Below are positions 1-64,000 of a DNA stretch of 64,000 nucleotides, piece after piece. A program made the translations under genes and the position numbers. Under the pieces are notes generated by a model. The model did not search any database and was not told the DNA's origin. It saw only the letters and a list, made by a program, of their open reading frames with translations. The stretch lies in assembly GCA_035495855.1 (NCBI GenBank), contig DATJFD010000002.1:13365-77364 (forward strand), given 5' to 3'. How positions within the stretch are numbered: the first letter of the stretch is position 1; each line of letters starts with the position of its first letter. This DNA is from Candidatus Binatia bacterium (GTDB taxonomy: Bacteria > Patescibacteriota > Patescibacteriia > SG8-24).

Positions 1-2
1 TC

Positions 3-92
3 GACGGCCGCGTGCCGGTGCGTTCCAAGCCGAACAAGTACGACCGGAAGTACCTCGCCGTGAAGAAGAAGCGGATGGGACACGATCTGTGA
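3..92 (+). CDS. 3' end of unidentified CDS entering from upstream (...KPNKYDRKYLAVKKKRMGHDL*)
   Basis: Open frame from the window edge to TGA at 90-92. No family recognised. Confidence 0.3.
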   Translation, partial: DGRVPVRSKPNKYDRKYLAVKKKRMGHDL

Positions 93-94
93 TG

Positions 95-160
95 CGGGGA
101 GGGGAAAAGGGGTAAAGGGGCAGAGGGACAACGCTTTACCCCTCTACCCCTTTCCCCCTT
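95..160. repeat. heptamer-word palindrome (GGGGAAA/GGGGTAA words)
   Basis: Purine-rich left arm with an approximately complementary right arm. Confidence 0.5.
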
Positions 161-162
161 AC

Positions 163-193
163 AAAAAGAAAACCCGCCAACAGGCGGGTGTTT
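163..193. terminator. bidirectional intrinsic terminator
   Basis: CCCGCC-aaca-GGCGGG hairpin flanked by an A-run and a T-run, between convergent genes. Confidence 0.6.
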
Positions 194-885
194 CAGTCAT
201 CGAAGGTCGTGTCCGGTTCGCGCGGCGCGGCGGGCGGCGCGATGGTCCGGAGCAGCCAGTCCGTGAGCGGGATGGAGACGTTGAGGTTCCATTTCCGCAT
301 CAGTCGTGGATCGTGGTGCCGCGCATGATGGCGGCCCCAGCGGCGGATGAGGCCGAGCTTGCCGATCGGATGCCCCGCGGGCAGGTGGTACGAGAGATGG
401 AGAAGCTCGTAGGCCGCCAGGTAGAGCGATTCGGTGGCGAGCGCCAGCCAGCCGGCGTTGGCGCCGAAGACCAGCGCGGGGACGAGCGCGACGAGCGCGG
501 CGGCCAGGGCCACGACCGAGAAGGTCGCGGGGCCGAGCAATACGAGCGGCAGTTCGCGCCAGTCGCGGACGGCCATCGTCTCCTCGCGGTACAGGCGATG
601 GTGCTCGAGCGTGTGCTTCTTGTAGATGAAGCCGCCGAGCCGGGGCCGGTGCAGCACCTCGCGGTGGATGAGCCACTCGAAGGCGTTGGCGACGAGGAAG
701 GTCGCGGGAACGACCAGCCATTCGAGCGCGCGGACGTCGTGCAGGCGCAGGGTCGCGATGATCGCGGCGGCCAGGCCGATGCCGGGCGCGATGCAGACGT
801 GCCCGAGCGGCGAGTACCACCGCGGGACATGGGACAGGAGCGAAAGCCGGAGTTCTTCACGCTTGTCGGACATGGGTGCCTCCAT
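193..885 (-). CDS. fatty acid hydroxylase / sterol desaturase superfamily membrane protein
   Basis: His boxes HREVLH, HTLEHH and HHARHH plus hydrophobic segments. Start taken at MEAPMSDKR inside the 193..978 ORF. Confidence 0.7.
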   Translation of the reverse strand: MEAPMSDKREELRLSLLSHVPRWYSPLGHVCIAPGIGLAAAIIATLRLHDVRALEWLVVPATFLVANAFEWLIHREVLHRPRLGGFIYKKHTLEHHRLYREETMAVRDWRELPLVLLGPATFSVVALAAALVALVPALVFGANAGWLALATESLYLAAYELLHLSYHLPAGHPIGKLGLIRRWGRHHARHHDPRLMRKWNLNVSIPLTDWLLRTIAPPAAPREPDTTFDD

Positions 886-937
886 GCGGGAGGGCCGATG
901 AAAGGAACACGGGATGAACTTACCTTTATGAAATATA

Positions 938-1108
938 AAAGACCAGAGTACAGAGGACGGAGGGAGACCAAAGAGCAAAGGGCAAAGTAAGATCAGAGAA
1001 CAAAGAGGCCGCCGCCTCGTCGTGAACGAGGCGGCGGCCTCTGCTCTTTGTCCTCACTTTGTACTTTGATCTCCTTTCTCCCTCTGCCCTCCATTCTCTG
1101 AACTCTCA
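938..1108. repeat. heptamer-word nested palindrome around a GC hairpin (1005-1041)
   Basis: Arms are built of CAGAGNN/CAAAGNN words. The core is GAGGCCGCCGCCTCG..CGAGGCGGCGGCCTC. Confidence 0.7.
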
Positions 1109-1127
1109 TAGAAGAAAAAGACCCGCC

Positions 1128-1475
1128 TCAGCGGGTCTTGAAGTCGATCCTGAATTCCTTTCCCTGGTCCTTGAAGCCCAGCTTCAGGTACAGGGCATGG
1201 ACCTTCTCGCGTTCGTGGCGGCTCGTGGCCACCAGCTTGTAGCACCCGCGCCTGCGGGCCTCGCTGATGACGCGCTGCACGAGCGCGGTCCCGACGGAGC
1301 CGCCGCGGTGCTCCGGTTCGACGAACACGTCCTCCATGAACCCGAACGGGCGGTCGTGGAGCTTGTTCCACAGCACGTAGAGGAACGCGCGGCCGACGAT
1401 CTTCCCCTTCACCGCGCGGGTGATGAGGATGCCGCTGGCCGGCGCCCTCGTGATGGTGAGGTGCATGCGCGACAT
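1128..1475 (-). CDS. GNAT family N-acetyltransferase
   Basis: Last 115 codons of ORF 1128..2183 (MSRMHLTI...VEPEHRGGSVGTALVQRVISEARRRGCYKLV). GGAGGAG lies 4 nt upstream of the ATG. The terminator hairpin overlaps the stop codon. Confidence 0.8.
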   Translation of the reverse strand: MSRMHLTITRAPASGILITRAVKGKIVGRAFLYVLWNKLHDRPFGFMEDVFVEPEHRGGSVGTALVQRVISEARRRGCYKLVATSRHEREKVHALYLKLGFKDQGKEFRIDFKTR

Positions 1476-1486
1476 GGCTCCTCCTT

Positions 1487-2089
1487 TCAGGTGCCCGAGA
1501 GCACGTACCAGACGCCTTCGTCGTGCTCGCGGAACGGTTCGACGAGCGGAACGAACGACGGGAGCAGGCGGATGAGCGGTTCGAGCGCGTCGGCTTCGCG
1601 CCGCCCTTCGGCCGCGAAGGCCGTGAAAGCGCTGAGCGCGTACCGCACGGTATCCCAGCACGGGGCCTGCGCCAGCGCGCCGGCGTCCTTGAGTGACCGG
1701 CGCAGGGCCGCCTCGAGCCCGTCGCCGAGCGCGGCCGCGAAGGCCATCTCGAAACGCGGGTTCGAAAGCGCGGGCGTGCGTTCGCCGTCGTAGCGCGCCC
1801 GCAGGCGGTCGTACAGGAACGCATGGTCCGGCGCCGGTTCCCATAGCGGTTCGCGGTGCGGGATGCAGGCGGCCATGAACACGCAGCCGCGCGCATGGAA
1901 CTTGCCGGCGTGCCACAGCGCCGTGGCGATGCCGCCGACGTCCGCGCACGAGCCGCGGTCGAGCGGATAAGCGCCGGACGCCGCGATGGCGAAGAACGGT
2001 TCGAGGGCGGCGAGCGCGCGCTCGACGCCGGACGGGGTGCCGCCGTGCGCGAGCAGATCGCGCCGCAGCGCTTCGGGTTCGGTCTTCAT
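1487..2089 (-). CDS. hypothetical protein, member 1 of a 3-member paralog family (see 42515 and 43176)
   Basis: Starts at MKTEPEAL. Shares LEPFFxxAxSGxYPL near the N-terminus and LLPxxVP...W.VL at the C-terminus with the other two members. Confidence 0.6.
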   Translation of the reverse strand: MKTEPEALRRDLLAHGGTPSGVERALAALEPFFAIAASGAYPLDRGSCADVGGIATALWHAGKFHARGCVFMAACIPHREPLWEPAPDHAFLYDRLRARYDGERTPALSNPRFEMAFAAALGDGLEAALRRSLKDAGALAQAPCWDTVRYALSAFTAFAAEGRREADALEPLIRLLPSFVPLVEPFREHDEGVWYVLSGT

Positions 2090-2173
2090 GATGTCGCCTC
2101 CGCAGGGATGGGAAAGAACGGCGCTTCCGCGCCCACCCGACCTTACTTGAGAATCGGTGAAAGTCAATCGTAT

Positions 2174-2301
2174 GAAAGACCAAAGAACACAGAACAAAGA
2201 CGAAAGATCAGAGACAAAAGACCAGAGACGTTGGGTCGCCACCGGCGTCCTTGTTCTTTTTTCTTTGGTCTTTCATCTCTGTTCTTTGTTCTCTGGTCTT
2301 T
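2174..2301. repeat. heptamer-word palindrome (AAAGACC/AAAGAAC words)
   Basis: The left arm at 2174-2228 and right arm at 2241-2301 are approximate complements. Confidence 0.7.
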
Positions 2302-2342
2302 AATTGCAAAAGAAAAACCCCGCACGCGTGTGCGGGGAAACG

Positions 2343-3254
2343 TTACTGCGGCGAGGGCTCGTCGCCCTCGATGCGGTAGTTGATGCCCTGGACATGGATG
2401 TGGTTCCAGAGCGACTTGACCTTGGCCGTGCCGGAAGCTGCGGCGGCCATGCTCTCGGTGTCCGGCTTGTACCACTTGTACGTGCCGTCCTGCACGCCCT
2501 TCCAGAACGCCTTGAACCTCCCGACGGGGATGGTCACGATGTTCTGCGATCCGCGCGCGCCGATCGTGCCGACCAGGAAGGCCACGATGCCCTTCTGGTG
2601 CTGGCTGACGATCGCCGAGCCGGACGAGCCGGGACCGCTGCTCATCTGCACGAGCGTCGCTCCCTTCCAGTTGATCGAATCCTGGATCACCGGACGGTCG
2701 AGCTTCTCCATGCTGACGTGGCCGCGGAACAGTTGCTTGCCGAGGCCGAGCGGCGAGGCGAAGTTCGAGACGTTCTCGCCGAGCTGCGGGTCGTTCGCCG
2801 CCAGCGGGATCGTGGGAACGTCCTTGGCGAGGTCCACCTCGAGGACCGCGAAGTCGTCGCCGCGGTGCTGGTAGCCCACGCCGATGACCTTGGCCTCGAT
2901 CAGGCTCTTGTTGCCGGGCTCGTCGAAGGTGATGAACCAGTTCGTCTTCGCGACGTCCACCCGTTCGTGCTGGGTGTCGTCGTCCGAGACGCAGTGCGCC
3001 GCGGTGACGAAATGGTACTTCTTGTCCTTCTTCTCGAACGCGGTGACCGTGCACATCATCCGGAAGCCGCCGTCGTCGGTCTGCGCGTAGAGCAGGCCGG
3101 ACGCGAGGCGGAAGTCCTTCTCCAGCTGGTTCAGCTCGTCGGCCGAGGGGGCCGGCGCCGCGTAGGCGGTGGAAGAAAAGGCCGGTACGCATGAGAGCGC
3201 GCACACGGCAAGTGCCATAGACGAAAGCGAAGCACACGTCCGTGGGAAACCCAT
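2343..3254 (-). CDS. secreted trypsin-like (S1) serine protease
   Basis: TAAHCV (His) and GSSGSAIV (Ser) motifs with an N-terminal signal-like segment. AAGGAG lies 7 nt upstream of the ATG at 3254. Confidence 0.8.
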   Translation of the reverse strand: MGFPRTCASLSSMALAVCALSCVPAFSSTAYAAPAPSADELNQLEKDFRLASGLLYAQTDDGGFRMMCTVTAFEKKDKKYHFVTAAHCVSDDDTQHERVDVAKTNWFITFDEPGNKSLIEAKVIGVGYQHRGDDFAVLEVDLAKDVPTIPLAANDPQLGENVSNFASPLGLGKQLFRGHVSMEKLDRPVIQDSINWKGATLVQMSSGPGSSGSAIVSQHQKGIVAFLVGTIGARGSQNIVTIPVGRFKAFWKGVQDGTYKWYKPDTESMAAAASGTAKVKSLWNHIHVQGINYRIEGDEPSPQ

Positions 3255-3405
3255 GGGTAACGCTCCTTGCTTGCCAAGCATGGTGACCGCGAGAGAAAGC
3301 GGCAAGGTCTGACTTGAAAATGACCTTCACGAACTATAACAGGGGAACTCCGGGCGTCAAATGCGCGTTTTTCGGCCCTGTGCAGCCATGCTATGCTCAG
3401 GGAGT

Positions 3406-3984
3406 ATGTGGCTCAGCTTCGTCCAGGTGTTCTTCGCCGTTTTCGGCGTGATGGACCCGGTCGGCAACGTCCCGGTGTTCATTTCGCTGACCGGCAAGCT
3501 CGACAAGGCCGCCCGCGAGAAGCTCGCCACCGAGGCCGTCATCCGCGCCGGCATCATCCTGACGGTCTTCGTGTTCCTCGGGAACGCGGTCCTGAACGCC
3601 TTCCATATCTCGATAGAGAGCTTCCGCATCGCCGGCGGCATCGTGCTCGTGCTGCTCGGCCTGCAGATCATGTTCGGCATCGTGCTCGAGGACGACCGGC
3701 CGGACGCCGACGGCGACATCAGCGTCGTGCCGCTCGCCATGCCGCTCATCGCGGGGCCGGGGATGATCACGCTCGCGGTCATCCTCTCCAAGGAATACGG
3801 CTATCTGCTGACGCTCGCCGGCATCGCCGCCAATCTCGCTCTGACGAAGATCTTCTTCCATTTCTCCGGCATCATCCTGCGCATGCTCGGCAAGAAAGGT
3901 TCGCTCGCCTTCGCCAAGGTCATGGGCCTCATCCTCGTCGCCATCGGCGTCGAGTTCATCCGTTCCGCTCTGGGCGCGCGTTGA
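3406..3984 (+). CDS. MarC family (UPF0056) integral membrane protein
   Basis: MWLSFVQVFFAVFGVMDPVGNVPVFISL... is typical of MarC. A TATGCT -10 box lies 8 nt upstream of the ATG. Confidence 0.8.
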   Translation: MWLSFVQVFFAVFGVMDPVGNVPVFISLTGKLDKAAREKLATEAVIRAGIILTVFVFLGNAVLNAFHISIESFRIAGGIVLVLLGLQIMFGIVLEDDRPDADGDISVVPLAMPLIAGPGMITLAVILSKEYGYLLTLAGIAANLALTKIFFHFSGIILRMLGKKGSLAFAKVMGLILVAIGVEFIRSALGAR

Positions 3985-4039
3985 ACCGTCCCTGCGGTTT
4001 TCTGCTATACTTCCGGCGATAAGTCCTTCAGCCGAAGCC

Positions 4040-4225
4040 ATGAAAGTCCTCAAGTGCAGGGATTTCGGGATCGATTGCCCGGCCGAGTTCCGGGGCGAGA
4101 CGGTCGAAGACGTCCTTGAGCAGGCCAAGCGCCACGGCATGGAGAGCCACGGCCAGACCAAGGAGCAGGTCGAGGCGCCCGAGGTCCGGAAGATCGCCGA
4201 GGAGAAAAGCCGCGACCAGTCCTGA
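4040..4225 (+). CDS. small DUF1059-like protein
   Basis: MKVLKCRDFGIDCPAEF...HGMESHG pattern. A TGCTATACT -10 box lies about 28 nt upstream. Confidence 0.7.
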   Translation: MKVLKCRDFGIDCPAEFRGETVEDVLEQAKRHGMESHGQTKEQVEAPEVRKIAEEKSRDQS

Positions 4226-4229
4226 CCCT

Positions 4230-7124
4230 ATGTCGTCCCACAAATTTTCTCGTGCCGCGCGGGGAGCGGCGACAGCGACCGCCGCCTTGGCCGCGTTCTT
4301 CGCGTTCGCCTCGTTCGCGATCGGCGCCGGCGTCGCCATCGTCTCCGGCCCGTCGGTCCAGCCCTCGGAAATGACCGCGTCGAGCGCCGTCGTGCGCTGG
4401 CAGACCGACGTCGAAAGCACCACGGTCGTCCGTTTCGGCACCACGACCGCGCTCGGGCAGGAATACAAGAAGATCGAGCCCATCACCGAGGTCGAGACGA
4501 CGGAGATCGTGCACACTATGACGCTCGCCGGCCTGCAGCCGGACACGACCTATTTCTATGTGGCGCACTCCGCGACCGCCGACGCCGCCGTTGATTCGCC
4601 GATGCTGAGCTTCCATACGCCCGCGGCTTGCCAGGCCGATACATGGGAATGCGGGGCTTGGGGCGCGTGCAGCGCGGCGACCGGTACGCAGACGCGCATC
4701 TGCACCATGACGAACGACTGCCCGGACGTCTCCACGCCCAGACCGTCGCAGAGCCAGGCGTGCACGCCAGCCTGCACCGCGGACACGTGGGAATGCTCGG
4801 CCTGGGGCGCGTGCGCCAAGAGCGCCGACGGCAGTTACGATCAGCCGCGCACCTGCACCCTCAAGACCGACTGCCCCGGCGTGACGACGCCGAAACCGGC
4901 GGAGTCGCAGTCCTGCACGCCGTCCTGCACGGCGGACACGTGGTCTTGCACGGCTTACGGCGCCTGCGACCCGGCGACGAGCAAGCAGGCGCGCACCTGC
5001 ACCCTCAAGACCGACTGCCCGACGGCAACGACCGCCAAGCCCGCCGAATCGCGGTCCTGCACGGTGGCGACCCCGCCGCCCGCTCCGCCCGCGCCTCCGG
5101 CCCCGGCGCCCGTGCCGCCTCCCGCGCCTCCGCCGCAGCCCGCCTGCGACGCGGACGTCTGGGATTGCGGAGCCTGGGGGGATTGCGTCGTCGGCGCGAA
5201 CGGCGGCTATTTCCGCACCAGGAACTGCACGCTGGCGACCGACTGCCCTGCAGCCGAAACGCCGTCGCCTTCGGCGTCCGAGGCTTGCGAGCCGCCGGCG
5301 AACGCCGGCGCCGAAGGCACGAACTCGGCTCCCGCCGAGGGCGGCCTGCTGACATCGCTGGGAGACGCCGGCATCGCGGACACGGTCACCGTCCGCAGCG
5401 AACCCGGCTCGACGGACCCGAACCAATCGCTCGCGCCCGACTACGTCGTCACCCTCGTGGGCGTGGACCCCGCCCTGCAGCAGGAACTCGTGCGCGAGTG
5501 CCGCGACAACGGCATCCTCGCATCCCGCTGCGCAGCCTGGCTCACGGCCAAATACCAGGACCGCCGCTGCCTCGACGCGGGCAAGACCACGCGCGAGACG
5601 TGCGAGGGGTATCTCACCGGCCTGAACGGCGGCATCTTCCCGGGATGCGAGGGCAGGACGGACACGGAATGCGCCGCCGTCAAAGGCCGGCCGCTCATGG
5701 GTTACATCAACCTCGCCGCGAAGGCGAAGTTCGACGCCGTGCTGCAGGGCGCGCTCGATGGAGGCTTGCCGGTGGAGACGATCGACGGCCTGACCGCCGT
5801 GACGCCCGCGACGGCGAGGACGTCCATCTGGTGGCCGTCCCTGGAAGGCGATACCGCGCCCGCCATGATCATCGGCGACATGGACCGCGACGGCCTGCCC
5901 GACGATCTCGAGGTCCGCATGGGCTGGGACCCGCGCTCGAGCGACGTCGAGGGCGACGCGAAACAGGCGCGCGCGGTCCTGAAGTCGTTCTTCGAGCACG
6001 GCGACAAGCCGACGCAGTTCGTGTTCGTCGACGTCGACGGGAACGGGTCGCTCGATCTCGTCGAAGACCGCAAGCTGCTCGGGCTCAAGACGTACGATCC
6101 GGTCAAGGTCTATCTGCCGGGCGACACGTCGAAGAGGGTGAAGAACATGATGGCGGCGTTCTTCGGCGCCGAAGGCGACATGGCCGCCAAGCTCGGCGTC
6201 GACCTCGACGGCGACGGCGTTCCGGAAGCGAAGCTCTCGCGCGCGGTGCTCAAGACGTTCTTCCAGAAGGGGGACAGACCGACCGAGCAGCAGTTCGGTT
6301 CGATGATCGATCCGCGCGCCTTCGCCCCGGCCGACCTCGCGCTCATCACCGGGCACGCCATCGGGCAGCCGCTCGGCGCGGGAGAGACCGATCCGTCCTT
6401 CACCGTGGCCGTCGACCTGGACGCGAACACGACAGGAAAGAGTTCTCCCTCGCGCGACGCCAACGAACCGTCGCTCGGCACGCCGACCCGCGACCAGAAC
6501 GAACCAGGCGTGCTCGGCATCGGTCCCGTCAACGCGCCTATGGAATGCGAGACCGACAGGAATTGTCCGCCGGAATACCCGCAGTGCGTCGACCGCCGCT
6601 GCATCGGCGACGGGCATGACGCGAACGAGCCGCAGAGGCCCGGCACGACCGGCTACAACGACCGGGGCAACGAGGGCGATTACTCCAAGCACGCGTTCGT
6701 CCTCAGGGGCAAGGCGGCGCCGCATGCGGTCGTGGTGCTCTACATCTACAGCTACGTGCCGATGGTGCTCACCACCACGACGGACGAGAACGGCCAGTAC
6801 ACGTACGACGTCAGCGACAGCGTCGTCGACGGCGAGCATACGGCGTACGTCGCCGTCACCGACGACACGGGCAAGGTGGCGAAGAAGAGCTCGCCGCTGT
6901 CCTTCTTCGTGAAGGAAGCGCAAGCCGTCACGCAGGACGACTTCTACGCCTCCGACTCGAGCGCCAACGTGCCGACCGAGCCGGTCGCGCAGTGGCAGCG
7001 GTCGTACCTCATCGGCGCGGGCGCGGCGGTGGTGCTCGCGCTCATCGGCGTCTGGCTGTTCGTCGCCCGCAAGCTCGGGCCCGACCAGCCGCCGACGCCG
7101 CCCGCCGAACCGCCGAAGCAGTAG
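4230..7124 (+). CDS. large (964 aa) C-terminally anchored surface protein: FN3-like module, 4 Cys-rich repeats, Asp-rich Ca-binding-like motifs
   Basis: Starts at MSSHKF with a signal-like segment. VVRWQTD...YFYV resembles FN3. Four CxADxWxCxxWGxC...RxCT...DCP...C repeats follow, then DxDxDG-type motifs (MDRDGLPDD, VDVDGNGSLD, VDLDGDGVPE). A C-terminal TM helix is followed by a Pro-rich tail. Confidence 0.75.
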   Translation: MSSHKFSRAARGAATATAALAAFFAFASFAIGAGVAIVSGPSVQPSEMTASSAVVRWQTDVESTTVVRFGTTTALGQEYKKIEPITEVETTEIVHTMTLAGLQPDTTYFYVAHSATADAAVDSPMLSFHTPAACQADTWECGAWGACSAATGTQTRICTMTNDCPDVSTPRPSQSQACTPACTADTWECSAWGACAKSADGSYDQPRTCTLKTDCPGVTTPKPAESQSCTPSCTADTWSCTAYGACDPATSKQARTCTLKTDCPTATTAKPAESRSCTVATPPPAPPAPPAPAPVPPPAPPPQPACDADVWDCGAWGDCVVGANGGYFRTRNCTLATDCPAAETPSPSASEACEPPANAGAEGTNSAPAEGGLLTSLGDAGIADTVTVRSEPGSTDPNQSLAPDYVVTLVGVDPALQQELVRECRDNGILASRCAAWLTAKYQDRRCLDAGKTTRETCEGYLTGLNGGIFPGCEGRTDTECAAVKGRPLMGYINLAAKAKFDAVLQGALDGGLPVETIDGLTAVTPATARTSIWWPSLEGDTAPAMIIGDMDRDGLPDDLEVRMGWDPRSSDVEGDAKQARAVLKSFFEHGDKPTQFVFVDVDGNGSLDLVEDRKLLGLKTYDPVKVYLPGDTSKRVKNMMAAFFGAEGDMAAKLGVDLDGDGVPEAKLSRAVLKTFFQKGDRPTEQQFGSMIDPRAFAPADLALITGHAIGQPLGAGETDPSFTVAVDLDANTTGKSSPSRDANEPSLGTPTRDQNEPGVLGIGPVNAPMECETDRNCPPEYPQCVDRRCIGDGHDANEPQRPGTTGYNDRGNEGDYSKHAFVLRGKAAPHAVVVLYIYSYVPMVLTTTTDENGQYTYDVSDSVVDGEHTAYVAVTDDTGKVAKKSSPLSFFVKEAQAVTQDDFYASDSSANVPTEPVAQWQRSYLIGAGAAVVLALIGVWLFVARKLGPDQPPTPPAEPPKQ
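4623..5294 (+). repeat. 4 in-frame tandem coding repeats of about 145-153 bp (6-Cys module), the fourth separated by a Pro-rich linker
   Basis: Units at 4623-4769, 4770-4922, 4923-5066 and 5142-5294, by manual alignment of the protein. Confidence 0.8.
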
Positions 7125-7129
7125 AGTGC

Positions 7130-7255
7130 GAAGGGCAAAGGACAAAGGCCAGAGCTTAGAGGAAAAGGCATCCTAAAAACGCCCTGCGCAAGCAGGGCGT
7201 TTTTTTGAACATCTCGCATTCCTCTAAACTCCGTTCTCTGCCCTCTGTTCTTGCT
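7130..7255. repeat. nested palindrome with conserved terminator core
   Basis: GGGCAAAGGACAAAGGCCAGAGCTTAGAGGAA .. AAAAACGCCCTGCGCAAGCAGGGCGTTTTTTT .. TTCCTCTAAACTCCGTTCTCTGCCCTCTG. Confidence 0.8.
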
Positions 7256-8088
7256 CACTGCATCGTCACGATCTCCTTGCAGGAATCGACGATGCTCTTC
7301 ACGCGGTCGATGGGGATGCCGGTGCTCGCCGCGAGCGGGCCGGGCTTCTTCCCGGAGATCTCCCGGCAGAGCATCAGGTTCTTCTTGGAGAAGGCCTCGA
7401 GCTCCCACTGCTTCAGGTTCTCGAGCACGGTGATGGGATAGAGCGCGGCGTGGTCGACCATGCGGGCGAGCGACTGCTCCGTCTGGCTCCAGCCGATCAT
7501 GACGATGCCTTTGCAGACGCCGAACTGGTGCGCGCGGTCCGAGAAGCGGCCGTTCGTCACGATCCAGGCCTCGTCGAAGAAGGGCGTGTTCTTGCCGGCC
7601 TTCGATCCTTCGCGCAGGTCGATGAGCCGCGCCCAGGTCGCCATGGCGTCCTTGAGCGTGACGGTATCGTCGAAGCGGTTCCGGAACTTCGCCTCGATCA
7701 TGATGGTCCGGCTCGGCGACGTGGCGATGACGTCCACCTCGTGCATGACGCACAGGCCGGAGAGCTCGTTGTCGGGGATCTCCGTCTTGTACTCGTAGGC
7801 CCGCAGGATGGAGGCCACGTACTTCTCGAACTTGAAGCCGGCAGGACCGAGCTTCAGCAGTCCCGTCCTCAGGTTGTAGCGGTGCGCCAGGCACCGGCTC
7901 TCCGAGCGGAGTTCCTTGCGGACGATGGCGTAGACCTCGTTCGTGGTCATGCCGTCCTTCGTCTGGGCCATGACCTTCTGGACGATGTGGTTGATGAGAT
8001 CGTCCTTCGCGCCGATGCGCCGCAGCGTGTCGACGATCTTCTCGGGCTTGAACTGGACCTTGTCACCGTTGGCTTTCACGACGAGCAT
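7255..8088 (-). CDS. ATP-cone domain fused to a PD-(D/E)xK (restriction endonuclease-like) domain
   Basis: The N-terminus MLVVKANGDKVQFKPEKIVDTLRRIG... looks like an ATP-cone. Downstream HEVDVIA...IMIEAKF fits D...ExK. No N-terminal zinc ribbon, so it is not NrdR. Confidence 0.65.
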   Translation of the reverse strand: MLVVKANGDKVQFKPEKIVDTLRRIGAKDDLINHIVQKVMAQTKDGMTTNEVYAIVRKELRSESRCLAHRYNLRTGLLKLGPAGFKFEKYVASILRAYEYKTEIPDNELSGLCVMHEVDVIATSPSRTIMIEAKFRNRFDDTVTLKDAMATWARLIDLREGSKAGKNTPFFDEAWIVTNGRFSDRAHQFGVCKGIVMIGWSQTEQSLARMVDHAALYPITVLENLKQWELEAFSKKNLMLCREISGKKPGPLAASTGIPIDRVKSIVDSCKEIVTMQ

Positions 8089-8095
8089 ACGCCGT

Positions 8096-8923
8096 CTATT
8101 GTCGCGCGGGATGCCGTTTTCCGGCAAGGCCCGCCGCGACGGCCATGGAGACCAGGAAAAAGGCGACGGCGCAGAGCACCACGGTCGCACCGCTCGCGAG
8201 GTTGAGATAGTAGGAAAGGATGAGGCCGGTCACGGTCGAGAGCGCGGAGACCGCGGTCGCGATCGCCCAGGTCGCGCGGAAGCCCAGGCGGAACTGCATC
8301 GCCGCAAGCACGGGAATGACCATGAGCGCGCCGATGAGCAGGACGCCTACGACGTGGATGGAGATGGCGATGGTCGCGGCGCCGAGCACGGCGAGCAGGC
8401 GGTTAAGCGTCTTCACCGGAAGTCCGGCGGCCTGCGCGACGTCCTCGTCGAGCGAGACCGCGAAGAACGGCTCCCACAGGAGCGCCGCGACGGCGAGCGC
8501 GAGCGCGCCGAGCACGGCGATGTTGCGGACCTCGTCGCCGGTCACGGTGAGCACGCTGCCGAACAGGAAGCTGGCGATGTTGATGCCCGCCGAGCGCCTG
8601 AGGCCGAGCAGGACGACGCCCGTCGCCAGCCCGCCGAAGAGGAAGAGCGAGACGACCGTGTCCGAGGCGAGCGTCCGCCGCTCGCGGAGCCGCTCGATGC
8701 CGAGGATGGCGATGACGCAGGCGATGAGCGCGGACCACAGCGACGAGAGCCCGAAGAACATCCCGGCCGCGACGCCGGCGAGCGAGACGTGCGCGAGCGT
8801 GTCCGCCATGGCGGAATAGCGGCGCACGACGAAGAAGATGCCGATGGTCGGCGCGACGATCGAGAGGACCAGGCCGGCTTCGAGCGCGCGCCGCATGAAC
8901 TCGTAGTCGAGGAAATTCGGCAT
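8096..8923 (-). CDS. metal (Zn/Mn) ABC transporter permease, ZnuB/MntB-type
   Basis: Polytopic protein beginning MPNFLDYEFMRRALEAGL...DTLAHVSLAGV, typical of the ABC-3 permease family. Confidence 0.85.
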   Translation of the reverse strand: MPNFLDYEFMRRALEAGLVLSIVAPTIGIFFVVRRYSAMADTLAHVSLAGVAAGMFFGLSSLWSALIACVIAILGIERLRERRTLASDTVVSLFLFGGLATGVVLLGLRRSAGINIASFLFGSVLTVTGDEVRNIAVLGALALAVAALLWEPFFAVSLDEDVAQAAGLPVKTLNRLLAVLGAATIAISIHVVGVLLIGALMVIPVLAAMQFRLGFRATWAIATAVSALSTVTGLILSYYLNLASGATVVLCAVAFFLVSMAVAAGLAGKRHPARQ

Positions 8924-8924
8924 A

Positions 8925-9716
8925 TCAATGGTCGTTGCCGTGAGGTTCTCCGTTCTCGTGGAACCCGTGGTGGGCCTCGAGGTCGTTGTGGTCGTGGTGG
9001 AGGTTCTTCATGGCGCTGCCGGTGACGACGCAGGCCTTCTCGCCGTGGCAGACCAGCTCGTGGCGCAGGCACAGCGCGGAATCCGCCTCCTTGGCGATGC
9101 GATGGACGTCGTGCGACACGAAGATGATGGTCTTGCCCTTCTTGTTGAGCGCCTTGAGCGTGGCGTAGAACTCCTCGCGAGAGCCGGGGTCGAGCCCCTC
9201 GATGGGCTCGTCGAGCATGAGGATGTCCGGCTCGGCGGCGAGCGCGCGGGCCAGCAGCACGCGCTGCCGTTCGCCGCCGGAGAGCGACGCGATGACGCGG
9301 TGGCGGAGATGGCCGATGTTCGTGGCGTCGAAGGCGGCGTCGATGGCCTTCTCATCCGAGGCGCTGGGCCGCGCCAGGAGGCCGCGGACCTGGGTGCGTC
9401 CGGCGGCCACGACCTCCTCGGAGGTGGCCGGGAAGGACGGGTCGATGAGCCCGCCGCGCTGGGCCACGAAGCCGATGCGGCGCCTCGCGTGCATGTCGCC
9501 GCACGGCAGCCCGAAGACGCGCACGGAGCCTTTCGTCGGTTCGAGCAGGCCGAGCAGCACGCGCAGGAGCGTCGATTTCCCGCCGCCGTTCGGTCCGATG
9601 ACCGCGACGTACGAACCCGGCGCGATCGTGAAAGAGAAGTTCTCGAAGAGCGCCTCGCCGTTGCGGACGTAGGTCAGGCCCTTTGCTTCGATGGCCGCGG
9701 TCTTTTTCACTGGCAT
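8925..9716 (-). CDS. metal ABC transporter ATP-binding protein with His-rich C-terminal tail
   Basis: Walker A GPNGGGKST, signature LSGGERQR and Walker B LMLDEP. The tail reads HHDHNDLEAHHGFHENGEPHGNDH. Confidence 0.85.
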   Translation of the reverse strand: MPVKKTAAIEAKGLTYVRNGEALFENFSFTIAPGSYVAVIGPNGGGKSTLLRVLLGLLEPTKGSVRVFGLPCGDMHARRRIGFVAQRGGLIDPSFPATSEEVVAAGRTQVRGLLARPSASDEKAIDAAFDATNIGHLRHRVIASLSGGERQRVLLARALAAEPDILMLDEPIEGLDPGSREEFYATLKALNKKGKTIIFVSHDVHRIAKEADSALCLRHELVCHGEKACVVTGSAMKNLHHDHNDLEAHHGFHENGEPHGNDH

Positions 9717-10624
9717 TCGAGCGCTGTTCTCAGGTTCGCGAGGTTCTCGCGCTGCACCGAGAGATAATCCCTGCCCGCGGCGATGTCGCCGTCCGTCAGG
9801 CCTTCGAGCGGGTTGAACACGAGGGTCTGCGCGCCGATCTCGGCGGCGATGGTCTTGGAAAGCTGGGGGTTCACCAGCGTCTCGAAGAAGACGTAGTGCA
9901 CGTCCTTCGCCTTCGCCGCGGCCGCGAGCGAGGCCATGGCCCCGGCGGAGGGTTCTTCTTCGGGCGACAGGCCGGCGATGGAAAGCTGGGTGAAGCCGTA
10001 ACGCGCGCCGAGATAGGCGAAGGCGGCGTGCGAGGTCACCGCGGTGTGGAGCCGGCAGGACGCGAGACCGCCCTTGAACTCGGCGTCGAGCTGAGCCAGC
10101 TCCGCGACGTACGCGGCGGCGTTGGCGCGGTAGGTCTCGGCGTGCGCCGCGTCGATGGCGATGAGCTTGTCGCGGATGGCCTCGACCTCCTTCTGCGCGA
10201 TGACGGGATCGAGCCAGAAATGCGGATCGAAGGCCAGTTCCTGTTCTCCCTCGGGCGCCGGCAGCTTCGCGTCCACTGCCGGGGAGATCTCGAGCGTCGC
10301 CGTCCTCGAACCGTCGAGCGAAGGCGCGAGCCTCGCGGCCCAGTTGTCCATGCCGCCGCCGTTATACACGAAAAGGTCGGCCTCATGCGCGGCCGCGACC
10401 TGCCGCGGCGTCGGCTCATAGTCATGCGGCTCGGCGCCGGCGGGCGTCACGTTCGTGACCGACGCGAGGTCGCCGGCGACCTTGGAAGCGAAATGGGCAA
10501 GGGGATAGAAGCTCGCCATGATCGTGAGGTTCGCGCTCGTCGGGGCAGCCGGGGCATTGCCGCAGCCGAAGCCCGCGAAGAGCAGGGCCGCGACGGACGC
10601 GATGAAGGGAAGTCTCTTGCGCAT
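9707..10624 (-). CDS. metal ABC transporter substrate-binding protein (ZnuA/TroA family), probable lipoprotein
   Basis: Signal segment ending ...LFAGFGC. DPHFWLDP and the overall pattern match cluster-9 binding proteins. Confidence 0.8.
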   Translation of the reverse strand: MRKRLPFIASVAALLFAGFGCGNAPAAPTSANLTIMASFYPLAHFASKVAGDLASVTNVTPAGAEPHDYEPTPRQVAAAHEADLFVYNGGGMDNWAARLAPSLDGSRTATLEISPAVDAKLPAPEGEQELAFDPHFWLDPVIAQKEVEAIRDKLIAIDAAHAETYRANAAAYVAELAQLDAEFKGGLASCRLHTAVTSHAAFAYLGARYGFTQLSIAGLSPEEEPSAGAMASLAAAAKAKDVHYVFFETLVNPQLSKTIAAEIGAQTLVFNPLEGLTDGDIAAGRDYLSVQRENLANLRTALECQ

Positions 10625-10644
10625 GCTCGTTCGGTGATGCCCCG

Positions 10645-10665
10645 ATGATAATGCAACTGAGTTGC
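10645..10665 (-). promoter_or_regulatory. candidate -10 box (TATCAT) with adjacent perfect 6-1-6 palindrome GCAACTcAGTTGC (possible metalloregulator operator)
   Basis: Lies in the 46-nt spacer upstream of the binding-protein start. The palindrome spans 10653-10665. Confidence 0.3.
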
Positions 10666-10670
10666 GTCTG

Positions 10671-12617
10671 TCAAACCTTGGGGCCGTTGCCGTTCCCGTA
10701 CCTTTTCTTGATCGGCAAGAGCTTCCCGCCGGTGACGTCCACCGCGACGCCCATCACGCCGATGATCGCGCCGTCGCGGGCCTTGAGCGGCATGTTCGTG
10801 ACCTCGAGCGTTCGCTCCTTGAGGAACAGCGTGCCGCGCACGGTCTCGCCCCTGAGCGCGCGATGATGGTTGTCGACGATGGCCGGCTCGTTCTTGTACA
10901 GCTCGAACACCGACATGCCGATGTGCGACCCCGGCTCGATGCCGAGTCCGGCGAGGCCGCGGCCTTCCGAGAGCGTCATCACGCCATCCTTGTCCGTGGC
11001 CCAGAGGATGATCGGCGCCCCGTCGAGCACCGTCTTGAGGCGCATCTCGCTGTCGCGCAGTTTCTCCGTCCTGCGCCGCACTTCCTCGGAGAGTTCGGCG
11101 CCCTTGGTGCGAAGTTCGTTCTCCATCTTCCGGAAGGCGGTGACGTCGTGGACGGTGACGACCAGGCGGACGGGCTTGCCGGCGCCATCGCGCTGCACCG
11201 CGCCGTGCGCGCGCAGGATGCGCTGCTCGCCGTCCGGACGCGTGATGCGGTGATCGAAGCTGAAAGGGACCGCCTCGGTCCGCGCCTTCTTCACGGCGAT
11301 CTTCACCCGCTCGCGGTCTTCCGTGTCGATCTGCTGCAGATAGGCGGCGAGCGTCGGCCTCTCCGAGCCCGGCTCGAGGCCGTAGATGCGGAAGAGCTCG
11401 TCGGTCCAGGTCATCTCGTCCGTCGCGGTGTCCCATTCCCAGCTGCCGACATGGGCGATGCGCTCGGCCTCGGCCAGGAGCTCCGTCGTCTTGCGGCGCT
11501 CCTCCTCGGCCTGCTTGCGCGCCGACAGGTCGCGCGCCACCACCGCGAGGCCGGCGAGCCTGCCCCGTTGCCCGATCGGCGAGACGGTGACCGCGACGTC
11601 GATGCGTGAGCCGTCCTTGCGTTTGTGGACGGCCTCCATCTGCTCGATGTGCTCGCCCTCGGCTGCGCGCTCGATGAGCGCCGCGGCCTGTTCTCCGGCG
11701 AGGCCGTCCGGCAGCAGCGCGGACAGGTTCTTGCCCAGGATCTCCTCGGCGGCGTAGCCGTAGGCGTCGCGTGCGCCCTGGTTCCAGCTCGTGATGGTCC
11801 CGTCGGCGTTCGTGCCGAAGATGGCGGCGTGCGAGGCGTGCACGATGGCCGCCAGGCGGTCATGCGCTTCGCTCTCGGCCACGCGCTTGCTGACGTCGCT
11901 GAAGGTCGCGAGCGCGGCGAAGGTCTCGCCGGAGCGCCGGACGGGGACGACGCGCAGGTCGAACACCGCGGGCTCGCCGGCCGGTCCGCGAAGTCGCACC
12001 TCGTTGCGGGCCTCGCCGCCGTTCGAGAACACCCGCGACAGCATCTTGCGGGCCTGGGCCCGGTGCTCGGCCGGCAGCAGCGTCACGAACATCCGGCCGA
12101 CCACGCTGCCCTTCTCCTCCGGCGACCAGGTGAGGGGGCGGTTGACGTAATGGACCGTGCCGTCGCGGCGCACGGTCATGACCACGTCGGGGACGTGCTC
12201 GGAGAGCAGGCGCCACATCTGTTCCGCTTCGCGCAGCCGGGCGTTGTCGCGCGCCATGCGCGACGTGAGCGCGTTGACCGCGAGCGTGATGACGGGGAAG
12301 CCGATCGACACGACGATCATGCGCATGCGATCGTCCGAGGTATAGAGGAAGAACGTGCGCGGTTCGGAAAGAAGCCCCGCGAGGAAGAACCAGCCGATCG
12401 CGCCGCAGACGAGGCCCGCGATCACGCCGCCCTCGAGCGTCGCGTAGAGGACGAGCAGGCCGAAGACCAGGGAAGCGATGTCGTGCGGAACGTGCCAGCC
12501 GGAACGTTCGGCGGCGACGAGGAACGAGCCGACGAACAAGGACGCCGCCGGGACGGCGGAAGCGCGGAGGATGCGCAGGAGGGTCGCCCGGTTCATCGCG
12601 TCGCGGCGATTCGCCAT
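10671..12617 (-). CDS. membrane-anchored multi-PAS sensor protein with no recognisable output domain
   Basis: N-terminal TM helices followed by several PAS-like units (e.g. MWRLLSEHVPDVVM, RLAAIVHASHAAIFG, ELLAEAERIAHVGSWEW, RLKTVLDGAPIILWA). The protein ends just after the last PAS unit. The start is uncertain (12617, 12623 or 12596). Confidence 0.7.
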   Translation of the reverse strand: MANRRDAMNRATLLRILRASAVPAASLFVGSFLVAAERSGWHVPHDIASLVFGLLVLYATLEGGVIAGLVCGAIGWFFLAGLLSEPRTFFLYTSDDRMRMIVVSIGFPVITLAVNALTSRMARDNARLREAEQMWRLLSEHVPDVVMTVRRDGTVHYVNRPLTWSPEEKGSVVGRMFVTLLPAEHRAQARKMLSRVFSNGGEARNEVRLRGPAGEPAVFDLRVVPVRRSGETFAALATFSDVSKRVAESEAHDRLAAIVHASHAAIFGTNADGTITSWNQGARDAYGYAAEEILGKNLSALLPDGLAGEQAAALIERAAEGEHIEQMEAVHKRKDGSRIDVAVTVSPIGQRGRLAGLAVVARDLSARKQAEEERRKTTELLAEAERIAHVGSWEWDTATDEMTWTDELFRIYGLEPGSERPTLAAYLQQIDTEDRERVKIAVKKARTEAVPFSFDHRITRPDGEQRILRAHGAVQRDGAGKPVRLVVTVHDVTAFRKMENELRTKGAELSEEVRRRTEKLRDSEMRLKTVLDGAPIILWATDKDGVMTLSEGRGLAGLGIEPGSHIGMSVFELYKNEPAIVDNHHRALRGETVRGTLFLKERTLEVTNMPLKARDGAIIGVMGVAVDVTGGKLLPIKKRYGNGNGPKV

Positions 12618-12705
12618 AGTCATCCTATGATAGCACGAGCGGAACCCCCTCCGCGAACCGCGGAGGATGGCCGACGCGCCGGAAATGTGGCATGGTGGAC
12701 GGGTT

Positions 12706-14178
12706 ATGAGCCCCGCAGACGCAGCGCGAGCGGTCGCGCCCATCCTCGACGATCCGCGCCTGGCCTTCCTCGGCAGGATGCGTGAGGCGTTCCCGTCCGC
12801 CGAGTGGTTCCTCGTGGGCGGCGCGGTGCGCGACCTGGTGCTCGGCCGCTCCGGCACGAAGGACATCGACCTCGTGGCCCGCAAGGTCGGCCTCGAGGAG
12901 CTTTCACGGCTGCTCGCCAAGGAAGGCGACGTGAACTACGTCGGCAGGAACTTCGGCGTGCTCAAGTTCCGGCCGCGGGGTACCGGAGACGTCATCGATA
13001 TCGCCTGGCCGCGCACCGAACGCGCCGGCATGACCGGCGCCTACCGCGACTTCGCCGTGCAATCCGACCCCGACCTTCCCATCGAGCGCGACCTGGCGCG
13101 TCGCGACTTCGCCATGAACGCCATGGCCTTCGACCTCGTGAAGGGCGAGCTGCTCGATCCTTATGGCGGGCTCGCCGACATCGAGGCGAAGACGGTGCGC
13201 GCGGTCGGCGATGCGCAGGTCCGTTTCGCGGAGGACCACTCGCGCATGCTCCGCGCCGTCCGGTTCGCCTGCCAGCTCGGCTTCGTCATCGAACCGGCAA
13301 CGTGGGACGCGATCGCGCGCCGCGTGCCGCATCTGCATGACCTGCGTGAGGACGGGGAGCGCGTGGTGCCGTACGAAACGATCGCGAAGGAGTTCGTGAA
13401 GGCCATGGCCGCGGACCCCGCGCGCGCCGTCGAACTGTTCCACAAATGCGGCGCGCTGTTCCGGCTCGTGCCCGAGCTCGCGTCGCTTTCATCCTGCGCG
13501 CAGACGCCGGAGCATCATGCTGAAGGCGACGTCTGGACCCACACCATGCTCGCGCTCGCGAAATTGCGCGGGCCGGAGTTCGCCGGGCTCTTCCCGGGGG
13601 AGGCCGCGGACGCCGAGACGGCGATCGCGGTGCTGCTCCATGACGTCGCCAAGCCGCAGACGTTCGAGCTGCGCGGAGGCAAGGCGACGTTCTACGGCCA
13701 TGACGAGCACGGCGCGCGGATCGCGCTGGTCGTGGCCGAGCGGCTGCGCCTGTCGAGCGCCGGCATCGATCCCGAACGGCTCGCCTGGCTCGTGCAGCAC
13801 CACCTCTTCCCGAACCTCGTCGACCTCGCCGGCGTGCGCAGGACGACGCTCGCGCGGTATTTCCTGAAGGACCGGCTCGCGGGGCGCCGCCTGCTGCATC
13901 TCGCCTGCGCGGACGCCGCGGCGTCGCTCCGGCCCGACGGGTCCGCGGACCTCGGCACCTTGCGCGCGCTGCTTGCGACCCTGCGCGAGATGGAGGACCG
14001 CGAAGAGGCGGCGCCGTCGCTGCTCACCGGCGACGACGTCATGGCGATGACCGGCATGGGCCCGGGCCCGGGCGTCGGCAAGTTGCTCGATGCGCTCAAG
14101 GAGGCGCAGCTCCGCGGCGAGGTCGCGGACATCGATCATGCGAAAGAACTGATCAGAGGACTGCACCCGACGGAATGA
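12706..14178 (+). CDS. cca: CCA-adding enzyme / poly(A) polymerase family nucleotidyltransferase with HD domain
   Basis: FLVGGAVRDLVLGR...DIDLV nucleotidyltransferase head plus LLHDVAKP...HDEHG HD motif. An alternative start exists at 12667. Confidence 0.7.
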   Translation: MSPADAARAVAPILDDPRLAFLGRMREAFPSAEWFLVGGAVRDLVLGRSGTKDIDLVARKVGLEELSRLLAKEGDVNYVGRNFGVLKFRPRGTGDVIDIAWPRTERAGMTGAYRDFAVQSDPDLPIERDLARRDFAMNAMAFDLVKGELLDPYGGLADIEAKTVRAVGDAQVRFAEDHSRMLRAVRFACQLGFVIEPATWDAIARRVPHLHDLREDGERVVPYETIAKEFVKAMAADPARAVELFHKCGALFRLVPELASLSSCAQTPEHHAEGDVWTHTMLALAKLRGPEFAGLFPGEAADAETAIAVLLHDVAKPQTFELRGGKATFYGHDEHGARIALVVAERLRLSSAGIDPERLAWLVQHHLFPNLVDLAGVRRTTLARYFLKDRLAGRRLLHLACADAAASLRPDGSADLGTLRALLATLREMEDREEAAPSLLTGDDVMAMTGMGPGPGVGKLLDALKEAQLRGEVADIDHAKELIRGLHPTE

Positions 14179-14179
14179 G

Positions 14180-14205
14180 AACCGGCCAGCACGGCCGGTT
14201 TTTGG
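14180..14205 (+). terminator. intrinsic terminator after cca
   Basis: AACCGGCC-agca-CGGCCGGTT hairpin followed by TTT. Confidence 0.7.
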
Positions 14206-14214
14206 TTTTCATGT

Positions 14215-14430
14215 AGAGCCGGCCTGCCTGGGGCATCCCGCCGGTCGCCTCGGTCGGCTTCGCCTCCCTAAACGGCGACCTTGCGGGACGCCCCGGCGCG
14301 GCCTCCGCCCTCGGCAAAAAGCATCCCGGAGACTAATGAACAACAAAGAAATCCGGCCCCAAAAATGAAGCGCCGCCGCATCTCATCGGGCCGGATTTCT
14401 CGCAGGATCTTAGAAGAGGCTTCGATGGTG
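14215..14430 (-). repeat. structured repeat family, copy A (reverse orientation)
   Basis: The reverse complement starts CACCATCGAAGCC..AGATCCTGCGAGAAATCCGGCC, then a loop, GGCCGGATTTC, and a long GC hairpin. Confidence 0.75.
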
Positions 14431-14436
14431 CGGTCT

Positions 14437-14552
14437 GTTTCTGGACCCCGGGTCAAGCCCGGGGTGACAAAAGTTAACTGTCACCCCGCACTTGATGCAG
14501 GTCCAGAAAAAAAGAAATGTCACCCTGAACTTGTTTCAGGGTCCAGAAACAA
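14437..14552. repeat. REP/BIME-like hairpin cluster 1 (3 units)
   Basis: Units follow TGTCACCC-stem-loop-stem-GGGTCCAGAAA. One unit is inverted. Confidence 0.75.
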
Positions 14553-14564
14553 TGACCACCTGTA

Positions 14565-14790
14565 CCACCGAAGCCGAGTTAAGAGATCCGTCGAGAAATC
14601 CGGCTCGCTGAGACTAGGGTACGCTCCATTTCTGGAGCCGGATTTCCATGTTGCTCCATCCATGTGCGAGCGCGCATATATCGAGTACGTAGGCCGGGCC
14701 GGTCAGGTCACGCGGCGACCATTTCAGGACCCATGGGATTATGGGTCCTGGGTCGCCGCTGGCCTGACCGGACGGCCGGCTCCTCTGCCG
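14565..14790 (+). repeat. structured repeat family, copy D
   Basis: CACCGAAGCCGAGTTAAGAGATCCGTCGAGAAATCCGGC, then a loop, GCCGGATTTCC, and a long hairpin (GGCCGGTCAGGTC...GGCCTGACCGGAC). Confidence 0.7.
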
Positions 14791-14799
14791 AGTGAGACG

Positions 14800-14826
14800 A
14801 AAAAAACCGGCCCGAAGGCCGGTTTT
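14800..14826 (-). terminator. intrinsic terminator (bidirectional shape) after the YtxH-like gene
   Basis: AAAAAAACCGGCC-cgaa-GGCCGGTTTT. Confidence 0.7.
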
Positions 14827-14838
14827 CAGATCGCGACG

Positions 14839-15168
14839 TTATTTCTTCTTCCTCTTCTCGACCATCTCCTTCACGTCGGTCCAGCCCGCCTTCAGCTCCG
14901 ACTTGAGCTCCGAAAGCTCGTCCTCGGAAAGCGCCTTCACGCCGCGGAACTCCGCGACGGTCGTCTCGACGATCTTCTCGTATGCCGTCTTGCTGAGCTT
15001 GCCGAGCCTCTTGGCATGGCCGGCGACCTTGTCCTTGATGCGCATCGCCTCTTTCTTGATGTCCTTGGCGGCCTTGTCCTTGTCCTTCATCGAGTGGAGC
15101 ATGGCGGCGACCGCGCCGAGGACGGCGCCCGCTGCCAGACCCTTCACGAAGCTTTTCTTGGAGCCCAT
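14839..15168 (-). CDS. YtxH-like small protein (N-terminal hydrophobic helix plus Lys/Glu-rich helix)
   Basis: Last 109 codons of ORF 14839..16071 (MGSKKSFVKGLAAGAVLGAV...). The upstream in-frame ATG at 15201 overlaps a TGCTATAAT -10 box and was rejected. Confidence 0.6.
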   Translation of the reverse strand: MGSKKSFVKGLAAGAVLGAVAAMLHSMKDKDKAAKDIKKEAMRIKDKVAGHAKRLGKLSKTAYEKIVETTVAEFRGVKALSEDELSELKSELKAGWTDVKEMVEKRKKK

Positions 15169-15285
15169 ACAAAGCGAGGGTGAGTGAGCGAAGGCCTTCA
15201 TTATAGCACGTCTTGACGCGCCCGGCGACCGGCCAGTACGGTGAACCGGTCCCAATGTCGTCGTGTGTTCGACAGGAGGGCGATC

Positions 15286-15975
15286 ATGAAGTTCCGAAAG
15301 ACCGCGCCGCTCCTTATCCTTGGACTTTCGTTCCTTTCCGCCGCTCCGGCCGGGGCCCAGCCCCGGCATCATCGCGAACCCGCCTATGCCTCGATCCTCC
15401 GCGGCAGCCGCGGCGCGCTTGCCGGCGAGAACGCGGTCGGCGACCGCTACGGCCTCACCCGCATCCGCGACGTCGACGAGCTCCGCCGCTTCATTGCGGC
15501 CGGGCTGCTCGTCCCCGTCGCCTCGACGGACGCGTACGAGCTGGACCCTACGCTCGGCGAGGAGGACCCGGACAACGCCGCGCTCTACGCGCACGCGCGT
15601 CCCTGGACCCGCGCCTTCCTCGACGACGTGCTCGCCGAGGGTCACCGCCTCCACGGCGACCGCTACAAGATCACGTCGCTCGTGCGCACGCAGGCGTACC
15701 AGCGTACGCTGCGCCGGCACAATGCCGCCGCCGCGACGGGAAGGACGAGGGACGAGCGTTCCTCGCACCTGACGGGGTCGACCGTCGACATCCGCAGCAC
15801 CGAGCTGTCGCCGGCGGGCATCGAATGGCTGCGCACGCGGCTCGCCGCGCTCGAGCGCGCCGGCGCCATCCGCGCGACCGAGGAGCGCTACAACGGCTGC
15901 TTCCACATCATGGTCACGCCCGACTTCGAACGGCTGGCGCACCCCGCGCCGCCCCGGCATCGAAAGCACAAATAG
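15286..15975 (+). CDS. secreted LAS/M15-like metallopeptidase (VanY-like) candidate
   Basis: Signal segment MKFRKTAPLLILGLSFLSAAPAGA. SSHLTGSTVDI matches the SxHxxGxAxD motif, with a distal CFHIMV. Confidence 0.5.
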   Translation: MKFRKTAPLLILGLSFLSAAPAGAQPRHHREPAYASILRGSRGALAGENAVGDRYGLTRIRDVDELRRFIAAGLLVPVASTDAYELDPTLGEEDPDNAALYAHARPWTRAFLDDVLAEGHRLHGDRYKITSLVRTQAYQRTLRRHNAAAATGRTRDERSSHLTGSTVDIRSTELSPAGIEWLRTRLAALERAGAIRATEERYNGCFHIMVTPDFERLAHPAPPRHRKHK

Positions 15976-16005
15976 ACGACCTGCCCCTCGAGGCGGGTTT
16001 TTTTT

Positions 16006-16124
16006 AGAGGAAAAAGGGAAAAGAAAAAAGCTTAGATGAATTGAGATCTCTAAACCGTCCTGCTCGAGCATGACGGTTTTTTGTACATGTCCATTCCTCT
16101 AAGCTTTCCCTTTTTCCTTTTTTG
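16006..16124. repeat. nested palindrome (AAAAGGG words) with terminator core
   Basis: AGAGGAAAAAGGGAAAAG..GCTTAGA .. AAACCGTCCTGCTCGAGCATGACGGTTTTTT .. TCCTCTAAGCTTTCCCTTTTTCC. Confidence 0.7.
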
Positions 16125-16152
16125 CTTTTATCTCCATTTATCCCCAGCTCGT

Positions 16153-16180
16153 TTGACCAAACGTTCAACCCTGGTATCCT
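16153..16180 (+). promoter_or_regulatory. promoter of the thr operon leader (TTGACC - 16 nt - TGgTATCCT)
   Basis: The -35 and extended -10 boxes were read directly. The -10 ends 8 nt before the leader ATG. Confidence 0.5.
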
Positions 16181-16188
16181 CCATCCAT

Positions 16189-16245
16189 ATGGTTCTCGCG
16201 ACCGTCACCACGACCACGACGTCGACCACGCGCAAAGCGGGGTAG
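16189..16245 (+). CDS. threonine operon leader peptide MVLATVTTTTTSTTRKAG
   Basis: 18 codons, of which 8 are Thr (a run of 5). It sits between the promoter and the terminator upstream of aspartate kinase. It is below the 60-aa cutoff of the ORF track. Confidence 0.6.
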   Translation: MVLATVTTTTTSTTRKAG

Positions 16246-16273
16246 GTTGTCGTGCGAAGGAGACACGAGACCG

Positions 16274-16302
16274 GACCCCGCCACTGAGCGGGGTCTTTCT
16301 TT
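16274..16302 (+). terminator. attenuator terminator of the thr leader
   Basis: GACCCCGC-cactga-GCGGGGTC followed by TTTCTTT. The 5' arm can alternatively pair with GCGGGGT at 16237-16243, which overlaps the leader stop codon. Confidence 0.6.
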
Positions 16303-16315
16303 AAACCAAGACCTT

Positions 16316-17764
16316 ATGATCGTCATGAAGTTCGGCGGCAGTTCCGTCGGGACCGCCGAGGCCATCGGCCAGGTGGCGGGGCTGGTCGAAAGCTACCGCG
16401 AAGAAAAGCCCGTCATCGTCGTTTCAGCCCTCCAGGGCGTCACCGACCGCCTGCTCGCGCTCGCGGACGCGGCGCTCGCGCGCGACCTCGACGCCGTCGA
16501 GGCCGGCCTGGCGCAGCTCCGCAGCCGCCATCGCGAGACCGCCATCGGCGCGGCGGGGGACGACGCCCTCGCCTGCCTCGCGCGCATCGACGCGCTCATG
16601 GGCGAGCTCGGCCACGCGCTGCGCGGCATCGCGGCCCTCGGCGAGCTCTCGCCGCGCTCGCTCGACCTCGTCGTCTCGTTCGGCGAGCGGCTCTCCGCGC
16701 CCATCGTCGCCGCGGCGCTCTCCGCCCGCGGCATCCCCGCGGAGGACGTCGACGCCCGCGCGCTCATCGTCACCGACGACCGCTTCACCTCCGCCGCGGT
16801 GCGCTTCCCGGAGACCGACGCGCGCGTGGCCGCGGCGCTGCCGCCGATGACGGATGCGGGCAAAGTGCCGGTCGTCACCGGTTTCATCGGCGCGACCGAG
16901 GACGGCGTCACGACGACGCTCGGCCGCGGCGGGTCGGACTACAGCGTGGCCATCCTCGCCGGCGCGGTCGGCGCGCGCGAGATCTGGATCTGGAAGGAGG
17001 TCGACGGCGTCATGACCGCGGACCCCGGCACCGTGCCGGACGCGTCGCTGCTCTCGGCCATCAGCTACGACGAAGCCGCCGAGATGTCCTACTTCGGCGC
17101 CAAGGTGCTCCACCCGAAGACGATGATCCCGGCGGTCGAAAGGTCCATCCCCATCAGGATGCGCAACACCTTCCGGCCGGACGCGCCGGGCACGGTCATC
17201 GGCCGCGGCACCGTCGCGTCGCCGCTCGGCGTGAAGGTCGTGACCGCCATCAAGAAGCTCGCCATGGTGACCGTCGAGGGCAAGGGGATGATGGGCATGG
17301 CCGGGTTCGCGGCGCAGGTGCTCGGCGTCGCCGGCCGGCGCGGCATCAACGTCATCATGTTCAGCCAGTCTTCGTCCGAGCAGAACATCTGCCTCGTCAC
17401 CGGCGCCAAGGACGGCCACCGCTTCAAGGCCGAGCTCGAGCGCGAACTGCGCGAAGAACTTTCGCAGCGGCTCATCGACCGTATCACCGTCGAGGACGGC
17501 GTCGCCGCGGTCGCGGTCGTGGGCGAAGGCATGAAGGGCGCGCCCGGCGTGGCCGCGCGGCTGTTCGGCGCGGTCGCGGAGGCGAACGTGAACATCCTCG
17601 CCATCGCGCAAGGATCGTCCGAGCGCAACATCTCGTTCGTGGTCCGCGAGGCCGACGCCGACGCCGCGGTGCGCGAGGTCCACAAGGCCTTCGGCCTGCA
17701 TGATTTGGCCCCCAAGACCACGGCCAAAGCCTCGAAGCTCGAAGCTAGAAGCTCGCAGCTATGA
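16316..17764 (+). CDS. ask: aspartate kinase
   Basis: MIVMKFGGSSVGT..., GRGGSDYS and C-terminal ACT-like repeats. Confidence 0.9.
   Translation: MIVMKFGGSSVGTAEAIGQVAGLVESYREEKPVIVVSALQGVTDRLLALADAALARDLDAVEAGLAQLRSRHRETAIGAAGDDALACLARIDALMGELGHALRGIAALGELSPRSLDLVVSFGERLSAPIVAAALSARGIPAEDVDARALIVTDDRFTSAAVRFPETDARVAAALPPMTDAGKVPVVTGFIGATEDGVTTTLGRGGSDYSVAILAGAVGAREIWIWKEVDGVMTADPGTVPDASLLSAISYDEAAEMSYFGAKVLHPKTMIPAVERSIPIRMRNTFRPDAPGTVIGRGTVASPLGVKVVTAIKKLAMVTVEGKGMMGMAGFAAQVLGVAGRRGINVIMFSQSSSEQNICLVTGAKDGHRFKAELERELREELSQRLIDRITVEDGVAAVAVVGEGMKGAPGVAARLFGAVAEANVNILAIAQGSSERNISFVVREADADAAVREVHKAFGLHDLAPKTTAKASKLEARSSQL
17727..17760 (+). repeat. GCTCRAA heptamer array inside the ask 3' end, abutting the hom ATG
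   Basis: AAGCCTC GAAGCTC GAAGCTA GAAGCTC GCAGCT followed by ATG. Confidence 0.7.
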
Positions 17765-18849
17765 AACTCGTCCCCATCGCCGTCATCGGCAAAGGCAACG
17801 TCGGCAAGGCCTTCCTGCGGCAGGTCGCGGAGGCCCGGCCCAGGTTCCGCGAGCGCGGGCTCGACCTGCGCGTCACCGCCGTGGTCGGCAAGAGCGCCGG
17901 CCTCTACGTGCAGGGCGGGATCCCCGACGCGACCATCGAGGACCTCGCGAACGGCCGCGCGAAGATCGAGAAGACGAGGACCGGCGATGGTCCCGCGGGC
18001 GGCTGGGACGAGGTCACCGCCAACATCGCCGCGGCCGGCGCGCTCGGCCAGGTCGTCGTCGACGCCACGGCCGAGGACGACGCGCGCGTGCACGCGGAAT
18101 GGCTGAAACGCGGCTGGAACGTCGTCACCGCGAACAAGCGGCCGATCACGGGACCGCTCCTGCATTACGACGCCATCCTCGCCGGACGCGACCGTCCCGA
18201 AGCGCCTGGCTACCGCTACGAAGCGACGGTCGGCGCGGGACTGCCGATCATCTCGACGCTCCAGGACATGCTGGCCACCGGCGACGAGGTCATCGAGGTC
18301 AGGGCCGCGGTCTCCGGCACGCTCGGGTTCCTGTTCTCCTCGTGCGAGGAGGGCGTGCCGTTCTCTGCGGCGGTGGCGGAGGCGAAGTCGCGCGGCTACA
18401 CCGAGCCCGACCCGCGTGAGGACCTCTCCGGCGCGGACGTCGCCCGCAAGGCGCTCATCCTCGCCCGGCTGTTCGGCCAGCGCAAGGAATTGAAAGATAT
18501 TCCCGCCGAGAGCCTCGTGCCGCCGGAGCTCGAAGGCGCGACCGTCGAAGAGTTCCTGCGCGAGCTCGGCGGGCACAGCCGCGCGATCGACGATCGCTTC
18601 CGCGCCGTGGCGCGGCGCAAGCACACGCTGCGCTACCTCATGGCCGTCACGCCCTCCGACGTACGCGTCGGCATCGAGGAAGTCCCGGTCGGGACGGCCT
18701 TCGGCGCGCGCAAAGGCCCCGAGAACATGTTCATCATCCGGACGCGGCGCTACAACGCGCTGCCGCTCGTCATCCGCGGCCCCGGCGCGGGCGCCGAGGT
18801 CACCGCGGCCGGCATCTTCGCCGACGTCCTTCGCATCATCAGGCATTGA
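17761..18849 (+). CDS. hom: homoserine dehydrogenase
   Basis: VIGKGNVGKAF Rossmann motif with conserved VVTANK and EPDPREDLSGADVARK. Its ATGA overlaps the ask stop. Confidence 0.85.
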   Translation: MKLVPIAVIGKGNVGKAFLRQVAEARPRFRERGLDLRVTAVVGKSAGLYVQGGIPDATIEDLANGRAKIEKTRTGDGPAGGWDEVTANIAAAGALGQVVVDATAEDDARVHAEWLKRGWNVVTANKRPITGPLLHYDAILAGRDRPEAPGYRYEATVGAGLPIISTLQDMLATGDEVIEVRAAVSGTLGFLFSSCEEGVPFSAAVAEAKSRGYTEPDPREDLSGADVARKALILARLFGQRKELKDIPAESLVPPELEGATVEEFLRELGGHSRAIDDRFRAVARRKHTLRYLMAVTPSDVRVGIEEVPVGTAFGARKGPENMFIIRTRRYNALPLVIRGPGAGAEVTAAGIFADVLRIIRH

Positions 18850-18860
18850 CCCCTTCATCT

Positions 18861-19916
18861 ATGAACGCACCCCGCTATCGCATCGGCATCCTCGGCGCCA
18901 CCGGCATGGTCGGCCAGCGGATGCTCTCGCTCCTCGACGGCCATCCTTGGTTCACCGTGACCGCGCTCGGCGCTTCCGAACAATCCGCCGGCAAGCGCTA
19001 CACCGACGCCGCCGCCTGGCAACTCGACCAGCCCATGCCCGCCTGGGCCCGCGACATGGTCGTGAAGAACTGCGTGCCGGACCTCGAGTGCGACCTGGTC
19101 CTCTCCGGCCTCGACAACGCCGTGGCCGGCGAGATCGAAGAGACGTTCGCCGCCGCCGGCTATCCCGTCATCTCGAACGCCAAGAACCACCGCATGGAAG
19201 CGGACGTGCCGCTCGTCATCCCCGAGGTGAACCCCGGGCATCTCGACGTCCTCGCGCGGCAGCGGGCGATGCGCGGCTGGAAGAAGGGCTGCATCGTCAC
19301 GAACCCCAACTGCTCGACCGTCGGCCTCGTCTGCGCGCTCAAGCCGCTCCAGGATTCGTTCGGCCTGCGCAAGGCGATGGTCACGACCATGCAGGCGATC
19401 TCCGGCGCGGGCTATCCCGGCGTCGCCTCGCTCGACATCCTCGACAACGTCATCCCGTTCATCAAAGGCGAAGAGGAGAAGATGCAGTCCGAGACGATGA
19501 AACTGCTCGGCAACTTCGACGGCGAGAAGTTCGCCGACGCGGACATGGCCGTCTCCGCGCACTGCAATCGCGTGCATGTCCGCGACGGGCATCTCGAATG
19601 CGTCTCGGTGGAGCTCGAGGAGCAGGCCTCGCCCGAACAGGTCGTCGAGGCGTGGCGCTCCTTCAAGCCGGAGGTCGCGGCCCTGAAGCTGCCGAGCGTG
19701 CCCGACCCGTTCATCGTCTATAAAGATGAAGAGAACCGTCCGCAGCCGCGGCGCGACCGCGAGGCGGGCAAGGGGATGACGGTCTCCGTCGGCCGGCTGC
19801 GCAAATGCCCCATCCTTCAGTACAAGTTCGTCGTGCTCTCGCACAACACCGTCCGCGGCGCGGCCGGCGCGGCGATCGCCGACGCCGAACTGCTCGTCGC
19901 CAAGGGGCTGGTCTGA
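18861..19916 (+). CDS. asd: aspartate-semialdehyde dehydrogenase
   Basis: IGILGATGMVGQR, active-site NPNCST, and SHNTVRGAAG at the end. An alternative TTG start lies at 18846. Confidence 0.85.
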   Translation: MNAPRYRIGILGATGMVGQRMLSLLDGHPWFTVTALGASEQSAGKRYTDAAAWQLDQPMPAWARDMVVKNCVPDLECDLVLSGLDNAVAGEIEETFAAAGYPVISNAKNHRMEADVPLVIPEVNPGHLDVLARQRAMRGWKKGCIVTNPNCSTVGLVCALKPLQDSFGLRKAMVTTMQAISGAGYPGVASLDILDNVIPFIKGEEEKMQSETMKLLGNFDGEKFADADMAVSAHCNRVHVRDGHLECVSVELEEQASPEQVVEAWRSFKPEVAALKLPSVPDPFIVYKDEENRPQPRRDREAGKGMTVSVGRLRKCPILQYKFVVLSHNTVRGAAGAAIADAELLVAKGLV

Positions 19917-20017
19917 GAGCACGAAAAAGGAAAATAGCAAGGGTCCCCCGAAAGGGGGGACTGGACGAACTCAGCGCCGGGTTTAAGGTGAGAACGTAAG
20001 TCATTAAGTCCACGCGT

Positions 20018-20323
20018 ATGCACAAGGAAATGTTGTTCGCGTACGGCACGCTCCGGGACGGTGACATCCGCAAGGCGCTGTTCGGCGGCCTGCCGGCGGG
20101 AGAACCCGACATGTTGCACGGGTTCCTGAAGACGACGACGTCGATCAGCGGCGTCCATTACCCGAACATCGTCCCCGCCGAGGACGTGGTCGTGCACGGC
20201 GAAGTGCTGGAGGTGGACGAAGACACGCTGCGGCGCGTCGACGCCTACGAATCCGAGGCGTACCAGCGGCGCAGGATGCGGCTCGCGAGCGGGAAACAGG
20301 CCTGGGTCTACATCAGGGACTGA
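20018..20323 (+). CDS. gamma-glutamylcyclotransferase (AIG2/GGACT-like) family protein
   Basis: LFAYGTLR...VHGEVLEV...LRRVDAYE pattern. Confidence 0.65.
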   Translation: MHKEMLFAYGTLRDGDIRKALFGGLPAGEPDMLHGFLKTTTSISGVHYPNIVPAEDVVVHGEVLEVDEDTLRRVDAYESEAYQRRRMRLASGKQAWVYIRD

Positions 20324-20326
20324 CGC

Positions 20327-21277
20327 ATGCCGATGACGCACGCCAGAGCCTTCGCGCCCGCGACCGTCGCCAACGTCGGTCCCGGTTTCGACGTCTTCGG
20401 GTTCGCGCTCGAGCGGCCGGGGGACGTCGTCGAAGCCTGGAGGAACGGCAAGCGCGGCGCGCGCCTCGTCGAGGTCACCGGCGACGACGGGAAGCTTCCG
20501 CGCGACGCGGCGACGAACGTCGCTTCCGCGGTCGCCGCGCGGATGCTGCGCGGCTCCGGAGCGAAGTTCGGCGTCGCGCTCCGCCTGGAGAAAGGGCTGC
20601 CGCTCGGCAGCGGGCTCGGCTCGTCCTCCGCTTCCGCGGTCGCCGCGGCCGTGGCCGTCAACGCGCTGCTCGACCGCCCGTACACGGAGGATGAACTGCT
20701 CGAGTTCGCGCGCTACGGCGAGAAGGTCGCCTGCGGAGCCGCGCACGTCGACAACGTCGCCCCCGCGCTCTTCGGCGGCTTCACCGTCGTCGTCCGCCAG
20801 GACCCGCCGGAAGTCGTCCGCCTGCGCTGCCCCAAGACCTGGCGCGCGGTCGTCGCGCATCCCCGTTTCGAGCTTTCCACCCGCAAGGCGCGCGCGGTGC
20901 TGCCGCGCGAGGTGCCGCTTTCGCGCATGACCGCCAACGTCGCAGCCGCAGCCGCCGCGGTCGCGGCCGTGATGGGCGGCGACCTCGCCGCGCTGGGACG
21001 CGCCATCACCCGCGAGGCCGTCATCACGCGCGCCCGCGCGGGCCTCATCCCCGGCTTCAAGGAGGTCGGCGAAGCCGCCTTGTCCGCCGGCGCCGCGGGC
21101 TTTTCCATCTCCGGCGCGGGCCCGTCGATCTTCGCGTTGACCGACGGCGACCGCCGTGCGACGCTCGTGGGAGCGAAGATGATCGCGGCCTGGAGGCGCC
21201 TCGGCATCGCCGCGGACCTCTATCTGAGCCGCGTCGGCGCCCCGGGCGCCCGCCTTTTGGAAGACACAAGGAGCTAG
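20327..21277 (+). CDS. thrB: homoserine kinase
   Basis: ATVANVGPGFDVFG and the GHMP motif GLPLGSGLGSSSAS. Confidence 0.9.
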   Translation: MPMTHARAFAPATVANVGPGFDVFGFALERPGDVVEAWRNGKRGARLVEVTGDDGKLPRDAATNVASAVAARMLRGSGAKFGVALRLEKGLPLGSGLGSSSASAVAAAVAVNALLDRPYTEDELLEFARYGEKVACGAAHVDNVAPALFGGFTVVVRQDPPEVVRLRCPKTWRAVVAHPRFELSTRKARAVLPREVPLSRMTANVAAAAAAVAAVMGGDLAALGRAITREAVITRARAGLIPGFKEVGEAALSAGAAGFSISGAGPSIFALTDGDRRATLVGAKMIAAWRRLGIAADLYLSRVGAPGARLLEDTRS

Positions 21278-21279
21278 TT

Positions 21280-22584
21280 ATGCAAAGCGCGACCCGTCTC
21301 GCCTGCGTTCTTTGCGGAGCGGCATACCCGCTCGACGATCGCATGTCGTGCGGCTGCGGGGGACTCCTCGACGTCGTTCACGACATGCATGCGGCCGCGA
21401 AACGCGGCCCCGACGGCTGGAAGCGCCTGTTCGCGTCCCGCCGCGCGGGCCCGATGTCGCCCGCGGACGCGAGCGGCGTCTGGCGTTACCGCGAACTCGT
21501 CGTGCCCGACCTCGACCCGGACGAGCTCGTCACCCGCGGGGAAGGCAACACCCGCCTCTACGGCCCCGGGCTCTTCAGGAAGGCCAACGCCTTCATGGGC
21601 ACGGACGCCGTCTCCTTCAAGCATGAAGGGGAGAACCCGACCGGCTCGTTCAAGGACCGCGGCATGACCGTGGCCATGAGCTGGGCCAGGAAGCGCGGCG
21701 CCAAGACCGTCGTGTGCGCCTCGACCGGCAACACCTCGGCCGCCGTCGCCTCGTACGCCTCGCTCGCCGGACTGCCCGCCGTCATCATCATCTCCGAGAA
21801 GGGGACGGCGCTCGGCAAGGTCGCGCAATCGCTCGCCTACGGCGCGCGCTGCGTGATGATCCGCGGCGACTTCGACGCCGCCCTCAGGCTGGTCATGGCC
21901 TCCAAGGACAAGCTCGGGCTCACGGTCATGAACTCCGTGAACCCGATCCGCCTCGAAGGCCAGAAGACCATCATCTGGGAGGCGCTCGAGCAGCGCGGCT
22001 GGGACCCGCCCGACTGGTTCGTCGTTCCCGGGGGAAACCTCGGCAACGCCGCCGCCTTCGGCAAGGCGCTGCGCGAGGCCGTCGACCTCGGGCTCATCGC
22101 CCGCATGCCGCGGCTCGCCGTGGTGCAGGCCGCCGGCGCGGACCCGTTCTACAAGGCCTCGCTCGCCGGCTGGAAGCGCGGCCCCGTCGCCGCGAAGACC
22201 ATCGCGACCGCCATCAAGATCGGCGACCCGGTGAACTTCGACAAGGCCGTGCGCGCCATCAACTGGACGAACGGCGCCGTGACCGAGGTCGACGACCAGG
22301 CCATCATGGACGCCAAGGCCGCGCTCGACGCGGACGGCGTCGGCGCCGAACCCGCCTCCTGCGCCACCGCCGCCGGCATCCGCCGGCTCGTGGCCGAAGG
22401 GGTCATGCGCAAGGACGAGACCGCGATCGCCGTGCTCACCGGGAACTTCCTCAAGGACCCGGACGCGACCATGGGCTACCACGCGGGCACGCTCGACGGC
22501 ATCGCCTCGAACGCGGCCAACCGGCCGGTCGTCATCGACGCGACGCTCGACGCGCTCGAAGCCGCCCTCGCCGCGCCGCGATAA
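21280..22584 (+). CDS. thrC: threonine synthase
   Basis: PLP lysine motif NPTGSFKDRGM and GNLGNA, with N-terminal Cys pairs. Confidence 0.9.
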   Translation: MQSATRLACVLCGAAYPLDDRMSCGCGGLLDVVHDMHAAAKRGPDGWKRLFASRRAGPMSPADASGVWRYRELVVPDLDPDELVTRGEGNTRLYGPGLFRKANAFMGTDAVSFKHEGENPTGSFKDRGMTVAMSWARKRGAKTVVCASTGNTSAAVASYASLAGLPAVIIISEKGTALGKVAQSLAYGARCVMIRGDFDAALRLVMASKDKLGLTVMNSVNPIRLEGQKTIIWEALEQRGWDPPDWFVVPGGNLGNAAAFGKALREAVDLGLIARMPRLAVVQAAGADPFYKASLAGWKRGPVAAKTIATAIKIGDPVNFDKAVRAINWTNGAVTEVDDQAIMDAKAALDADGVGAEPASCATAAGIRRLVAEGVMRKDETAIAVLTGNFLKDPDATMGYHAGTLDGIASNAANRPVVIDATLDALEAALAAPR

Positions 22585-22620
22585 AAAAGACCCCGACAGC
22601 CGTCGGGGTCGTTTTCTTTT
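22584..22620. terminator. bidirectional intrinsic terminator
   Basis: AAAAAAGACCCCGAC-agcc-GTCGGGGTC followed by GTTTTCTTTT, between convergent genes. Confidence 0.75.
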
Positions 22621-23054
22621 CAGGAGTGCCGGACCGAGATCCGGCCGAGCATGTTCGTCATGTGGACGTGGAGGCGCCGCGCCTGGGAAGGCGACATGTG
22701 CCGCATCATCATCTTCTCGAGGCGCTGGACCTCCGCTTCCTCCGCCTTGCCGTCCCCGTCGCCGACGAACGAATCGCCGATGAGGATATGCAGGCATTCG
22801 TGCACGAAGGTCGCGATGACGTCCTCGCGGTAGTCCACGAAGATGGTGCGCGTCTCCTCGTCGACCATGCCGACGCAGGCGGTGACGGGCCGGCCGGTCC
22901 TGTCCGTCAGGCCGAGGCGTTTCGACACGCGGGGGTTCCCGAACATGTCGATGTACACGAGCCGCCACTCGTACTGGCCGCACAGCTTGTAGATGCGGTG
23001 CATGAGGCGGTAATGCAGCCGGCGCTCGCGGCGCCGGCGATCGTTCTTCGCCAT
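22620..23054 (-). CDS. hypothetical small HExxH protein (putative zinc metallopeptidase-like)
   Basis: 144 aa with a basic N-terminus and an FVHECLHIL (HExxH) motif. No family recognised. Confidence 0.5.
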   Translation of the reverse strand: MAKNDRRRRERRLHYRLMHRIYKLCGQYEWRLVYIDMFGNPRVSKRLGLTDRTGRPVTACVGMVDEETRTIFVDYREDVIATFVHECLHILIGDSFVGDGDGKAEEAEVQRLEKMMMRHMSPSQARRLHVHMTNMLGRISVRHS

Positions 23055-23135
23055 GGCACGCTCCGGGTCCGGACACGGTTCGAAAGGGCTTCCTCAGCAG
23101 TACCAAAGGGAACGCCGAGGCGCAAACCGAAGGCC

Positions 23136-23219
23136 GAGTACCCAGTACTCAGTACTCAGTAAACAGAGGTCGGCGTCGATTCTGTGTACTGTGTACTGAG
23201 TACTGTTTACCGTGTACTC
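23136..23219. repeat. heptamer-word palindrome (GTACTCA/GTAAACA words)
   Basis: Lies in a divergent intergenic region. Uses the same word family as 53756-53830. Confidence 0.7.
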
Positions 23220-23227
23220 GCCCGTCC

Positions 23228-23236
23228 TGCTATAAT
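23228..23236 (+). promoter_or_regulatory. extended -10 box TGcTATAAT, 6 nt upstream of ATG 23243 (leaderless-type)
   Basis: Read directly. No Shine-Dalgarno is possible in the 6-nt gap. Confidence 0.5.
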
Positions 23237-23242
23237 CGTCCC

Positions 23243-23572
23243 ATGAGCAAGAAGTGCGGCGTCGACCGCGAGAACGCCATCATGTACCTCAAGGACGTCG
23301 AGCCGTTGTGGCGCGCTTTCTGGCTGCACATGCACCTGATGGCCAAGAACCTCCGCGAGTTCGGCGAGGGGCTGGCCACGGTGAGCGACGACGTCTTCGC
23401 CTACCACGTGAGCGGACAGAAGAACGACCTCAGCCGCTGGGTGCAGGAAGTGATCGGCGACGCCTCGCTGGCCGAGGACCTGCGCACCGTGAAGGACCAG
23501 CGCGAGGCCTCCCGCATCGTCCTCGACCGCGTGGCCGAGCTCGAGCTCGCGGCGGCCGGAAGGGCCGCTTGA
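23243..23572 (+). CDS. hypothetical protein (pattern reminiscent of DUF5752, not verified)
   Basis: 109 aa with GC3-rich codons. FAYHVSGQKNDLSRWVQEVIGD pattern. Confidence 0.5.
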   Translation: MSKKCGVDRENAIMYLKDVEPLWRAFWLHMHLMAKNLREFGEGLATVSDDVFAYHVSGQKNDLSRWVQEVIGDASLAEDLRTVKDQREASRIVLDRVAELELAAAGRAA

Positions 23573-23622
23573 TGAACGCCGCGCGGCGCGCTATCGTGAT
23601 GCCAAGATCCATTCATTAAACT

Positions 23623-23799
23623 ATGAAGGAAAAGGCGAACGCCACCAGGCTCGCATGCACCGTCTGCGAGCACGAACACAAGGATGACGGCACCTGCGAA
23701 TGCGGGTGCGAGGCCGAGCAGCAGGTCGATCAGATCTGCTGGAACTGCGGCCACGCCATGCACAACGAGAGGGAATGCAAGTGCGGCTGCCTCGGCTGA
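23623..23799 (+). CDS. 58-aa Cys/His-rich miniprotein with an internal duplication
   Basis: MKEKANATRLACTVCEHEHKDDGTCECGCEAEQQVDQICWNCGHAMHNERECKCGCLG has 10 Cys arranged twice as CxxCxHxxHx5CxCxC. Codons are GC3-rich. It is absent from the ORF track because it is under 60 aa. Confidence 0.55.
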   Translation: MKEKANATRLACTVCEHEHKDDGTCECGCEAEQQVDQICWNCGHAMHNERECKCGCLG

Positions 23800-23854
23800 G
23801 CCCGGGCCTCCGCGGACACGGCGCTTCGGCGCGCGTCTTTTTTGACCATAACGT

Positions 23855-24436
23855 ATGACCGGAAAGGAAGTCGTCCTCGACATCGAAACCTCCAACAGCT
23901 TCGCCGACGTCGGCAAGTACGATCCGAGCCTGCTCAAGGTCTCGCTCGTCGGCCTGTACTCGTACGCGACCGACAAGTACGAGTCGTTCCTCGAGCCTGA
24001 CCTGCCGAAGCTCTGGCGCATCCTCGAGTCCGCCGACCGCATCATCGGCTATAACCTCTTCGGCTTCGACTACACCGTCCTCAACGAGTACTACGCCGGC
24101 GACCTCCACAAGTTCCCGACGCTCGACGTGATGCTCGAGATCGAGAAGAAGCTCGGCTTCCGCATCAAGCTCGACGACGTCGCCCACGGCTCGCTCGGGG
24201 TGGGGAAGTCCGGCAACGGTCTCCAGGCCATCGAGTTCTTCCGCCGCGGCGAGATCGACAAGCTGCGCGACTACTGCCTCATGGACGTGAAGGTAACGAA
24301 GGAGGTCTACGAGTTCGGGCTCGCCAACAAGCACGTGAAGTTCAAGGACCGCCAGGGCCAGCTCGTGCAGGTGCCGATCGACTTCGCCATCAAGCAGGAA
24401 GAGAAGAAGGCGGTGTCGATGACGCTGCCGTTGTAA
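23855..24436 (+). CDS. DEDD-type 3'-5' exonuclease (RNase H-like fold) family protein
   Basis: VLDIETS (ExoI), GYNLFGFDYTVL (ExoII) and YCLMDV (ExoIII) motifs. Confidence 0.7.
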   Translation: MTGKEVVLDIETSNSFADVGKYDPSLLKVSLVGLYSYATDKYESFLEPDLPKLWRILESADRIIGYNLFGFDYTVLNEYYAGDLHKFPTLDVMLEIEKKLGFRIKLDDVAHGSLGVGKSGNGLQAIEFFRRGEIDKLRDYCLMDVKVTKEVYEFGLANKHVKFKDRQGQLVQVPIDFAIKQEEKKAVSMTLPL

Positions 24437-24556
24437 AGGGCAGAGGGCAAAGGACAGAGTCGAGAGGTAAGGATGTTCAAAAAACGCCCTGCGAGCGCAG
24501 GGCGTTTTCAGTAGGTCCCTTCCTCTTACCTCTGCCCTCTGTCCTTTGTCCTTTTT
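24436..24556. repeat. nested palindrome with conserved terminator core
   Basis: GGGCAGAGGGCAAAGGACAGAG.. AAAAAACGCCCTGCGAGCGCAGGGCGTTTT ..CTCTGCCCTCTGTCCTTTGTCC. Confidence 0.8.
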
Positions 24557-24650
24557 TCCAAGCGCCGTGAAACGCATCTTGCTAACTTTTTCCTCGCGTA
24601 AACAGCCTTATAAACGGGCTTTCCATGCGTCGCGGCGTTATCCACAATGA

Positions 24651-24666
24651 CCACAACATATTGTGG
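24651..24666 (+). promoter_or_regulatory. NrdR box 1 (CCACAACATATTGTGG), overlapping the TGgTATACT -10 box at 24664-24672
   Basis: Matches the known NrdR-box consensus acaCwAtATaTwGtgt. Confidence 0.7.
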
Positions 24667-24683
24667 TATACTCGAACTAATCG

Positions 24684-24699
24684 ACACTATATGTTGTGT
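24684..24699 (+). promoter_or_regulatory. NrdR box 2 (ACACTATATGTTGTGT)
   Basis: Second box, centre about 33 bp from box 1, upstream of the RNR gene. Confidence 0.7.
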
Positions 24700-24789
24700 A
24701 TAACTGTCCTTTCCCGAGCCCGTTGCGCGGAACGCAGCGAGCGAGTATAACTTCTCAGCACGAACGAAATATTTTCTTCACCGCGCATT

Positions 24790-27987
<3,198 letters not shown>

Positions 27988-28101
27988 AAAGTGCTATACT
28001 GAGAACGAACAATGATCCCGTGCGTCAGCAATGCTGATACGGCGGCGAGCCCCTCCTCACGCTTATGCCTCTAATAAGGTAAAGGAGGTGATCACAAACT
28101 A

Positions 28102-28136
28102 CGGCGCCCGGTCCGCAAGGGCCGGGCGCCGTTTTG
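28102..28136 (+). terminator. intrinsic terminator between nrdJ and cobO
   Basis: ACGGCGCCCGG-tccgcaag-GGCCGGGCGCCGT followed by TTT. Confidence 0.7.
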
Positions 28137-28144
28137 GTCCCGAT

Positions 28145-28720
28145 ATGTCCGATGTCCGCACATCCGAAAAAGCGCCGAAGTCCGTCGGCCTCGTCCAGGT
28201 CTACACCGGCGACGGGAAGGGAAAGACCACCGCTTCGCTCGGGATGGCCTTGCGCGCCGTGTCGCAGGGCATCCGCGTGGCCATCGTCCACTTCGACAAG
28301 GGCGGCACGCACTACGCCGAGCGGCAGGTCATCGCCGAGAAGTTCCCCGGGCAGATCGACCTGTTCGCCTGCGGGCTCGACCGCATCGATCCGAAGACGA
28401 ATCGGTTCCGCTTCGGCGTGACGCCGGAGGACAAGGCCGAGGCCGGGCGCGGGCTCGCACTCGTCCGCGACATCTTCCGGAAAGGGGAGCACGGGCTCGT
28501 CATCCTCGACGAGATCAACTGCACCGTGTCGCTGGGCATGCTCTCCGAAGAGGACGCGCTCGCGGTCATCGCCGAGAAGCCGCCCGCGACCGAGCTCGTC
28601 CTCACCGGCCGCCAGGCGCCGGCCTCGTTCCGCGAGCTGGCCGATCTCGTGACCGAGATGACGCTCGTGAAGCATTACTTCTACGAAGGGGTGCCGGCGC
28701 GGTACGGATTGGACTATTAG
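28145..28720 (+). CDS. cobO: cob(I)yrinic acid a,c-diamide / cob(I)alamin adenosyltransferase (CobO/BtuR type)
   Basis: VQVYTGDGKGKTTASLGMALRA...LDE motifs. Start taken at MSDVRTSEK. Confidence 0.85.
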   Translation: MSDVRTSEKAPKSVGLVQVYTGDGKGKTTASLGMALRAVSQGIRVAIVHFDKGGTHYAERQVIAEKFPGQIDLFACGLDRIDPKTNRFRFGVTPEDKAEAGRGLALVRDIFRKGEHGLVILDEINCTVSLGMLSEEDALAVIAEKPPATELVLTGRQAPASFRELADLVTEMTLVKHYFYEGVPARYGLDY

Positions 28721-28838
28721 AGGACAAAGGGCAGAGGACAGAGCTTAGAGGAATGCGAGACATTTCAAAAAACGCCCTGCGCAAGCAGGACGTTTTAGAA
28801 TGCCTATTCCTCTAAACTCTGCCCTCTGGCCTTTCGTC
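28719..28838. repeat. nested palindrome with conserved terminator core
   Basis: GAGGACAAAGGGCAGAGGACAGAGCTTAGAGGAA .. AAAAAACGCCCTGCGCAAGCAGGACGTTTT .. TTCCTCTAAACTCTGCCCTCTGG. Confidence 0.8.
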
Positions 28839-28898
28839 CATCTCGACAAAACCGCGAAAACATGCTCAACTGGAGCCGTCCTTTCTTGGAGGTGCGTC

Positions 28899-29117
28899 AT
28901 GCCGAAACCGCTCCGTTTCCTCGCCGCCGCCGTCGCGCTCATCGTGGTCATCGTCGCTCCCGTGTTCGCGTTCATCGGCCTCGTCGAGCTGGTCGCGGAC
29001 CGCCTGCTCCTGCAGGAGGGCATCACGTGGCCGTACCTGCTCATCTTCGGCGCTCCCGCGGCGATGCTCCTCATGCTCCTCGCGCTTCGCCGCCTGTACC
29101 CGCGCCACTTCAGCTGA
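28899..29117 (+). CDS. small (72 aa) two-TM membrane protein
   Basis: GGAGGT lies 6 nt upstream of the ATG. Two hydrophobic helices. Confidence 0.55.
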   Translation: MPKPLRFLAAAVALIVVIVAPVFAFIGLVELVADRLLLQEGITWPYLLIFGAPAAMLLMLLALRRLYPRHFS

Positions 29118-29261
29118 ACACCGCCTCAGGCGGTCTTTTTTTATCCCCAATTCGGGGACAGTCCCCGATGTGTGGATATCCACAACGGGGTCAGACCCCG
29201 CGGTGGACAAAGCGGCGGGGCCCGTGACAGGGTGAACGTAACGAACTCTTAACGACAGCCT

Positions 29262-29561
29262 ATGAGCCTCACCATCCTTTTCGCCTACGGAGAAGCCGCG
29301 TTCCATGTCTTCCTCGCCGCCGTCGCGCTGGGCGCGCTGCGCAAGTTCGGCCTCGGCGCCTGGCGCAACGTCGCCGCAGCCGTCGGCGCGGTGAAGATCG
29401 CGCAGGAGGCGGCCGTCACGGTCGCCGCCATCGCCATCGGACGGCCGCTCGAGCATCCCGGCGAGACCGTCGCCTGGGCGCTCACAGGAACGGCACTCGT
29501 GGTCATCGCCGTCTACGCCAGGATGCGGCAACATGCATGCTCCGAAGAAAGGAGAGTTTAG
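29262..29561 (+). CDS. small (99 aa) hydrophobic membrane protein
   Basis: Ala/Val-rich TM segments. No family recognised. Confidence 0.45.
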   Translation: MSLTILFAYGEAAFHVFLAAVALGALRKFGLGAWRNVAAAVGAVKIAQEAAVTVAAIAIGRPLEHPGETVAWALTGTALVVIAVYARMRQHACSEERRV

Positions 29562-29620
29562 GATTGAGAATTGAGAAGTCGGCTACGCTCTCAACTCTAA
29601 ACTCTCAATTCTCATTTCTC
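29552..29620. repeat. heptamer-word palindrome (ATTGAGA words)
   Basis: GAGAGTTTAGGATTGAGAATTGAGAAG .. CTCTCAACTCTAAACTCTCAATTCTC. Confidence 0.65.
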
Positions 29621-29729
29621 GTCAGGAAGACTGCGTGCGCGTCGACCGCTAGAGGAACGAAAGGCCGCTCCCGAGGGGGCGGCCCTTGCTTTTTCGGTCC
29701 GCGCGTGCGCAAGCTGGAGGCACGACCTT

Positions 29730-30236
29730 TTGAAGTCACCGAAGGGACGCGACGTGAAGAAATTCTTCCGGACGCTTTCGCTCGCCGCGGTCGGCATCGG
29801 CTCCACGCTCACGGGCTTCGCCTTCTACGAGGGCTGGCAGCGCGGCTTCTCGCTCGATCTCGAGCTCGGGAACTGGGACCCGTTCATCAAGGGCGCGACC
29901 GGCGCGGCCATCGCCGCGCTCGGCGCGGTCGCCTACCTGTACTTCGCGCACGCCGCGGAAGGCGGGCGCCGCCGCCACGCGCTCGCGAGGGCGCTCCGCG
30001 GGTTCGCCGCGTTGATGCTCTCCGGTCTCGAAATGCTCGGACTGCTCGCCGCGGTCTCCGCGTTCATCATCTTCCTGACGCTCGAGCGCGCGGGCGGCGG
30101 CGGCATCTGGGCGCTCGGCGTCTGCGCCTGCGGGATCGTGACGAACGTCGCGGCCCGGCCGCTCCTCACCTGGGCCAAGGGCGACACGCCGCCCCCGAAA
30201 GAGACGTCCGTCGCTTCGTTCGACGATCGCGATTGA
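29730..30236 (+). CDS. hypothetical 4-TM membrane protein
   Basis: TTG start 9 nt after GGAGG (alternative GTG at 29754). Hydrophobic segments. Confidence 0.5.
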   Translation: MKSPKGRDVKKFFRTLSLAAVGIGSTLTGFAFYEGWQRGFSLDLELGNWDPFIKGATGAAIAALGAVAYLYFAHAAEGGRRRHALARALRGFAALMLSGLEMLGLLAAVSAFIIFLTLERAGGGGIWALGVCACGIVTNVAARPLLTWAKGDTPPPKETSVASFDDRD

Positions 30237-30368
30237 GGGCCGCCCGGCCCTCTTTTTCCTCCTTCGCGATCTAGCCATGAGCCTTTCGCGGCGTTCGGCG
30301 AGACGAAACCCGTCGAAGCCTACGCGAAGAAGGTCCTAAAAACGCTTCGGAGGACTCCGCTCGCGCCC

Positions 30369-30587
30369 ATGCGCGAGCTTTTCATTTTTCGCCCGCGGTG
30401 CGATGATGCGGCCGCCGCAGCAGCGGCCGGAGGAACCGTGGACAAGGTCATCGCAGGCCTCTTCGTCATCCTCTTCTTCATCGGGTGCGCCTACGTCGGC
30501 TGGACCGCCGGCCGCGCGTACCCGTTGTGGCTCGTCCTTTTCTTTCTCTCGCTCGCAGCGCTGGTCATCCTCGACCGGCGGAGGTGA
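30369..30587 (+). CDS. small two-TM membrane protein (possibly only 49 aa from GTG 30438)
   Basis: GGAGGA lies upstream of GTG 30438. VIAGLFVILFFIGCAYVGW...LVLFFLSLAALVIL. Confidence 0.45.
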   Translation: MRELFIFRPRCDDAAAAAAAGGTVDKVIAGLFVILFFIGCAYVGWTAGRAYPLWLVLFFLSLAALVILDRRR

Positions 30588-30593
30588 ATCCCG

Positions 30594-30743
30594 ATGCGCA
30601 CAGTGATGATCGCGGCGGTCTTCGCCGCTTCGCTCGCCGCAGGCTACCTGCTCGGCACCAGGCTTCCCGTCTGGGTCGCCGTTCCGGTCGTGGTCGCCGC
30701 GGCCCTCTACGCGCGGCACCGCCTCGTGTCCGGCGGCCGATGA
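30594..30743 (+). CDS. 49-aa two-TM membrane miniprotein
   Basis: GGAGGTGA lies 6 nt upstream. The sequence is MRTVMIAAVFAASLAAGYLLGTRLPVWVAVPVVVAAALYARHRLVSGGR. It is not in the ORF track because it is under 60 aa. Confidence 0.5.
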   Translation: MRTVMIAAVFAASLAAGYLLGTRLPVWVAVPVVVAAALYARHRLVSGGR

Positions 30744-30973
30744 ACGCGCCCGCCCGTTCGCCGCTCAAGCCCTGGCGCAAGTTCCGCGCCGCGCTCATGG
30801 CCTTCCTGGCCCTGAAGCTCTCGGGCTGGTCGCCGTTGACCGACGCCTGGCAGCGCACGGCGCTTGCCGTCGCCGCGATGACGCTCATCTTCCTGGCCGC
30901 GCTCCGTTTCGAGCGCTGGATCCAGGACCAGCGTGAAGCGGCCGAACGACCTTCCGATCCCAAGGACCCTTGA
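30740..30973 (+). CDS. 77-aa two-TM membrane protein
   Basis: Its ATGA overlaps the previous stop. Starts at MNAPARSPLKPWRKF. Confidence 0.5.
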   Translation: MNAPARSPLKPWRKFRAALMAFLALKLSGWSPLTDAWQRTALAVAAMTLIFLAALRFERWIQDQREAAERPSDPKDP

Positions 30974-31085
30974 CCGGGTCCTTTTCTTTTCCTTTGGAAA
31001 ACTATGCCCTGTAGTGCTATACTGTCGGCGTTGCGTCCGCTTGTGGAAAAGCGGCTCCGCGGATAATTCCTTCATCAACGCACTT

Positions 31086-32390
<1,305 letters not shown>

Positions 32391-32402
32391 GGTTCGAAGA
32401 GA

Positions 32403-32431
32403 AAAATCCTGCCTTCGGGCAGGATTTTTTG
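32403..32431. terminator. bidirectional intrinsic terminator
   Basis: AAAAATCCTGCC-ttcg-GGCAGGATTTTTT. Confidence 0.8.
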
Positions 32432-32450
32432 TAGGAGTCCGGTCATGGAG

Positions 32451-32993
32451 CTAGATCCCGAGGCCGCGGAGGAAGGGGAAGCGGCGCAGGATGCGCGTGA
32501 CAATGCGGGCCTTCGGCAGCGGCCGCGGCGCCGGGGCGGGCAGCAGTGCCGCGCGGCCGGGCGCCTTCGAGGCCCAGTCCGCGAGCGCGGCGCGCGTCGC
32601 GTCTTCGGCGAACCTCGCGGACCACATCAGGTCGGCGGGGTGCGACCGCGCGTCGAGTTCGCCGGTCCTGACGGCTTCCTCGCGGCTCCAGCTCATCCGC
32701 GCCGTTGGAGGCGACGGTCGCGAGAAGTCCGCCGCGGACCGGACCGGCTTGCCCGCGAGATGCCCGGCGATCGAGCCGGCGATGATCTTCTCAAGGCCCG
32801 GGGAATCCTGGTCCTCGACGTGGCATCGCGCTTCGGCGATGTGCCCGTCGCGGACGCGGACCTGCAGGCGGATCCGGACGTCCCAGAGAAAGTTGGAGCC
32901 GTGGTCGGCGGTGCCGACGTCGGGGTCCTCGGGGTCGAACCAGCCGCCCGCGTGCGGAGCGGGCCACTGCGCGATGGTGATGCCTTCTTGCAT
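32451..32993 (-). CDS. IscU/NifU N-terminal-like paralog lacking all three cluster-ligand cysteines
   Basis: GAGGAGG lies 5 nt upstream of the ATG. It aligns by eye to the adjacent IscU: FDPEDPDVGTADHGSNFLWDV vs LDKEDEDVGTGLVGAPACGDV, and FAEDATRAALADW vs LAEDAVKAAIADW. Confidence 0.6.
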   Translation of the reverse strand: MQEGITIAQWPAPHAGGWFDPEDPDVGTADHGSNFLWDVRIRLQVRVRDGHIAEARCHVEDQDSPGLEKIIAGSIAGHLAGKPVRSAADFSRPSPPTARMSWSREEAVRTGELDARSHPADLMWSARFAEDATRAALADWASKAPGRAALLPAPAPRPLPKARIVTRILRRFPFLRGLGI

Positions 32994-33074
32994 GATGCCT
33001 CCTCGGAAGGTGCGACGCCGCACCCTAGCACGGGTCCCCGAAAAGAAAAAGACCCCGACATGCATCGGGGCCGT

Positions 33075-33647
33075 TCAGCAGCCGTCGGGATCGCCCCCGA
33101 CGGGATCGTTCCTGCCGGGCGCGGCCGGGTCCGGCGGGTTCGCCGGAGGGTCCTGCGACGGGCCGTGCGGGCCGGAGGCGCCGTCCTCGGCGACGGGCGT
33201 CGCCGGGAATTCCGGCGGCAGCGGCGACGGAGGCGCGGGCGGCTCGGGAGGCGCGGCGGCGAGCCTGGCCGCGCGCTTGCGCTTCCAGTCCGCGATGGCC
33301 GCCTTCACGGCATCCTCGGCGAGCACCGAGCAGTGGATCTTCACGGGCGGGAGCGAGAGCTCCTCGACGATCTCGGAGTTCTTGATCGTCAGGGCCTCCT
33401 CGACCGTCATTCCTTTCACCCATTCGGTGACGAGCGACGAGCTGGCGATCGCGGAACCGCAGCCGAAGGTCTTGAACTTGGCGTCCACGATGACGCCGTC
33501 ATCGCCGATCCTGATCTGGAGGCGCATGACGTCGCCGCAGGCCGGCGCGCCGACGAGCCCCGTGCCGACGTCCTCGTCTTCCTTGTCGAGCGTGCCGACG
33601 TTGCGGGGATTCTCGTAATGGTCGATGACCTTGTCCGAATAGCCCAT
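33075..33647 (-). CDS. iscU: Fe-S cluster assembly scaffold IscU/NifU-like with Pro-rich C-terminal extension
   Basis: GAPACGD, GCGSAIASSS and HCSVLAEDA motifs, plus an additional Pro-rich tail of about 60 aa. Confidence 0.85.
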   Translation of the reverse strand: MGYSDKVIDHYENPRNVGTLDKEDEDVGTGLVGAPACGDVMRLQIRIGDDGVIVDAKFKTFGCGSAIASSSLVTEWVKGMTVEEALTIKNSEIVEELSLPPVKIHCSVLAEDAVKAAIADWKRKRAARLAAAPPEPPAPPSPLPPEFPATPVAEDGASGPHGPSQDPPANPPDPAAPGRNDPVGGDPDGC

Positions 33648-33753
33648 CCGAACACCTCCTCATCGGAAAAATGAACGCGCGGGAAGGATACTGGTGCGGC
33701 GGGCGCGGGTCAATGCGGTTCCGAAACCGGAAGAAAAATGGTACAATGACCGC

Positions 33754-34923
33754 ATGTCTGAGCAAAACCGCAAACTTCTCTCCACCCTGGTCCTGAGCGC
33801 CGCGGCCATCGCCATCGCCCTTTTCGCCGCGCAGAACATCGTGCTGCAGACCGTGAAGACCGCTCCGTTCGTGCCCGGCAAGCTCGTCCCCCCGACCCCG
33901 TCCGCGGCCGTGCCGCCCGGCGCGCCGAAGGAGCCCGTCACCGTGCTCGAAGACCTGCGCGTGCCCTGGGAGGTTGTCGATGCCGGCGGCGGAGCGTTCC
34001 TCGTGACCGAGCGGCCCGGCTCCGTGCGCCGCTTCGTGCCGGGCGGCGAGCAGCGCACCTACGCCATCCCGAACGTGGCCGACACCGGCGAAGGCGGGCT
34101 CATGGGCATGACCTTCTCGCCGGACCGCAAGTATCTCTACCTCTACATGACCGGCCGCAAAGGCATCGCCGGCCTGACCGTGGTCAACCGGGTCATCCGC
34201 TACGCCTGGACCGACGCGGGGCCGAAGGAGGACAAGGTCATCCTCGACGACATCCCGAGCCAGATCTATCACGACGGCGGCCGCATCGCCTTCGGGCCCG
34301 ACGGCATGCTCTACGTCGCGACCGGCGACGCGGGGAATTCGAGGAACGCGCAGAACACGAGTTCGCTCTCCGGGAAGATCCTGCGCATCACCGCCGACGG
34401 CGGCATCCCCGCGGACAATCCGTTCGGCAACGCCGTCTGGTCATACGGGCATCGCAACGTGCAGGGCCTCGCCTGGGACGACAAGGGCCGGCTCTGGGCG
34501 ACGGAGCACGGCCGCTCGGGCGCGCAGAGCGGCTTCGACGAGCTCAACCTCATCGTGAAGGGCGGCAACTACGGCTGGCCGGACATCCAAGGCGATCAGA
34601 AGAAAGCGGGGATGATCACGCCGGTCATCAATTCCGGACCGGACGTGACCTGGGCGCCTTCCGGCCTCGCCTGGCTCGACGGCTCGCTCTGGTTCGCGGG
34701 GCTGCGGGGCGAGACGCTCTACGAAGCGGTCCCGTCCGCGGATGGGAAGAGCGTCGACTTCCGCGAGCATCTCAAGGGACAGTACGGCCGCCTGCGCGCG
34801 GTGCAGCCTATCGGCGGCCGCCTCTACGTCACCACGTCGAACACCGACGGCCGCGGCAAGCCGAGGCCGGGCGACGATCGCATTCTCGAGATCGACCCCG
34901 CCTTCTTCCGCCAGGCCCGGTGA
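33754..34923 (+). CDS. PQQ-dependent sugar (glucose/sorbosone) dehydrogenase family beta-propeller protein
   Basis: YHDGGRIAFGPDGMLYV, GKILRI...IPADNPF, SYGHRNVQGLAWD and NYGWP motifs. A TGgTACAAT box lies 6 nt upstream of the ATG. Confidence 0.8.
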   Translation: MSEQNRKLLSTLVLSAAAIAIALFAAQNIVLQTVKTAPFVPGKLVPPTPSAAVPPGAPKEPVTVLEDLRVPWEVVDAGGGAFLVTERPGSVRRFVPGGEQRTYAIPNVADTGEGGLMGMTFSPDRKYLYLYMTGRKGIAGLTVVNRVIRYAWTDAGPKEDKVILDDIPSQIYHDGGRIAFGPDGMLYVATGDAGNSRNAQNTSSLSGKILRITADGGIPADNPFGNAVWSYGHRNVQGLAWDDKGRLWATEHGRSGAQSGFDELNLIVKGGNYGWPDIQGDQKKAGMITPVINSGPDVTWAPSGLAWLDGSLWFAGLRGETLYEAVPSADGKSVDFREHLKGQYGRLRAVQPIGGRLYVTTSNTDGRGKPRPGDDRILEIDPAFFRQAR

Positions 34924-34927
34924 TCCT

Positions 34928-35521
34928 ATGCGGTTCTTCGCCGCGCTCGGGAAAAACCTCCGCGAAGGCGCCTGGTTCCCGTGGCTGCGGTTCCTCACCG
35001 TCGTCATCGTCTTCGTGCTCGGCATCTGGCTCGGCCGCATCGCGCTCCGGAACGACGTCGTCGGCGAGCTGGTGCATCGCTTCGGGTACGTAGGCCTTTT
35101 CTTCGTCTCGCTGGTCGCCGGCTTCAACGTCGTCGTGCCGATACCGGCGGTCGCTTTCATCCCGCTCTACCTCGCGGCCGGCATGGCCTTCTGGCCGATG
35201 ACGCTCGTCATGGTCGCGGGCGAGACGATCGCCGACCTGCTGTCCGTCTGGCTCGGCCGCACCGGCCGCGAGCTCGACAACGTCAGGCACGCGCGGACCG
35301 TGAAGCGGCTTGAGCGCTTCCGCAAGAAGCATTTCTGGGCGCCGCTCGGCCTGATGTTCGCCTTCGCCTCGGCGGCGCCGTTCCCCAACGAGGTCCTGGC
35401 CATCCCTCTCGGCATAATGGGGTATCGCGTCTGGCAGGTCGCCATCCCCATCTTCTGCGGCAACCTGGTCTTCACCGCCGTCACGGCCTACGCGCTGCGC
35501 GCCGTGCTCTGGGGCCTCTGA
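34928..35521 (+). CDS. DedA/VTT (SNARE-associated) family membrane protein
   Basis: Polytopic protein with the general pattern of the family (VGLFFVSLVAGFNVVVPIP...). Confidence 0.55.
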   Translation: MRFFAALGKNLREGAWFPWLRFLTVVIVFVLGIWLGRIALRNDVVGELVHRFGYVGLFFVSLVAGFNVVVPIPAVAFIPLYLAAGMAFWPMTLVMVAGETIADLLSVWLGRTGRELDNVRHARTVKRLERFRKKHFWAPLGLMFAFASAAPFPNEVLAIPLGIMGYRVWQVAIPIFCGNLVFTAVTAYALRAVLWGL

Positions 35522-35562
35522 AAAAACAAGACCCCCGATGTGCATCGGGGGTTTTCGGTCCC

Positions 35563-36024
35563 TCAGGAGAGGACCGTGGCGGCGGGTTCGTCGACGGGCG
35601 TCCCGTCCCAGGCGGCGACGTGGTAGCCGGGCACGGCCAGGAACTGGCCGGTCGGGGTCGAGGCGAGCAGGTCGATCGCGCCGGGCCGAGGCACGAAGGC
35701 CACGCTCTGGAGCGCGATGAGCTTGTCGCCGTCGAGGAAGACGGTGAAGCCGCAGCGCAGCGACTTCGGGATGCGCCCGCGCTGCCGCTTGTCGCGCGGC
35801 GTCCAGATGACGAACATGTCGCCCTCGGAGTCGACGGAGCGCTCGATGCGCTCGCGGATCTCGCGGAACTCCTCGGCGGTCCCGTCGAAACCGATCCGGC
35901 AGCCGTCGAAGCTCCAGTCGCCCGAGAGCACGCACCAGAGCCGTTCCACGGCCGTGGGCACTTTGAGGTCGTCGAGCAGGCGCTTGATGGCGCCATGGTC
36001 TTGCAGAATGAGCGGATGGTTCAT
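35563..36024 (-). CDS. hypothetical protein
   Basis: GGGAGGA lies 6 nt upstream of the ATG. 153 aa. No family recognised. Confidence 0.5.
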   Translation of the reverse strand: MNHPLILQDHGAIKRLLDDLKVPTAVERLWCVLSGDWSFDGCRIGFDGTAEEFREIRERIERSVDSEGDMFVIWTPRDKRQRGRIPKSLRCGFTVFLDGDKLIALQSVAFVPRPGAIDLLASTPTGQFLAVPGYHVAAWDGTPVDEPAATVLS

Positions 36025-36157
36025 GGCTTTTCCTCCCGTGAGATGTGGCGCGCCTAGAACGGGACACCTTGCCACGACAGGGTCCCGCTGTCAAGATAAG
36101 GCGGCGCTGGAAGGCGCAGTTCTTTCATCCCGCACCAAGGTTCCAAGGAGAAGGACC

Positions 36158-36523
36158 ATGTCCGACCAGAAGGCGACTTCCGGAGACAAGAAGGCCGATG
36201 CCGCGACCAAGCCGCTCGAAAAGGAGAAGATCGACGTCAGCGTGACGCCGAAGCAGGGCGGCGACAAGAAGCAGACCCAGGACAACCGACAGTACGCTGA
36301 CAAGGTGAAGAAGAGCCTCGAGAACGACGTCAAGAAGTCCCTCGACGGCGCCAAGCAGGACGGCGCCAAGAAGCAGCTCGACGCCGCCGAGAAGACCGCG
36401 CAGGACGCCGGCAAGAAGATCGACCCCTCCAAGATCGAGAAGGTCAAGGTGAAGGTCGAAGGCGAGGCCGGCGGCGAGAAGGTCAAGCGCGAGACCGTCG
36501 TCGCCCCCAAGAAGGAGAGCTGA
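36158..36523 (+). CDS. Lys/Asp-rich low-complexity hypothetical protein
   Basis: AAGGAG lies upstream of the ATG. 121 aa and highly charged. Confidence 0.5.
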   Translation: MSDQKATSGDKKADAATKPLEKEKIDVSVTPKQGGDKKQTQDNRQYADKVKKSLENDVKKSLDGAKQDGAKKQLDAAEKTAQDAGKKIDPSKIEKVKVKVEGEAGGEKVKRETVVAPKKES

Positions 36524-36637
36524 TGCGCTTTCGTCGCTCGAAGACGCGCACCCGAGCCCCGGCGCTTGTCGGGGTTTTCATTTTGTCCGGACGGCCCGCT
36601 CGACACGGCGGGCGGCCCGCGTTATCCTTCCTTCGTT

Positions 36638-37159
36638 ATGTGGTTCAGGCGCAGACAGGACACGACGATGGCCGACGATGCCGTGCTGGCGCTCGGCCTG
36701 CTCGGCATGGCCTTCATGGGGTACCTCTCGTACCTCCACTTCAAGACGACGCCGGGCAGCTCGTTCTGCAATTTCGGCGCGCATTTCTCCTGCGAGATCG
36801 TGAACAAGAGCGTCTATGCCGAGCTGTTCGGCGTGCCGCTGGCCTTCATGGGCTTCGCGTACTTCGCGTTCGTCGCGGCGCTCGCGACCTCCGCGTATCC
36901 GTGGCGGCACCGCGCCATCCTGCTGGCCTCGGTGTTCTCCATCGTCTTCTCGCTGCGCCTGTCCTTCGTCGAGCTGTTCGTCCTCGGCGCCATCTGCGCG
37001 TTCTGCGAAGCCTCGAAGGTCGTGATGTTCGCGATCATCGGGCTGACCGCCCGCTCCGTCATCCGGGCCAGGGAACGTCTGCCGCTCGGCGGCATCGCCT
37101 GGGCGCTCTTCGCCGGCGCCGTCTTCACCGCCGCCGCCCGATACTTCCAGGCTTCCTAA
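36638..37159 (+). CDS. vitamin K epoxide reductase (VKOR) family membrane protein
   Basis: Loop Cys pair (FCNFGAHFSC) and the CAFC active-site motif in the last TM region. Confidence 0.75.
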   Translation: MWFRRRQDTTMADDAVLALGLLGMAFMGYLSYLHFKTTPGSSFCNFGAHFSCEIVNKSVYAELFGVPLAFMGFAYFAFVAALATSAYPWRHRAILLASVFSIVFSLRLSFVELFVLGAICAFCEASKVVMFAIIGLTARSVIRARERLPLGGIAWALFAGAVFTAAARYFQAS

Positions 37160-37165
37160 CTGCTT

Positions 37166-37378
37166 CATCGAAGCCGAGTTCAGAGATCCCGCGAGAAATC
37201 CGGCCCGTCCGAGACAGCGGGGCGGATCCTTTTTTTGAGGCCGGATTTCCGTGCCCTACTTCTCCGGCGGCCATGAAGAGCACCGCGGGTGGCGCGGGAA
37301 TGGGGTCCCCGCTCGCGCGTATTTGCGAAGCAAAACGCACGTGCGGGGTTATTCCCGCGACAGGACCCGCGGGGTTCA
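37166..37378 (+). repeat. structured repeat family, copy B
   Basis: CATCGAAGCCGAGTTCAGAGATCCCGCGAGAAATCCGGCC, then a loop, GGCCGGATTTCC ... ACCGCGGGTGGCGCGGGAAT ... ATTCCCGCGACAGGACCCGCGGG. Confidence 0.8.
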
Positions 37379-37408
37379 TCACCGCTTCGTCATGCTATAA
37401 TGAAAACC

Positions 37409-38122
37409 ATGAACAGCATCTTCTTCCTCGCCATCGCGGCCGGATTCCTGACCATCCTCGCGCCCTGCATCCTGCCGGTGCTGCCGTTCCTGCTCGGCAC
37501 GAGCGGCGGCCGCTCGAAGCTCCGGCCGGTGATGATCATCATCGGCTTCGTGCTGAGCTTCAGCGTGCTCGGCGCGGCCTTCGCCACGGCCGGGACCTTC
37601 CTCGGCGTCTCGAACGGCGCGATCCGCACGGTGGCGGTCGTGCTGCTCCTGCTTTTCGGCCTGGCGCTCCTCTTCGAGAGCGTCTACGACAAGGCCATGG
37701 CCCGGCTGCAGCCCGTCCTCGCGCGCTGGAGCGCGAAGGTCGCGGGCAAGGCGGCCATCAAGACCGACGCGCTCTCCGGCCTGCTCGTAGGCGTGTCGCT
37801 CGGCCTCGTCTGGACGCCCTGCGCCGGCCCCATCCTCGGCTCCATCCTCACGCTCGCGAGCCGCACCGCCGACTACGTCACGACACTGCTCCTGATGTTC
37901 GCCTACGCGCTCGGCGCGGGCGCGCCGATGCTCGCCATAGCCTACGGCGGCAACGCGCTGCAGCGCCGCCTGCTGAAGTTCGGCAAATGGCAGTCGGTCC
38001 TCAACAAGGTCTTCGGGGTCCTCGTCGTCGCCATGGCGATCCTCATCCTCACGGGCTACGACCTCATCCTGCAGGCCTGGCTGATCCAGTTCTACCCTTC
38101 ATCCTTCACCGGCAAGCTATGA
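37409..38122 (+). CDS. ccdA: cytochrome c biogenesis / thiol-disulfide electron transporter CcdA (DsbD core)
   Basis: ILAPCILPVLPF and WTPCAGPILG motifs. A TGCTATAAT box ends 7 nt before ATG 37409. An alternative ATG at 37400 lies inside the -10 box. Confidence 0.85.
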   Translation: MNSIFFLAIAAGFLTILAPCILPVLPFLLGTSGGRSKLRPVMIIIGFVLSFSVLGAAFATAGTFLGVSNGAIRTVAVVLLLLFGLALLFESVYDKAMARLQPVLARWSAKVAGKAAIKTDALSGLLVGVSLGLVWTPCAGPILGSILTLASRTADYVTTLLLMFAYALGAGAPMLAIAYGGNALQRRLLKFGKWQSVLNKVFGVLVVAMAILILTGYDLILQAWLIQFYPSSFTGKL

Positions 38123-39288
38123 GCGCGGAACCCGGCATCAAAAGGAACTTCCTCATCGGCGCCGCCGCGGCCGCCGTGCTCGTCATCATGGCGGCGGTCG
38201 TGAACCTGCGCCTCCAGGGCCTGCAGATGCCGCTGGGGGAGCTCGCGAACATGAACGCGCCCGCCTTCGGCACGCCCGACCAGCTCACGAAGCGCGTGAT
38301 GGACGCGGGAGGCGCGGAGGCCAAGGTGCTGCCCGTGCTCGCGCAGGCGATGCCCGAGTTCAAGGGCATCAAGGCCTGGATCAACTCCGGCCCGCTCACG
38401 CCCGCGGACCTCAAGGGCAAGGTCGTCCTCGTCGATTTCTGGACCTACTCCTGCATCAACTGCATCCGTTCGCTGCCGTACGTCACGTCGTGGCACGAGA
38501 AGTACAAGGACAAAGGCTTCACGGTCATCGGCGTGCACACGCCGGAGTTCGCTTTCGAGAAGATAGAGAGCAACGTGCGCGACGCCGTCGCCCGCAACAA
38601 GATCACGTACCCCGTGGCGATGGACAACGACTACGGCACCTGGAACGCCTACGGGAATCAGTATTGGCCGGCGCATTATCTCTTCGACGTTGACGGCCGG
38701 CTGCGGCACGTCCATTTCGGCGAAGGCGAATACGACGAGACCGAGCGCGACATCCAGCTGCTGCTCGAAGAGGCCGGCAAGAAGGTCGGCGGCGGCATGA
38801 CCGAAGTGCCGAGCACCACCGACTTCTCGCGGATCGGGACGCCGGAGACGTACGTCGGCTATGGCCGCGGGGACCTGTTCGGCAGCCCCGAGGCGCTGAA
38901 AAAGGACGAGCCGCAGAACTACGTCGCGCCGCCGGACCCGCCGGAAGGGAGCTTCTATCTCTTCGGGACCTGGCGGGTCGAGGAGGAACGCGCCGTGTTC
39001 GTCGGCGACACGGGCGGGATCGCGTATCGCTACCAGGCGTCGAACGCCAACCTCGTGATGGGCGCGCCGGGCGGCAAGGTGCGCGCCGAAGTGACCCTCG
39101 ACGGCGCGCCGGTTCCTGCCGGGCTGCGCGGCGCGGACGTCTTCGAGGTCGATGGCAGGACGTACGTCGACGTCTCGGGCCAGCGCCTCTACAGCCTCAT
39201 CGACGCGCAGGGCGACTACGACAGCCGCACGCTGCGCATCAAGTTCCTCGCGCCCCGCGTCGAGGCCTACGCCTTCACGTTCGGCTAG
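38119..39288 (+). CDS. membrane-anchored thioredoxin-like (TlpA/ResA fold) protein with DipZ-like C-terminal domain
   Basis: Its ATGA overlaps the ccdA stop. Contains VLVDFWTYSCINCIRSLP (CxxC). Confidence 0.8.
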   Translation: MSAEPGIKRNFLIGAAAAAVLVIMAAVVNLRLQGLQMPLGELANMNAPAFGTPDQLTKRVMDAGGAEAKVLPVLAQAMPEFKGIKAWINSGPLTPADLKGKVVLVDFWTYSCINCIRSLPYVTSWHEKYKDKGFTVIGVHTPEFAFEKIESNVRDAVARNKITYPVAMDNDYGTWNAYGNQYWPAHYLFDVDGRLRHVHFGEGEYDETERDIQLLLEEAGKKVGGGMTEVPSTTDFSRIGTPETYVGYGRGDLFGSPEALKKDEPQNYVAPPDPPEGSFYLFGTWRVEEERAVFVGDTGGIAYRYQASNANLVMGAPGGKVRAEVTLDGAPVPAGLRGADVFEVDGRTYVDVSGQRLYSLIDAQGDYDSRTLRIKFLAPRVEAYAFTFG

Positions 39289-39346
39289 CCGCGACGAAAA
39301 GAAAAACGCGGCTTCGGCCGCGTTTTGAGTTTCTCGCGTCTTTGAA

Positions 39347-39378
39347 CCTCGGAGCTCGAAGCTTGGCGCTCGAAGCTC
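39347..39378 (+). repeat. GCTCRAA-type heptamer array
   Basis: CGGAGCTC GAAGCTT GGCGCTC GAAGCTC. Confidence 0.6.
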
Positions 39379-39721
39379 ACCCGCGCAGATCGATCACCTC
39401 GACCTTGGCCGGGTCGTACGTGACCTCCGCCAATGTCGCGAAGAAGTCGAGCGCGGCGGTGATTGCCGTTCGCACGCGTTCCGGAGCGTCGGGGAGCTCG
39501 CAGCGCTGGCAGCCGAGGCGGCCGGGCTCCTTCTCCTCGATGGTCACATGGACCTTGCCGCCGGTGCGCATCGCTTCCGCGATCGCGCCCGCGTAGTCCC
39601 GCCAGCGCGGATATTCGGGGTTGAGCGGCGCGCCCGGCTGTTCGAGCAGCGCCCTGCCGAGTTCGAGCATCCCGAGCTCGACGATGACGTTGTGCCTGCC
39701 TTCTTGTCCGTAGAAGAACAT
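39377..39721 (-). CDS. hypothetical protein
   Basis: 114 aa starting at MFFYGQEG, with AAGGA upstream. Confidence 0.45.
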   Translation of the reverse strand: MFFYGQEGRHNVIVELGMLELGRALLEQPGAPLNPEYPRWRDYAGAIAEAMRTGGKVHVTIEEKEPGRLGCQRCELPDAPERVRTAITAALDFFATLAEVTYDPAKVEVIDLRG

Positions 39722-39832
39722 CGTCCGTCCTTGTCCGCATGCAGAAAACAAAAGACCTCCTCATGGTGTACCGCGCCGTTCGAAAAAAGAAAAATCCGCC
39801 GCGGGGGCGGATCGCAGGGAAGGTGACGGCGC

Positions 39833-40519
39833 TCATGGCGCCCGTTCGGCCGGGTCGCACAGGAACTCGGCGACCGTCGTGACGAGGCGCTGGGCGCCGG
39901 CGGCCCGGAGCCGCGCGTCGCTCACCGTGCCGCGGACGCCGATGGCGTACAGGCCGTTCGTCCGCGCGATCTCCATGTCGGTCTCGCCGTCCCCGCAGAA
40001 GAACGCCTTGGCGGCGAACTCGGCGAGGTCCTTGCGCGCGACCTCCGAGAAGATCTCGAGGTGGCGGCGGCCCTTGGGGACCGCCGTGGAGCCGTACGCG
40101 AGCGTGAAGTGCTTCGTGGCGCCGCCGGCATTGAGGCGCTTCCAGACGCAGGCGTCGGAGGCCGCGCTCGAGAGGAACAGCGTCAGGCCTTTGCGGCGCA
40201 GCCGCGCGAGCATGCGCCGCGCGTGCGGGAAGAACCGGACGTCGAGCTTCAGGAAGGCGGCGTCGAAGTCCTTGCGTACGCGCTCGATCTCCTCGTCCCG
40301 GAGCGCGATGCCGTGGGCGGCGAGCACGCCGCGGTACTGTTCGCGCATGGGCATGCCGGTCGTCTCGGCGTAATAGCGTTCGGCGTCCGCGCGCGGCACG
40401 CCGTAGGGAGCGACCGCGTCGGCGAAAAGGCCGGCGCAGTACGGGAGCGTGTCGACGAGCGTGCCGTCATTGTCGAAAACGCCGTACTCGAACGAGAGAA
40501 CGCTGCGGGAATGGCGCAT
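39833..40519 (-). CDS. HAD superfamily hydrolase (phosphatase)
   Basis: FDNDGTLVDT motif I and the downstream GDGETD motif. Confidence 0.8.
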   Translation of the reverse strand: MRHSRSVLSFEYGVFDNDGTLVDTLPYCAGLFADAVAPYGVPRADAERYYAETTGMPMREQYRGVLAAHGIALRDEEIERVRKDFDAAFLKLDVRFFPHARRMLARLRRKGLTLFLSSAASDACVWKRLNAGGATKHFTLAYGSTAVPKGRRHLEIFSEVARKDLAEFAAKAFFCGDGETDMEIARTNGLYAIGVRGTVSDARLRAAGAQRLVTTVAEFLCDPAERAP

Positions 40520-40607
40520 CGGCGCCTCCTTCGTCGTCGAAAGAAAAAGGACGAGCCTTGAACTTACCGCGGCCGCGCAGCGAGGTCAAAAAGATCAAAG
40601 CATGCAC

Positions 40608-40821
40608 CATCGAAGCCGAGATCAGAGATCCTGCGAGAAATCCGGCCCATCCGTGTCCAGCCGAAGCAGCGTTCTCGAGGCCGGATTTCCATCGTTCATA
40701 GAATGCCCGGCGTCGGTCAGAGAACCGCGGGTGGCGGGGGCAACGGGGACCCCGGCAGCGCGCAGGGCCGGGCCCGAGCACTGACGGGGTGGTTGCCCCC
40801 GACAGGACCCGCGGGCCTCAT
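40608..40821 (+). repeat. structured repeat family, copy C
   Basis: CATCGAAGCCGAGATCAGAGATCCTGCGAGAAATCCGGCC, then a loop, GGCCGGATTTCC ... ACCGCGGGTGGCGGGGGCAAC ... GTTGCCCCCGACAGGACCCGCGGG. Confidence 0.8.
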
Positions 40822-40862
40822 GCATTGAAAAACCGCCCGGTAAAGGGCGGTTTTCCCGATCC

Positions 40863-41756
40863 CTACTGCGCCAGCGCGCAGGTCCCGTTGTCGTCGTAGC
40901 AGGCGTAAGGGATCCCCGGCTGGTCCTTCGGCGGGTTGTACGGCTCCCAGCCCGGCGCCGGGTCCTTGCAGACCTTGGTGCCGCAGCCGAAGCAGTCGAC
41001 CTTCCCAGAAGCCTTGTCGCGCATCAGCGTGCAGCTCGATTTCGCGGAAGGAGGCGGGGGAGGCGACTTCTCCGTCGTGCACCGCACCTGCGCCGGATAG
41101 CTCTCCATGATGACGCATTGGCCGTCGGGGCAGCCGGCCGCGAGGCATTCCTTGCCCGCGGGCACGCAGAACGTGCCGTTCTTGTTCGGCAGCTGCGCGC
41201 AGGTCTGGCCCGCCTGGCAGGGGTTCGTGAGACCGCAGGCCTGGGTCGGCATGCGCGGCTCGACCGTCAGCTCGTAGCAGTAGCGCCCCGCCGGATGGTT
41301 CCAGTCGCGGTAGCCGGGCGCGACGCCGCCGATCATAGGCTTCGTCGGCACCGGCGCGGCCTGCGGGCGGCCGTACTGGTCCGTCTGCTGGGTGACGTCG
41401 TCGAAGGTCGCGCAGAGTTCGTACGTGTCGCCGTCCGTCGTCCGGTATTCGTACGGCGCGCGCGTCGCCGGGTCGACGATCGACGGGACGTAGTTGTCCT
41501 GTTTGTTCGCGGCGAGCTCCTCGAGCGACGACGGGAGATGGCCGTCGCGGTAATACGCGTTGTCGACCGCGTTCGCGATCTGCTGCAGTTCGTTCACGCG
41601 TTGCTCGTCGAAGCGGCGCTCGCGTTCCTTGGAAGGGGAGCCGGCGACGTACAGGCCGACGGCGATGACGGCCGCCACCATGGCGACGACCGCGGCGGTG
41701 AACACCTTCAAGCCGGCGCGCCTTTGTCCTTTGTTCTCTGTTCTTTGTTCTTTCAT
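40863..41756 (-). CDS. membrane-anchored exported protein with pilin-like N-terminal region and Cys-rich C-terminal domain
   Basis: TM helix followed by RRFDEQRVNELQQIANAVDNAYYRDGHLP (a pattern seen in pilin-like proteins). The C-terminal half has about 18 Cys. The first 12 codons are built from heptamer-repeat words. Confidence 0.55.
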   Translation of the reverse strand: MKEQRTENKGQRRAGLKVFTAAVVAMVAAVIAVGLYVAGSPSKERERRFDEQRVNELQQIANAVDNAYYRDGHLPSSLEELAANKQDNYVPSIVDPATRAPYEYRTTDGDTYELCATFDDVTQQTDQYGRPQAAPVPTKPMIGGVAPGYRDWNHPAGRYCYELTVEPRMPTQACGLTNPCQAGQTCAQLPNKNGTFCVPAGKECLAAGCPDGQCVIMESYPAQVRCTTEKSPPPPPSAKSSCTLMRDKASGKVDCFGCGTKVCKDPAPGWEPYNPPKDQPGIPYACYDDNGTCALAQ

Positions 41757-41757
41757 A

Positions 41758-42393
41758 TCAGCCTTCCTTCTCCTCCTGGCGCAGGTCCCAGAGGTAGTAT
41801 CCGAAGATCAGGCCGGCGATGAGCAGCACGGTCAGCACTTTGAGGGTGAAGCGCAGCGTGAGCTCGCCGCCGAGGAGGTTGAAGAGCAGCGTGATGAGGT
41901 CGCCGATGATCACGCCCGCGGTGATGAAGAGCGTGATGTACGTCAGCCACTTGCGGATCTTCGAGGCCTTCTTCTCCGAATCCTTGCGGATGGCGCCGGC
42001 GACGAGCGACGACAGCCACAGGTACACCGGGAAGGCGACGATGAGCGACGCGACCGACATGCGCACGGACGAGAGGTCGTATGACGCATACGGCTGGAGC
42101 GCGTCGGGGATCCAGCGGTTGATGAAGTGGAACAGCAGCGTGCCGAAGGCGAACGCGCTGATGTACAGGCAGAGGAAGAGCAGCAGGTACATGAAGGCCT
42201 CCCTCGCCGAGAGGTATGGCTTGCGCTTGGGCACGGGGATGGCGAACGGGACGTCGGCGAAAAGGCCGAGCGCCGCGTTGATCTCGTCGTCCTGCCAGCC
42301 CGCCTTGCGCAGCGCCGCCTGGACCTCGGGCTTGGGGATGCCGCGGGTCAGCGCCTCTTTCACGAACGCATTGATGTCGTAGTGCATATGCAA
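41758..42393 (-). CDS. DUF5671-like polytopic membrane protein
   Basis: N-terminal soluble segment (GIPKPEVQAALRKAGWQDDEINAAL) followed by 4-5 TM helices. Confidence 0.55.
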   Translation of the reverse strand: MHMHYDINAFVKEALTRGIPKPEVQAALRKAGWQDDEINAALGLFADVPFAIPVPKRKPYLSAREAFMYLLLFLCLYISAFAFGTLLFHFINRWIPDALQPYASYDLSSVRMSVASLIVAFPVYLWLSSLVAGAIRKDSEKKASKIRKWLTYITLFITAGVIIGDLITLLFNLLGGELTLRFTLKVLTVLLIAGLIFGYYLWDLRQEEKEG

Positions 42394-42514
42394 ACACTAT
42401 AAAGGAAAACCCGGCCCGCCGGAAGCGCGGCGCGATATCCACCGAAGGGTTTGCTTCTTAGACGGTGCGGCGGTAGAACGATATGAAGTTCTTTCAATAG
42501 AGAAGGAGGCGAGC

Positions 42515-43135
42515 ATGCGCATGTTCCGCCCCGGCATCGCCGCGACCTTGGCCGTCCCCAAAGGCGACGGGCCGCTCATCGGCCGCTTCATGCGGGACGC
42601 CGAACCGCTGTTCCGCATCGCGGAATCCGGCTCGTACCCGCTGGCGGAAGGGGAGCGCCTCAACGATGCGAACGTCGCGGTCGCCATCGCGTCCGCTACG
42701 CTCGCGCCCGCGCACGGCATCATGCCGATCTCTTCCGCGAACGAGGCCGTGCCGCCGGACTGGAGGTTCGAGCGGCATTACCGCACGTTCCTCTCGCACG
42801 CGCTCCGGCAGAACCGACGGGACGCGTTCGACGCCGCGCACGGCCCGGGCACGCTCGCCGCGCTCGTCGATCCGCTGTGGAAGGACTTCGGCGCCGCGTA
42901 CGTCGCCGCGCTGCAAAGCACGCACGAGGAGTTCCTCGGTCAGTTCGACATGGCCATGGCGAGCGACATCGCCTTCGGCCCCCTCGTCGCAGCGACCTAT
43001 GCCGCCGGCTTCGCCGCCTGCGGCGATGCGCAAGGCTACGCGGCCATGCGCGGCCTGCTGAAGCTCCTTCCCTGGGCCGTGCCCGTGGGCATGCCCGAAG
43101 GCGCGGGCCGCAAGTGGCTCGTGCTGGTCTCCTGA
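42515..43135 (+). CDS. hypothetical protein, paralog family member 2
   Basis: GAAGGAGG lies upstream. Contains AEPLFRIAESGSYPLAEG ... LLKLLPWAVPVG...KWLVLVS. Confidence 0.6.
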   Translation: MRMFRPGIAATLAVPKGDGPLIGRFMRDAEPLFRIAESGSYPLAEGERLNDANVAVAIASATLAPAHGIMPISSANEAVPPDWRFERHYRTFLSHALRQNRRDAFDAAHGPGTLAALVDPLWKDFGAAYVAALQSTHEEFLGQFDMAMASDIAFGPLVAATYAAGFAACGDAQGYAAMRGLLKLLPWAVPVGMPEGAGRKWLVLVS

Positions 43136-43175
43136 AACCCGAACCGTCCCGAAGACGAAGAATAGGAGGTCTGTC

Positions 43176-43817
43176 ATGTTCAGTGACAGGTCGACGCTCC
43201 ATCATTTCCTTCTGGAACGCGGCAAAGGTGAACGAGGCCGCGTCCGCGCCGACCTGGCGCTTCTCGAACCGTTCTTCCGCAAGGCGGACGCTGCCGAGTA
43301 CGACGTCTCGCACGCATCCCGCGTCGAGCCGCAGAAGGCCGCCGAGGCCATCGCCGAAGCGACGGGCGCGGACATCGAACGCGTCGACTTCCTGTCGCTG
43401 CGTACCGGTCCTTCGCCGCTCCGGGGAGATGCCGCCGTCGCCTTCTGGGAATCGCAGGTGCGCGAGCTCTCCGCCGACGTGAAGAGCCTGCTCTGGCGGC
43501 GCAACACCGGCGCCATGGAGGAAGGGTTCGGGGGCGAGAAGAACGTCCTCGAGTTCCACGACCTCATCTGGCAGACGATCGGCGAGCCGCTCTGGCACAG
43601 CTTCGAACAGAACCGCTGGGAATCCACCGGCCACAAGCTGCGGCTCATCGTTCGCGCCAACCTGCTCGAGGCCGTGAAGCAGTTCTCCGCCTTCATGCTC
43701 CTCGGCGCCGAGGAACGGCTCGTCTCGCTCCGTCCGCTCATGCGGCTCATGGCCGAGGCCATGCCCATTGGCGCGCGTAACGGCAACGACGCCGTCTGGG
43801 CGTGCATCACCGCGTAG
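43176..43817 (+). CDS. hypothetical protein, paralog family member 3
   Basis: AGGAGG lies upstream. Contains LEPFFRKADAAEYDV ... LRPLMRLMAEAMPIG...VWACITA. Confidence 0.6.
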   Translation: MFSDRSTLHHFLLERGKGERGRVRADLALLEPFFRKADAAEYDVSHASRVEPQKAAEAIAEATGADIERVDFLSLRTGPSPLRGDAAVAFWESQVRELSADVKSLLWRRNTGAMEEGFGGEKNVLEFHDLIWQTIGEPLWHSFEQNRWESTGHKLRLIVRANLLEAVKQFSAFMLLGAEERLVSLRPLMRLMAEAMPIGARNGNDAVWACITA

Positions 43818-43896
43818 TTCGTTCCTCAGAAGCCCCTCGTCGCGAGGGGCTTTTTCTTTGCGCGGCGGCGCCTCGTCTCTGCTATACTGCATTTTT

Positions 43897-45402
43897 ATGG
43901 AGACATCATCACCGTGGTCCGGCGGCGCGCCCGCCGGTCCCGCATTCCCTGCGCTCGAAGGCGTCGTCCGCGCCGACGTCGCCGTCGTCGGCGGCGGCAT
44001 CACCGGTATCACCGCCGCGTACCTGCTCGCCAAGGCCGGCAAGAAGGTCGTGCTCGTCGAGAAGGACAAGCTGCTCTCGGGCGAGACCGGCTTTACCACC
44101 GCCTTCCTGACGTACGTGCCGGACGTGCGTCTCACGAAGATGCGCGCAGCCTTCGGCGACGACGCCGCCAAGCGCGTCTGTCTCGCGGGAGCTGAAGCGA
44201 TCGACGCCATCGAGCGCATCGCCCGCGAAGAGGGGATCGAGTGCGGCTTCCGCCGCTGCGACGCGACGATCTACGCGACCGACGCGGCCGGACTCCGCGT
44301 CCTCGCCGAAGAACGCGACGTCGCCGTCGGCTGGGGCCTCCCCATGGCGCTCCACGAAGGCGCGTTCGCCGTGCCGGCAGCGGGCCGCCTCGTCGTGCCT
44401 GGACAGGCGAAGTTCGACCCACGCAAATTCCTCCTCGGCCTGGCGGAGAAGGCCGTTGCCCGCGGCGCGGTCATCCACGAGGACGCTCCGGTCACCGGCT
44501 TCGAAGGAAAGGGGACCGTCGTGACGCGCGGCGGCCGCATCGAGGCGGACGAGGTCATCGTCGCCACGCATTCGCCGATCGACGATCCGATGGAGATCCC
44601 CACGCGCCTGTTGACCTTCCAGACCTATGTCATTGAGGCGCTGTTGCCGAAGGGCGTGCTGCCTGAAGGCATCTATTGGGACACCGCCGTGCCGTATCAT
44701 TTTTTCCGGGTCGATGCGGGCGCTGACCGCGATCGCGTACTGTTCGGCGGCGAGGACCGCGAGGCCGGCACCGAGACCGACGCAGCGCCGCATCACGAGG
44801 CGCTGAAGGGCGAGCTCGCGCGGCTCCTGCCCGGCGTCGCCGTCGAGCACGTCCGCGCCTGGGGAGGGCAGATCATGCACAGCTGCGACGGACTGCCGTA
44901 CGTCGGACGTTCGAAGAAGAACATGCGGCATCTCGTCGCCAGCGGCTACGGCGGCAACGGCATGACCTTCGGCACCATCGCCGCCGGCGTCATGACGGAC
45001 CTCGTGCTCGGCCGCGAGAACGCGATGGCCGCCATCCTTTCTCCCTCGCGCCGCGACCCTCTCGGCCCGACCGTCGGACGTTTCATCAAGATGCTCGAAA
45101 AATATTTCGGCGGGTTCCTGCGCGGCGCGCTGCCGTCGGAGGTCGCGGCGATCCCCGCGGGTTCGGGCGACGTCATTCGTCTCCGTGGCCGCCGCGTCGC
45201 CGTGCACAGGACGAAGGAGGGGAAGGTGATGGCCGTTTCGCCCGTCTGCACGCACCTCGGCTGTACCGTGCGCTGGAACCAGGCGAGGACGAGCTGGGAT
45301 TGCCCGTGCCACGGGAGCCGCTTCGACGTCGACGGCAAAGTGCTGAACGGTCCGGCCACGGAACCGCTCGCGTCCGTCCCGATCGACGGCGCGAAGAAGT
45401 GA
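43897..45402 (+). CDS. FAD-dependent oxidoreductase fused to a C-terminal Rieske [2Fe-2S] domain
   Basis: VAVVGGGITGITAAYLLAKAG dinucleotide fold and CTHLGC...CPCHGSRF Rieske motif. Confidence 0.8.
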   Translation: METSSPWSGGAPAGPAFPALEGVVRADVAVVGGGITGITAAYLLAKAGKKVVLVEKDKLLSGETGFTTAFLTYVPDVRLTKMRAAFGDDAAKRVCLAGAEAIDAIERIAREEGIECGFRRCDATIYATDAAGLRVLAEERDVAVGWGLPMALHEGAFAVPAAGRLVVPGQAKFDPRKFLLGLAEKAVARGAVIHEDAPVTGFEGKGTVVTRGGRIEADEVIVATHSPIDDPMEIPTRLLTFQTYVIEALLPKGVLPEGIYWDTAVPYHFFRVDAGADRDRVLFGGEDREAGTETDAAPHHEALKGELARLLPGVAVEHVRAWGGQIMHSCDGLPYVGRSKKNMRHLVASGYGGNGMTFGTIAAGVMTDLVLGRENAMAAILSPSRRDPLGPTVGRFIKMLEKYFGGFLRGALPSEVAAIPAGSGDVIRLRGRRVAVHRTKEGKVMAVSPVCTHLGCTVRWNQARTSWDCPCHGSRFDVDGKVLNGPATEPLASVPIDGAKK

Positions 45403-45440
45403 ACGATGAAAAAAGCGCTTCGCATCGCGAAACGCTTTTT

Positions 45441-45494
45441 TTGTCGGGGCGACACGCGGGAAACCTGCGGCCCCTCGGTCCAGGACCGAGCGCA
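45441..45494 (-). pseudogene. degenerate relic of the tRNA-Pro 3' half
   Basis: About 75% identity by eye to 46144-46200 / 46351-46407 (GTCGGGGCGACA..AACCTGCGGCC.CTCGGTCC..GACCGAGCGCA). The T-loop is destroyed. Confidence 0.55.
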
Positions 45495-45513
45495 GCCGGC
45501 GGTCTTTTAACGG

Positions 45514-46047
45514 TCACTTTTTCCCGAACATCCTTTTCCACCAGGGCAACTTCGGCGGCGGCACGGGCTGCTTTTCCCTGCCGATGCCGACCTTGCGGTC
45601 GGCCGCGGTCCGCCGTTCCTCCGGCACGCCGCTCCTGATGTCGCGGATCCTGCGGCGCACCGCTTCCCGTTCCTGCCCGAGCGCATCGAGCCGCGCCGAC
45701 TCGTTCCGCAGCGCGGCATCGGACAAGGTTCCCGACCCGATGTTCATCCTGATGGCGTCGGCGATCTCGTCGATCTCTTCCACGTCGGCGGAAAGGCTCT
45801 CGATCTCCTGGAGGTCCTCTTCGGACAGATCGAAGTTCCGCGTCGCCTCGATGGCCGCGCGGGCCTCCGCGATGCGTTTGATCCGCTCGCGATGCTCGGC
45901 CTCGGCCGAAGCGTCCTTTTCCTCGGCGGAAAGCGAGGGGCGGCCGTCGGGTCGCTCCGGCGCGTCCGGCATCATTTCCTGTCCCGCGTCCCGCGGACCC
46001 TCCGGTCCGGGGGCGCCTTCTCGTTCGCGCATGGTCGTATCGTTCAT
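45514..46047 (-). CDS. acidic coiled-coil-like hypothetical protein
   Basis: The start is uncertain, with several in-frame ATGs up to 46125. No family recognised. Confidence 0.4.
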   Translation of the reverse strand: MNDTTMREREGAPGPEGPRDAGQEMMPDAPERPDGRPSLSAEEKDASAEAEHRERIKRIAEARAAIEATRNFDLSEEDLQEIESLSADVEEIDEIADAIRMNIGSGTLSDAALRNESARLDALGQEREAVRRRIRDIRSGVPEERRTAADRKVGIGREKQPVPPPKLPWWKRMFGKK

Positions 46048-46143
46048 TGGCCCATGATGCATCTGTAGCAGAAATTTCGGCCGCCCACTACTTCTCCGCG
46101 GACCCCCGTACATAAAATTCCCCACCGGGTGAGGAATTTTTTC

Positions 46144-46306
46144 TGGTCGGGGCGACAGGGATTGAACCTGCGGCCTCTCGGTCCCGAACCGAGCGCACTA
46201 CGGCGTGGTCGGATCGCATTGCGATCCGACATTGCGAGGCGCGCCTAAGGGCGCTTCTTCTCGACGCAAGCCGCATGGCCGCGGCTTACCACTGTGCTAC
46301 CGCCCG
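46144..46306 (-). pseudogene. tRNA-Pro(CGG) copy interrupted in the D-arm by an 88-nt structured insert
   Basis: The 3' 57 nt are identical to the intact copy. The 5' part CGGGCGGTAGCACAGTGGTA resumes after the insert (46201-46288). The acceptor 5' strand has 2 mismatches to its partner. Confidence 0.6.
46201..46288 (-). repeat. three-hairpin insert element, copy 1 (inside tRNA-Pro)
   Basis: On the minus strand it reads AAGCCGCGGCCATGCGGCTT..GCGCCCTTAGGCGCGC..GTCGGATCGCAATGCGATCCGAC. Confidence 0.6.
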
Positions 46307-46350
46307 ACGATCGGAAAACAAAAACGTCCGGCTTCACCGGACGTCTTTGA

Positions 46351-46425
46351 TGGTCGGGGCGACAGGGATTGAACCTGCGGCCTCTCGGTCCCGAACCGAG
46401 CGCACTACCACTGTGCTACGCCCCG
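46351..46425 (-). tRNA. tRNA-Pro (anticodon CGG), CCA encoded
   Basis: Manual cloverleaf: acceptor CGGGGCG/CGCCCCG, anticodon loop TTCGGGA, T-loop TTCAATC. 75 nt. Confidence 0.85.
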
Positions 46426-46510
46426 AGGGTTGCGAAGCAAACCTCATTCAGATGCGCACCTAAGGGTGCCACATCTCGGCGCAAGACGCACGGCCGCGTC
46501 TTACGCCCCG
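46426..46510 (-). repeat. three-hairpin element, copy 2, directly 5' of the intact tRNA-Pro and followed by a 9-nt duplicate of the tRNA 5' end
   Basis: On the minus strand it reads CGGGGCGTA, then AAGACGCGGCCGTGCGTCTT..GCACCCTTAGGTGCGC..GAGGTTTGCTTCGCAACCCTC, then CGGGGCGTAGC (the tRNA). Confidence 0.6.
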
Positions 46511-46517
46511 TTATTTT

Positions 46518-46565
46518 AGCTTCGAGCGCCGAGCTTCGAGCTTGAAGCTCGGAGCTTGGCGCTTT
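46518..46565. repeat. inverted pair of GCTCGAA-type heptamer arrays
   Basis: AGCTTCGAGCGCCGAGCTTCGAGCTT / GAAGCTCGGAGCTTGGCGCT. Confidence 0.6.
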
Positions 46566-46676
46566 TCGCTCCGACATTGCAGACAGCATGATAAAGGACT
46601 ACGGCTCGCTTGGCAAGGGGCCGTGCTTAAATCCATAAGGAGGCTCAACCCAGCGAAAATATGGCACACGGCATCC

Positions 46677-46705
46677 TTGACAAAAGGGTCATTTTGTGCT
46701 ATTGT
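46677..46705 (+). promoter_or_regulatory. promoter TTGACA - 17 nt - TATTGT (with TGc extension)
   Basis: Read directly, about 80 nt upstream of CDS 46785. Confidence 0.5.
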
Positions 46706-46784
46706 ATGACGTTCGAAGGAGCAAGCGCTTCGAACGACCCAGCGGAATCGTCCGCACTTTCCACCTTCAACCAGGAGTCAGTCC

Positions 46785-47099
46785 ATGTCGAACATGCCCG
46801 AGCGCATCGAGCTCACCACCGACCCCGACCGGCACGCGAAGCTCCGCCGCAAGCTCGAAGAGTACGCCCAGCGCATGACGCTGCAGCACGGCCCGAGCAC
46901 CATGCTCGATCTCACGCTGAAGCACCGCCTCCTGTCCGCCCTCCTCGAGGACGGTTCCGTCGACATCATCGCCTTCCAGGCGCGGATGGAGTCCGAGAAC
47001 CTCTTCAGGAGCGACACGTTCAAGAACGCGGTCATGGTCATCGCGGCCTACAACGACGACATGCCCGCGGCTCTCCTCGGCGGCACCGGGCTCCGCTAG
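46785..47099 (+). CDS. hypothetical protein
   Basis: AGGAG lies 7 nt upstream. 104 aa. Confidence 0.55.
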   Translation: MSNMPERIELTTDPDRHAKLRRKLEEYAQRMTLQHGPSTMLDLTLKHRLLSALLEDGSVDIIAFQARMESENLFRSDTFKNAVMVIAAYNDDMPAALLGGTGLR

Positions 47100-47189
47100 C
47101 TCCTTCCACGCGACCCTCCACGTTCCTTCCACCAACCCCAACCACAACCTCCTTCCAAAACGCACCTGGCTTCGGGTGCGTTTTTAATT

Positions 47190-47330
47190 AAAGAACAAAG
47201 AGCAGAGAGCAGAGAACAGAGAAAGCTAAGAAGTACTGACCTTGAAAAAACCGCGTCGCATGGCGACGCGGTTTTAGAAGATCCGCATTCCTCTAAACTC
47301 TGTTCTCTGTCCTCTGGTCTCTGTTCTCTC
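47190..47330. repeat. nested palindrome with terminator core variant
   Basis: AAAGAACAAAGAGCAGAGAGCAGAGAACAGAG .. AAAAAACCGCGTCGCATGGCGACGCGGTTTT .. TTCCTCTAAACTCTGTTCTCTGTCCTCTGG. Confidence 0.75.
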
Positions 47331-47332
47331 AC

Positions 47333-47914
47333 TCACGGCGTCGTGCCGTCGGGCAGCGTCTCGAGCGGGATCGGCAGCCGGTTGTCGGTGAAGCGCGCGA
47401 CGCGGTCGCGGTCGGCGAGGACGGCGCGCACCAGGTCGGCGGCGTCGCCGTCCGCGGTCGCGATGCGGCGCAGCGCTTCGGCCAGCTGGGCCGGGGTGCC
47501 GTTGCCGATGAGCCCCTGCACGGCGCGGATGTCGTCCGCGGAGAAGTAGGCGATGCTCTTCTGCATGTACATGCGCATGCCGGCGTTGCGCGCCTGCGCG
47601 TTCGCCTCGGGCGAGAGCATCAGGCCGAGCATGGCGGCGATCGCGCGCTCCGGCGATTCGGGGAGGCTCTCGACCTCGCCGTTCCAGACGCGCCAGACGA
47701 CGTTGCGCTTGGCCATGGCCTCGCGCGTGTTGGCGTTCGCGGGGACGCATTGCCCCGGGGCGGACGCGGCGGGCGCGGGCCGCGCCGGGCCGTACGAACG
47801 GCCGATGACGTAGCCGAGGAAGCCGGTGCCGCCGGCGAACGCGAGGATGAGGAAGGCGCCGAACGCGATACGGCGCAGTCCGCGCTTCGCTCCGTCGATC
47901 CATGAAAAGTCCAT
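47333..47914 (-). CDS. membrane-anchored hypothetical protein
   Basis: AAGGAGG lies 6 nt upstream of ATG 47914. N-terminal TM helix. Confidence 0.55.
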   Translation of the reverse strand: MDFSWIDGAKRGLRRIAFGAFLILAFAGGTGFLGYVIGRSYGPARPAPAASAPGQCVPANANTREAMAKRNVVWRVWNGEVESLPESPERAIAAMLGLMLSPEANAQARNAGMRMYMQKSIAYFSADDIRAVQGLIGNGTPAQLAEALRRIATADGDAADLVRAVLADRDRVARFTDNRLPIPLETLPDGTTP

Positions 47915-48003
47915 GACGAACCTCCTTTCGAGGCCTGGAAAGAGCCGGTCCCCGCATCGGGGACGCAAGACGTTCACGAGGAACGGAAGGACCCTAACAT
48001 CGG

Positions 48004-48077
48004 GAGTCGAAAGTGGAAAGTCGAGAGTCGAAAGAACGCGGCCTCTCGACTCTCGACTCTCGACTCTCGACTCTGGA
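48004..48077. repeat. heptamer-word palindrome (GTCGAGA/GTCGAAA words)
   Basis: GAGTCGAAAGTGGAAAGTCGAGAGTCGAAAG .. TCTCGACTCTCGACTCTCGACTCTCGACTC. Confidence 0.7.
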
Positions 48078-48106
48078 CTAAAAAAGACCGCCGAAGCGGT
48101 CTTTTA

Positions 48107-49273
48107 CTAAGGATGTCGCTGCCGCGCGAGGCGCGCGTGCGAGCCGGGGATGCCCTCGCCCGCGAGCGCGAGCAGGGCGGCGAAGTTCTGCGCCAGCCCC
48201 GCGGCGGCCATGAGGCCGGCGAGATCGGCGGCGTCCTTCACGCCCATGAGCTTGCGGCAGAACGCCGCGGTCGGATGGCCGGTCGCGCCGCCGACGGTCC
48301 CGATGGGGAGCCGGAGCTCGAGCCTGCCGCGCACCTCGCCTTCGCCCGCGGCCTCGTAGGCCGTGAGCGGCCTGTACCCGCAGGCCGTCGCCGCGGACGC
48401 GTGGACGCAGGCCTCGATGGCGCGCGTGTCCTGGCCGGTCGCGAGCGCGATGGCCGAGACCGCGTTCATCACGCCCTTGTTGTGCGTCACGGCGCGCGTC
48501 GCGTCGTGTGCGGCCCAGACCTGGAGGTCGAGCACCCTCTGCGGGAGCGCCGCGGCGCCCGGCGCGCGGAACGTCGCTTCGGCGACGACGGGGAAGCCGG
48601 CGTCGTCGTTGCAACAGATGACCGCGGTCGGCCGCGCGTCGGTGAAGAGCCTGAGCAGCCGGTCGGCCGCGCGCTCCGCGATGCGGGTCACGACGTTCGC
48701 GCCCATGGCGTCGCCGGTGCCGATCTCGAGCTCCACGATGATGAGCGTGTCGCGGTCGCCGGGGACGAAGCGCGGCTCGAGCACCTTGAGAGCGCCGCCG
48801 TGCTTGGCCATCGGATTGCATTCCGCGGCGAGCAGGTCCTCGATGTGGGACCTCCAGGCGCGCAGCTTGGCGAGCGCTGCCGGCGGATCAGCGAGCCGCG
48901 CGTACAGTATCTGCGCCCTGGTCCGCGCCTTGCCGACCGTGACGGTGATGCCGCCGTCGGCGAGCTTCGCTGCCTTCGACGCCGCGGCGATGACCGAACG
49001 TTCTTCGGTCGCCATGGCGATGAGCCGCGGCTCGCCGTTCACGACGAAGTTCGTGGCGAGGCCGAGCGGCACCGGAAAGGCGCCGATGCAGTTCTCGATC
49101 ATGGCATCGAACGCCATCGCCAGCTTCTCCGGCGTGTGGTTCAGGATGCCGTAGACGTCCGGTGACGCGAGGTCGAGCCGGTAGAGCTCCGTCATGCGCC
49201 GCGCCGGGGACATCCCCCGGAGCTTGAGCGCGTGGCGGGCGGGAAAAGAACGGGGTTGCGAGGAGTCGGACAT
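48107..49273 (-). CDS. mvaA: class II hydroxymethylglutaryl-CoA reductase
   Basis: IENCIG, ATEERSVIAA, GDAMGANVV and IGTVGG motifs. AAGGAGGA lies upstream of the ATG. Confidence 0.8.
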   Translation of the reverse strand: MSDSSQPRSFPARHALKLRGMSPARRMTELYRLDLASPDVYGILNHTPEKLAMAFDAMIENCIGAFPVPLGLATNFVVNGEPRLIAMATEERSVIAAASKAAKLADGGITVTVGKARTRAQILYARLADPPAALAKLRAWRSHIEDLLAAECNPMAKHGGALKVLEPRFVPGDRDTLIIVELEIGTGDAMGANVVTRIAERAADRLLRLFTDARPTAVICCNDDAGFPVVAEATFRAPGAAALPQRVLDLQVWAAHDATRAVTHNKGVMNAVSAIALATGQDTRAIEACVHASAATACGYRPLTAYEAAGEGEVRGRLELRLPIGTVGGATGHPTAAFCRKLMGVKDAADLAGLMAAAGLAQNFAALLALAGEGIPGSHARLARQRHP

Positions 49274-49375
49274 GCGTTCCTCCTTGAAGTTGCACATCGT
49301 GCGCCCTTCCGCCGGGTTCGACCCGACGTCGGAACGTAGCACCGGCCTACCTGAGCGTCAAACGGCGCGCGGTCG

Positions 49376-49520
49376 TTTTCTAGACCCTGAAACAAGTTCA
49401 GGGTGACATTTTTTCTGGACCCCGCATCACGTGCGGGGTGACATTCTTTTGTCATGCTGGACTTGTTTCAGCATCCAGAAAAAAATGTCACCCCGGCCCG
49501 CGAGCCGGGGTCCATAAAAA
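49376..49520. repeat. REP/BIME-like hairpin cluster 2 (4 units: 2 inverted, 2 direct)
   Basis: Units have TGTCACCC/TGTCATGC ... GGGTCCAGAAAAA flanks with three stem types. Confidence 0.75.
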
Positions 49521-49526
49521 ATCGCC

Positions 49527-49563
49527 CGAAGCTCGAAGCTCAAAGCTCGCAGCTCGAAGCTCC
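49527..49563 (+). repeat. GCTCRAA heptamer array (5 units)
   Basis: GAAGCTC GAAGCTC AAAGCTC GCAGCTC GAAGCTC. Confidence 0.7.
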
Positions 49564-49595
49564 AAAAAGAAAAACCCCGGCGGAGCGCCGGGGCG

Positions 49596-49871
49596 TCATG
49601 AAGAGCCGAAAGGCTTGGAGTCGCGCTTGCGGGCGACGGCCAGGATGCGTTCGAGGTCCTTCTCGTCGCGATAGTCCTCGAGGAGCATCTCGCGGAGCGC
49701 CTGCGCCCCGTCGACGAAGAACTCTGGCGGCAGCTTGCCAGGATCGAGCTGCCCGTCGCGGGCCCGCTCATAGCGGACGAGCTCGAGGAGCTTCTGGATC
49801 TTGGTGAGGCGGCCGAACTTGCGTTTGAAATGCTCGACGCTGTCGCGGCGAGGGTCTTTGCTCGAGGCCAT
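49596..49871 (-). CDS. hypothetical protein (91 aa)
   Basis: Starts at MASSKDPRR. No family recognised. Confidence 0.45.
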   Translation of the reverse strand: MASSKDPRRDSVEHFKRKFGRLTKIQKLLELVRYERARDGQLDPGKLPPEFFVDGAQALREMLLEDYRDEKDLERILAVARKRDSKPFGSS

Positions 49872-49949
49872 GAGGCCCTCCGGGATCGGGTCCTGCTTCG
49901 AAAGAAACCGTTTTGAGCGTAGCGGAGGAGGGGAATACGGGCAATCATT

Positions 49950-50021
49950 GAGGTTGTAGGTGGTAGGTTGTAGGTTGTAGGAAGCCACCGCCGCCCTACA
50001 ACCTACCCCCTACAACCTAGG
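49950..50021. repeat. heptamer-word palindrome (GTTGTAG words) in a divergent promoter region
   Basis: GAGGTTGTAGGTGGTAGGTTGTAGGTTGTAGG .. CCTACAACCTACCCCCTACAACCTAGG. Confidence 0.7.
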
Positions 50022-50028
50022 ACCTCGC

Positions 50029-51312
50029 ATGGACCTCTTCTCCTACAAAGCCAAAGAACAACAAAAGAAGGACGCGCCGCTCGCGGACCGCATGCGACCC
50101 GAGACCCTCGCCGAGTTCGTCGGCCAGGCCGAGGTCGCGGGCGAGGGCAGCGCGCTCCGCAAGCTCATCGAGGGCGACGAGGTCCCGTCGCTCATCCTTT
50201 GGGGCCCGCCCGGCACGGGAAAGACGACGCTCGCGCGCCTCGTCGCCACCCTCACGGCCTCCCGCTTCGTGGCGCTCTCCGCGGTCTCGAGCGGCGTGGC
50301 CGAACTGCGCCAGGTCGTGGCCGAGTCCAAGGACCGGCTGGCGCTCCACGGCACGCGCACCATCGTCTTCGTCGACGAGATCCATCGCTGGAACAAGGCG
50401 CAGCAGGACGCGTTCCTCCCGTACGTCGAGGACGGCACCGTCACGCTCATCGGCGCGACCACCGAGAACCCGTCCTTCGAGGTGAACTCGGCGCTCCTCT
50501 CGCGCTGCCGCGTGTTCGTGCTCGCCAAGCTCGAGGCGGACGACATCGCCGTGCTGCTCCGCCGCGCGGTCGACGACCCCCGCGGCCTGGGCGGGCGCGC
50601 CACCGCGGACGACGACGCCCTCAAGCTCATCGCCGCGGTCGCTGACGGCGACGCCCGGACCGCGCTCAATGCGCTGGAACTCGCGGTCGGCGCGGCCAGA
50701 CCCGCCGCCCCCAAGGCCGGAAAATCCGGCGTCGACGCCCCTGCCCCGAGCGTGGTACACTTGCGTCGCGAGGACGTCGCCAAGGTCCTCAAACGTTCGC
50801 ACTTCCTCTACGACAAGACGGGGGAGGAGCACTACAACATCATCTCGGCGCTGCACAAAAGCATGCGCGGCTCGGACCCCGACGCGGCCCTCTACTGGCT
50901 CGGCCGGATGCTCGAGGCCGGCGAGGACCCGCTCTACGTCGCCCGCCGCCTGGTCCGCTTCGCCTCCGAGGACATCGGCCTCGCCGACCCGCAGGCGCTC
51001 GTGCAGGCCACGGCCGCCTTCCAGGCCGCCCACCAGCTCGGCATGCCCGAGTGCGACGTCTGCCTGGCGCAGGCCGTCGCTTACATGGCCAAGGCGCCGA
51101 AGTCGATCGCCCTCTACGCCGGCTACGGCCGCGTGAAGCGCGACATCGCCGAGTCCGCCAACGACCCCGTGCCCGTCCACCTGCGCAACGCGCCGACGAA
51201 GCTCATGAAGGAGCTCGGCTACGGCAAGGACTATATCTATACGCCCAGCGACCCCGCCGCGCAGCAGGACTTCCTCCCGCCGCGCCTCAAGGGAAAGAAA
51301 TACCTTTCGTAA
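50029..51312 (+). CDS. rarA: replication-associated recombination protein A (AAA+ ATPase)
   Basis: LWGPPGTGKTTLA, VFVDEIHRWNK and the C-terminal MgsA-type region. Confidence 0.9.
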   Translation: MDLFSYKAKEQQKKDAPLADRMRPETLAEFVGQAEVAGEGSALRKLIEGDEVPSLILWGPPGTGKTTLARLVATLTASRFVALSAVSSGVAELRQVVAESKDRLALHGTRTIVFVDEIHRWNKAQQDAFLPYVEDGTVTLIGATTENPSFEVNSALLSRCRVFVLAKLEADDIAVLLRRAVDDPRGLGGRATADDDALKLIAAVADGDARTALNALELAVGAARPAAPKAGKSGVDAPAPSVVHLRREDVAKVLKRSHFLYDKTGEEHYNIISALHKSMRGSDPDAALYWLGRMLEAGEDPLYVARRLVRFASEDIGLADPQALVQATAAFQAAHQLGMPECDVCLAQAVAYMAKAPKSIALYAGYGRVKRDIAESANDPVPVHLRNAPTKLMKELGYGKDYIYTPSDPAAQQDFLPPRLKGKKYLS

Positions 51313-51347
51313 AAAAGCTCAAAGCTCAAAGCTCGCAGCTCAAAGCT
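51313..51347 (+). repeat. GCTCAAA heptamer array abutting ATG 51348
   Basis: AAAGCTC AAAGCTC AAAGCTC GCAGCTC AAAGCT followed by ATG. Confidence 0.7.
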
Positions 51348-52316
51348 ATGAAAAGATACGCGCTCACCATCGCCTTCATCGTCATGCTCGCCGGCGGCGT
51401 GGCGATGAGCCTCATCTACAACCAGAGGCCCGAACGGATCGTGGGCGAGGCGATGCGCAAGCTGCGCGACGCGAATTCGTTCATGGGCGCGGCGACCATC
51501 GCCACCTTCGCGCCGGAACGCATCGTGCAGGCCGCGGGCGCGGACCCGAACCTCGTGCTCCTGCCCATCGTGTTCGTCGGCGAGGTCGGCGTGAACGTGC
51601 CGCCCGGCGGCAAAGTGAGCGGCGACGCGAACTTCGAGCTCATCGGCAGCGACAAGGACAAGCCTGTCACCTTCCACGTCGTCACCGCCGAGGACGGCAC
51701 GTCCTACGTGCGGTTCGAGAACGTCCCCGCGGAGAAGACCTCCGCCAAGGTCGTCGAGGAACTGAACGGCAAATGGTACTCGATGCGCACGCGCGGTCTC
51801 GCCGCGCTCCTCGCCAAGGACGGGGAAGCGACGGCCGACCAGGAGGACCCGAGCGGAAAGCCGGCGGCCGACGCCTGGGAGCGCATCCGGGCGACGGTCT
51901 CGAGCGGCGAGCTGTTCGGGAGGCCGGAGCAGCAGGGCAGGCAGGTCCTCGGCGCGGCGTCCGTGACGAAGTACGAGGTGCCGCTCAGGCGCGAGGCGCT
52001 CGTCGGCCTGGCGCAGGACATCAAGACCATGGTGCGCGGACGCGCGCTCACCGACGAGGAACGCGCGGAGGTCGAGAAGACGATGGCCGACCGCGACGTT
52101 TCGCTGCAGGTCTGGATCGACCGTTCCGCCAAGAAGCTCATGCAGGCGAACCTCGACGTGCGCACGCACGCGGCCGACGAAGGCGGCACCGAGCAGAAGC
52201 CCGCGCTCCTCAGCGTGCTCATGCGGTTCAGCTCCTGGAACGAACCCGTCCCCGTCGAGGCCCCCAAGGACAGCCAGCCTTTCGGCGATCTCATCGAACG
52301 TCTCAAGAAGAAGTAA
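51348..52316 (+). CDS. membrane-anchored hypothetical exported protein
   Basis: Starts at MKRYALTIAFIVMLAGGVAMSLI. The ATG directly abuts a GCTCAAA heptamer array. Confidence 0.55.
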   Translation: MKRYALTIAFIVMLAGGVAMSLIYNQRPERIVGEAMRKLRDANSFMGAATIATFAPERIVQAAGADPNLVLLPIVFVGEVGVNVPPGGKVSGDANFELIGSDKDKPVTFHVVTAEDGTSYVRFENVPAEKTSAKVVEELNGKWYSMRTRGLAALLAKDGEATADQEDPSGKPAADAWERIRATVSSGELFGRPEQQGRQVLGAASVTKYEVPLRREALVGLAQDIKTMVRGRALTDEERAEVEKTMADRDVSLQVWIDRSAKKLMQANLDVRTHAADEGGTEQKPALLSVLMRFSSWNEPVPVEAPKDSQPFGDLIERLKKK

Positions 52317-52399
52317 TGGAGGAGTGAAGGAACTGAGTGGTTGGGCGACGATGCCTCGATCACTCATCCACTCCATTCCTCAGTTACTCCGTTACTCCA

Positions 52400-53689
52400 A
52401 TGTCTCAGCCCGCGATGGCGGACCTCTCCTCGGCGGGAGGGCCGAAGAAGCCCGCGAAGAAGTGGTACACGAACGTGTACATCCTTTTGATCATCCTCGT
52501 CTCGCTGTTGGCGGTGTCCATGGCGGCGCTGTTGCTGCTGCTCCTGCCCCGCTCGTCCGAGATCATCCGGTTGATGCAGTGGCGGATGGTCAACGCCAAG
52601 AGCTTCTACGTCGACGCGAGCGCGGAGTACCACGGCGAGCTGCAATCGAAGGACGACAGCGGCATCGTCCGCAAGCGCGACGAGGACCTGACCTTCGACA
52701 CCGTCGGCTGGGTGGACCTGAAGGACCCCGCGCTCAAGCGCATGGCGCAGAAGTTCGACCTTCGCGCCGGCAAAGGCGAGACCGCGCTGGTGTTCGCGGG
52801 CGACTATCTCCGCGCCGGGACCGCCAACTACTTCAATTTTTCGACGATGCCGGCGCGCCTCGGCACGCTCCACTTCGACGAGTTCCAGGGCAAGTGGCTG
52901 CGCATCAACGTGAAGAAGCTCCTGTCCTTCCTCGACCTGCCGCTCATCGGCGGCGACCATCCCGAACTGAGCGACGAGGACAAGGCCTATCTCACCGAGC
53001 AGTTCCGGCAGACGCCGTTCCTGCAGGTCGAGGAGAAGCTCCAGAGCGAGCCGATCGGCGGCGTGCGCACCTACCATTACAAGGTCCGGCCCGAGAAGCT
53101 CTTCTTCAAGGACTTCTACGTGATGGCTGAAAGCAAGCGTCTCGGCCGCGAGCTCACCAACAAGGAGCGCCTGGCGGCGGAGACCTTCTTCGCCAACCTC
53201 ACGGAGGACTCCGGCGAGATGTGGATCGGCACGGGCGACTACTATCTCTATAGGATGCGGCTGCGGTTCAAGTACGACGACGGCAAGCGTGCCGGTTACG
53301 TGTCGCTGACCGCCAACTTCTCCCAGTTCAACGAGATCCCGGTGATCGAGGCGCCGACGTCCGGCGTGCAGGACGCGACGCAGGTCGTGGCTTCGATGCT
53401 GCCCGGCTTCAAAGAACATCTCCCGCTCGCCAAGGAAGGCCAGGTGCCGTGGGGCACGGCCGCCGAGGAGGAGGGGATCGGCGGCTTGCCGATCAAGGTG
53501 AACGACTCCGGCCAGGACGATCCCGACCAGGACGGACTGCCGAACGTCCTCGAGAAGTTCTACGGTTCGGACCCGAACAACCCCGACACCGACGGCGACG
53601 GCGTGAAGGACGGCGAGGAGGTCAACCGCGGCGACAATCCGACCGGCGCCGGCAAGCTGTTCGACTTTTTCGGCGGAAGGTTCCAGTGA
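52400..53689 (+). CDS. membrane-anchored hypothetical exported protein with C-terminal Asp-rich (thrombospondin type-3-like) Ca-binding motifs
   Basis: N-terminal TM helix. The C-terminus reads DDPDQDGLPN...DPNNPDTDGDGVKDGEE. Confidence 0.55.
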   Translation: MSQPAMADLSSAGGPKKPAKKWYTNVYILLIILVSLLAVSMAALLLLLLPRSSEIIRLMQWRMVNAKSFYVDASAEYHGELQSKDDSGIVRKRDEDLTFDTVGWVDLKDPALKRMAQKFDLRAGKGETALVFAGDYLRAGTANYFNFSTMPARLGTLHFDEFQGKWLRINVKKLLSFLDLPLIGGDHPELSDEDKAYLTEQFRQTPFLQVEEKLQSEPIGGVRTYHYKVRPEKLFFKDFYVMAESKRLGRELTNKERLAAETFFANLTEDSGEMWIGTGDYYLYRMRLRFKYDDGKRAGYVSLTANFSQFNEIPVIEAPTSGVQDATQVVASMLPGFKEHLPLAKEGQVPWGTAAEEEGIGGLPIKVNDSGQDDPDQDGLPNVLEKFYGSDPNNPDTDGDGVKDGEEVNRGDNPTGAGKLFDFFGGRFQ

Positions 53690-53755
53690 TCGTGACCATA
53701 TGGCCGGCGCGCTCGGCAGACCGGCATGATTTTTCGTGCTTCCACGGCTATACTT

Positions 53756-53830
53756 GAGTACACAGTAAACAGTACCCAGTAAACAGAACTCGGACCGTTC
53801 CGAAACTTCTGTGTACTGTTTACTGGGTAC
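53756..53830. repeat. heptamer-word palindrome (GTACNCA/GTAAACA words)
   Basis: GAGTACACAGTAAACAGTACCCAGTAAACAGAA .. TTCTGTGTACTGTTTACTGGGTAC. Confidence 0.7.
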
Positions 53831-53839
53831 TTCGCCCAC

Positions 53840-55603
53840 ATGTCCTCCTGGCACCGGACAACCAGGCCGGGCCGCGCCGCCCCGAAGCGGCCGGCCGGAG
53901 AACTGCGGCTGCGCATCTTCCAGGGCGCGGTGCTTTTGGCGATGGCCGCCGTCGCCGGCCGGCTGTTCGCGCTGCAGGTGCTCTCGCACCGTTTCTACGC
54001 CGCGCTCGCCTCCAACCAGCACGGCATCCTCGAAGACCTCTTCCCGACGCGCGGCGCCATCTATCTGCGCGACCCGAAATCGCCCGACGGCAGGTTCCCG
54101 GCGGCCATCAACAAGACGCTCTCGACCGTCTACGCCAACGACCGTGAGATCAAGGACGCGCGCGCGGTCGCGCACGAGCTCGCGCCGGCCATCGGCCTCG
54201 AGGAGGCCGCGCTCTTCGAGAAGCTTTCGAAGCCGCTCGATCCGTACGAGCCCCTCGTGAAGAAGGCGGACGACGCGCTCGTGGACAGAGTGAAGGCGCT
54301 CGGCATCAAAGGCATCGGCTTCACCCGCGAGCAGTTCCGCTACTACCCGGAGAAGTCGTCGGTCGCGCACGTCGTGGGCTTCGTCGCTTCGAGCGGCGGC
54401 AGCGAGCGCGTCGGGCGCTACGGCATCGAGGGGCACTGGCAGGAGGCGCTGGCCGGCAAGCCGGGCGCGCTCGCGAGCGATGACGGCCCGCTCGGGCGGT
54501 TCATCGGCTCCGCGGACGCGGGCTTCGCTCCCGCCAAGGACGGCGACGACCTCACGCTCACCATCGACCGCAACATCCAGTACGTGGCCTGCGAGAAGCT
54601 CCGCGAGGCGGTCGCCCGGCACGGCGCGGACAGCGGCAGCGTGGTCATCCTCGACCCCAAGACCGGCGCGGTCATGGCGATGTGCGGCGTGCCGGACTTC
54701 GACCCGAACGACTTCGCCAGCGCCGACCTGCGCCGTTTCAACAATCCCGTCATCTTCGGCGCGTACGAGCCAGGCTCGGTCTTCAAGCCGGTCACGATGG
54801 CCGCGGCGGTCGATGCCGGCAGGGTCGGTCCCGGCACGCTCTACAACGACGAGGGCTTCGTGAAGATCGGCCCCTATACCATCAAGAACTCGGACGGCAA
54901 AGGCCACGGCATGCAGACCATGACGCAGGTGCTCGAGGAGTCGCTCAACACCGGCACCATCTTCGCCGTGCGCCAGCTCGGGCCGAAGGCGTTCCTGCAG
55001 TACGTCTCGGACTTCGGGTTCGGCAGTCCGCTCGGCATCGACCTCGACACCGAGTCCGGCGGCGACATCGAGTCGCTGCGCAAGAAGGGCGAGATCTATG
55101 CCGCGACAGCCTCGTTCGGCCAGGGCATCACCGTGACGCCGCTCCAGCTCGCGGCGGCGTACGGCGCCATCGCCAACGGCGGCAAGCTCATGAAGCCGTA
55201 CGTCGTCGGCTCGGTGAAGCATCCCGACGGCACCGAGGAGAAGACCGAGCCCGTCGTCATCCGCCAGGTCATCACCAAGCGCGCCGCGGGGCTCGTCGGC
55301 GGGATGCTCGTGCGCGTGGTCGAGAACGGCCACGGAAAGAAGGCCGCCGTGCCGGGCTATTACGTCGCCGGCAAGACGGGCACCGCGCAGATCCCGAGGC
55401 CGGGCGGCGGCTACGAGGTCGGCGCCTCCATCGGTTCGTTCGCGGGGTACGCCCCCGTCGACGACCCGGCGTTCGTCATGGCCGTCCGCCTCGACCGGCC
55501 GCGCGACGTGGAATGGGCCGAGTCTTCGGCCGGTCCGCTGTTTGGAGACATTGCCAAATTTCTGCTACAATACCTGCAAATCCCGCCTGACCGGACCAAA
55601 TGA
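53840..55603 (+). CDS. penicillin-binding protein 2 / FtsI-type peptidoglycan transpeptidase
   Basis: SVFK (SxxK), SLN (SxN) and KTGT motifs, with an N-terminal TM anchor. Confidence 0.9.
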   Translation: MSSWHRTTRPGRAAPKRPAGELRLRIFQGAVLLAMAAVAGRLFALQVLSHRFYAALASNQHGILEDLFPTRGAIYLRDPKSPDGRFPAAINKTLSTVYANDREIKDARAVAHELAPAIGLEEAALFEKLSKPLDPYEPLVKKADDALVDRVKALGIKGIGFTREQFRYYPEKSSVAHVVGFVASSGGSERVGRYGIEGHWQEALAGKPGALASDDGPLGRFIGSADAGFAPAKDGDDLTLTIDRNIQYVACEKLREAVARHGADSGSVVILDPKTGAVMAMCGVPDFDPNDFASADLRRFNNPVIFGAYEPGSVFKPVTMAAAVDAGRVGPGTLYNDEGFVKIGPYTIKNSDGKGHGMQTMTQVLEESLNTGTIFAVRQLGPKAFLQYVSDFGFGSPLGIDLDTESGGDIESLRKKGEIYAATASFGQGITVTPLQLAAAYGAIANGGKLMKPYVVGSVKHPDGTEEKTEPVVIRQVITKRAAGLVGGMLVRVVENGHGKKAAVPGYYVAGKTGTAQIPRPGGGYEVGASIGSFAGYAPVDDPAFVMAVRLDRPRDVEWAESSAGPLFGDIAKFLLQYLQIPPDRTK

Positions 55604-56877
55604 GTATGCGCAAGATGCTGGAAAATAAGCTGGCGAGGTTCGCCAAGGCGGTCCTGCGGCGCGAGAAGCCGCAGATCGTCGCCGTGACCGGTTCGGTCGG
55701 CAAGAGCTCGGCCAAGGAGGCCATCGCCGTGGTGCTGGCCAAGCGGTTCCGCGTGCGCGCGAGCGCGAAGAACTACAACACCGAGATCGGGCTGCCGCTC
55801 GCCATCCTCGACCTGCCGAGCGGCGACCGCTCGGGCCTCAAGTGGCTCGGCATCCTCTGGAAGGCCTGGGGCCGCGCGATGACCAAGAACGACGACTATC
55901 CGAAGGTCCTCGTGCTCGAGATGGCGCTGCAGCATCCTGCCGACATCGCCAAGCTCTGCGACATCGCGCCGCCGGACGTCGCCGTGGTCACCGCCATCGG
56001 CGAGAGCCACCTCGAGTTCATGGGCACGAAGGACGCCATCATCAAAGAGAAGCGCATCGTCGTCGAGCGGCTGCCGAAGGAAGGCGTGGCCGTGCTGAAC
56101 CGCGACGACGAGAACGTCTGGGCGATGCGCATGAAGACGAAGGCGAGGGTGCTGTCGTACGGCTTCCATGAGGAGGCCGACGTGCGCGCGCTGCCCGAGT
56201 CGATCACCTACGCCTGCTCGCCGGACCGCGAATGCGGGATGCATTTCAAGCTGACTGCGGGCGGCGCGACCGTCCCGGTCTTCCTGCCGCACGTGCTCGG
56301 CAAGCACGGCATCTACGCCGCGCTCGCCGCCGCCGCCGTCGGCACCGCCAAGGACATGAACCTCGTGGAGGTCTCGGACGGCCTCGGCCTGTACTCGCCG
56401 CCGCCGGGCCGCCTCCGCTACGTCGCCGGCATCAAGCACACCGTCATCATCGACGATTCGTACAATTCCGCGCCGACCTCCGCGCTCGCCGCGCTCGAGG
56501 TGCTCCGCGACATCCCGATGCCGGACACCGTGAAGCGCATCGCCGTGCTGGGCGACATGCTCGAGCTCGGATCGGACTCCGAGGACGGCCATCGCCGCGT
56601 CGGCATCAAGGCCGCGCACAGCGCCGACGTGCTGGTGTTCGTGGGCGAGCGCATGCGCGACGCCATGAAGGCCGCGGCCGGAGAGGGGGCGGGGGAGGAG
56701 CGCTCGTTCTGGTTCGCGACGCCCGAGGAGGCCGGCCGCTTCGTACAGGAGCGCATGAAGATGGGCGATTACATCCTGGTGAAAGGCTCGCGCGGCATGC
56801 GCATGGAGAAGGTCGTGAAGGAGATCATGGCCGAACCGCTCGACGCGGACAGGCTGCTCGTGAGCCACGTCGAATGA
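55600..56877 (+). CDS. murF: UDP-N-acetylmuramoyl-tripeptide--D-alanyl-D-alanine ligase
   Basis: VTGSVGKSS P-loop and Mur ligase middle and C-terminal patterns. Overlaps the PBP stop. Confidence 0.85.
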   Translation: MSMRKMLENKLARFAKAVLRREKPQIVAVTGSVGKSSAKEAIAVVLAKRFRVRASAKNYNTEIGLPLAILDLPSGDRSGLKWLGILWKAWGRAMTKNDDYPKVLVLEMALQHPADIAKLCDIAPPDVAVVTAIGESHLEFMGTKDAIIKEKRIVVERLPKEGVAVLNRDDENVWAMRMKTKARVLSYGFHEEADVRALPESITYACSPDRECGMHFKLTAGGATVPVFLPHVLGKHGIYAALAAAAVGTAKDMNLVEVSDGLGLYSPPPGRLRYVAGIKHTVIIDDSYNSAPTSALAALEVLRDIPMPDTVKRIAVLGDMLELGSDSEDGHRRVGIKAAHSADVLVFVGERMRDAMKAAAGEGAGEERSFWFATPEEAGRFVQERMKMGDYILVKGSRGMRMEKVVKEIMAEPLDADRLLVSHVE

Positions 56878-57410
56878 ACTTGAAACGCTCCATCTTGGCC
56901 GTCGCGCCGCTCGCCGCCCTGCTCTTCCTGGGCGTCGGTTGCAACGAGCTTTGGGACAAGTACGTGCTGGGAGAGGACAGCGAACAGCGCCGCATCGATT
57001 CCGACAGGCAATACAGCGCCTTCTTGGACAGGGAAGCGGCGGAGAAGGCCGCCAAGGAGCGGGAGGCGCAGCAGAAGCTCGACGCGGCCAGGCGCGCGCC
57101 GACGCAGACCTACTTGAACCTCGCCAAGAAGCTCCCGGCCGAGATCCGCGCCATGGCGCCCATCGTCGTGCCGATGCTCACCTATGACGGCCAGAAGTTC
57201 CCGTTCCCCGAGGACCAGTTCACGAAGTCGCAACCCGACCACTGTGCGCAGGTGCATTATCACGGCGGCGTCGGTTTCTCGATGGAGTTCAAGAAAGTGC
57301 GCCAGCCGGACGACCCCTGCGGCTTCGGCAGCGACGTGAAGGACGAGGAAGTCGACACTGAGGCGATCATCCGCTGGATGCAGGAGGGCCCGAAGGCGCT
57401 GCATCTCTGA
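56874..57410 (+). CDS. putative lipoprotein
   Basis: Its ATGA overlaps the murF stop. The signal segment ends LLFLGVGC. Confidence 0.6.
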   Translation: MNLKRSILAVAPLAALLFLGVGCNELWDKYVLGEDSEQRRIDSDRQYSAFLDREAAEKAAKEREAQQKLDAARRAPTQTYLNLAKKLPAEIRAMAPIVVPMLTYDGQKFPFPEDQFTKSQPDHCAQVHYHGGVGFSMEFKKVRQPDDPCGFGSDVKDEEVDTEAIIRWMQEGPKALHL

Positions 57411-57454
57411 CGATGAGCATCGCAAAAGAACCGCCTTTGAGGCGGTTCTTTTGA

Positions 57455-57532
57455 TGGTAGTCCCAAGGGGATTCGAACCCCTGTTTTCTCCGTGAGAGGG
57501 AGACGTCCTGGACCGGGCTAGACGATGGGACC
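57455..57532 (-). tRNA. tRNA-Glu (anticodon CTC), CCA encoded
   Basis: Manual cloverleaf: GGTCCCA acceptor, anticodon loop CTCTCAC, T-loop TTCGAAT. 78 nt. Confidence 0.85.
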
Positions 57533-57667
57533 CCGTGGCGCGGACGCGGTCGCGTCCGATTTGCGATTGCCACTGTAACAAAACGTTCCCGGCTTGTCGA
57601 GCCCCGCGCCGGCCCGCGACGCACCCTTGACCTTCCGCCTTATTCCTGCTAAGGTCCGGCGTTCGTC

Positions 57668-58117
57668 ATGAACAAGGAGGGCGAGATGCCCGAAACACCC
57701 GTCGTACCTTTCCTGCCGAGATCGGCCCTGTTCATCCGCGGGATGGCGGCGCAACGCCCGTCGCTCGCGGTGCTCATCGCCTTCGCCGAGAAGGATTCGC
57801 CGGTGCCGCCGCACAGGCGGCACGCCATCATCGAGAAGCTCTTGCGGAGCCTGCCCGCGCTCCCGCCCCCGATGGGGGCGGACGCCCGGACGGCGCTCGA
57901 AGCCCTGACGCCGGAAGGCGTCGACGCGCTCGAGAAGGACCAGCGCGGCAGCGGGGTCGTCACGCTCCGCAAGGCTTGGGAGCCGGTCATCGCGAGCCTC
58001 GACGACGAGGCCGACCGCGCTTTCGCGCACCGTTGCGGGACGCTCCTCGTCGAGCTGTTCCGCCGCCGGGTCAACCTGCCCGGCCGTAAGTCCGCCGTCT
58101 TCCGCAAGAACGCCTGA
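57668..58117 (+). CDS. hypothetical protein
   Basis: A TTGACC - 17 nt - TAAGGT promoter-like sequence lies upstream. 149 aa. Confidence 0.45.
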   Translation: MNKEGEMPETPVVPFLPRSALFIRGMAAQRPSLAVLIAFAEKDSPVPPHRRHAIIEKLLRSLPALPPPMGADARTALEALTPEGVDALEKDQRGSGVVTLRKAWEPVIASLDDEADRAFAHRCGTLLVELFRRRVNLPGRKSAVFRKNA

Positions 58118-58146
58118 ACAGGGCGTTTTTTTGCGCCCGGGCACGG

Positions 58147-58175
58147 TTGACAAAATCAGGAATTTATGCTACATT
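58147..58175 (+). promoter_or_regulatory. promoter TTGACA - 17 nt - TACATT (TGc extension)
   Basis: Read directly, upstream of CDS 58203. Confidence 0.55.
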
Positions 58176-58202
58176 GACGCCAATATCAGTCCCAATGTCC
58201 CC

Positions 58203-58907
58203 ATGCCTATGAGCGAACGACCTGACATCGGCCGGATGATCGAAGAGGAACTCGCCAAGAAGGAAGTGCCCAAGACGGGCGAGAAGCCTCTCGAAGTCAC
58301 CGCGGAAGGAGCCATCGTCGAGTCCCAGCGGGACGACGTCGATGACGCTTTCGACGCCATCACCGCCGACAAGGCCCAGGATTCCAAGGACGCGATGAAG
58401 CTCGCGGACCTCGGCGGCGACGCCGCGCGCAGGATCCAGATGGCCTTCGAGAAGGGCGACGCCAAGGCGGTCGACGCCGCCGCGAAAGAGTTCCTCGCCA
58501 AGGCGGAGGGGCTCGGCGCGGACGCGGGCGAGGCCAAGGGCGTGCTGCGCGAACAGCTCAAGGCCTACCACGACACCTACTTCGAGGCCGGCCTCAAGGA
58601 AAAGGCGGCGGAGATCGACGCCTTCAGCCGCTCGCTCGAATCGTCGGCCGAGGTCTCGACCGACGCGGGCAAGGCCTTCCTCGCCAAGCTCGACGCCGGC
58701 GGGTTCGCCTCCATCGAACAGGCCATCAACGCGCTCGACGGCATCAAGACCGAGGCCAAAGGCGCGAACGAGGAGCAGCTGAACGCGGAGTTCAACGTCC
58801 TCTACGCCAAGATCAATGAGAAGTTCCTCGGCAGCAACGAGTCCGGCGAGCACAAGATCGACCTCGGTGACGAGGATATCGACGACGTGCTGAGCGCCCT
58901 CGGCTGA
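58203..58907 (+). CDS. acidic Ala/Glu/Lys-rich helical hypothetical protein
   Basis: Starts at MPMSERPD. No family recognised. Confidence 0.5.
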   Translation: MPMSERPDIGRMIEEELAKKEVPKTGEKPLEVTAEGAIVESQRDDVDDAFDAITADKAQDSKDAMKLADLGGDAARRIQMAFEKGDAKAVDAAAKEFLAKAEGLGADAGEAKGVLREQLKAYHDTYFEAGLKEKAAEIDAFSRSLESSAEVSTDAGKAFLAKLDAGGFASIEQAINALDGIKTEAKGANEEQLNAEFNVLYAKINEKFLGSNESGEHKIDLGDEDIDDVLSALG

Positions 58908-58954
58908 CGGAAAAAGGAACGCCCGCGGCATCCGCGGGCGTTTTGGTACCGGCA

Positions 58955-59938
58955 TCATTGTCCGACGTCGCTGATCGCCTTCGACCGCGCCGAGCAGGAA
59001 GCCGCGTCCTTCGCCGGCAGGCCGTCGCCCGGCCACGGGCGCGCTTTCTTCGTCGCCGCGAAAAGCCACCGCGCACCGGCCAGGCACCCGATCCGGTCGT
59101 CGGCGCGGAGCCTCGCGCACTCGCGGTCGATCGCGACCATGTCGTAGCGGCCGAGCTCGGCGGTCGCGCGGCCGAAGCCGAGCAGGCAGCTCTCCTTGAG
59201 CGCGGGGTCGGCGAGCGCCGCGCAGCGGTCCATCGCGGCCGCGCTGCCGAGGTCCGCGCGCAGCATCCAGAAGTACGGCTGCTCGAAATAGCAGGCCGCG
59301 CGGTACGGCGGCGCCACCGAGGTGCATGGCTGGTCGAGGTCCTTGCGGTCCACGAGCGAAGGGTCGTCGGCCGCCGCGTTGCTGTAGTCCATGAATGCGC
59401 CCTGCGCGCAGCCGAGCAGTCCCGGCCGCTGGATGGAGGCGCAGCGGTCGAGCGCCGAGCCGAGGTCCTTGGGGCCGAAGAATTCCACGAGCCCGTGGCC
59501 GATGCCGTGGCGGCAGCCGGTGTCGTCGTCGCCGTGCGCCGCCTTGCAGGCCGCGTCGATCTTCGGCAGCGCGTCGAGACCTTCGGTCACGAGCGCGCGG
59601 ACGATCAGGCCGTGGTAGCAGCCGAAGGTCATCGCATTGTCGCAGTATCGGATGGCCGCGATGCCTTCTTTCTTATATGCGAGCTCGCCGAAGATGTGGG
59701 CGTCGCCATGGAGCGCCTGATCGTCCTTCCTTTCGTTCTTGAGGTCCGCGTACGTCCGCTCCAGGCCGTCGTGCTCGATGCGGGAGAGGATGTCGGTCCT
59801 GATGCGGTCCGCGTCGGCGATGGCGCGACGTTCCGCCCCGGGAGGATGCCTGGGCAGCGCGGTCGCGAACGCGACGGCGCCGAGCGCGACGACGGCCGCG
59901 ACCGCAGGGATGACGACGTTGACGGGGATCTTCTTCAT
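58955..59938 (-). CDS. membrane-anchored Cys-rich hypothetical exported protein
   Basis: N-terminal TM helix and about 16 Cys spread over 327 aa. Confidence 0.6.
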   Translation of the reverse strand: MKKIPVNVVIPAVAAVVALGAVAFATALPRHPPGAERRAIADADRIRTDILSRIEHDGLERTYADLKNERKDDQALHGDAHIFGELAYKKEGIAAIRYCDNAMTFGCYHGLIVRALVTEGLDALPKIDAACKAAHGDDDTGCRHGIGHGLVEFFGPKDLGSALDRCASIQRPGLLGCAQGAFMDYSNAAADDPSLVDRKDLDQPCTSVAPPYRAACYFEQPYFWMLRADLGSAAAMDRCAALADPALKESCLLGFGRATAELGRYDMVAIDRECARLRADDRIGCLAGARWLFAATKKARPWPGDGLPAKDAASCSARSKAISDVGQ

Positions 59939-60070
59939 GCCGTTTCATCCTACATCGGCCGGGGTCGCGAGAACAGGCGCGTTTTGACCCTTCGCCGCCG
60001 CCATGGTGCAGTGGTTTCGTGCACCTTTCGCAACGCCTTTCGGAGCCCGCGAGGGCGAAGAGGGAACCCC

Positions 60071-60397
60071 ATGGGGAACGGCGCCATCCTGCCGGTCATC
60101 GCCCGCGCGGTCCTTCTCGACCGCCGCGAGCGCCAGGAGACCGGCCGCGTCCTCTACGCCTTCCTCATCCTCGAGAAGGCGAGCGGATGCATCCGCGAAC
60201 GGCCGGCGGCTATGCGCACGTTGCGCGAGCTCCTGGCCTTCGTCATCGCTTACCGCAGGGCCAACCCGGGCCTGCCGCGCGTGAAGTTCGACCCGCCGGG
60301 CGAGGTCGACCGCGACGCGGGCAAGTTCCCGCGGCGCTACGAGGCGCTGGAGCTCTCGGAACTGTTCTTCGCCTCTTCGATGCTCGGCCAATCTTGA
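60071..60397 (+). CDS. hypothetical protein (weak call)
   Basis: Last 108 codons of the otherwise antisense ORF 58943..60397, followed by a terminator at about 60398-60425. Confidence 0.3.
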   Translation: MGNGAILPVIARAVLLDRRERQETGRVLYAFLILEKASGCIRERPAAMRTLRELLAFVIAYRRANPGLPRVKFDPPGEVDRDAGKFPRRYEALELSELFFASSMLGQS

Positions 60398-60436
60398 ACC
60401 CCGCCTTCGCCGCGGGGATTTTTTCTGGAACGAAAT

Positions 60437-60590
60437 CGTCACCCCGCAGTGATGCGGGGTCTAGAAAAAAAGAAATGTCGCCCTGAACTCGTTTCAGGGT
60501 CCAGAATTCTTTCACCGTTCTGGATCCCGGGTCGCGGCCCGGGATGACACTTTTTACTTGTCACCCCGGCCCCCGAGCCGGGTCTCCCGC
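60437..60590. repeat. REP/BIME-like hairpin cluster 3 (4 units, one inverted)
   Basis: Same unit design as clusters 1 and 2. Confidence 0.75.
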
Positions 60591-60679
60591 CGTGGCGGGA
60601 CCCCGCCCTCTTTGATGAAAGAAAAGTGGCGGGGCAGAAAAAATTGTTCGCCCCGGTCGCCCTCTGCTATCATCGACCC

Positions 60680-61195
60680 ATGGCCAATGAAGAGCAGGCG
60701 GGCATCCACAAGCACGTGCTCAAGCCGACGCGGAAGTTCATCGACGACTTCCGGCAGTTCGCCGTGCGCGGCAACGCCTTCGACCTCGCGGTCGGCGTGG
60801 TCATCGGCGCCGCCTTCGGCAAGATCATCACCTCGTTCGTCACGGACATCATCACGCCGCCCATCTCGCTGCTCATGGGCCGCGCGAACTTCACGGACAT
60901 GTTCGCGGTCCTGTCCGGCGGCAGCTTCGCGACGCTCGATGAAGCGAAGAAAGCGGGCGCCATCACGGTGAACTACGGCGTGTTCATCAGCACGCTGTTC
61001 GATTTCGTCCTCGTTTCGTTCGTCATCTTCCTGCTCGTCCGCGCGCTCTCGCGCATGCGCCGCGAAGACCCGCCGCCGTCGGACATGAAGGACTGCCCGT
61101 TCTGCCTCACGCCCGTGAAGAAGGCCGCGACTCGCTGCGCGTTCTGCACGAGCGACCTGGCGCCGAAAGAACAAAGGACAGAGGTCAGAGGTTAG
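60680..61195 (+). CDS. mscL: large-conductance mechanosensitive channel MscL with C-terminal CxxC...CxxC zinc-ribbon-like tail
   Basis: FRQFAVRGNAFDLAVGVVIGAAFGKII is the MscL signature. The tail reads CPFCLTPVKKAATRCAFCTS. A TGCTATCAT box lies 6 nt upstream of the ATG. Confidence 0.85.
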   Translation: MANEEQAGIHKHVLKPTRKFIDDFRQFAVRGNAFDLAVGVVIGAAFGKIITSFVTDIITPPISLLMGRANFTDMFAVLSGGSFATLDEAKKAGAITVNYGVFISTLFDFVLVSFVIFLLVRALSRMRREDPPPSDMKDCPFCLTPVKKAATRCAFCTSDLAPKEQRTEVRG

Positions 61196-61295
61196 AGGAA
61201 ACAGATCTGATAAAACCGCGCTGCCCAAGCAGCGCGGTTTTTGAAAGATACGCATCCTCTAAACTCTGTCCTTTGTCCTCTGCCCTTTGATCTCT
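61166..61295. repeat. nested palindrome with terminator core variant; the left arm encodes the last 9 codons of mscL
   Basis: AAAGAACAAAGGACAGAGGTCAGAGGTTAGAGGAA .. AAAACCGCGCTGCCCAAGCAGCGCGGTTTTT .. ATCCTCTAAACTCTGTCCTTTGTCCTCTGCCC. Confidence 0.75.
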
Positions 61296-61389
61296 AGTTA
61301 TCCCCATCCCCATCTTGCTCGCCATGCGCGCCCGGTCTATGCTTTTGGCCGTTCGCGGATGCGCCCCGGCGCATTCTCGCTTTTATTCT

Positions 61390-61674
61390 ATGCCGCATTG
61401 GTACGTGTACGTCGTCCGCTGCTCCGACGGCTCGCTCTACACCGGAGCGACCACGGACGTCGAACGCGAGATGAAGACGATGAACGGCGGGGGAGGGAGC
61501 GTCTACGTGCGCGCCCGCGCCCCGGTCTTCTTGGCGTACACGGAGGAGTACATGAACGAGCATGACGCCCTGAAACGCGCTGCGTCCGTGAAACGCCTCG
61601 GCCGCGTGGGCAAAGAGCGGCTGCTCGTCGCGCCCGGTTTCGGCGCCATCGGCGACCTCGGCCTGGCGACGTGA
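61390..61674 (+). CDS. GIY-YIG nuclease superfamily small protein
   Basis: WYVYVVRCSDGSLYTGATTDVEREM... is a typical GIY-YIG N-terminus. Confidence 0.7.
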   Translation: MPHWYVYVVRCSDGSLYTGATTDVEREMKTMNGGGGSVYVRARAPVFLAYTEEYMNEHDALKRAASVKRLGRVGKERLLVAPGFGAIGDLGLAT

Positions 61675-61675
61675 T

Positions 61676-61751
61676 CGAAAGAGAAAAGCAAAAAGGGAAA
61701 AGCTTAGAGGAAGGCCCATCCTCTGAGCTTTTTTCTTTTCTCTTTTCCCTT
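61676..61751. repeat. heptamer-word palindrome (AAAAGGG words) with a CTTAGAGGA/TCCTCTGAG centre
   Basis: GAAAGAGAAAAGCAAAAAGGGAAAAGCTTAGAGGAAGGCCCATCCTCTGAGCTTTTTTCTTTTCTCTTTTCCC. Confidence 0.7.
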
Positions 61752-61820
61752 TATTGAAGGTTCCCCGGCGTCAGAGTATACTCTCAGAAAGATGCGGATG
61801 ACGCGTCTTTTCATGGTTTT

Positions 61821-62480
61821 ATGGCCTGGCTGCGGAAGGAGAAGGTCAACAACGTCGTCCTCACGATGGTCTACGCCGACTTCCTCCTGGTCTCGGCGAC
61901 CGGTTTCCTTTCGCCCATTTCCGCGGTGTACATCACCACGCAGATCGCGGGAGCCTCGCTCTCGACCGTCGGTTTCGTCACCATGCTGTTCTGGGTGGTG
62001 AAGTCCGCGACGCAGATCCCCGTGTCGTCCTACGTCGACGCGCGGCGCGGCGAACGCGACGACTTCCAGTTCATGATCGTCGGCTGCATCATCAGCGCGG
62101 TCGTGCCGCTCCTCTATTATTTCTACGTCCGGGAGACCTGGCAGCTGTTCGCCGTGGAGACGCTCAACGGCGTCGGCTACGCCATGCAGGTCCCGACCTG
62201 GCTCGCCATCTTCACGCGGCACATCGACAAGCACCGCGAGAGCACGGAGTGGACCCTGCACTCGAACGCCATCGGCCTCGGCTTCGCGGCGACCGCGGCG
62301 TTCGGCGGCGTGCTCGCGGACCGGTTCGGCTTCCGGGTGCTGTTCCTCCTGGTGTCCGCCGTCATGTTCATGGGCACGGTCGCGCTGCTGTTCATCAAGG
62401 ACGAGATGCTCGCCTCCGACGGGCGCGAGATCCCGCAGGGTTACGCCATAAACCAAGAGAAGCAGAAGATACGGAGCTGA
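61821..62480 (+). CDS. half-size (about 6 TM) MFS-like membrane protein
   Basis: GGVLADRFGFRVLFLL loop motif and hydrophobic profile. At 219 aa it is much shorter than a 12-TM MFS protein. Confidence 0.45.
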   Translation: MAWLRKEKVNNVVLTMVYADFLLVSATGFLSPISAVYITTQIAGASLSTVGFVTMLFWVVKSATQIPVSSYVDARRGERDDFQFMIVGCIISAVVPLLYYFYVRETWQLFAVETLNGVGYAMQVPTWLAIFTRHIDKHRESTEWTLHSNAIGLGFAATAAFGGVLADRFGFRVLFLLVSAVMFMGTVALLFIKDEMLASDGREIPQGYAINQEKQKIRS

Positions 62481-62489
62481 ACCACGACT

Positions 62490-63191
62490 ATGGGACAATT
62501 CTGGCACGACTACCTTTATAACCCGCTGCTCAACGTCCTGTTCTTCCTGTACTCCGGGCCGGCCTTCGGCAACCTCGGTGTCGCGGTCATCGAGTTGACC
62601 GTGCTGCTTCGCCTCGCGCTCCTGCCGTTCACCATCCTCGAGGAACGCAGCCGCTTCCGCTACGAGAAGCTCAACAAGAAGATCGAGGCCATCGAGCGCG
62701 ACTTCAAGACGGACCACGTGAAGCGCGCCGAGCGCATCCGCGAGCTGCTGAAGGAGCACAAGGTCAGTTACTGGTCGAAGGTCGTCGTTCTCGGCGTGCA
62801 GCTGCTCGTCCTCGTCCTGCTCTACCAGGTCTTCATCGGCGGCATCCGCTTCACCCGCTACGAAGTGCTCTATCCTTGGGTCTCGGCGCCGCAGCAGCCG
62901 GTCAACACGACCTTCCTCGGCTTCGACCTGGCCTCGCACAGCCTGCTGTGGGCCGGCATCGTCGCGGTGCTGCTCTTCCTCCAGATCTACACGGTGCAGA
63001 AGCAGCGCGAGCACCTCATCCGCCGCTCCGACGTGATGTACTTGTTCGTCTTCCCGATCTTCACGCTCGTCATCCTGCTCATGCTGCCGATGGTGAAGTC
63101 GCTCTTCGTGCTCACCTCGATGCTGTTCTCGATGTTCATCTTCGGAGCGCGCAAGGCCCTCTTCAAGGTCCCGATGCCGGACGCGGACTAG
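62490..63191 (+). CDS. yidC: membrane protein insertase YidC/Oxa1 family (short form)
   Basis: GVAVIELTVLLRLALLPFT and the downstream basic loop and TM pattern. Confidence 0.8.
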   Translation: MGQFWHDYLYNPLLNVLFFLYSGPAFGNLGVAVIELTVLLRLALLPFTILEERSRFRYEKLNKKIEAIERDFKTDHVKRAERIRELLKEHKVSYWSKVVVLGVQLLVLVLLYQVFIGGIRFTRYEVLYPWVSAPQQPVNTTFLGFDLASHSLLWAGIVAVLLFLQIYTVQKQREHLIRRSDVMYLFVFPIFTLVILLMLPMVKSLFVLTSMLFSMFIFGARKALFKVPMPDAD

Positions 63192-63272
63192 CCTTAAAGC
63201 CGTTTTTCCGCTACGATGCCGGAGGTAAGCGCATCCTCCGGCTTTTTTGGCTGAGGTTCGCGCAAGGAACGT

Positions 63273-63881
63273 ATGAGCGACAGCCTGGACAAGATCATGT
63301 ATTCGTTCGTGGTCGAAGACGTCCTCAAGGGACTCTTCATTTACGTTCCGCCGGGCTACGTGGCCTGCGTCTACGACCTCGGCCGCGGCGTGCTCAAGAA
63401 GGTGCTCACCCCGGGCCTCCACCTCAAGATCCCGTTCTGGCAGAAGGCCAAGCTCTTCAACACGCAGACGCTCGAGTACTCGATCAGCCGCCGGTTCAGC
63501 CCGGACAACGACCAGGCGATGGGGGACCATCCGATCGCGGCGACGACCATGGACGGCAAGCGCATCTCGATGGAGGGCACCGTGCTCCTGCGCCTCGACA
63601 TCAACCAGGTGCCGACCATCTGGCAGAACGTCGGCGAGGACTTCGTGTCGAAGATCGTGCGCCCGACCATCCGCAGCCGCATGCGCATGATCGCCTCGCG
63701 CTACAACCACCAGGACATCTGCTCGACGCACCGCGACAAGGTCGAGGTCGAGACCAAGAACGAGCTCGAACGCATCTTCTATCCGCGCGGCATCTTCGTG
63801 GAGAACGTGCTGCTCTCGGACATCAACCACATGAGCGGCTCGGGCTCGGGCTCGCGCGACGAGCATGAGGACGAGGAGTGA
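63273..63881 (+). CDS. SPFH/Band 7 (prohibitin-like) domain protein
   Basis: GLHLKIPFWQKAKLFNTQTLEY... is the SPFH pattern. Acidic C-terminal tail. Confidence 0.7.
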   Translation: MSDSLDKIMYSFVVEDVLKGLFIYVPPGYVACVYDLGRGVLKKVLTPGLHLKIPFWQKAKLFNTQTLEYSISRRFSPDNDQAMGDHPIAATTMDGKRISMEGTVLLRLDINQVPTIWQNVGEDFVSKIVRPTIRSRMRMIASRYNHQDICSTHRDKVEVETKNELERIFYPRGIFVENVLLSDINHMSGSGSGSRDEHEDEE

Positions 63882-64000
63882 AAGTAGAGTACAGAGGACA
63901 GAGGTGAGATGAAGTGACCTTGAAAAAACCGCCCTGCCCAAGCAGGGCGGTTTTGTGATGCCCCTGCCTCTAAACTCTGTCCTCTGTCCTTTGCCCCTCA
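63881..64000. repeat. nested palindrome with conserved terminator core (runs to the window edge)
   Basis: GTAGAGTACAGAGGACAGAGGTGAG .. AAAAAACCGCCCTGCCCAAGCAGGGCGGTTTT .. GCCTCTAAACTCTGTCCTCTGTCCTTTGCCC. Confidence 0.75.

What the first reader, a model, noticed from the sequence alone, without database searches (positions are those of the whole stretch)
46144..46510. Tandem tRNA-Pro(CGG) genes: one split in the D-arm by an 88-nt three-hairpin insert, with a homologous element abutting the intact copy
Copy 2 (46351-46425) folds as a normal tRNA.
Copy 1 has an identical 3' 57 nt. After ...GTGC of the D-stem comes an 88-nt insert (46201-46288), and then CGGGCGGTAGCACAGTGGTA. That 5' acceptor strand mispairs at 2 of 7 positions.
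A sequence-related element with the same hairpin order (including a conserved CCCTTAGG loop region) lies immediately 5' of the intact copy. It is followed by a second CGGGGCGTA, a 9-nt duplicate of the tRNA 5' end, as expected for an insertion with target duplication that regenerates the gene.
Either a small non-autonomous element targets this tRNA, or copy 1 is a tRNA with a non-canonical D-arm intervening sequence. The insert is too short for a group I intron.
Basis: seen in the sequence. Interest (0 to 1): 0.65.

Follow-up and report, generated by a model that had tools for sequence, protein, structure and literature searches.

The report
Small structured insert that targets tRNA genes
A roughly 90-base non-coding element with a conserved four-helix fold has inserted twice into the tRNA-Pro(CGG) locus of an uncultivated high-GC Parcubacteria bacterium, and relatives carry the same element in tRNA-Arg, tRNA-Phe and tRNA-Met genes, always beside an intact gene copy, so it looks like a previously undescribed tRNA-gene-specific mobile element and not a tRNA intron.

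Summary
All features are on the minus strand.

- **Window anatomy.** An intact tRNA-Pro(CGG) lies at 46351-46425. A tandem copy is split in the D-loop by element E1 (46199-46288). A diverged copy, E2 (46417-46503), sits in the 5' leader behind an orphan CGGGGCGTA.
- **Spread.** E is not in Rfam and has no match in the phage, plasmid or viral collections. Thirteen copies from the window and related Parcubacteria contigs define five independent insertion sites, all in tRNA genes: Pro D-loop, Pro U8A9, Arg D-loop, Phe D-loop, and Met T-stem on the antisense strand.
- **Target.** Every site is a TA followed by G in a G-rich context, and TA normally flanks E on both sides.
- **Fold.** E forms P1, a closing helix P2, a P3 hairpin with a CUUA loop, and a variable P4. 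95.6% of pair cells are paired and 11 pairs show compensatory changes, including between orthologous copies.
- **Not an intron.** The interrupted tRNA copies decay or are truncated in relatives.
- **Reading.** Most likely E is an ORF-less, MITE-like insertion element specific for tRNA genes, tolerated only where an intact gene copy persists. The insertion enzyme and any host function are unknown. A domesticated RNA is the main rival.

The parts
46588..46616 (-). Promoter-like site of the tRNA-Pro unit (TTGCCA, 17-nt spacer, TATCAT)
   Evidence: 10 of 12 matches. The same motif sits at the same place in relatives L002, L005 and L006.
46511..46583 (-). Leader with a roughly 70-nt palindromic AGCTCS-repeat hairpin ('H'), lying between the transcription start and the orphan tRNA 5' end
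   Evidence: Inverted repeats I1 and I3. Shared with L006. Absent from L011, L002, L005 and L008.
46502..46510 (-). Orphan copy of tRNA-Pro positions 1-9 (CGGGGCGTA), forming the left flank of E2
   Evidence: The same arrangement is present in L006 and L011.
46417..46503 (-). Element E2, counted with TA at both ends. Its last 9 nt are also positions 1-9 of the intact tRNA. The core between the 9-nt repeats is 46426-46501.
   Evidence: Covariance model R1 gives 80.6 bits, E = 2e-14. Orthologues in L006 and L011 carry compensatory changes in P1.
46351..46425 (-). Intact tRNA-Pro(CGG) with encoded CCA
   Evidence: ARAGORN. Rfam RF00005 at 68.1 bits.
46307..46350 (-). Spacer with an intrinsic-terminator-like hairpin (GACGTCCGG-TGAAG-CCGGACG followed by a T run) between the intact and split copies
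   Evidence: Inverted repeat I5. The spacer is 93-96% identical between the window and L002 or L006.
46287..46306 (-). 5' fragment of the split copy, tRNA positions 1-20 (CGGGCGG TA GCAC AGTGGTA). The acceptor strand is decayed. The 11 nt next to E1 are invariant in four lineages.
46199..46288 (-). Element E1, counted with TA at both ends, inserted in the D-loop after G18 G19
   Evidence: R1 gives 106.5 bits, E = 1e-19. The fold has z = -4.0. Orthologues in L002, L005 and L006 are 80-88% identical, with compensatory changes in P4.
46144..46200 (-). 3' 57 nt of the split copy (D-stem 3' strand to CCA), identical to the intact gene
   Evidence: D1. It reaches only 25.3 bits as a tRNA. In L006 it carries that genome's own T-stem variant, so the two copies evolve in concert.
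46113..46143 (-). Terminator-like hairpin after the split copy (AAAATTCC..GGAATTTT)
   Evidence: Inverted repeat I6.
45443..45493 (-). Third, decayed tRNA-Pro 3' fragment (anticodon arm to acceptor 3' strand), followed by a terminator
   Evidence: blastn against the L002 tRNA gives 80% over 55 nt. Sequence.

Best explanation
E is an ORF-less, highly structured insertion element of about 86-93 nt, confined (as far as sampled) to a clade of high-GC Parcubacteria.

**Target (shown).** It integrates at a TA dinucleotide that is followed by G and preceded by a G-rich stretch. Such sites occur in the tRNA D-loop (G18 G19 (N) T A G22), at U8 A9 G10, and on the complement of the T-stem. TA then flanks the element on both sides.

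**Termini (shown).** The two ends are weak inverted repeats: TAAGCCGCGG and CCGCGCCGTA.

**Mobilisation (inferred).** The element encodes nothing, so it must be moved in trans by an enzyme not present in this window.

**Why an intact copy is always present (inferred).** Hitting a single-copy tRNA gene is harmful, so only insertions with an intact copy beside them persist.
- E1 sits in one member of a 207-nt tandem duplication. That member is now a pseudogene. Its 3' part is kept identical to the live gene by gene conversion.
- E2 sits at U8A9. The functional gene downstream begins with what was the element's tail, corrected to CGGGGCG, or else with a 9-bp target duplication. E2 is therefore part of the pre-tRNA leader and would be removed by RNase P.

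**Fold (shown).** Compensatory substitutions maintain the single-strand fold (P1, a closing P2, a P3 hairpin with a CUUA loop, and P4) even between orthologous copies. The folded sense strand, as RNA or single-stranded DNA, is therefore what selection sees.

**Overall.** Shown: anatomy, spread, target motif, fold, and pseudogene status of the split copies. Inferred: transposition chemistry, the trans-acting enzyme, gene conversion, and RNase P removal.
For: - **Five independent sites, all in tRNA genes.** Pro D-loop (window, L002, L005, L006); Pro U8A9 (window, L006, L011, L012); Arg D-loop (L001, L016, L018, L019); Phe D-loop (L004); Met T-stem antisense (L003). Searches, with the junction table.
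- **Unbiased sample.** The pattern scans of the genome and metagenome collections gave 5 hits, and all 5 were in tRNA genes.
- **Precise, constant boundaries.** TA lies on both sides in 11 of 13 copies.
- **Empty sites exist in relatives.** L017 has a single tRNA-Arg. L008 has tRNA-Pro without E.
- **Patchy distribution.** E1 without E2 in L002 and L005. E2 without E1 in L011. One versus two tandem E2 units in the near-identical contigs L011 and L012.
- **Inverted-repeat termini.** 5-9 of 12 positions match, against 3.4 +/- 1.7 for random internal 12-mers.
- **Fold.** 95.6% of pair cells are paired, against 28-43% when partners are slid. Eleven pairs change on both sides. 0 of 500 shuffles reach the observed score. 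Single-sequence folds give z = -2.9 to -4.5.
- **Split copies are dead.**
- **E2 does not disturb the cloverleaf** in the predicted fold of the precursor.
- **No Rfam family matches**.
Against: - No transposase, integrase or reverse transcriptase is encoded among about 58 ORFs of the 64-kb window. No longer element with E-like ends was found.
- Copy number is very low: 2 in 64 kb and none elsewhere in about 200 kb of related contigs. That is unlike typical MITEs.
- The inverted repeats are short and imperfect.
- The five-base motif alone cannot explain exclusive tRNA targeting.
- Compensatory evolution between orthologous copies, and the invariant 11-nt left flank of E1, suggest selection in place. 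That is not expected of a dead transposon copy.
- The target duplications differ in extent and side from case to case and have no single mechanistic explanation.
Confidence: 0.55

Rival explanations
1. E is a host-useful small structured RNA that lives inside tRNA transcription units. It would be expressed from tRNA promoters and released by RNase P or terminators. It reached several tRNA loci by duplication and recombination between conserved tRNA segments, and is not an actively transposing element.
For: - Compensatory substitutions maintain P1, P3 and P4 between orthologous copies at the same locus: E1 in window, L002 and L006; E2 in window, L006 and L011; Arg copies in L001, L016, L018 and L019.
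- The first 30 nt are identical in E1 and in the Arg copy of L001.
- G-U pairs occur on the sense strand only.
- In 4 of 5 site types E has the same orientation as the tRNA. In 3 of 5 it lies directly upstream of an intact tRNA, where it must be transcribed as leader.
Against: - E1-type and L016-type copies lie behind a strong terminator with no promoter-like site.
- The L003 copy is antisense to its tRNA.
- The copy in L015 appears truncated at its 5' end.
- L008 and L017 lack E altogether.
- The constant TA-bounded ends and the GGTAG-like target look like insertion events.
- No Rfam family matches.
Confidence: 0.22
2. E is the leftover end (attachment-site arm) of integrative elements that use tRNA genes as integration sites. 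The partial tRNA copies would be attL or attR scars, and the element bodies have since been deleted.
For: - Arrays of partial tRNA 3' fragments, each with its own terminator, follow tRNA-Pro and tRNA-Arg in this clade: window 45443-45493, L006, L008, L011, L015.
- An intact gene plus a partial copy is the classic footprint of an integrated element (PMC9897764).
- The intact tRNA-Arg in L015 and L016 has a different acceptor stem from the fragment downstream.
Against: - One integrase normally has one tRNA target and one position within the gene. E is found at five sites in four tRNAs, in both orientations.
- E sits between the 5' and 3' parts of the same interrupted copy, which an att junction does not produce.
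- No copy is attached to a larger element.
- Base-pair covariation points to a folded single strand, not protein-binding arms.
Confidence: 0.1
3. Copy 1 is a functional tRNA-Pro gene with a non-canonical intervening sequence in the D-arm. The sequence would be removed, or the tRNA left in two pieces, after transcription.
For: - The 3' 57 nt are identical to the live gene, and the D-stem can still close around the insert.
- In both the window and L006 the 3' part tracks the intact copy's own T-stem variant.
Against: - The acceptor 5' strand mispairs at 2 of 7 positions in the window and 4 of 7 (one further position a G-U wobble) in L002 and L005.
- The T-arm is broken in L002 and L005.
- The Arg and Phe counterparts lack their 3' ends.
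- One copy is antisense.
- ARAGORN makes no call and Rfam gives 25.3 bits against a threshold of 29.
- The element is far too small for a group I intron and no intron family matches.
Confidence: 0.03

Closest known systems
TA-duplicating bacterial MITEs derived from IS630/Tc1-mariner elements (for example Correia/NEMIS of Neisseria and RUP of Streptococcus pneumoniae; from general knowledge)
   Same: About 100 nt and ORF-less. TA lies on both sides. The ends resemble each other in inverted orientation. The element is strongly foldable and must be mobilised in trans.
   Different: The inverted repeats are only about 10 nt and imperfect. There are very few copies per genome. The target is exclusively tRNA genes. 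No partner transposase was found. The fold is a junction of four helices that is conserved by covariation even between orthologous copies.
Palindrome-associated elements derived from IS200/IS605, and REP/BIME sequences (from general knowledge)
   Same: Small hairpin-rich elements that act as folded single strands. They insert 3' of a short motif, and the element ends in a similar motif (here ..GTA at both places).
   Different: The two end hairpins (P1 and P4) are unlike each other, and P4 is not conserved in sequence. No Y1 transposase, TnpB or REP-associated tyrosine transposase (RAYT) gene is nearby. Copy number is low.
tRNA introns: archaeal bulge-helix-bulge introns at non-canonical positions, which transpose among tRNA genes in Thermoproteales, and bacterial group I introns in anticodon loops (from general knowledge; reviews PMC4033280 and PMC3978253 were listed but not read)
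   Same: A related insert occupies the same D-loop position in several different tRNA genes.
   Different: The flanking 'exons' decay or are truncated. An intact gene copy is always present beside the interrupted one. One insertion is antisense. The element is too short for group I and no intron model matches.
Integrative elements that integrate into tRNA genes and leave a complete plus a partial gene copy (PMC9897764)
   Same: An intact tRNA gene next to a partial copy, and arrays of 3' fragments each with its own terminator at the same loci.
   Different: The whole inserted entity is about 90 nt. It lies inside the interrupted copy. It uses five different sites in four tRNAs.
Rickettsia palindromic elements (from general knowledge)
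   Same: Short structured selfish inserts that are tolerated inside genes of reduced genomes.
   Different: Rickettsia palindromic elements insert in frame into protein-coding genes and are numerous. E is tRNA-specific, rare, and kills the copy it enters.

Membership tests
tRNA (Rfam RF00005) | Cloverleaf scoring at or above the curated threshold of 29 bits | tested here: met
   This applies to copy 2 only, at 68.1 bits, and ARAGORN calls it. Copy 1 scores 25.3 bits as a form lacking the D-arm and ARAGORN does not call it, so copy 1 fails.
Intron-containing tRNA gene | The flanking exons together encode a conserved, functional tRNA | tested here: not met
   The acceptor 5' strand has decayed differently in each lineage. 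The T-arm is broken in L002 and L005. The 3' exon is truncated in L001, L019 and L004.
Intron-containing tRNA gene | A recognisable splicing signal (group I core or bulge-helix-bulge motif) | tested here: inconclusive
   No group I or other intron family appears in Rfam even at E-values up to 10, and 86 nt is too short for group I. The bulge-helix-bulge geometry was not scored formally.
MITE (miniature inverted-repeat transposable element) | Small size with no coding capacity | tested here: met
   Length is 86-93 nt. The substitution pattern is compensatory base-pair change and not codon-like.
MITE (miniature inverted-repeat transposable element) | Target-site duplication flanking the element | tested here: met
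   TA lies on both sides in 11 of 13 copies, and intact targets carry a single TA. Sequence alone cannot separate a true duplication from a shared crossover dinucleotide.
MITE (miniature inverted-repeat transposable element) | Terminal inverted repeats | tested here: inconclusive
   5-9 of 12 terminal positions match in inverted orientation, against 3.4 +/- 1.7 for random internal 12-mers. The repeats are short and imperfect.
MITE (miniature inverted-repeat transposable element) | Multiple dispersed copies from independent insertions | tested here: met
   Five independent sites were found. However, only 2 copies were seen in the 64-kb window, and in MAG GCA_041168945.1 one copy at tRNA-Pro (L011) and one at tRNA-Arg (L016).
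MITE (miniature inverted-repeat transposable element) | A related autonomous element that encodes the transposase | tested here: not met
   No transposase, integrase or reverse transcriptase is present among about 58 window ORFs. All pattern hits in the collections are compact E copies. Whole genomes could not be searched.
IS200/IS605-derived palindrome-associated element | Similar subterminal hairpins at both ends, recognised by a Y1 transposase | tested here: not met
   P1 is nearly invariant. P4 differs in sequence in almost every lineage and does not resemble P1.
att-site scar of an integrase-type integrative element | One specific tRNA target and crossover position, with the element body or its remnant between attL and attR | tested here: not met
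   Five sites in four tRNAs and both orientations. E lies inside the interrupted copy.
Any curated RNA family (Rfam 15) | A match to a covariance model | tested here: not met
   Only tRNA hits were found in the window and in nine loci.

The most novel reading that the evidence does not exclude
E may be a new class of structured nucleic-acid element and not a conventional transposon derivative. There are two versions of this reading.

1. E is a Parcubacteria-specific functional RNA that has colonised tRNA operons and is kept by host-level selection.
2. E recognises tRNA or tRNA genes through its own fold and spreads via an RNA or single-strand intermediate. In four sense-oriented site types the duplicated 5' tRNA fragment starts at or within a few bases of tRNA position +1. 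In the fold, the stacked P1 and P2 helices bring the element's two ends together. Either way it would be a tRNA-specific parasite that regenerates its target gene.
Probability: 0.2. Interest if true: 0.85.

Novelty: new variant of a known kind. Interest (0 to 1): 0.62.

Why it matters
- **A new kind of small insert.** Small structured inserts specific for tRNA genes have not been described in bacteria, to my knowledge. They are also absent from the literature searches I ran here and from Rfam.
- **How a reduced genome copes.** If E is mobile, it shows how a selfish element survives in the very compact genomes of the candidate phyla radiation. It uses the most conserved sequences available and persists only where the gene is regenerated or duplicated.
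- **tRNA gene evolution.** It also gives a bacterial counterpart to archaeal tRNA gene disruption, and a way in which tRNA leaders, tRNA pseudogenes and altered acceptor stems can arise.
- **Alternative outcome.** If E is instead a functional RNA, it is a new RNA class in a lineage with almost no experimental RNA biology.
- **Annotation.** E and its tRNA fragments will confuse tRNA annotation in these metagenome-assembled genomes. In L006 the split-copy 3' part already passes the Rfam tRNA threshold, at 31.7 bits.

Tried and rejected
- **Known RNA families.** Rfam was searched at gathering thresholds and at E-values up to 10 over the locus, and over nine related loci. Only tRNA matched.
- **Other collections.** blastn of E1 against the phage and plasmid collections gave only chance hits. 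Two pattern scans of viral contigs gave nothing.
- **More copies nearby.** Covariance model R1 with filters off found no further copy in the 64-kb window or in the flanks of any locus.
- **Intron reading.** Rejected on comparative grounds (see above).
- **Simple tandem duplication followed by insertion.** In L004 the 32 nt upstream of the intact tRNA-Phe do not resemble the sequence upstream of the interrupted copy. In L001, L018 and L019 the 'filler' does match the native leader.
- **Guide-like pairing between E and its target.** The variable segments of E differ among copies at the same target, so this was rejected.
- **A peptide encoded in E.** An R-T-G triplet is conserved in the P1 loop, but the reading frames differ and hit early stops in E2. 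No ribosome-binding site is present and changes are compensatory base-pair changes. Rejected by inspection of the alignment.
- **A 9-bp target duplication as the general rule.** The tail NNCGCCGTA is the same at four different targets, so it belongs to E.
- **Source contig.** Looking it up through the 104-aa flanking protein gave only a 2.8-kb record without DNA.
- **Literature.** Five searches found no description of such an element.
Full report
**Observation**

All features are on the minus strand. ARAGORN and Rfam find one tRNA-Pro(CGG), at 46351-46425 (68.1 bits).

Reading the minus strand 5' to 3', the locus contains the following, in order:
- a promoter-like site (TTGCCA, 17-nt spacer, TATCAT; 46616-46588);
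- a leader with a long palindromic hairpin;
- CGGGGCGTA (46510-46502), which repeats tRNA positions 1-9;
- a 76-nt structured segment;
- the intact tRNA;
- a 44-nt spacer with a terminator hairpin;
- CGGGCGGTAGCACAGTGGTA (46306-46287), which is tRNA positions 1-20 with two changes in the acceptor strand;
- an 86-nt structured segment;
- TAGTGCGC...CCGACCA (46200-46144), identical to the last 57 nt of the intact gene;
- a second terminator-like hairpin.

The repeat finder confirms the 63-nt repeat with 207-nt spacing. It also confirms that the two structured segments are 80% identical over 60 nt. A 25-nt degenerate pattern taken from them matches only these two places in the window, with none expected by chance. 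The split copy is not called by ARAGORN. It reaches only 25.3 bits against the Rfam tRNA model (threshold 29), and only when read as a tRNA without a D-arm.

**The insert is a discrete, structured element (E)**

Both window copies and all relatives fold the same way:
- P1 is an 8-bp hairpin (AAGCCGCG / UGCGGCUU).
- P2 follows directly. It is a closing helix that pairs GCGNC with the 3' tail NNCGCCG.
- P2 encloses P3, whose apex is GCGCC-CUUA-GGCGC.
- P2 also encloses a variable hairpin, P4.

I built a covariance model from six copies (R1). On the final 13-copy alignment, 95.6% of pair cells form standard pairs, against 28-43% when the partners are slid by one to three columns. Eleven of 26 pairs show changes on both sides. 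None of 500 column shuffles reaches the observed covariation score.

The covarying pairs include:
- position 5/18 of P1 (C-G, A-U, G-C);
- the closing pair of P2 (U-A, C-G, U-G, G-U);
- two pairs of P3;
- seven pairs of P4.

The G-U pairs lie on the sense strand.

Rfam has no family for this element, even at E-values up to 10. Nothing similar exists in the phage, plasmid or viral collections.

**The same element occurs in other tRNA genes**

One exact-pattern scan each of the genome and metagenome collections returned five loci, all in tRNA genes:
- **L001** (a Patescibacteria metagenome-assembled genome) has E in the D-loop of a tRNA-Arg(CCG) fragment covering positions 1-21. It is followed by positions 20-53, 13 nt of leader, and an intact tRNA-Arg.
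- **L004** has E in the D-loop of a tRNA-Phe(GAA) fragment (1-20, E, 19-37), then 32 nt, then an intact tRNA-Phe.
- **L003** has E antisense to a tRNA-Met, at the T-stem/acceptor boundary. A duplicated terminator plus tRNA 3' end and an intact gene lie beside it.
- **L002 and L005** are syntenic relatives of the window, with about 75% nucleotide identity in the flanking genes. They carry the E1 orthologue.

Fetching relatives through flanking proteins added the following:
- **L006** has both E1 and E2.
- **L011** has E2 only.
- **L012** is almost identical to L011 but has two tandem E2 units.
- **L008** has no E.
- For the Arg locus, **L016, L018 and L019** have E, **L015** has a probable 5'-truncated remnant, and **L017** has a single intact gene with no E.

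L011 and L016 come from the same metagenome-assembled genome, so that genome carries E at both tRNA-Pro and tRNA-Arg.

Hit names and the gene content place all of these organisms in high-GC Parcubacteria/Patescibacteria.

**Junctions and target**

In all 13 copies E begins (T)AAGCCGCGG and ends ..CG(C/T)CGTA. TA lies on both sides in 11 of 13 copies, and each intact target has a single TA.

The five targets are:

| Site | Left flank | Core | Right flank |
|---|---|---|---|
| Pro D-loop | CAGTGG | TA | GTGC |
| Phe D-loop | CAGTGG | TA | GAGC |
| Arg D-loop | AACGGA | TA | GAAT |
| Pro 5' end | GGGGCG | TA | GCAC |
| Met T-stem (antisense) | GCGGGGG | TA | GGAT |

So the target is TA followed by G, preceded by a G-rich stretch.

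The two termini resemble each other in inverted orientation at 5-9 of 12 positions. Random internal 12-mers give 3.4 +/- 1.7. tRNA genes make up well under 1% of such genomes. Five of five independent sites in tRNA genes therefore cannot be explained by the five-base motif alone.

**The split copies are not intron-containing genes**

- The acceptor 5' strand of the interrupted tRNA-Pro copy reads CGGGCGG in the window, CAGTCGG in L006 and TGATCGG in L002 and L005. The functional strand is CGGGGCG.
- The T-arm is destroyed in L002 and L005.
- The interrupted Arg and Phe copies lack their 3' ends.
- In L016 the 5' fragment starts only at position 10.

In the window and in L006 the 57-nt 3' part is identical to that genome's own intact gene, including a lineage-specific compensatory T-stem pair (GCAGG/CCTGT versus GCTGG/CCAGT). 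I read this as gene conversion between direct repeats 207 nt apart. That reading is an inference.

**E1 and E2 in the window**

E1 is old. It is shared by the window, L006, L002 and L005. Orthologues are 80-88% identical, and the changes are concentrated in P4, where pairing is preserved.

E2 belongs to a different sub-lineage, with P1 AAGACGC or AAGGCGC and P3 GGCACC-CUUA-GGUGC. It is shared by the window, L006, L011 and L012, but is absent from L002, L005 and L008.

In E2-type copies the last nine bases of E are also the first nine of the functional tRNA. An orphan CGGGGCGTA lies upstream. There are two possible readings:
- a 9-bp target duplication; or
- a TA-flanked insertion at U8A9 in which the element's tail (canonically CGCGCCG, 5 of 7 identical to CGGGGCG) became the new acceptor strand after two corrections.

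The second reading needs only the TA rule that fits all the other copies, so I prefer it. Sequence alone cannot decide.

The predicted fold of the E2-plus-tRNA precursor keeps both the element's hairpins and the cloverleaf. RNase P removal of E2 together with the leader is therefore plausible. This too is an inference.

**Why an intact gene is always adjacent**

The duplications differ in extent and side:
- 207 nt including a terminator, with the intact copy upstream (window, L002, L006, L016);
- about 66 nt from the native leader to position 53, with the intact copy downstream (L001, L019);
- positions 1-37 plus unrelated filler (L004);
- 48 nt of terminator plus tRNA 3' end (L003);
- 9 nt (E2).

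All of these are formally what one gets by recombining a circle made of E plus a permuted tRNA with the gene at the left or the right TA. Equivalently, they arise from a tandem duplication with E in one member. I could not distinguish duplication caused by the insertion from survivorship, in which only insertions accompanied by a spare copy are ever seen. I regard survivorship as the simpler account.

**Partner enzyme**

None was found. Pfam scans of about 58 ORFs covering the window show ordinary housekeeping genes and no transposase, integrase or reverse transcriptase. A small GIY-YIG protein lies 15 kb away. No copy of E is attached to a larger element.

**Interpretation**

The best-supported reading is an ORF-less, MITE-like insertion element specific for tRNA genes (confidence about 0.55).

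The main rival is a domesticated or host-useful RNA (about 0.22). Three things fit a selected function better than a decaying transposon copy:
- compensatory evolution between orthologous copies;
- the invariant 5' 30 nt;
- the invariant 11-nt left flank of E1.

Several things argue against that rival:
- E1-type copies lie behind a terminator;
- one copy is antisense;
- one copy is truncated;
- some relatives lack E.

Scars of integrative elements (about 0.1) would explain the surrounding arrays of tRNA 3' fragments (see PMC9897764). They would not explain an identical 90-nt unit at five sites in four tRNAs. The intron reading is rejected (about 0.03).

**Novelty and interest**

I found no description of this element in Rfam or in five literature searches. 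I class it as a new variant of a known kind, namely small non-autonomous structured insertion elements. Its unusual properties are exclusive tRNA-gene targeting, very low copy number, and a fold conserved by covariation. Interest is 0.62. Interest would be higher if a tRNA-recognising mechanism or an RNA function were demonstrated.

Noticed in passing
window 45405-45493 (-): A third, decayed tRNA-Pro 3' fragment (anticodon arm to acceptor 3' strand) with its own terminator. It abuts the FAD-oxidoreductase/Rieske fusion gene at 43768-45402. That gene is absent from the syntenic relatives L006 and L005, so this may be a small island bounded by a tRNA fragment.
   Followed up: partly
L008 1950-2020 (-); L011 9870-9930 (+); L006 9235-9300 (-); L015 7445-7520 (+): A second family of hairpin inserts ('F'). 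It has two GC-rich hairpins placed in the T-loop, after GGTT, of tRNA 3' fragments. The same 51-nt version precedes a tRNA-Pro fragment in L006 and a tRNA-Arg fragment in L015.
   Followed up: partly
window 46511-46583 (-): A roughly 70-nt palindromic hairpin built from AGCTCS repeats in the tRNA-Pro leader. It is shared with L006 but absent from L011, L002, L005 and L008. It appears to be inserted inside the orphan tRNA 5' end (CGG|GGCGTA).
   Followed up: no
L011 9671-9766 versus L012 5646-5827: Two otherwise near-identical contigs differ by one versus two tandem E2 units, each followed by CGGGGCGTA. This is a recent copy-number change, produced either by re-insertion or by slippage between the 9-nt repeats.
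   Followed up: partly
L016 1060-1320; L015 7201-7410: The intact tRNA-Arg(CCG) genes have acceptor stems (GCGTCCG and GCGCCAG) that differ from the downstream 3' fragment (CGGGTGC, which pairs with GCACCCG as in L001 and L017). The fragment is identical across genomes. This suggests gene replacement or rapid remodelling of the acceptor stem at this locus.
   Followed up: no
window 61315-61674 (+): A small (119 aa) stand-alone GIY-YIG nuclease-domain protein. It is the only nuclease-like candidate in the window, and nothing links it to E.
   Followed up: no
L006 and L013 (GCA_035494885.1): This metagenome-assembled genome is labelled Candidatus Eisenbacteria, but its genes are closest to Parcubacteria/Patescibacteria genomes and syntenic with the window. 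The label is probably wrong.
   Followed up: no
window 45514-46125 (-): A 203-aa ORF with no Pfam match lies directly downstream of the tRNA array on the same strand. It is conserved in L006 (183 aa). Function unknown.
   Followed up: no
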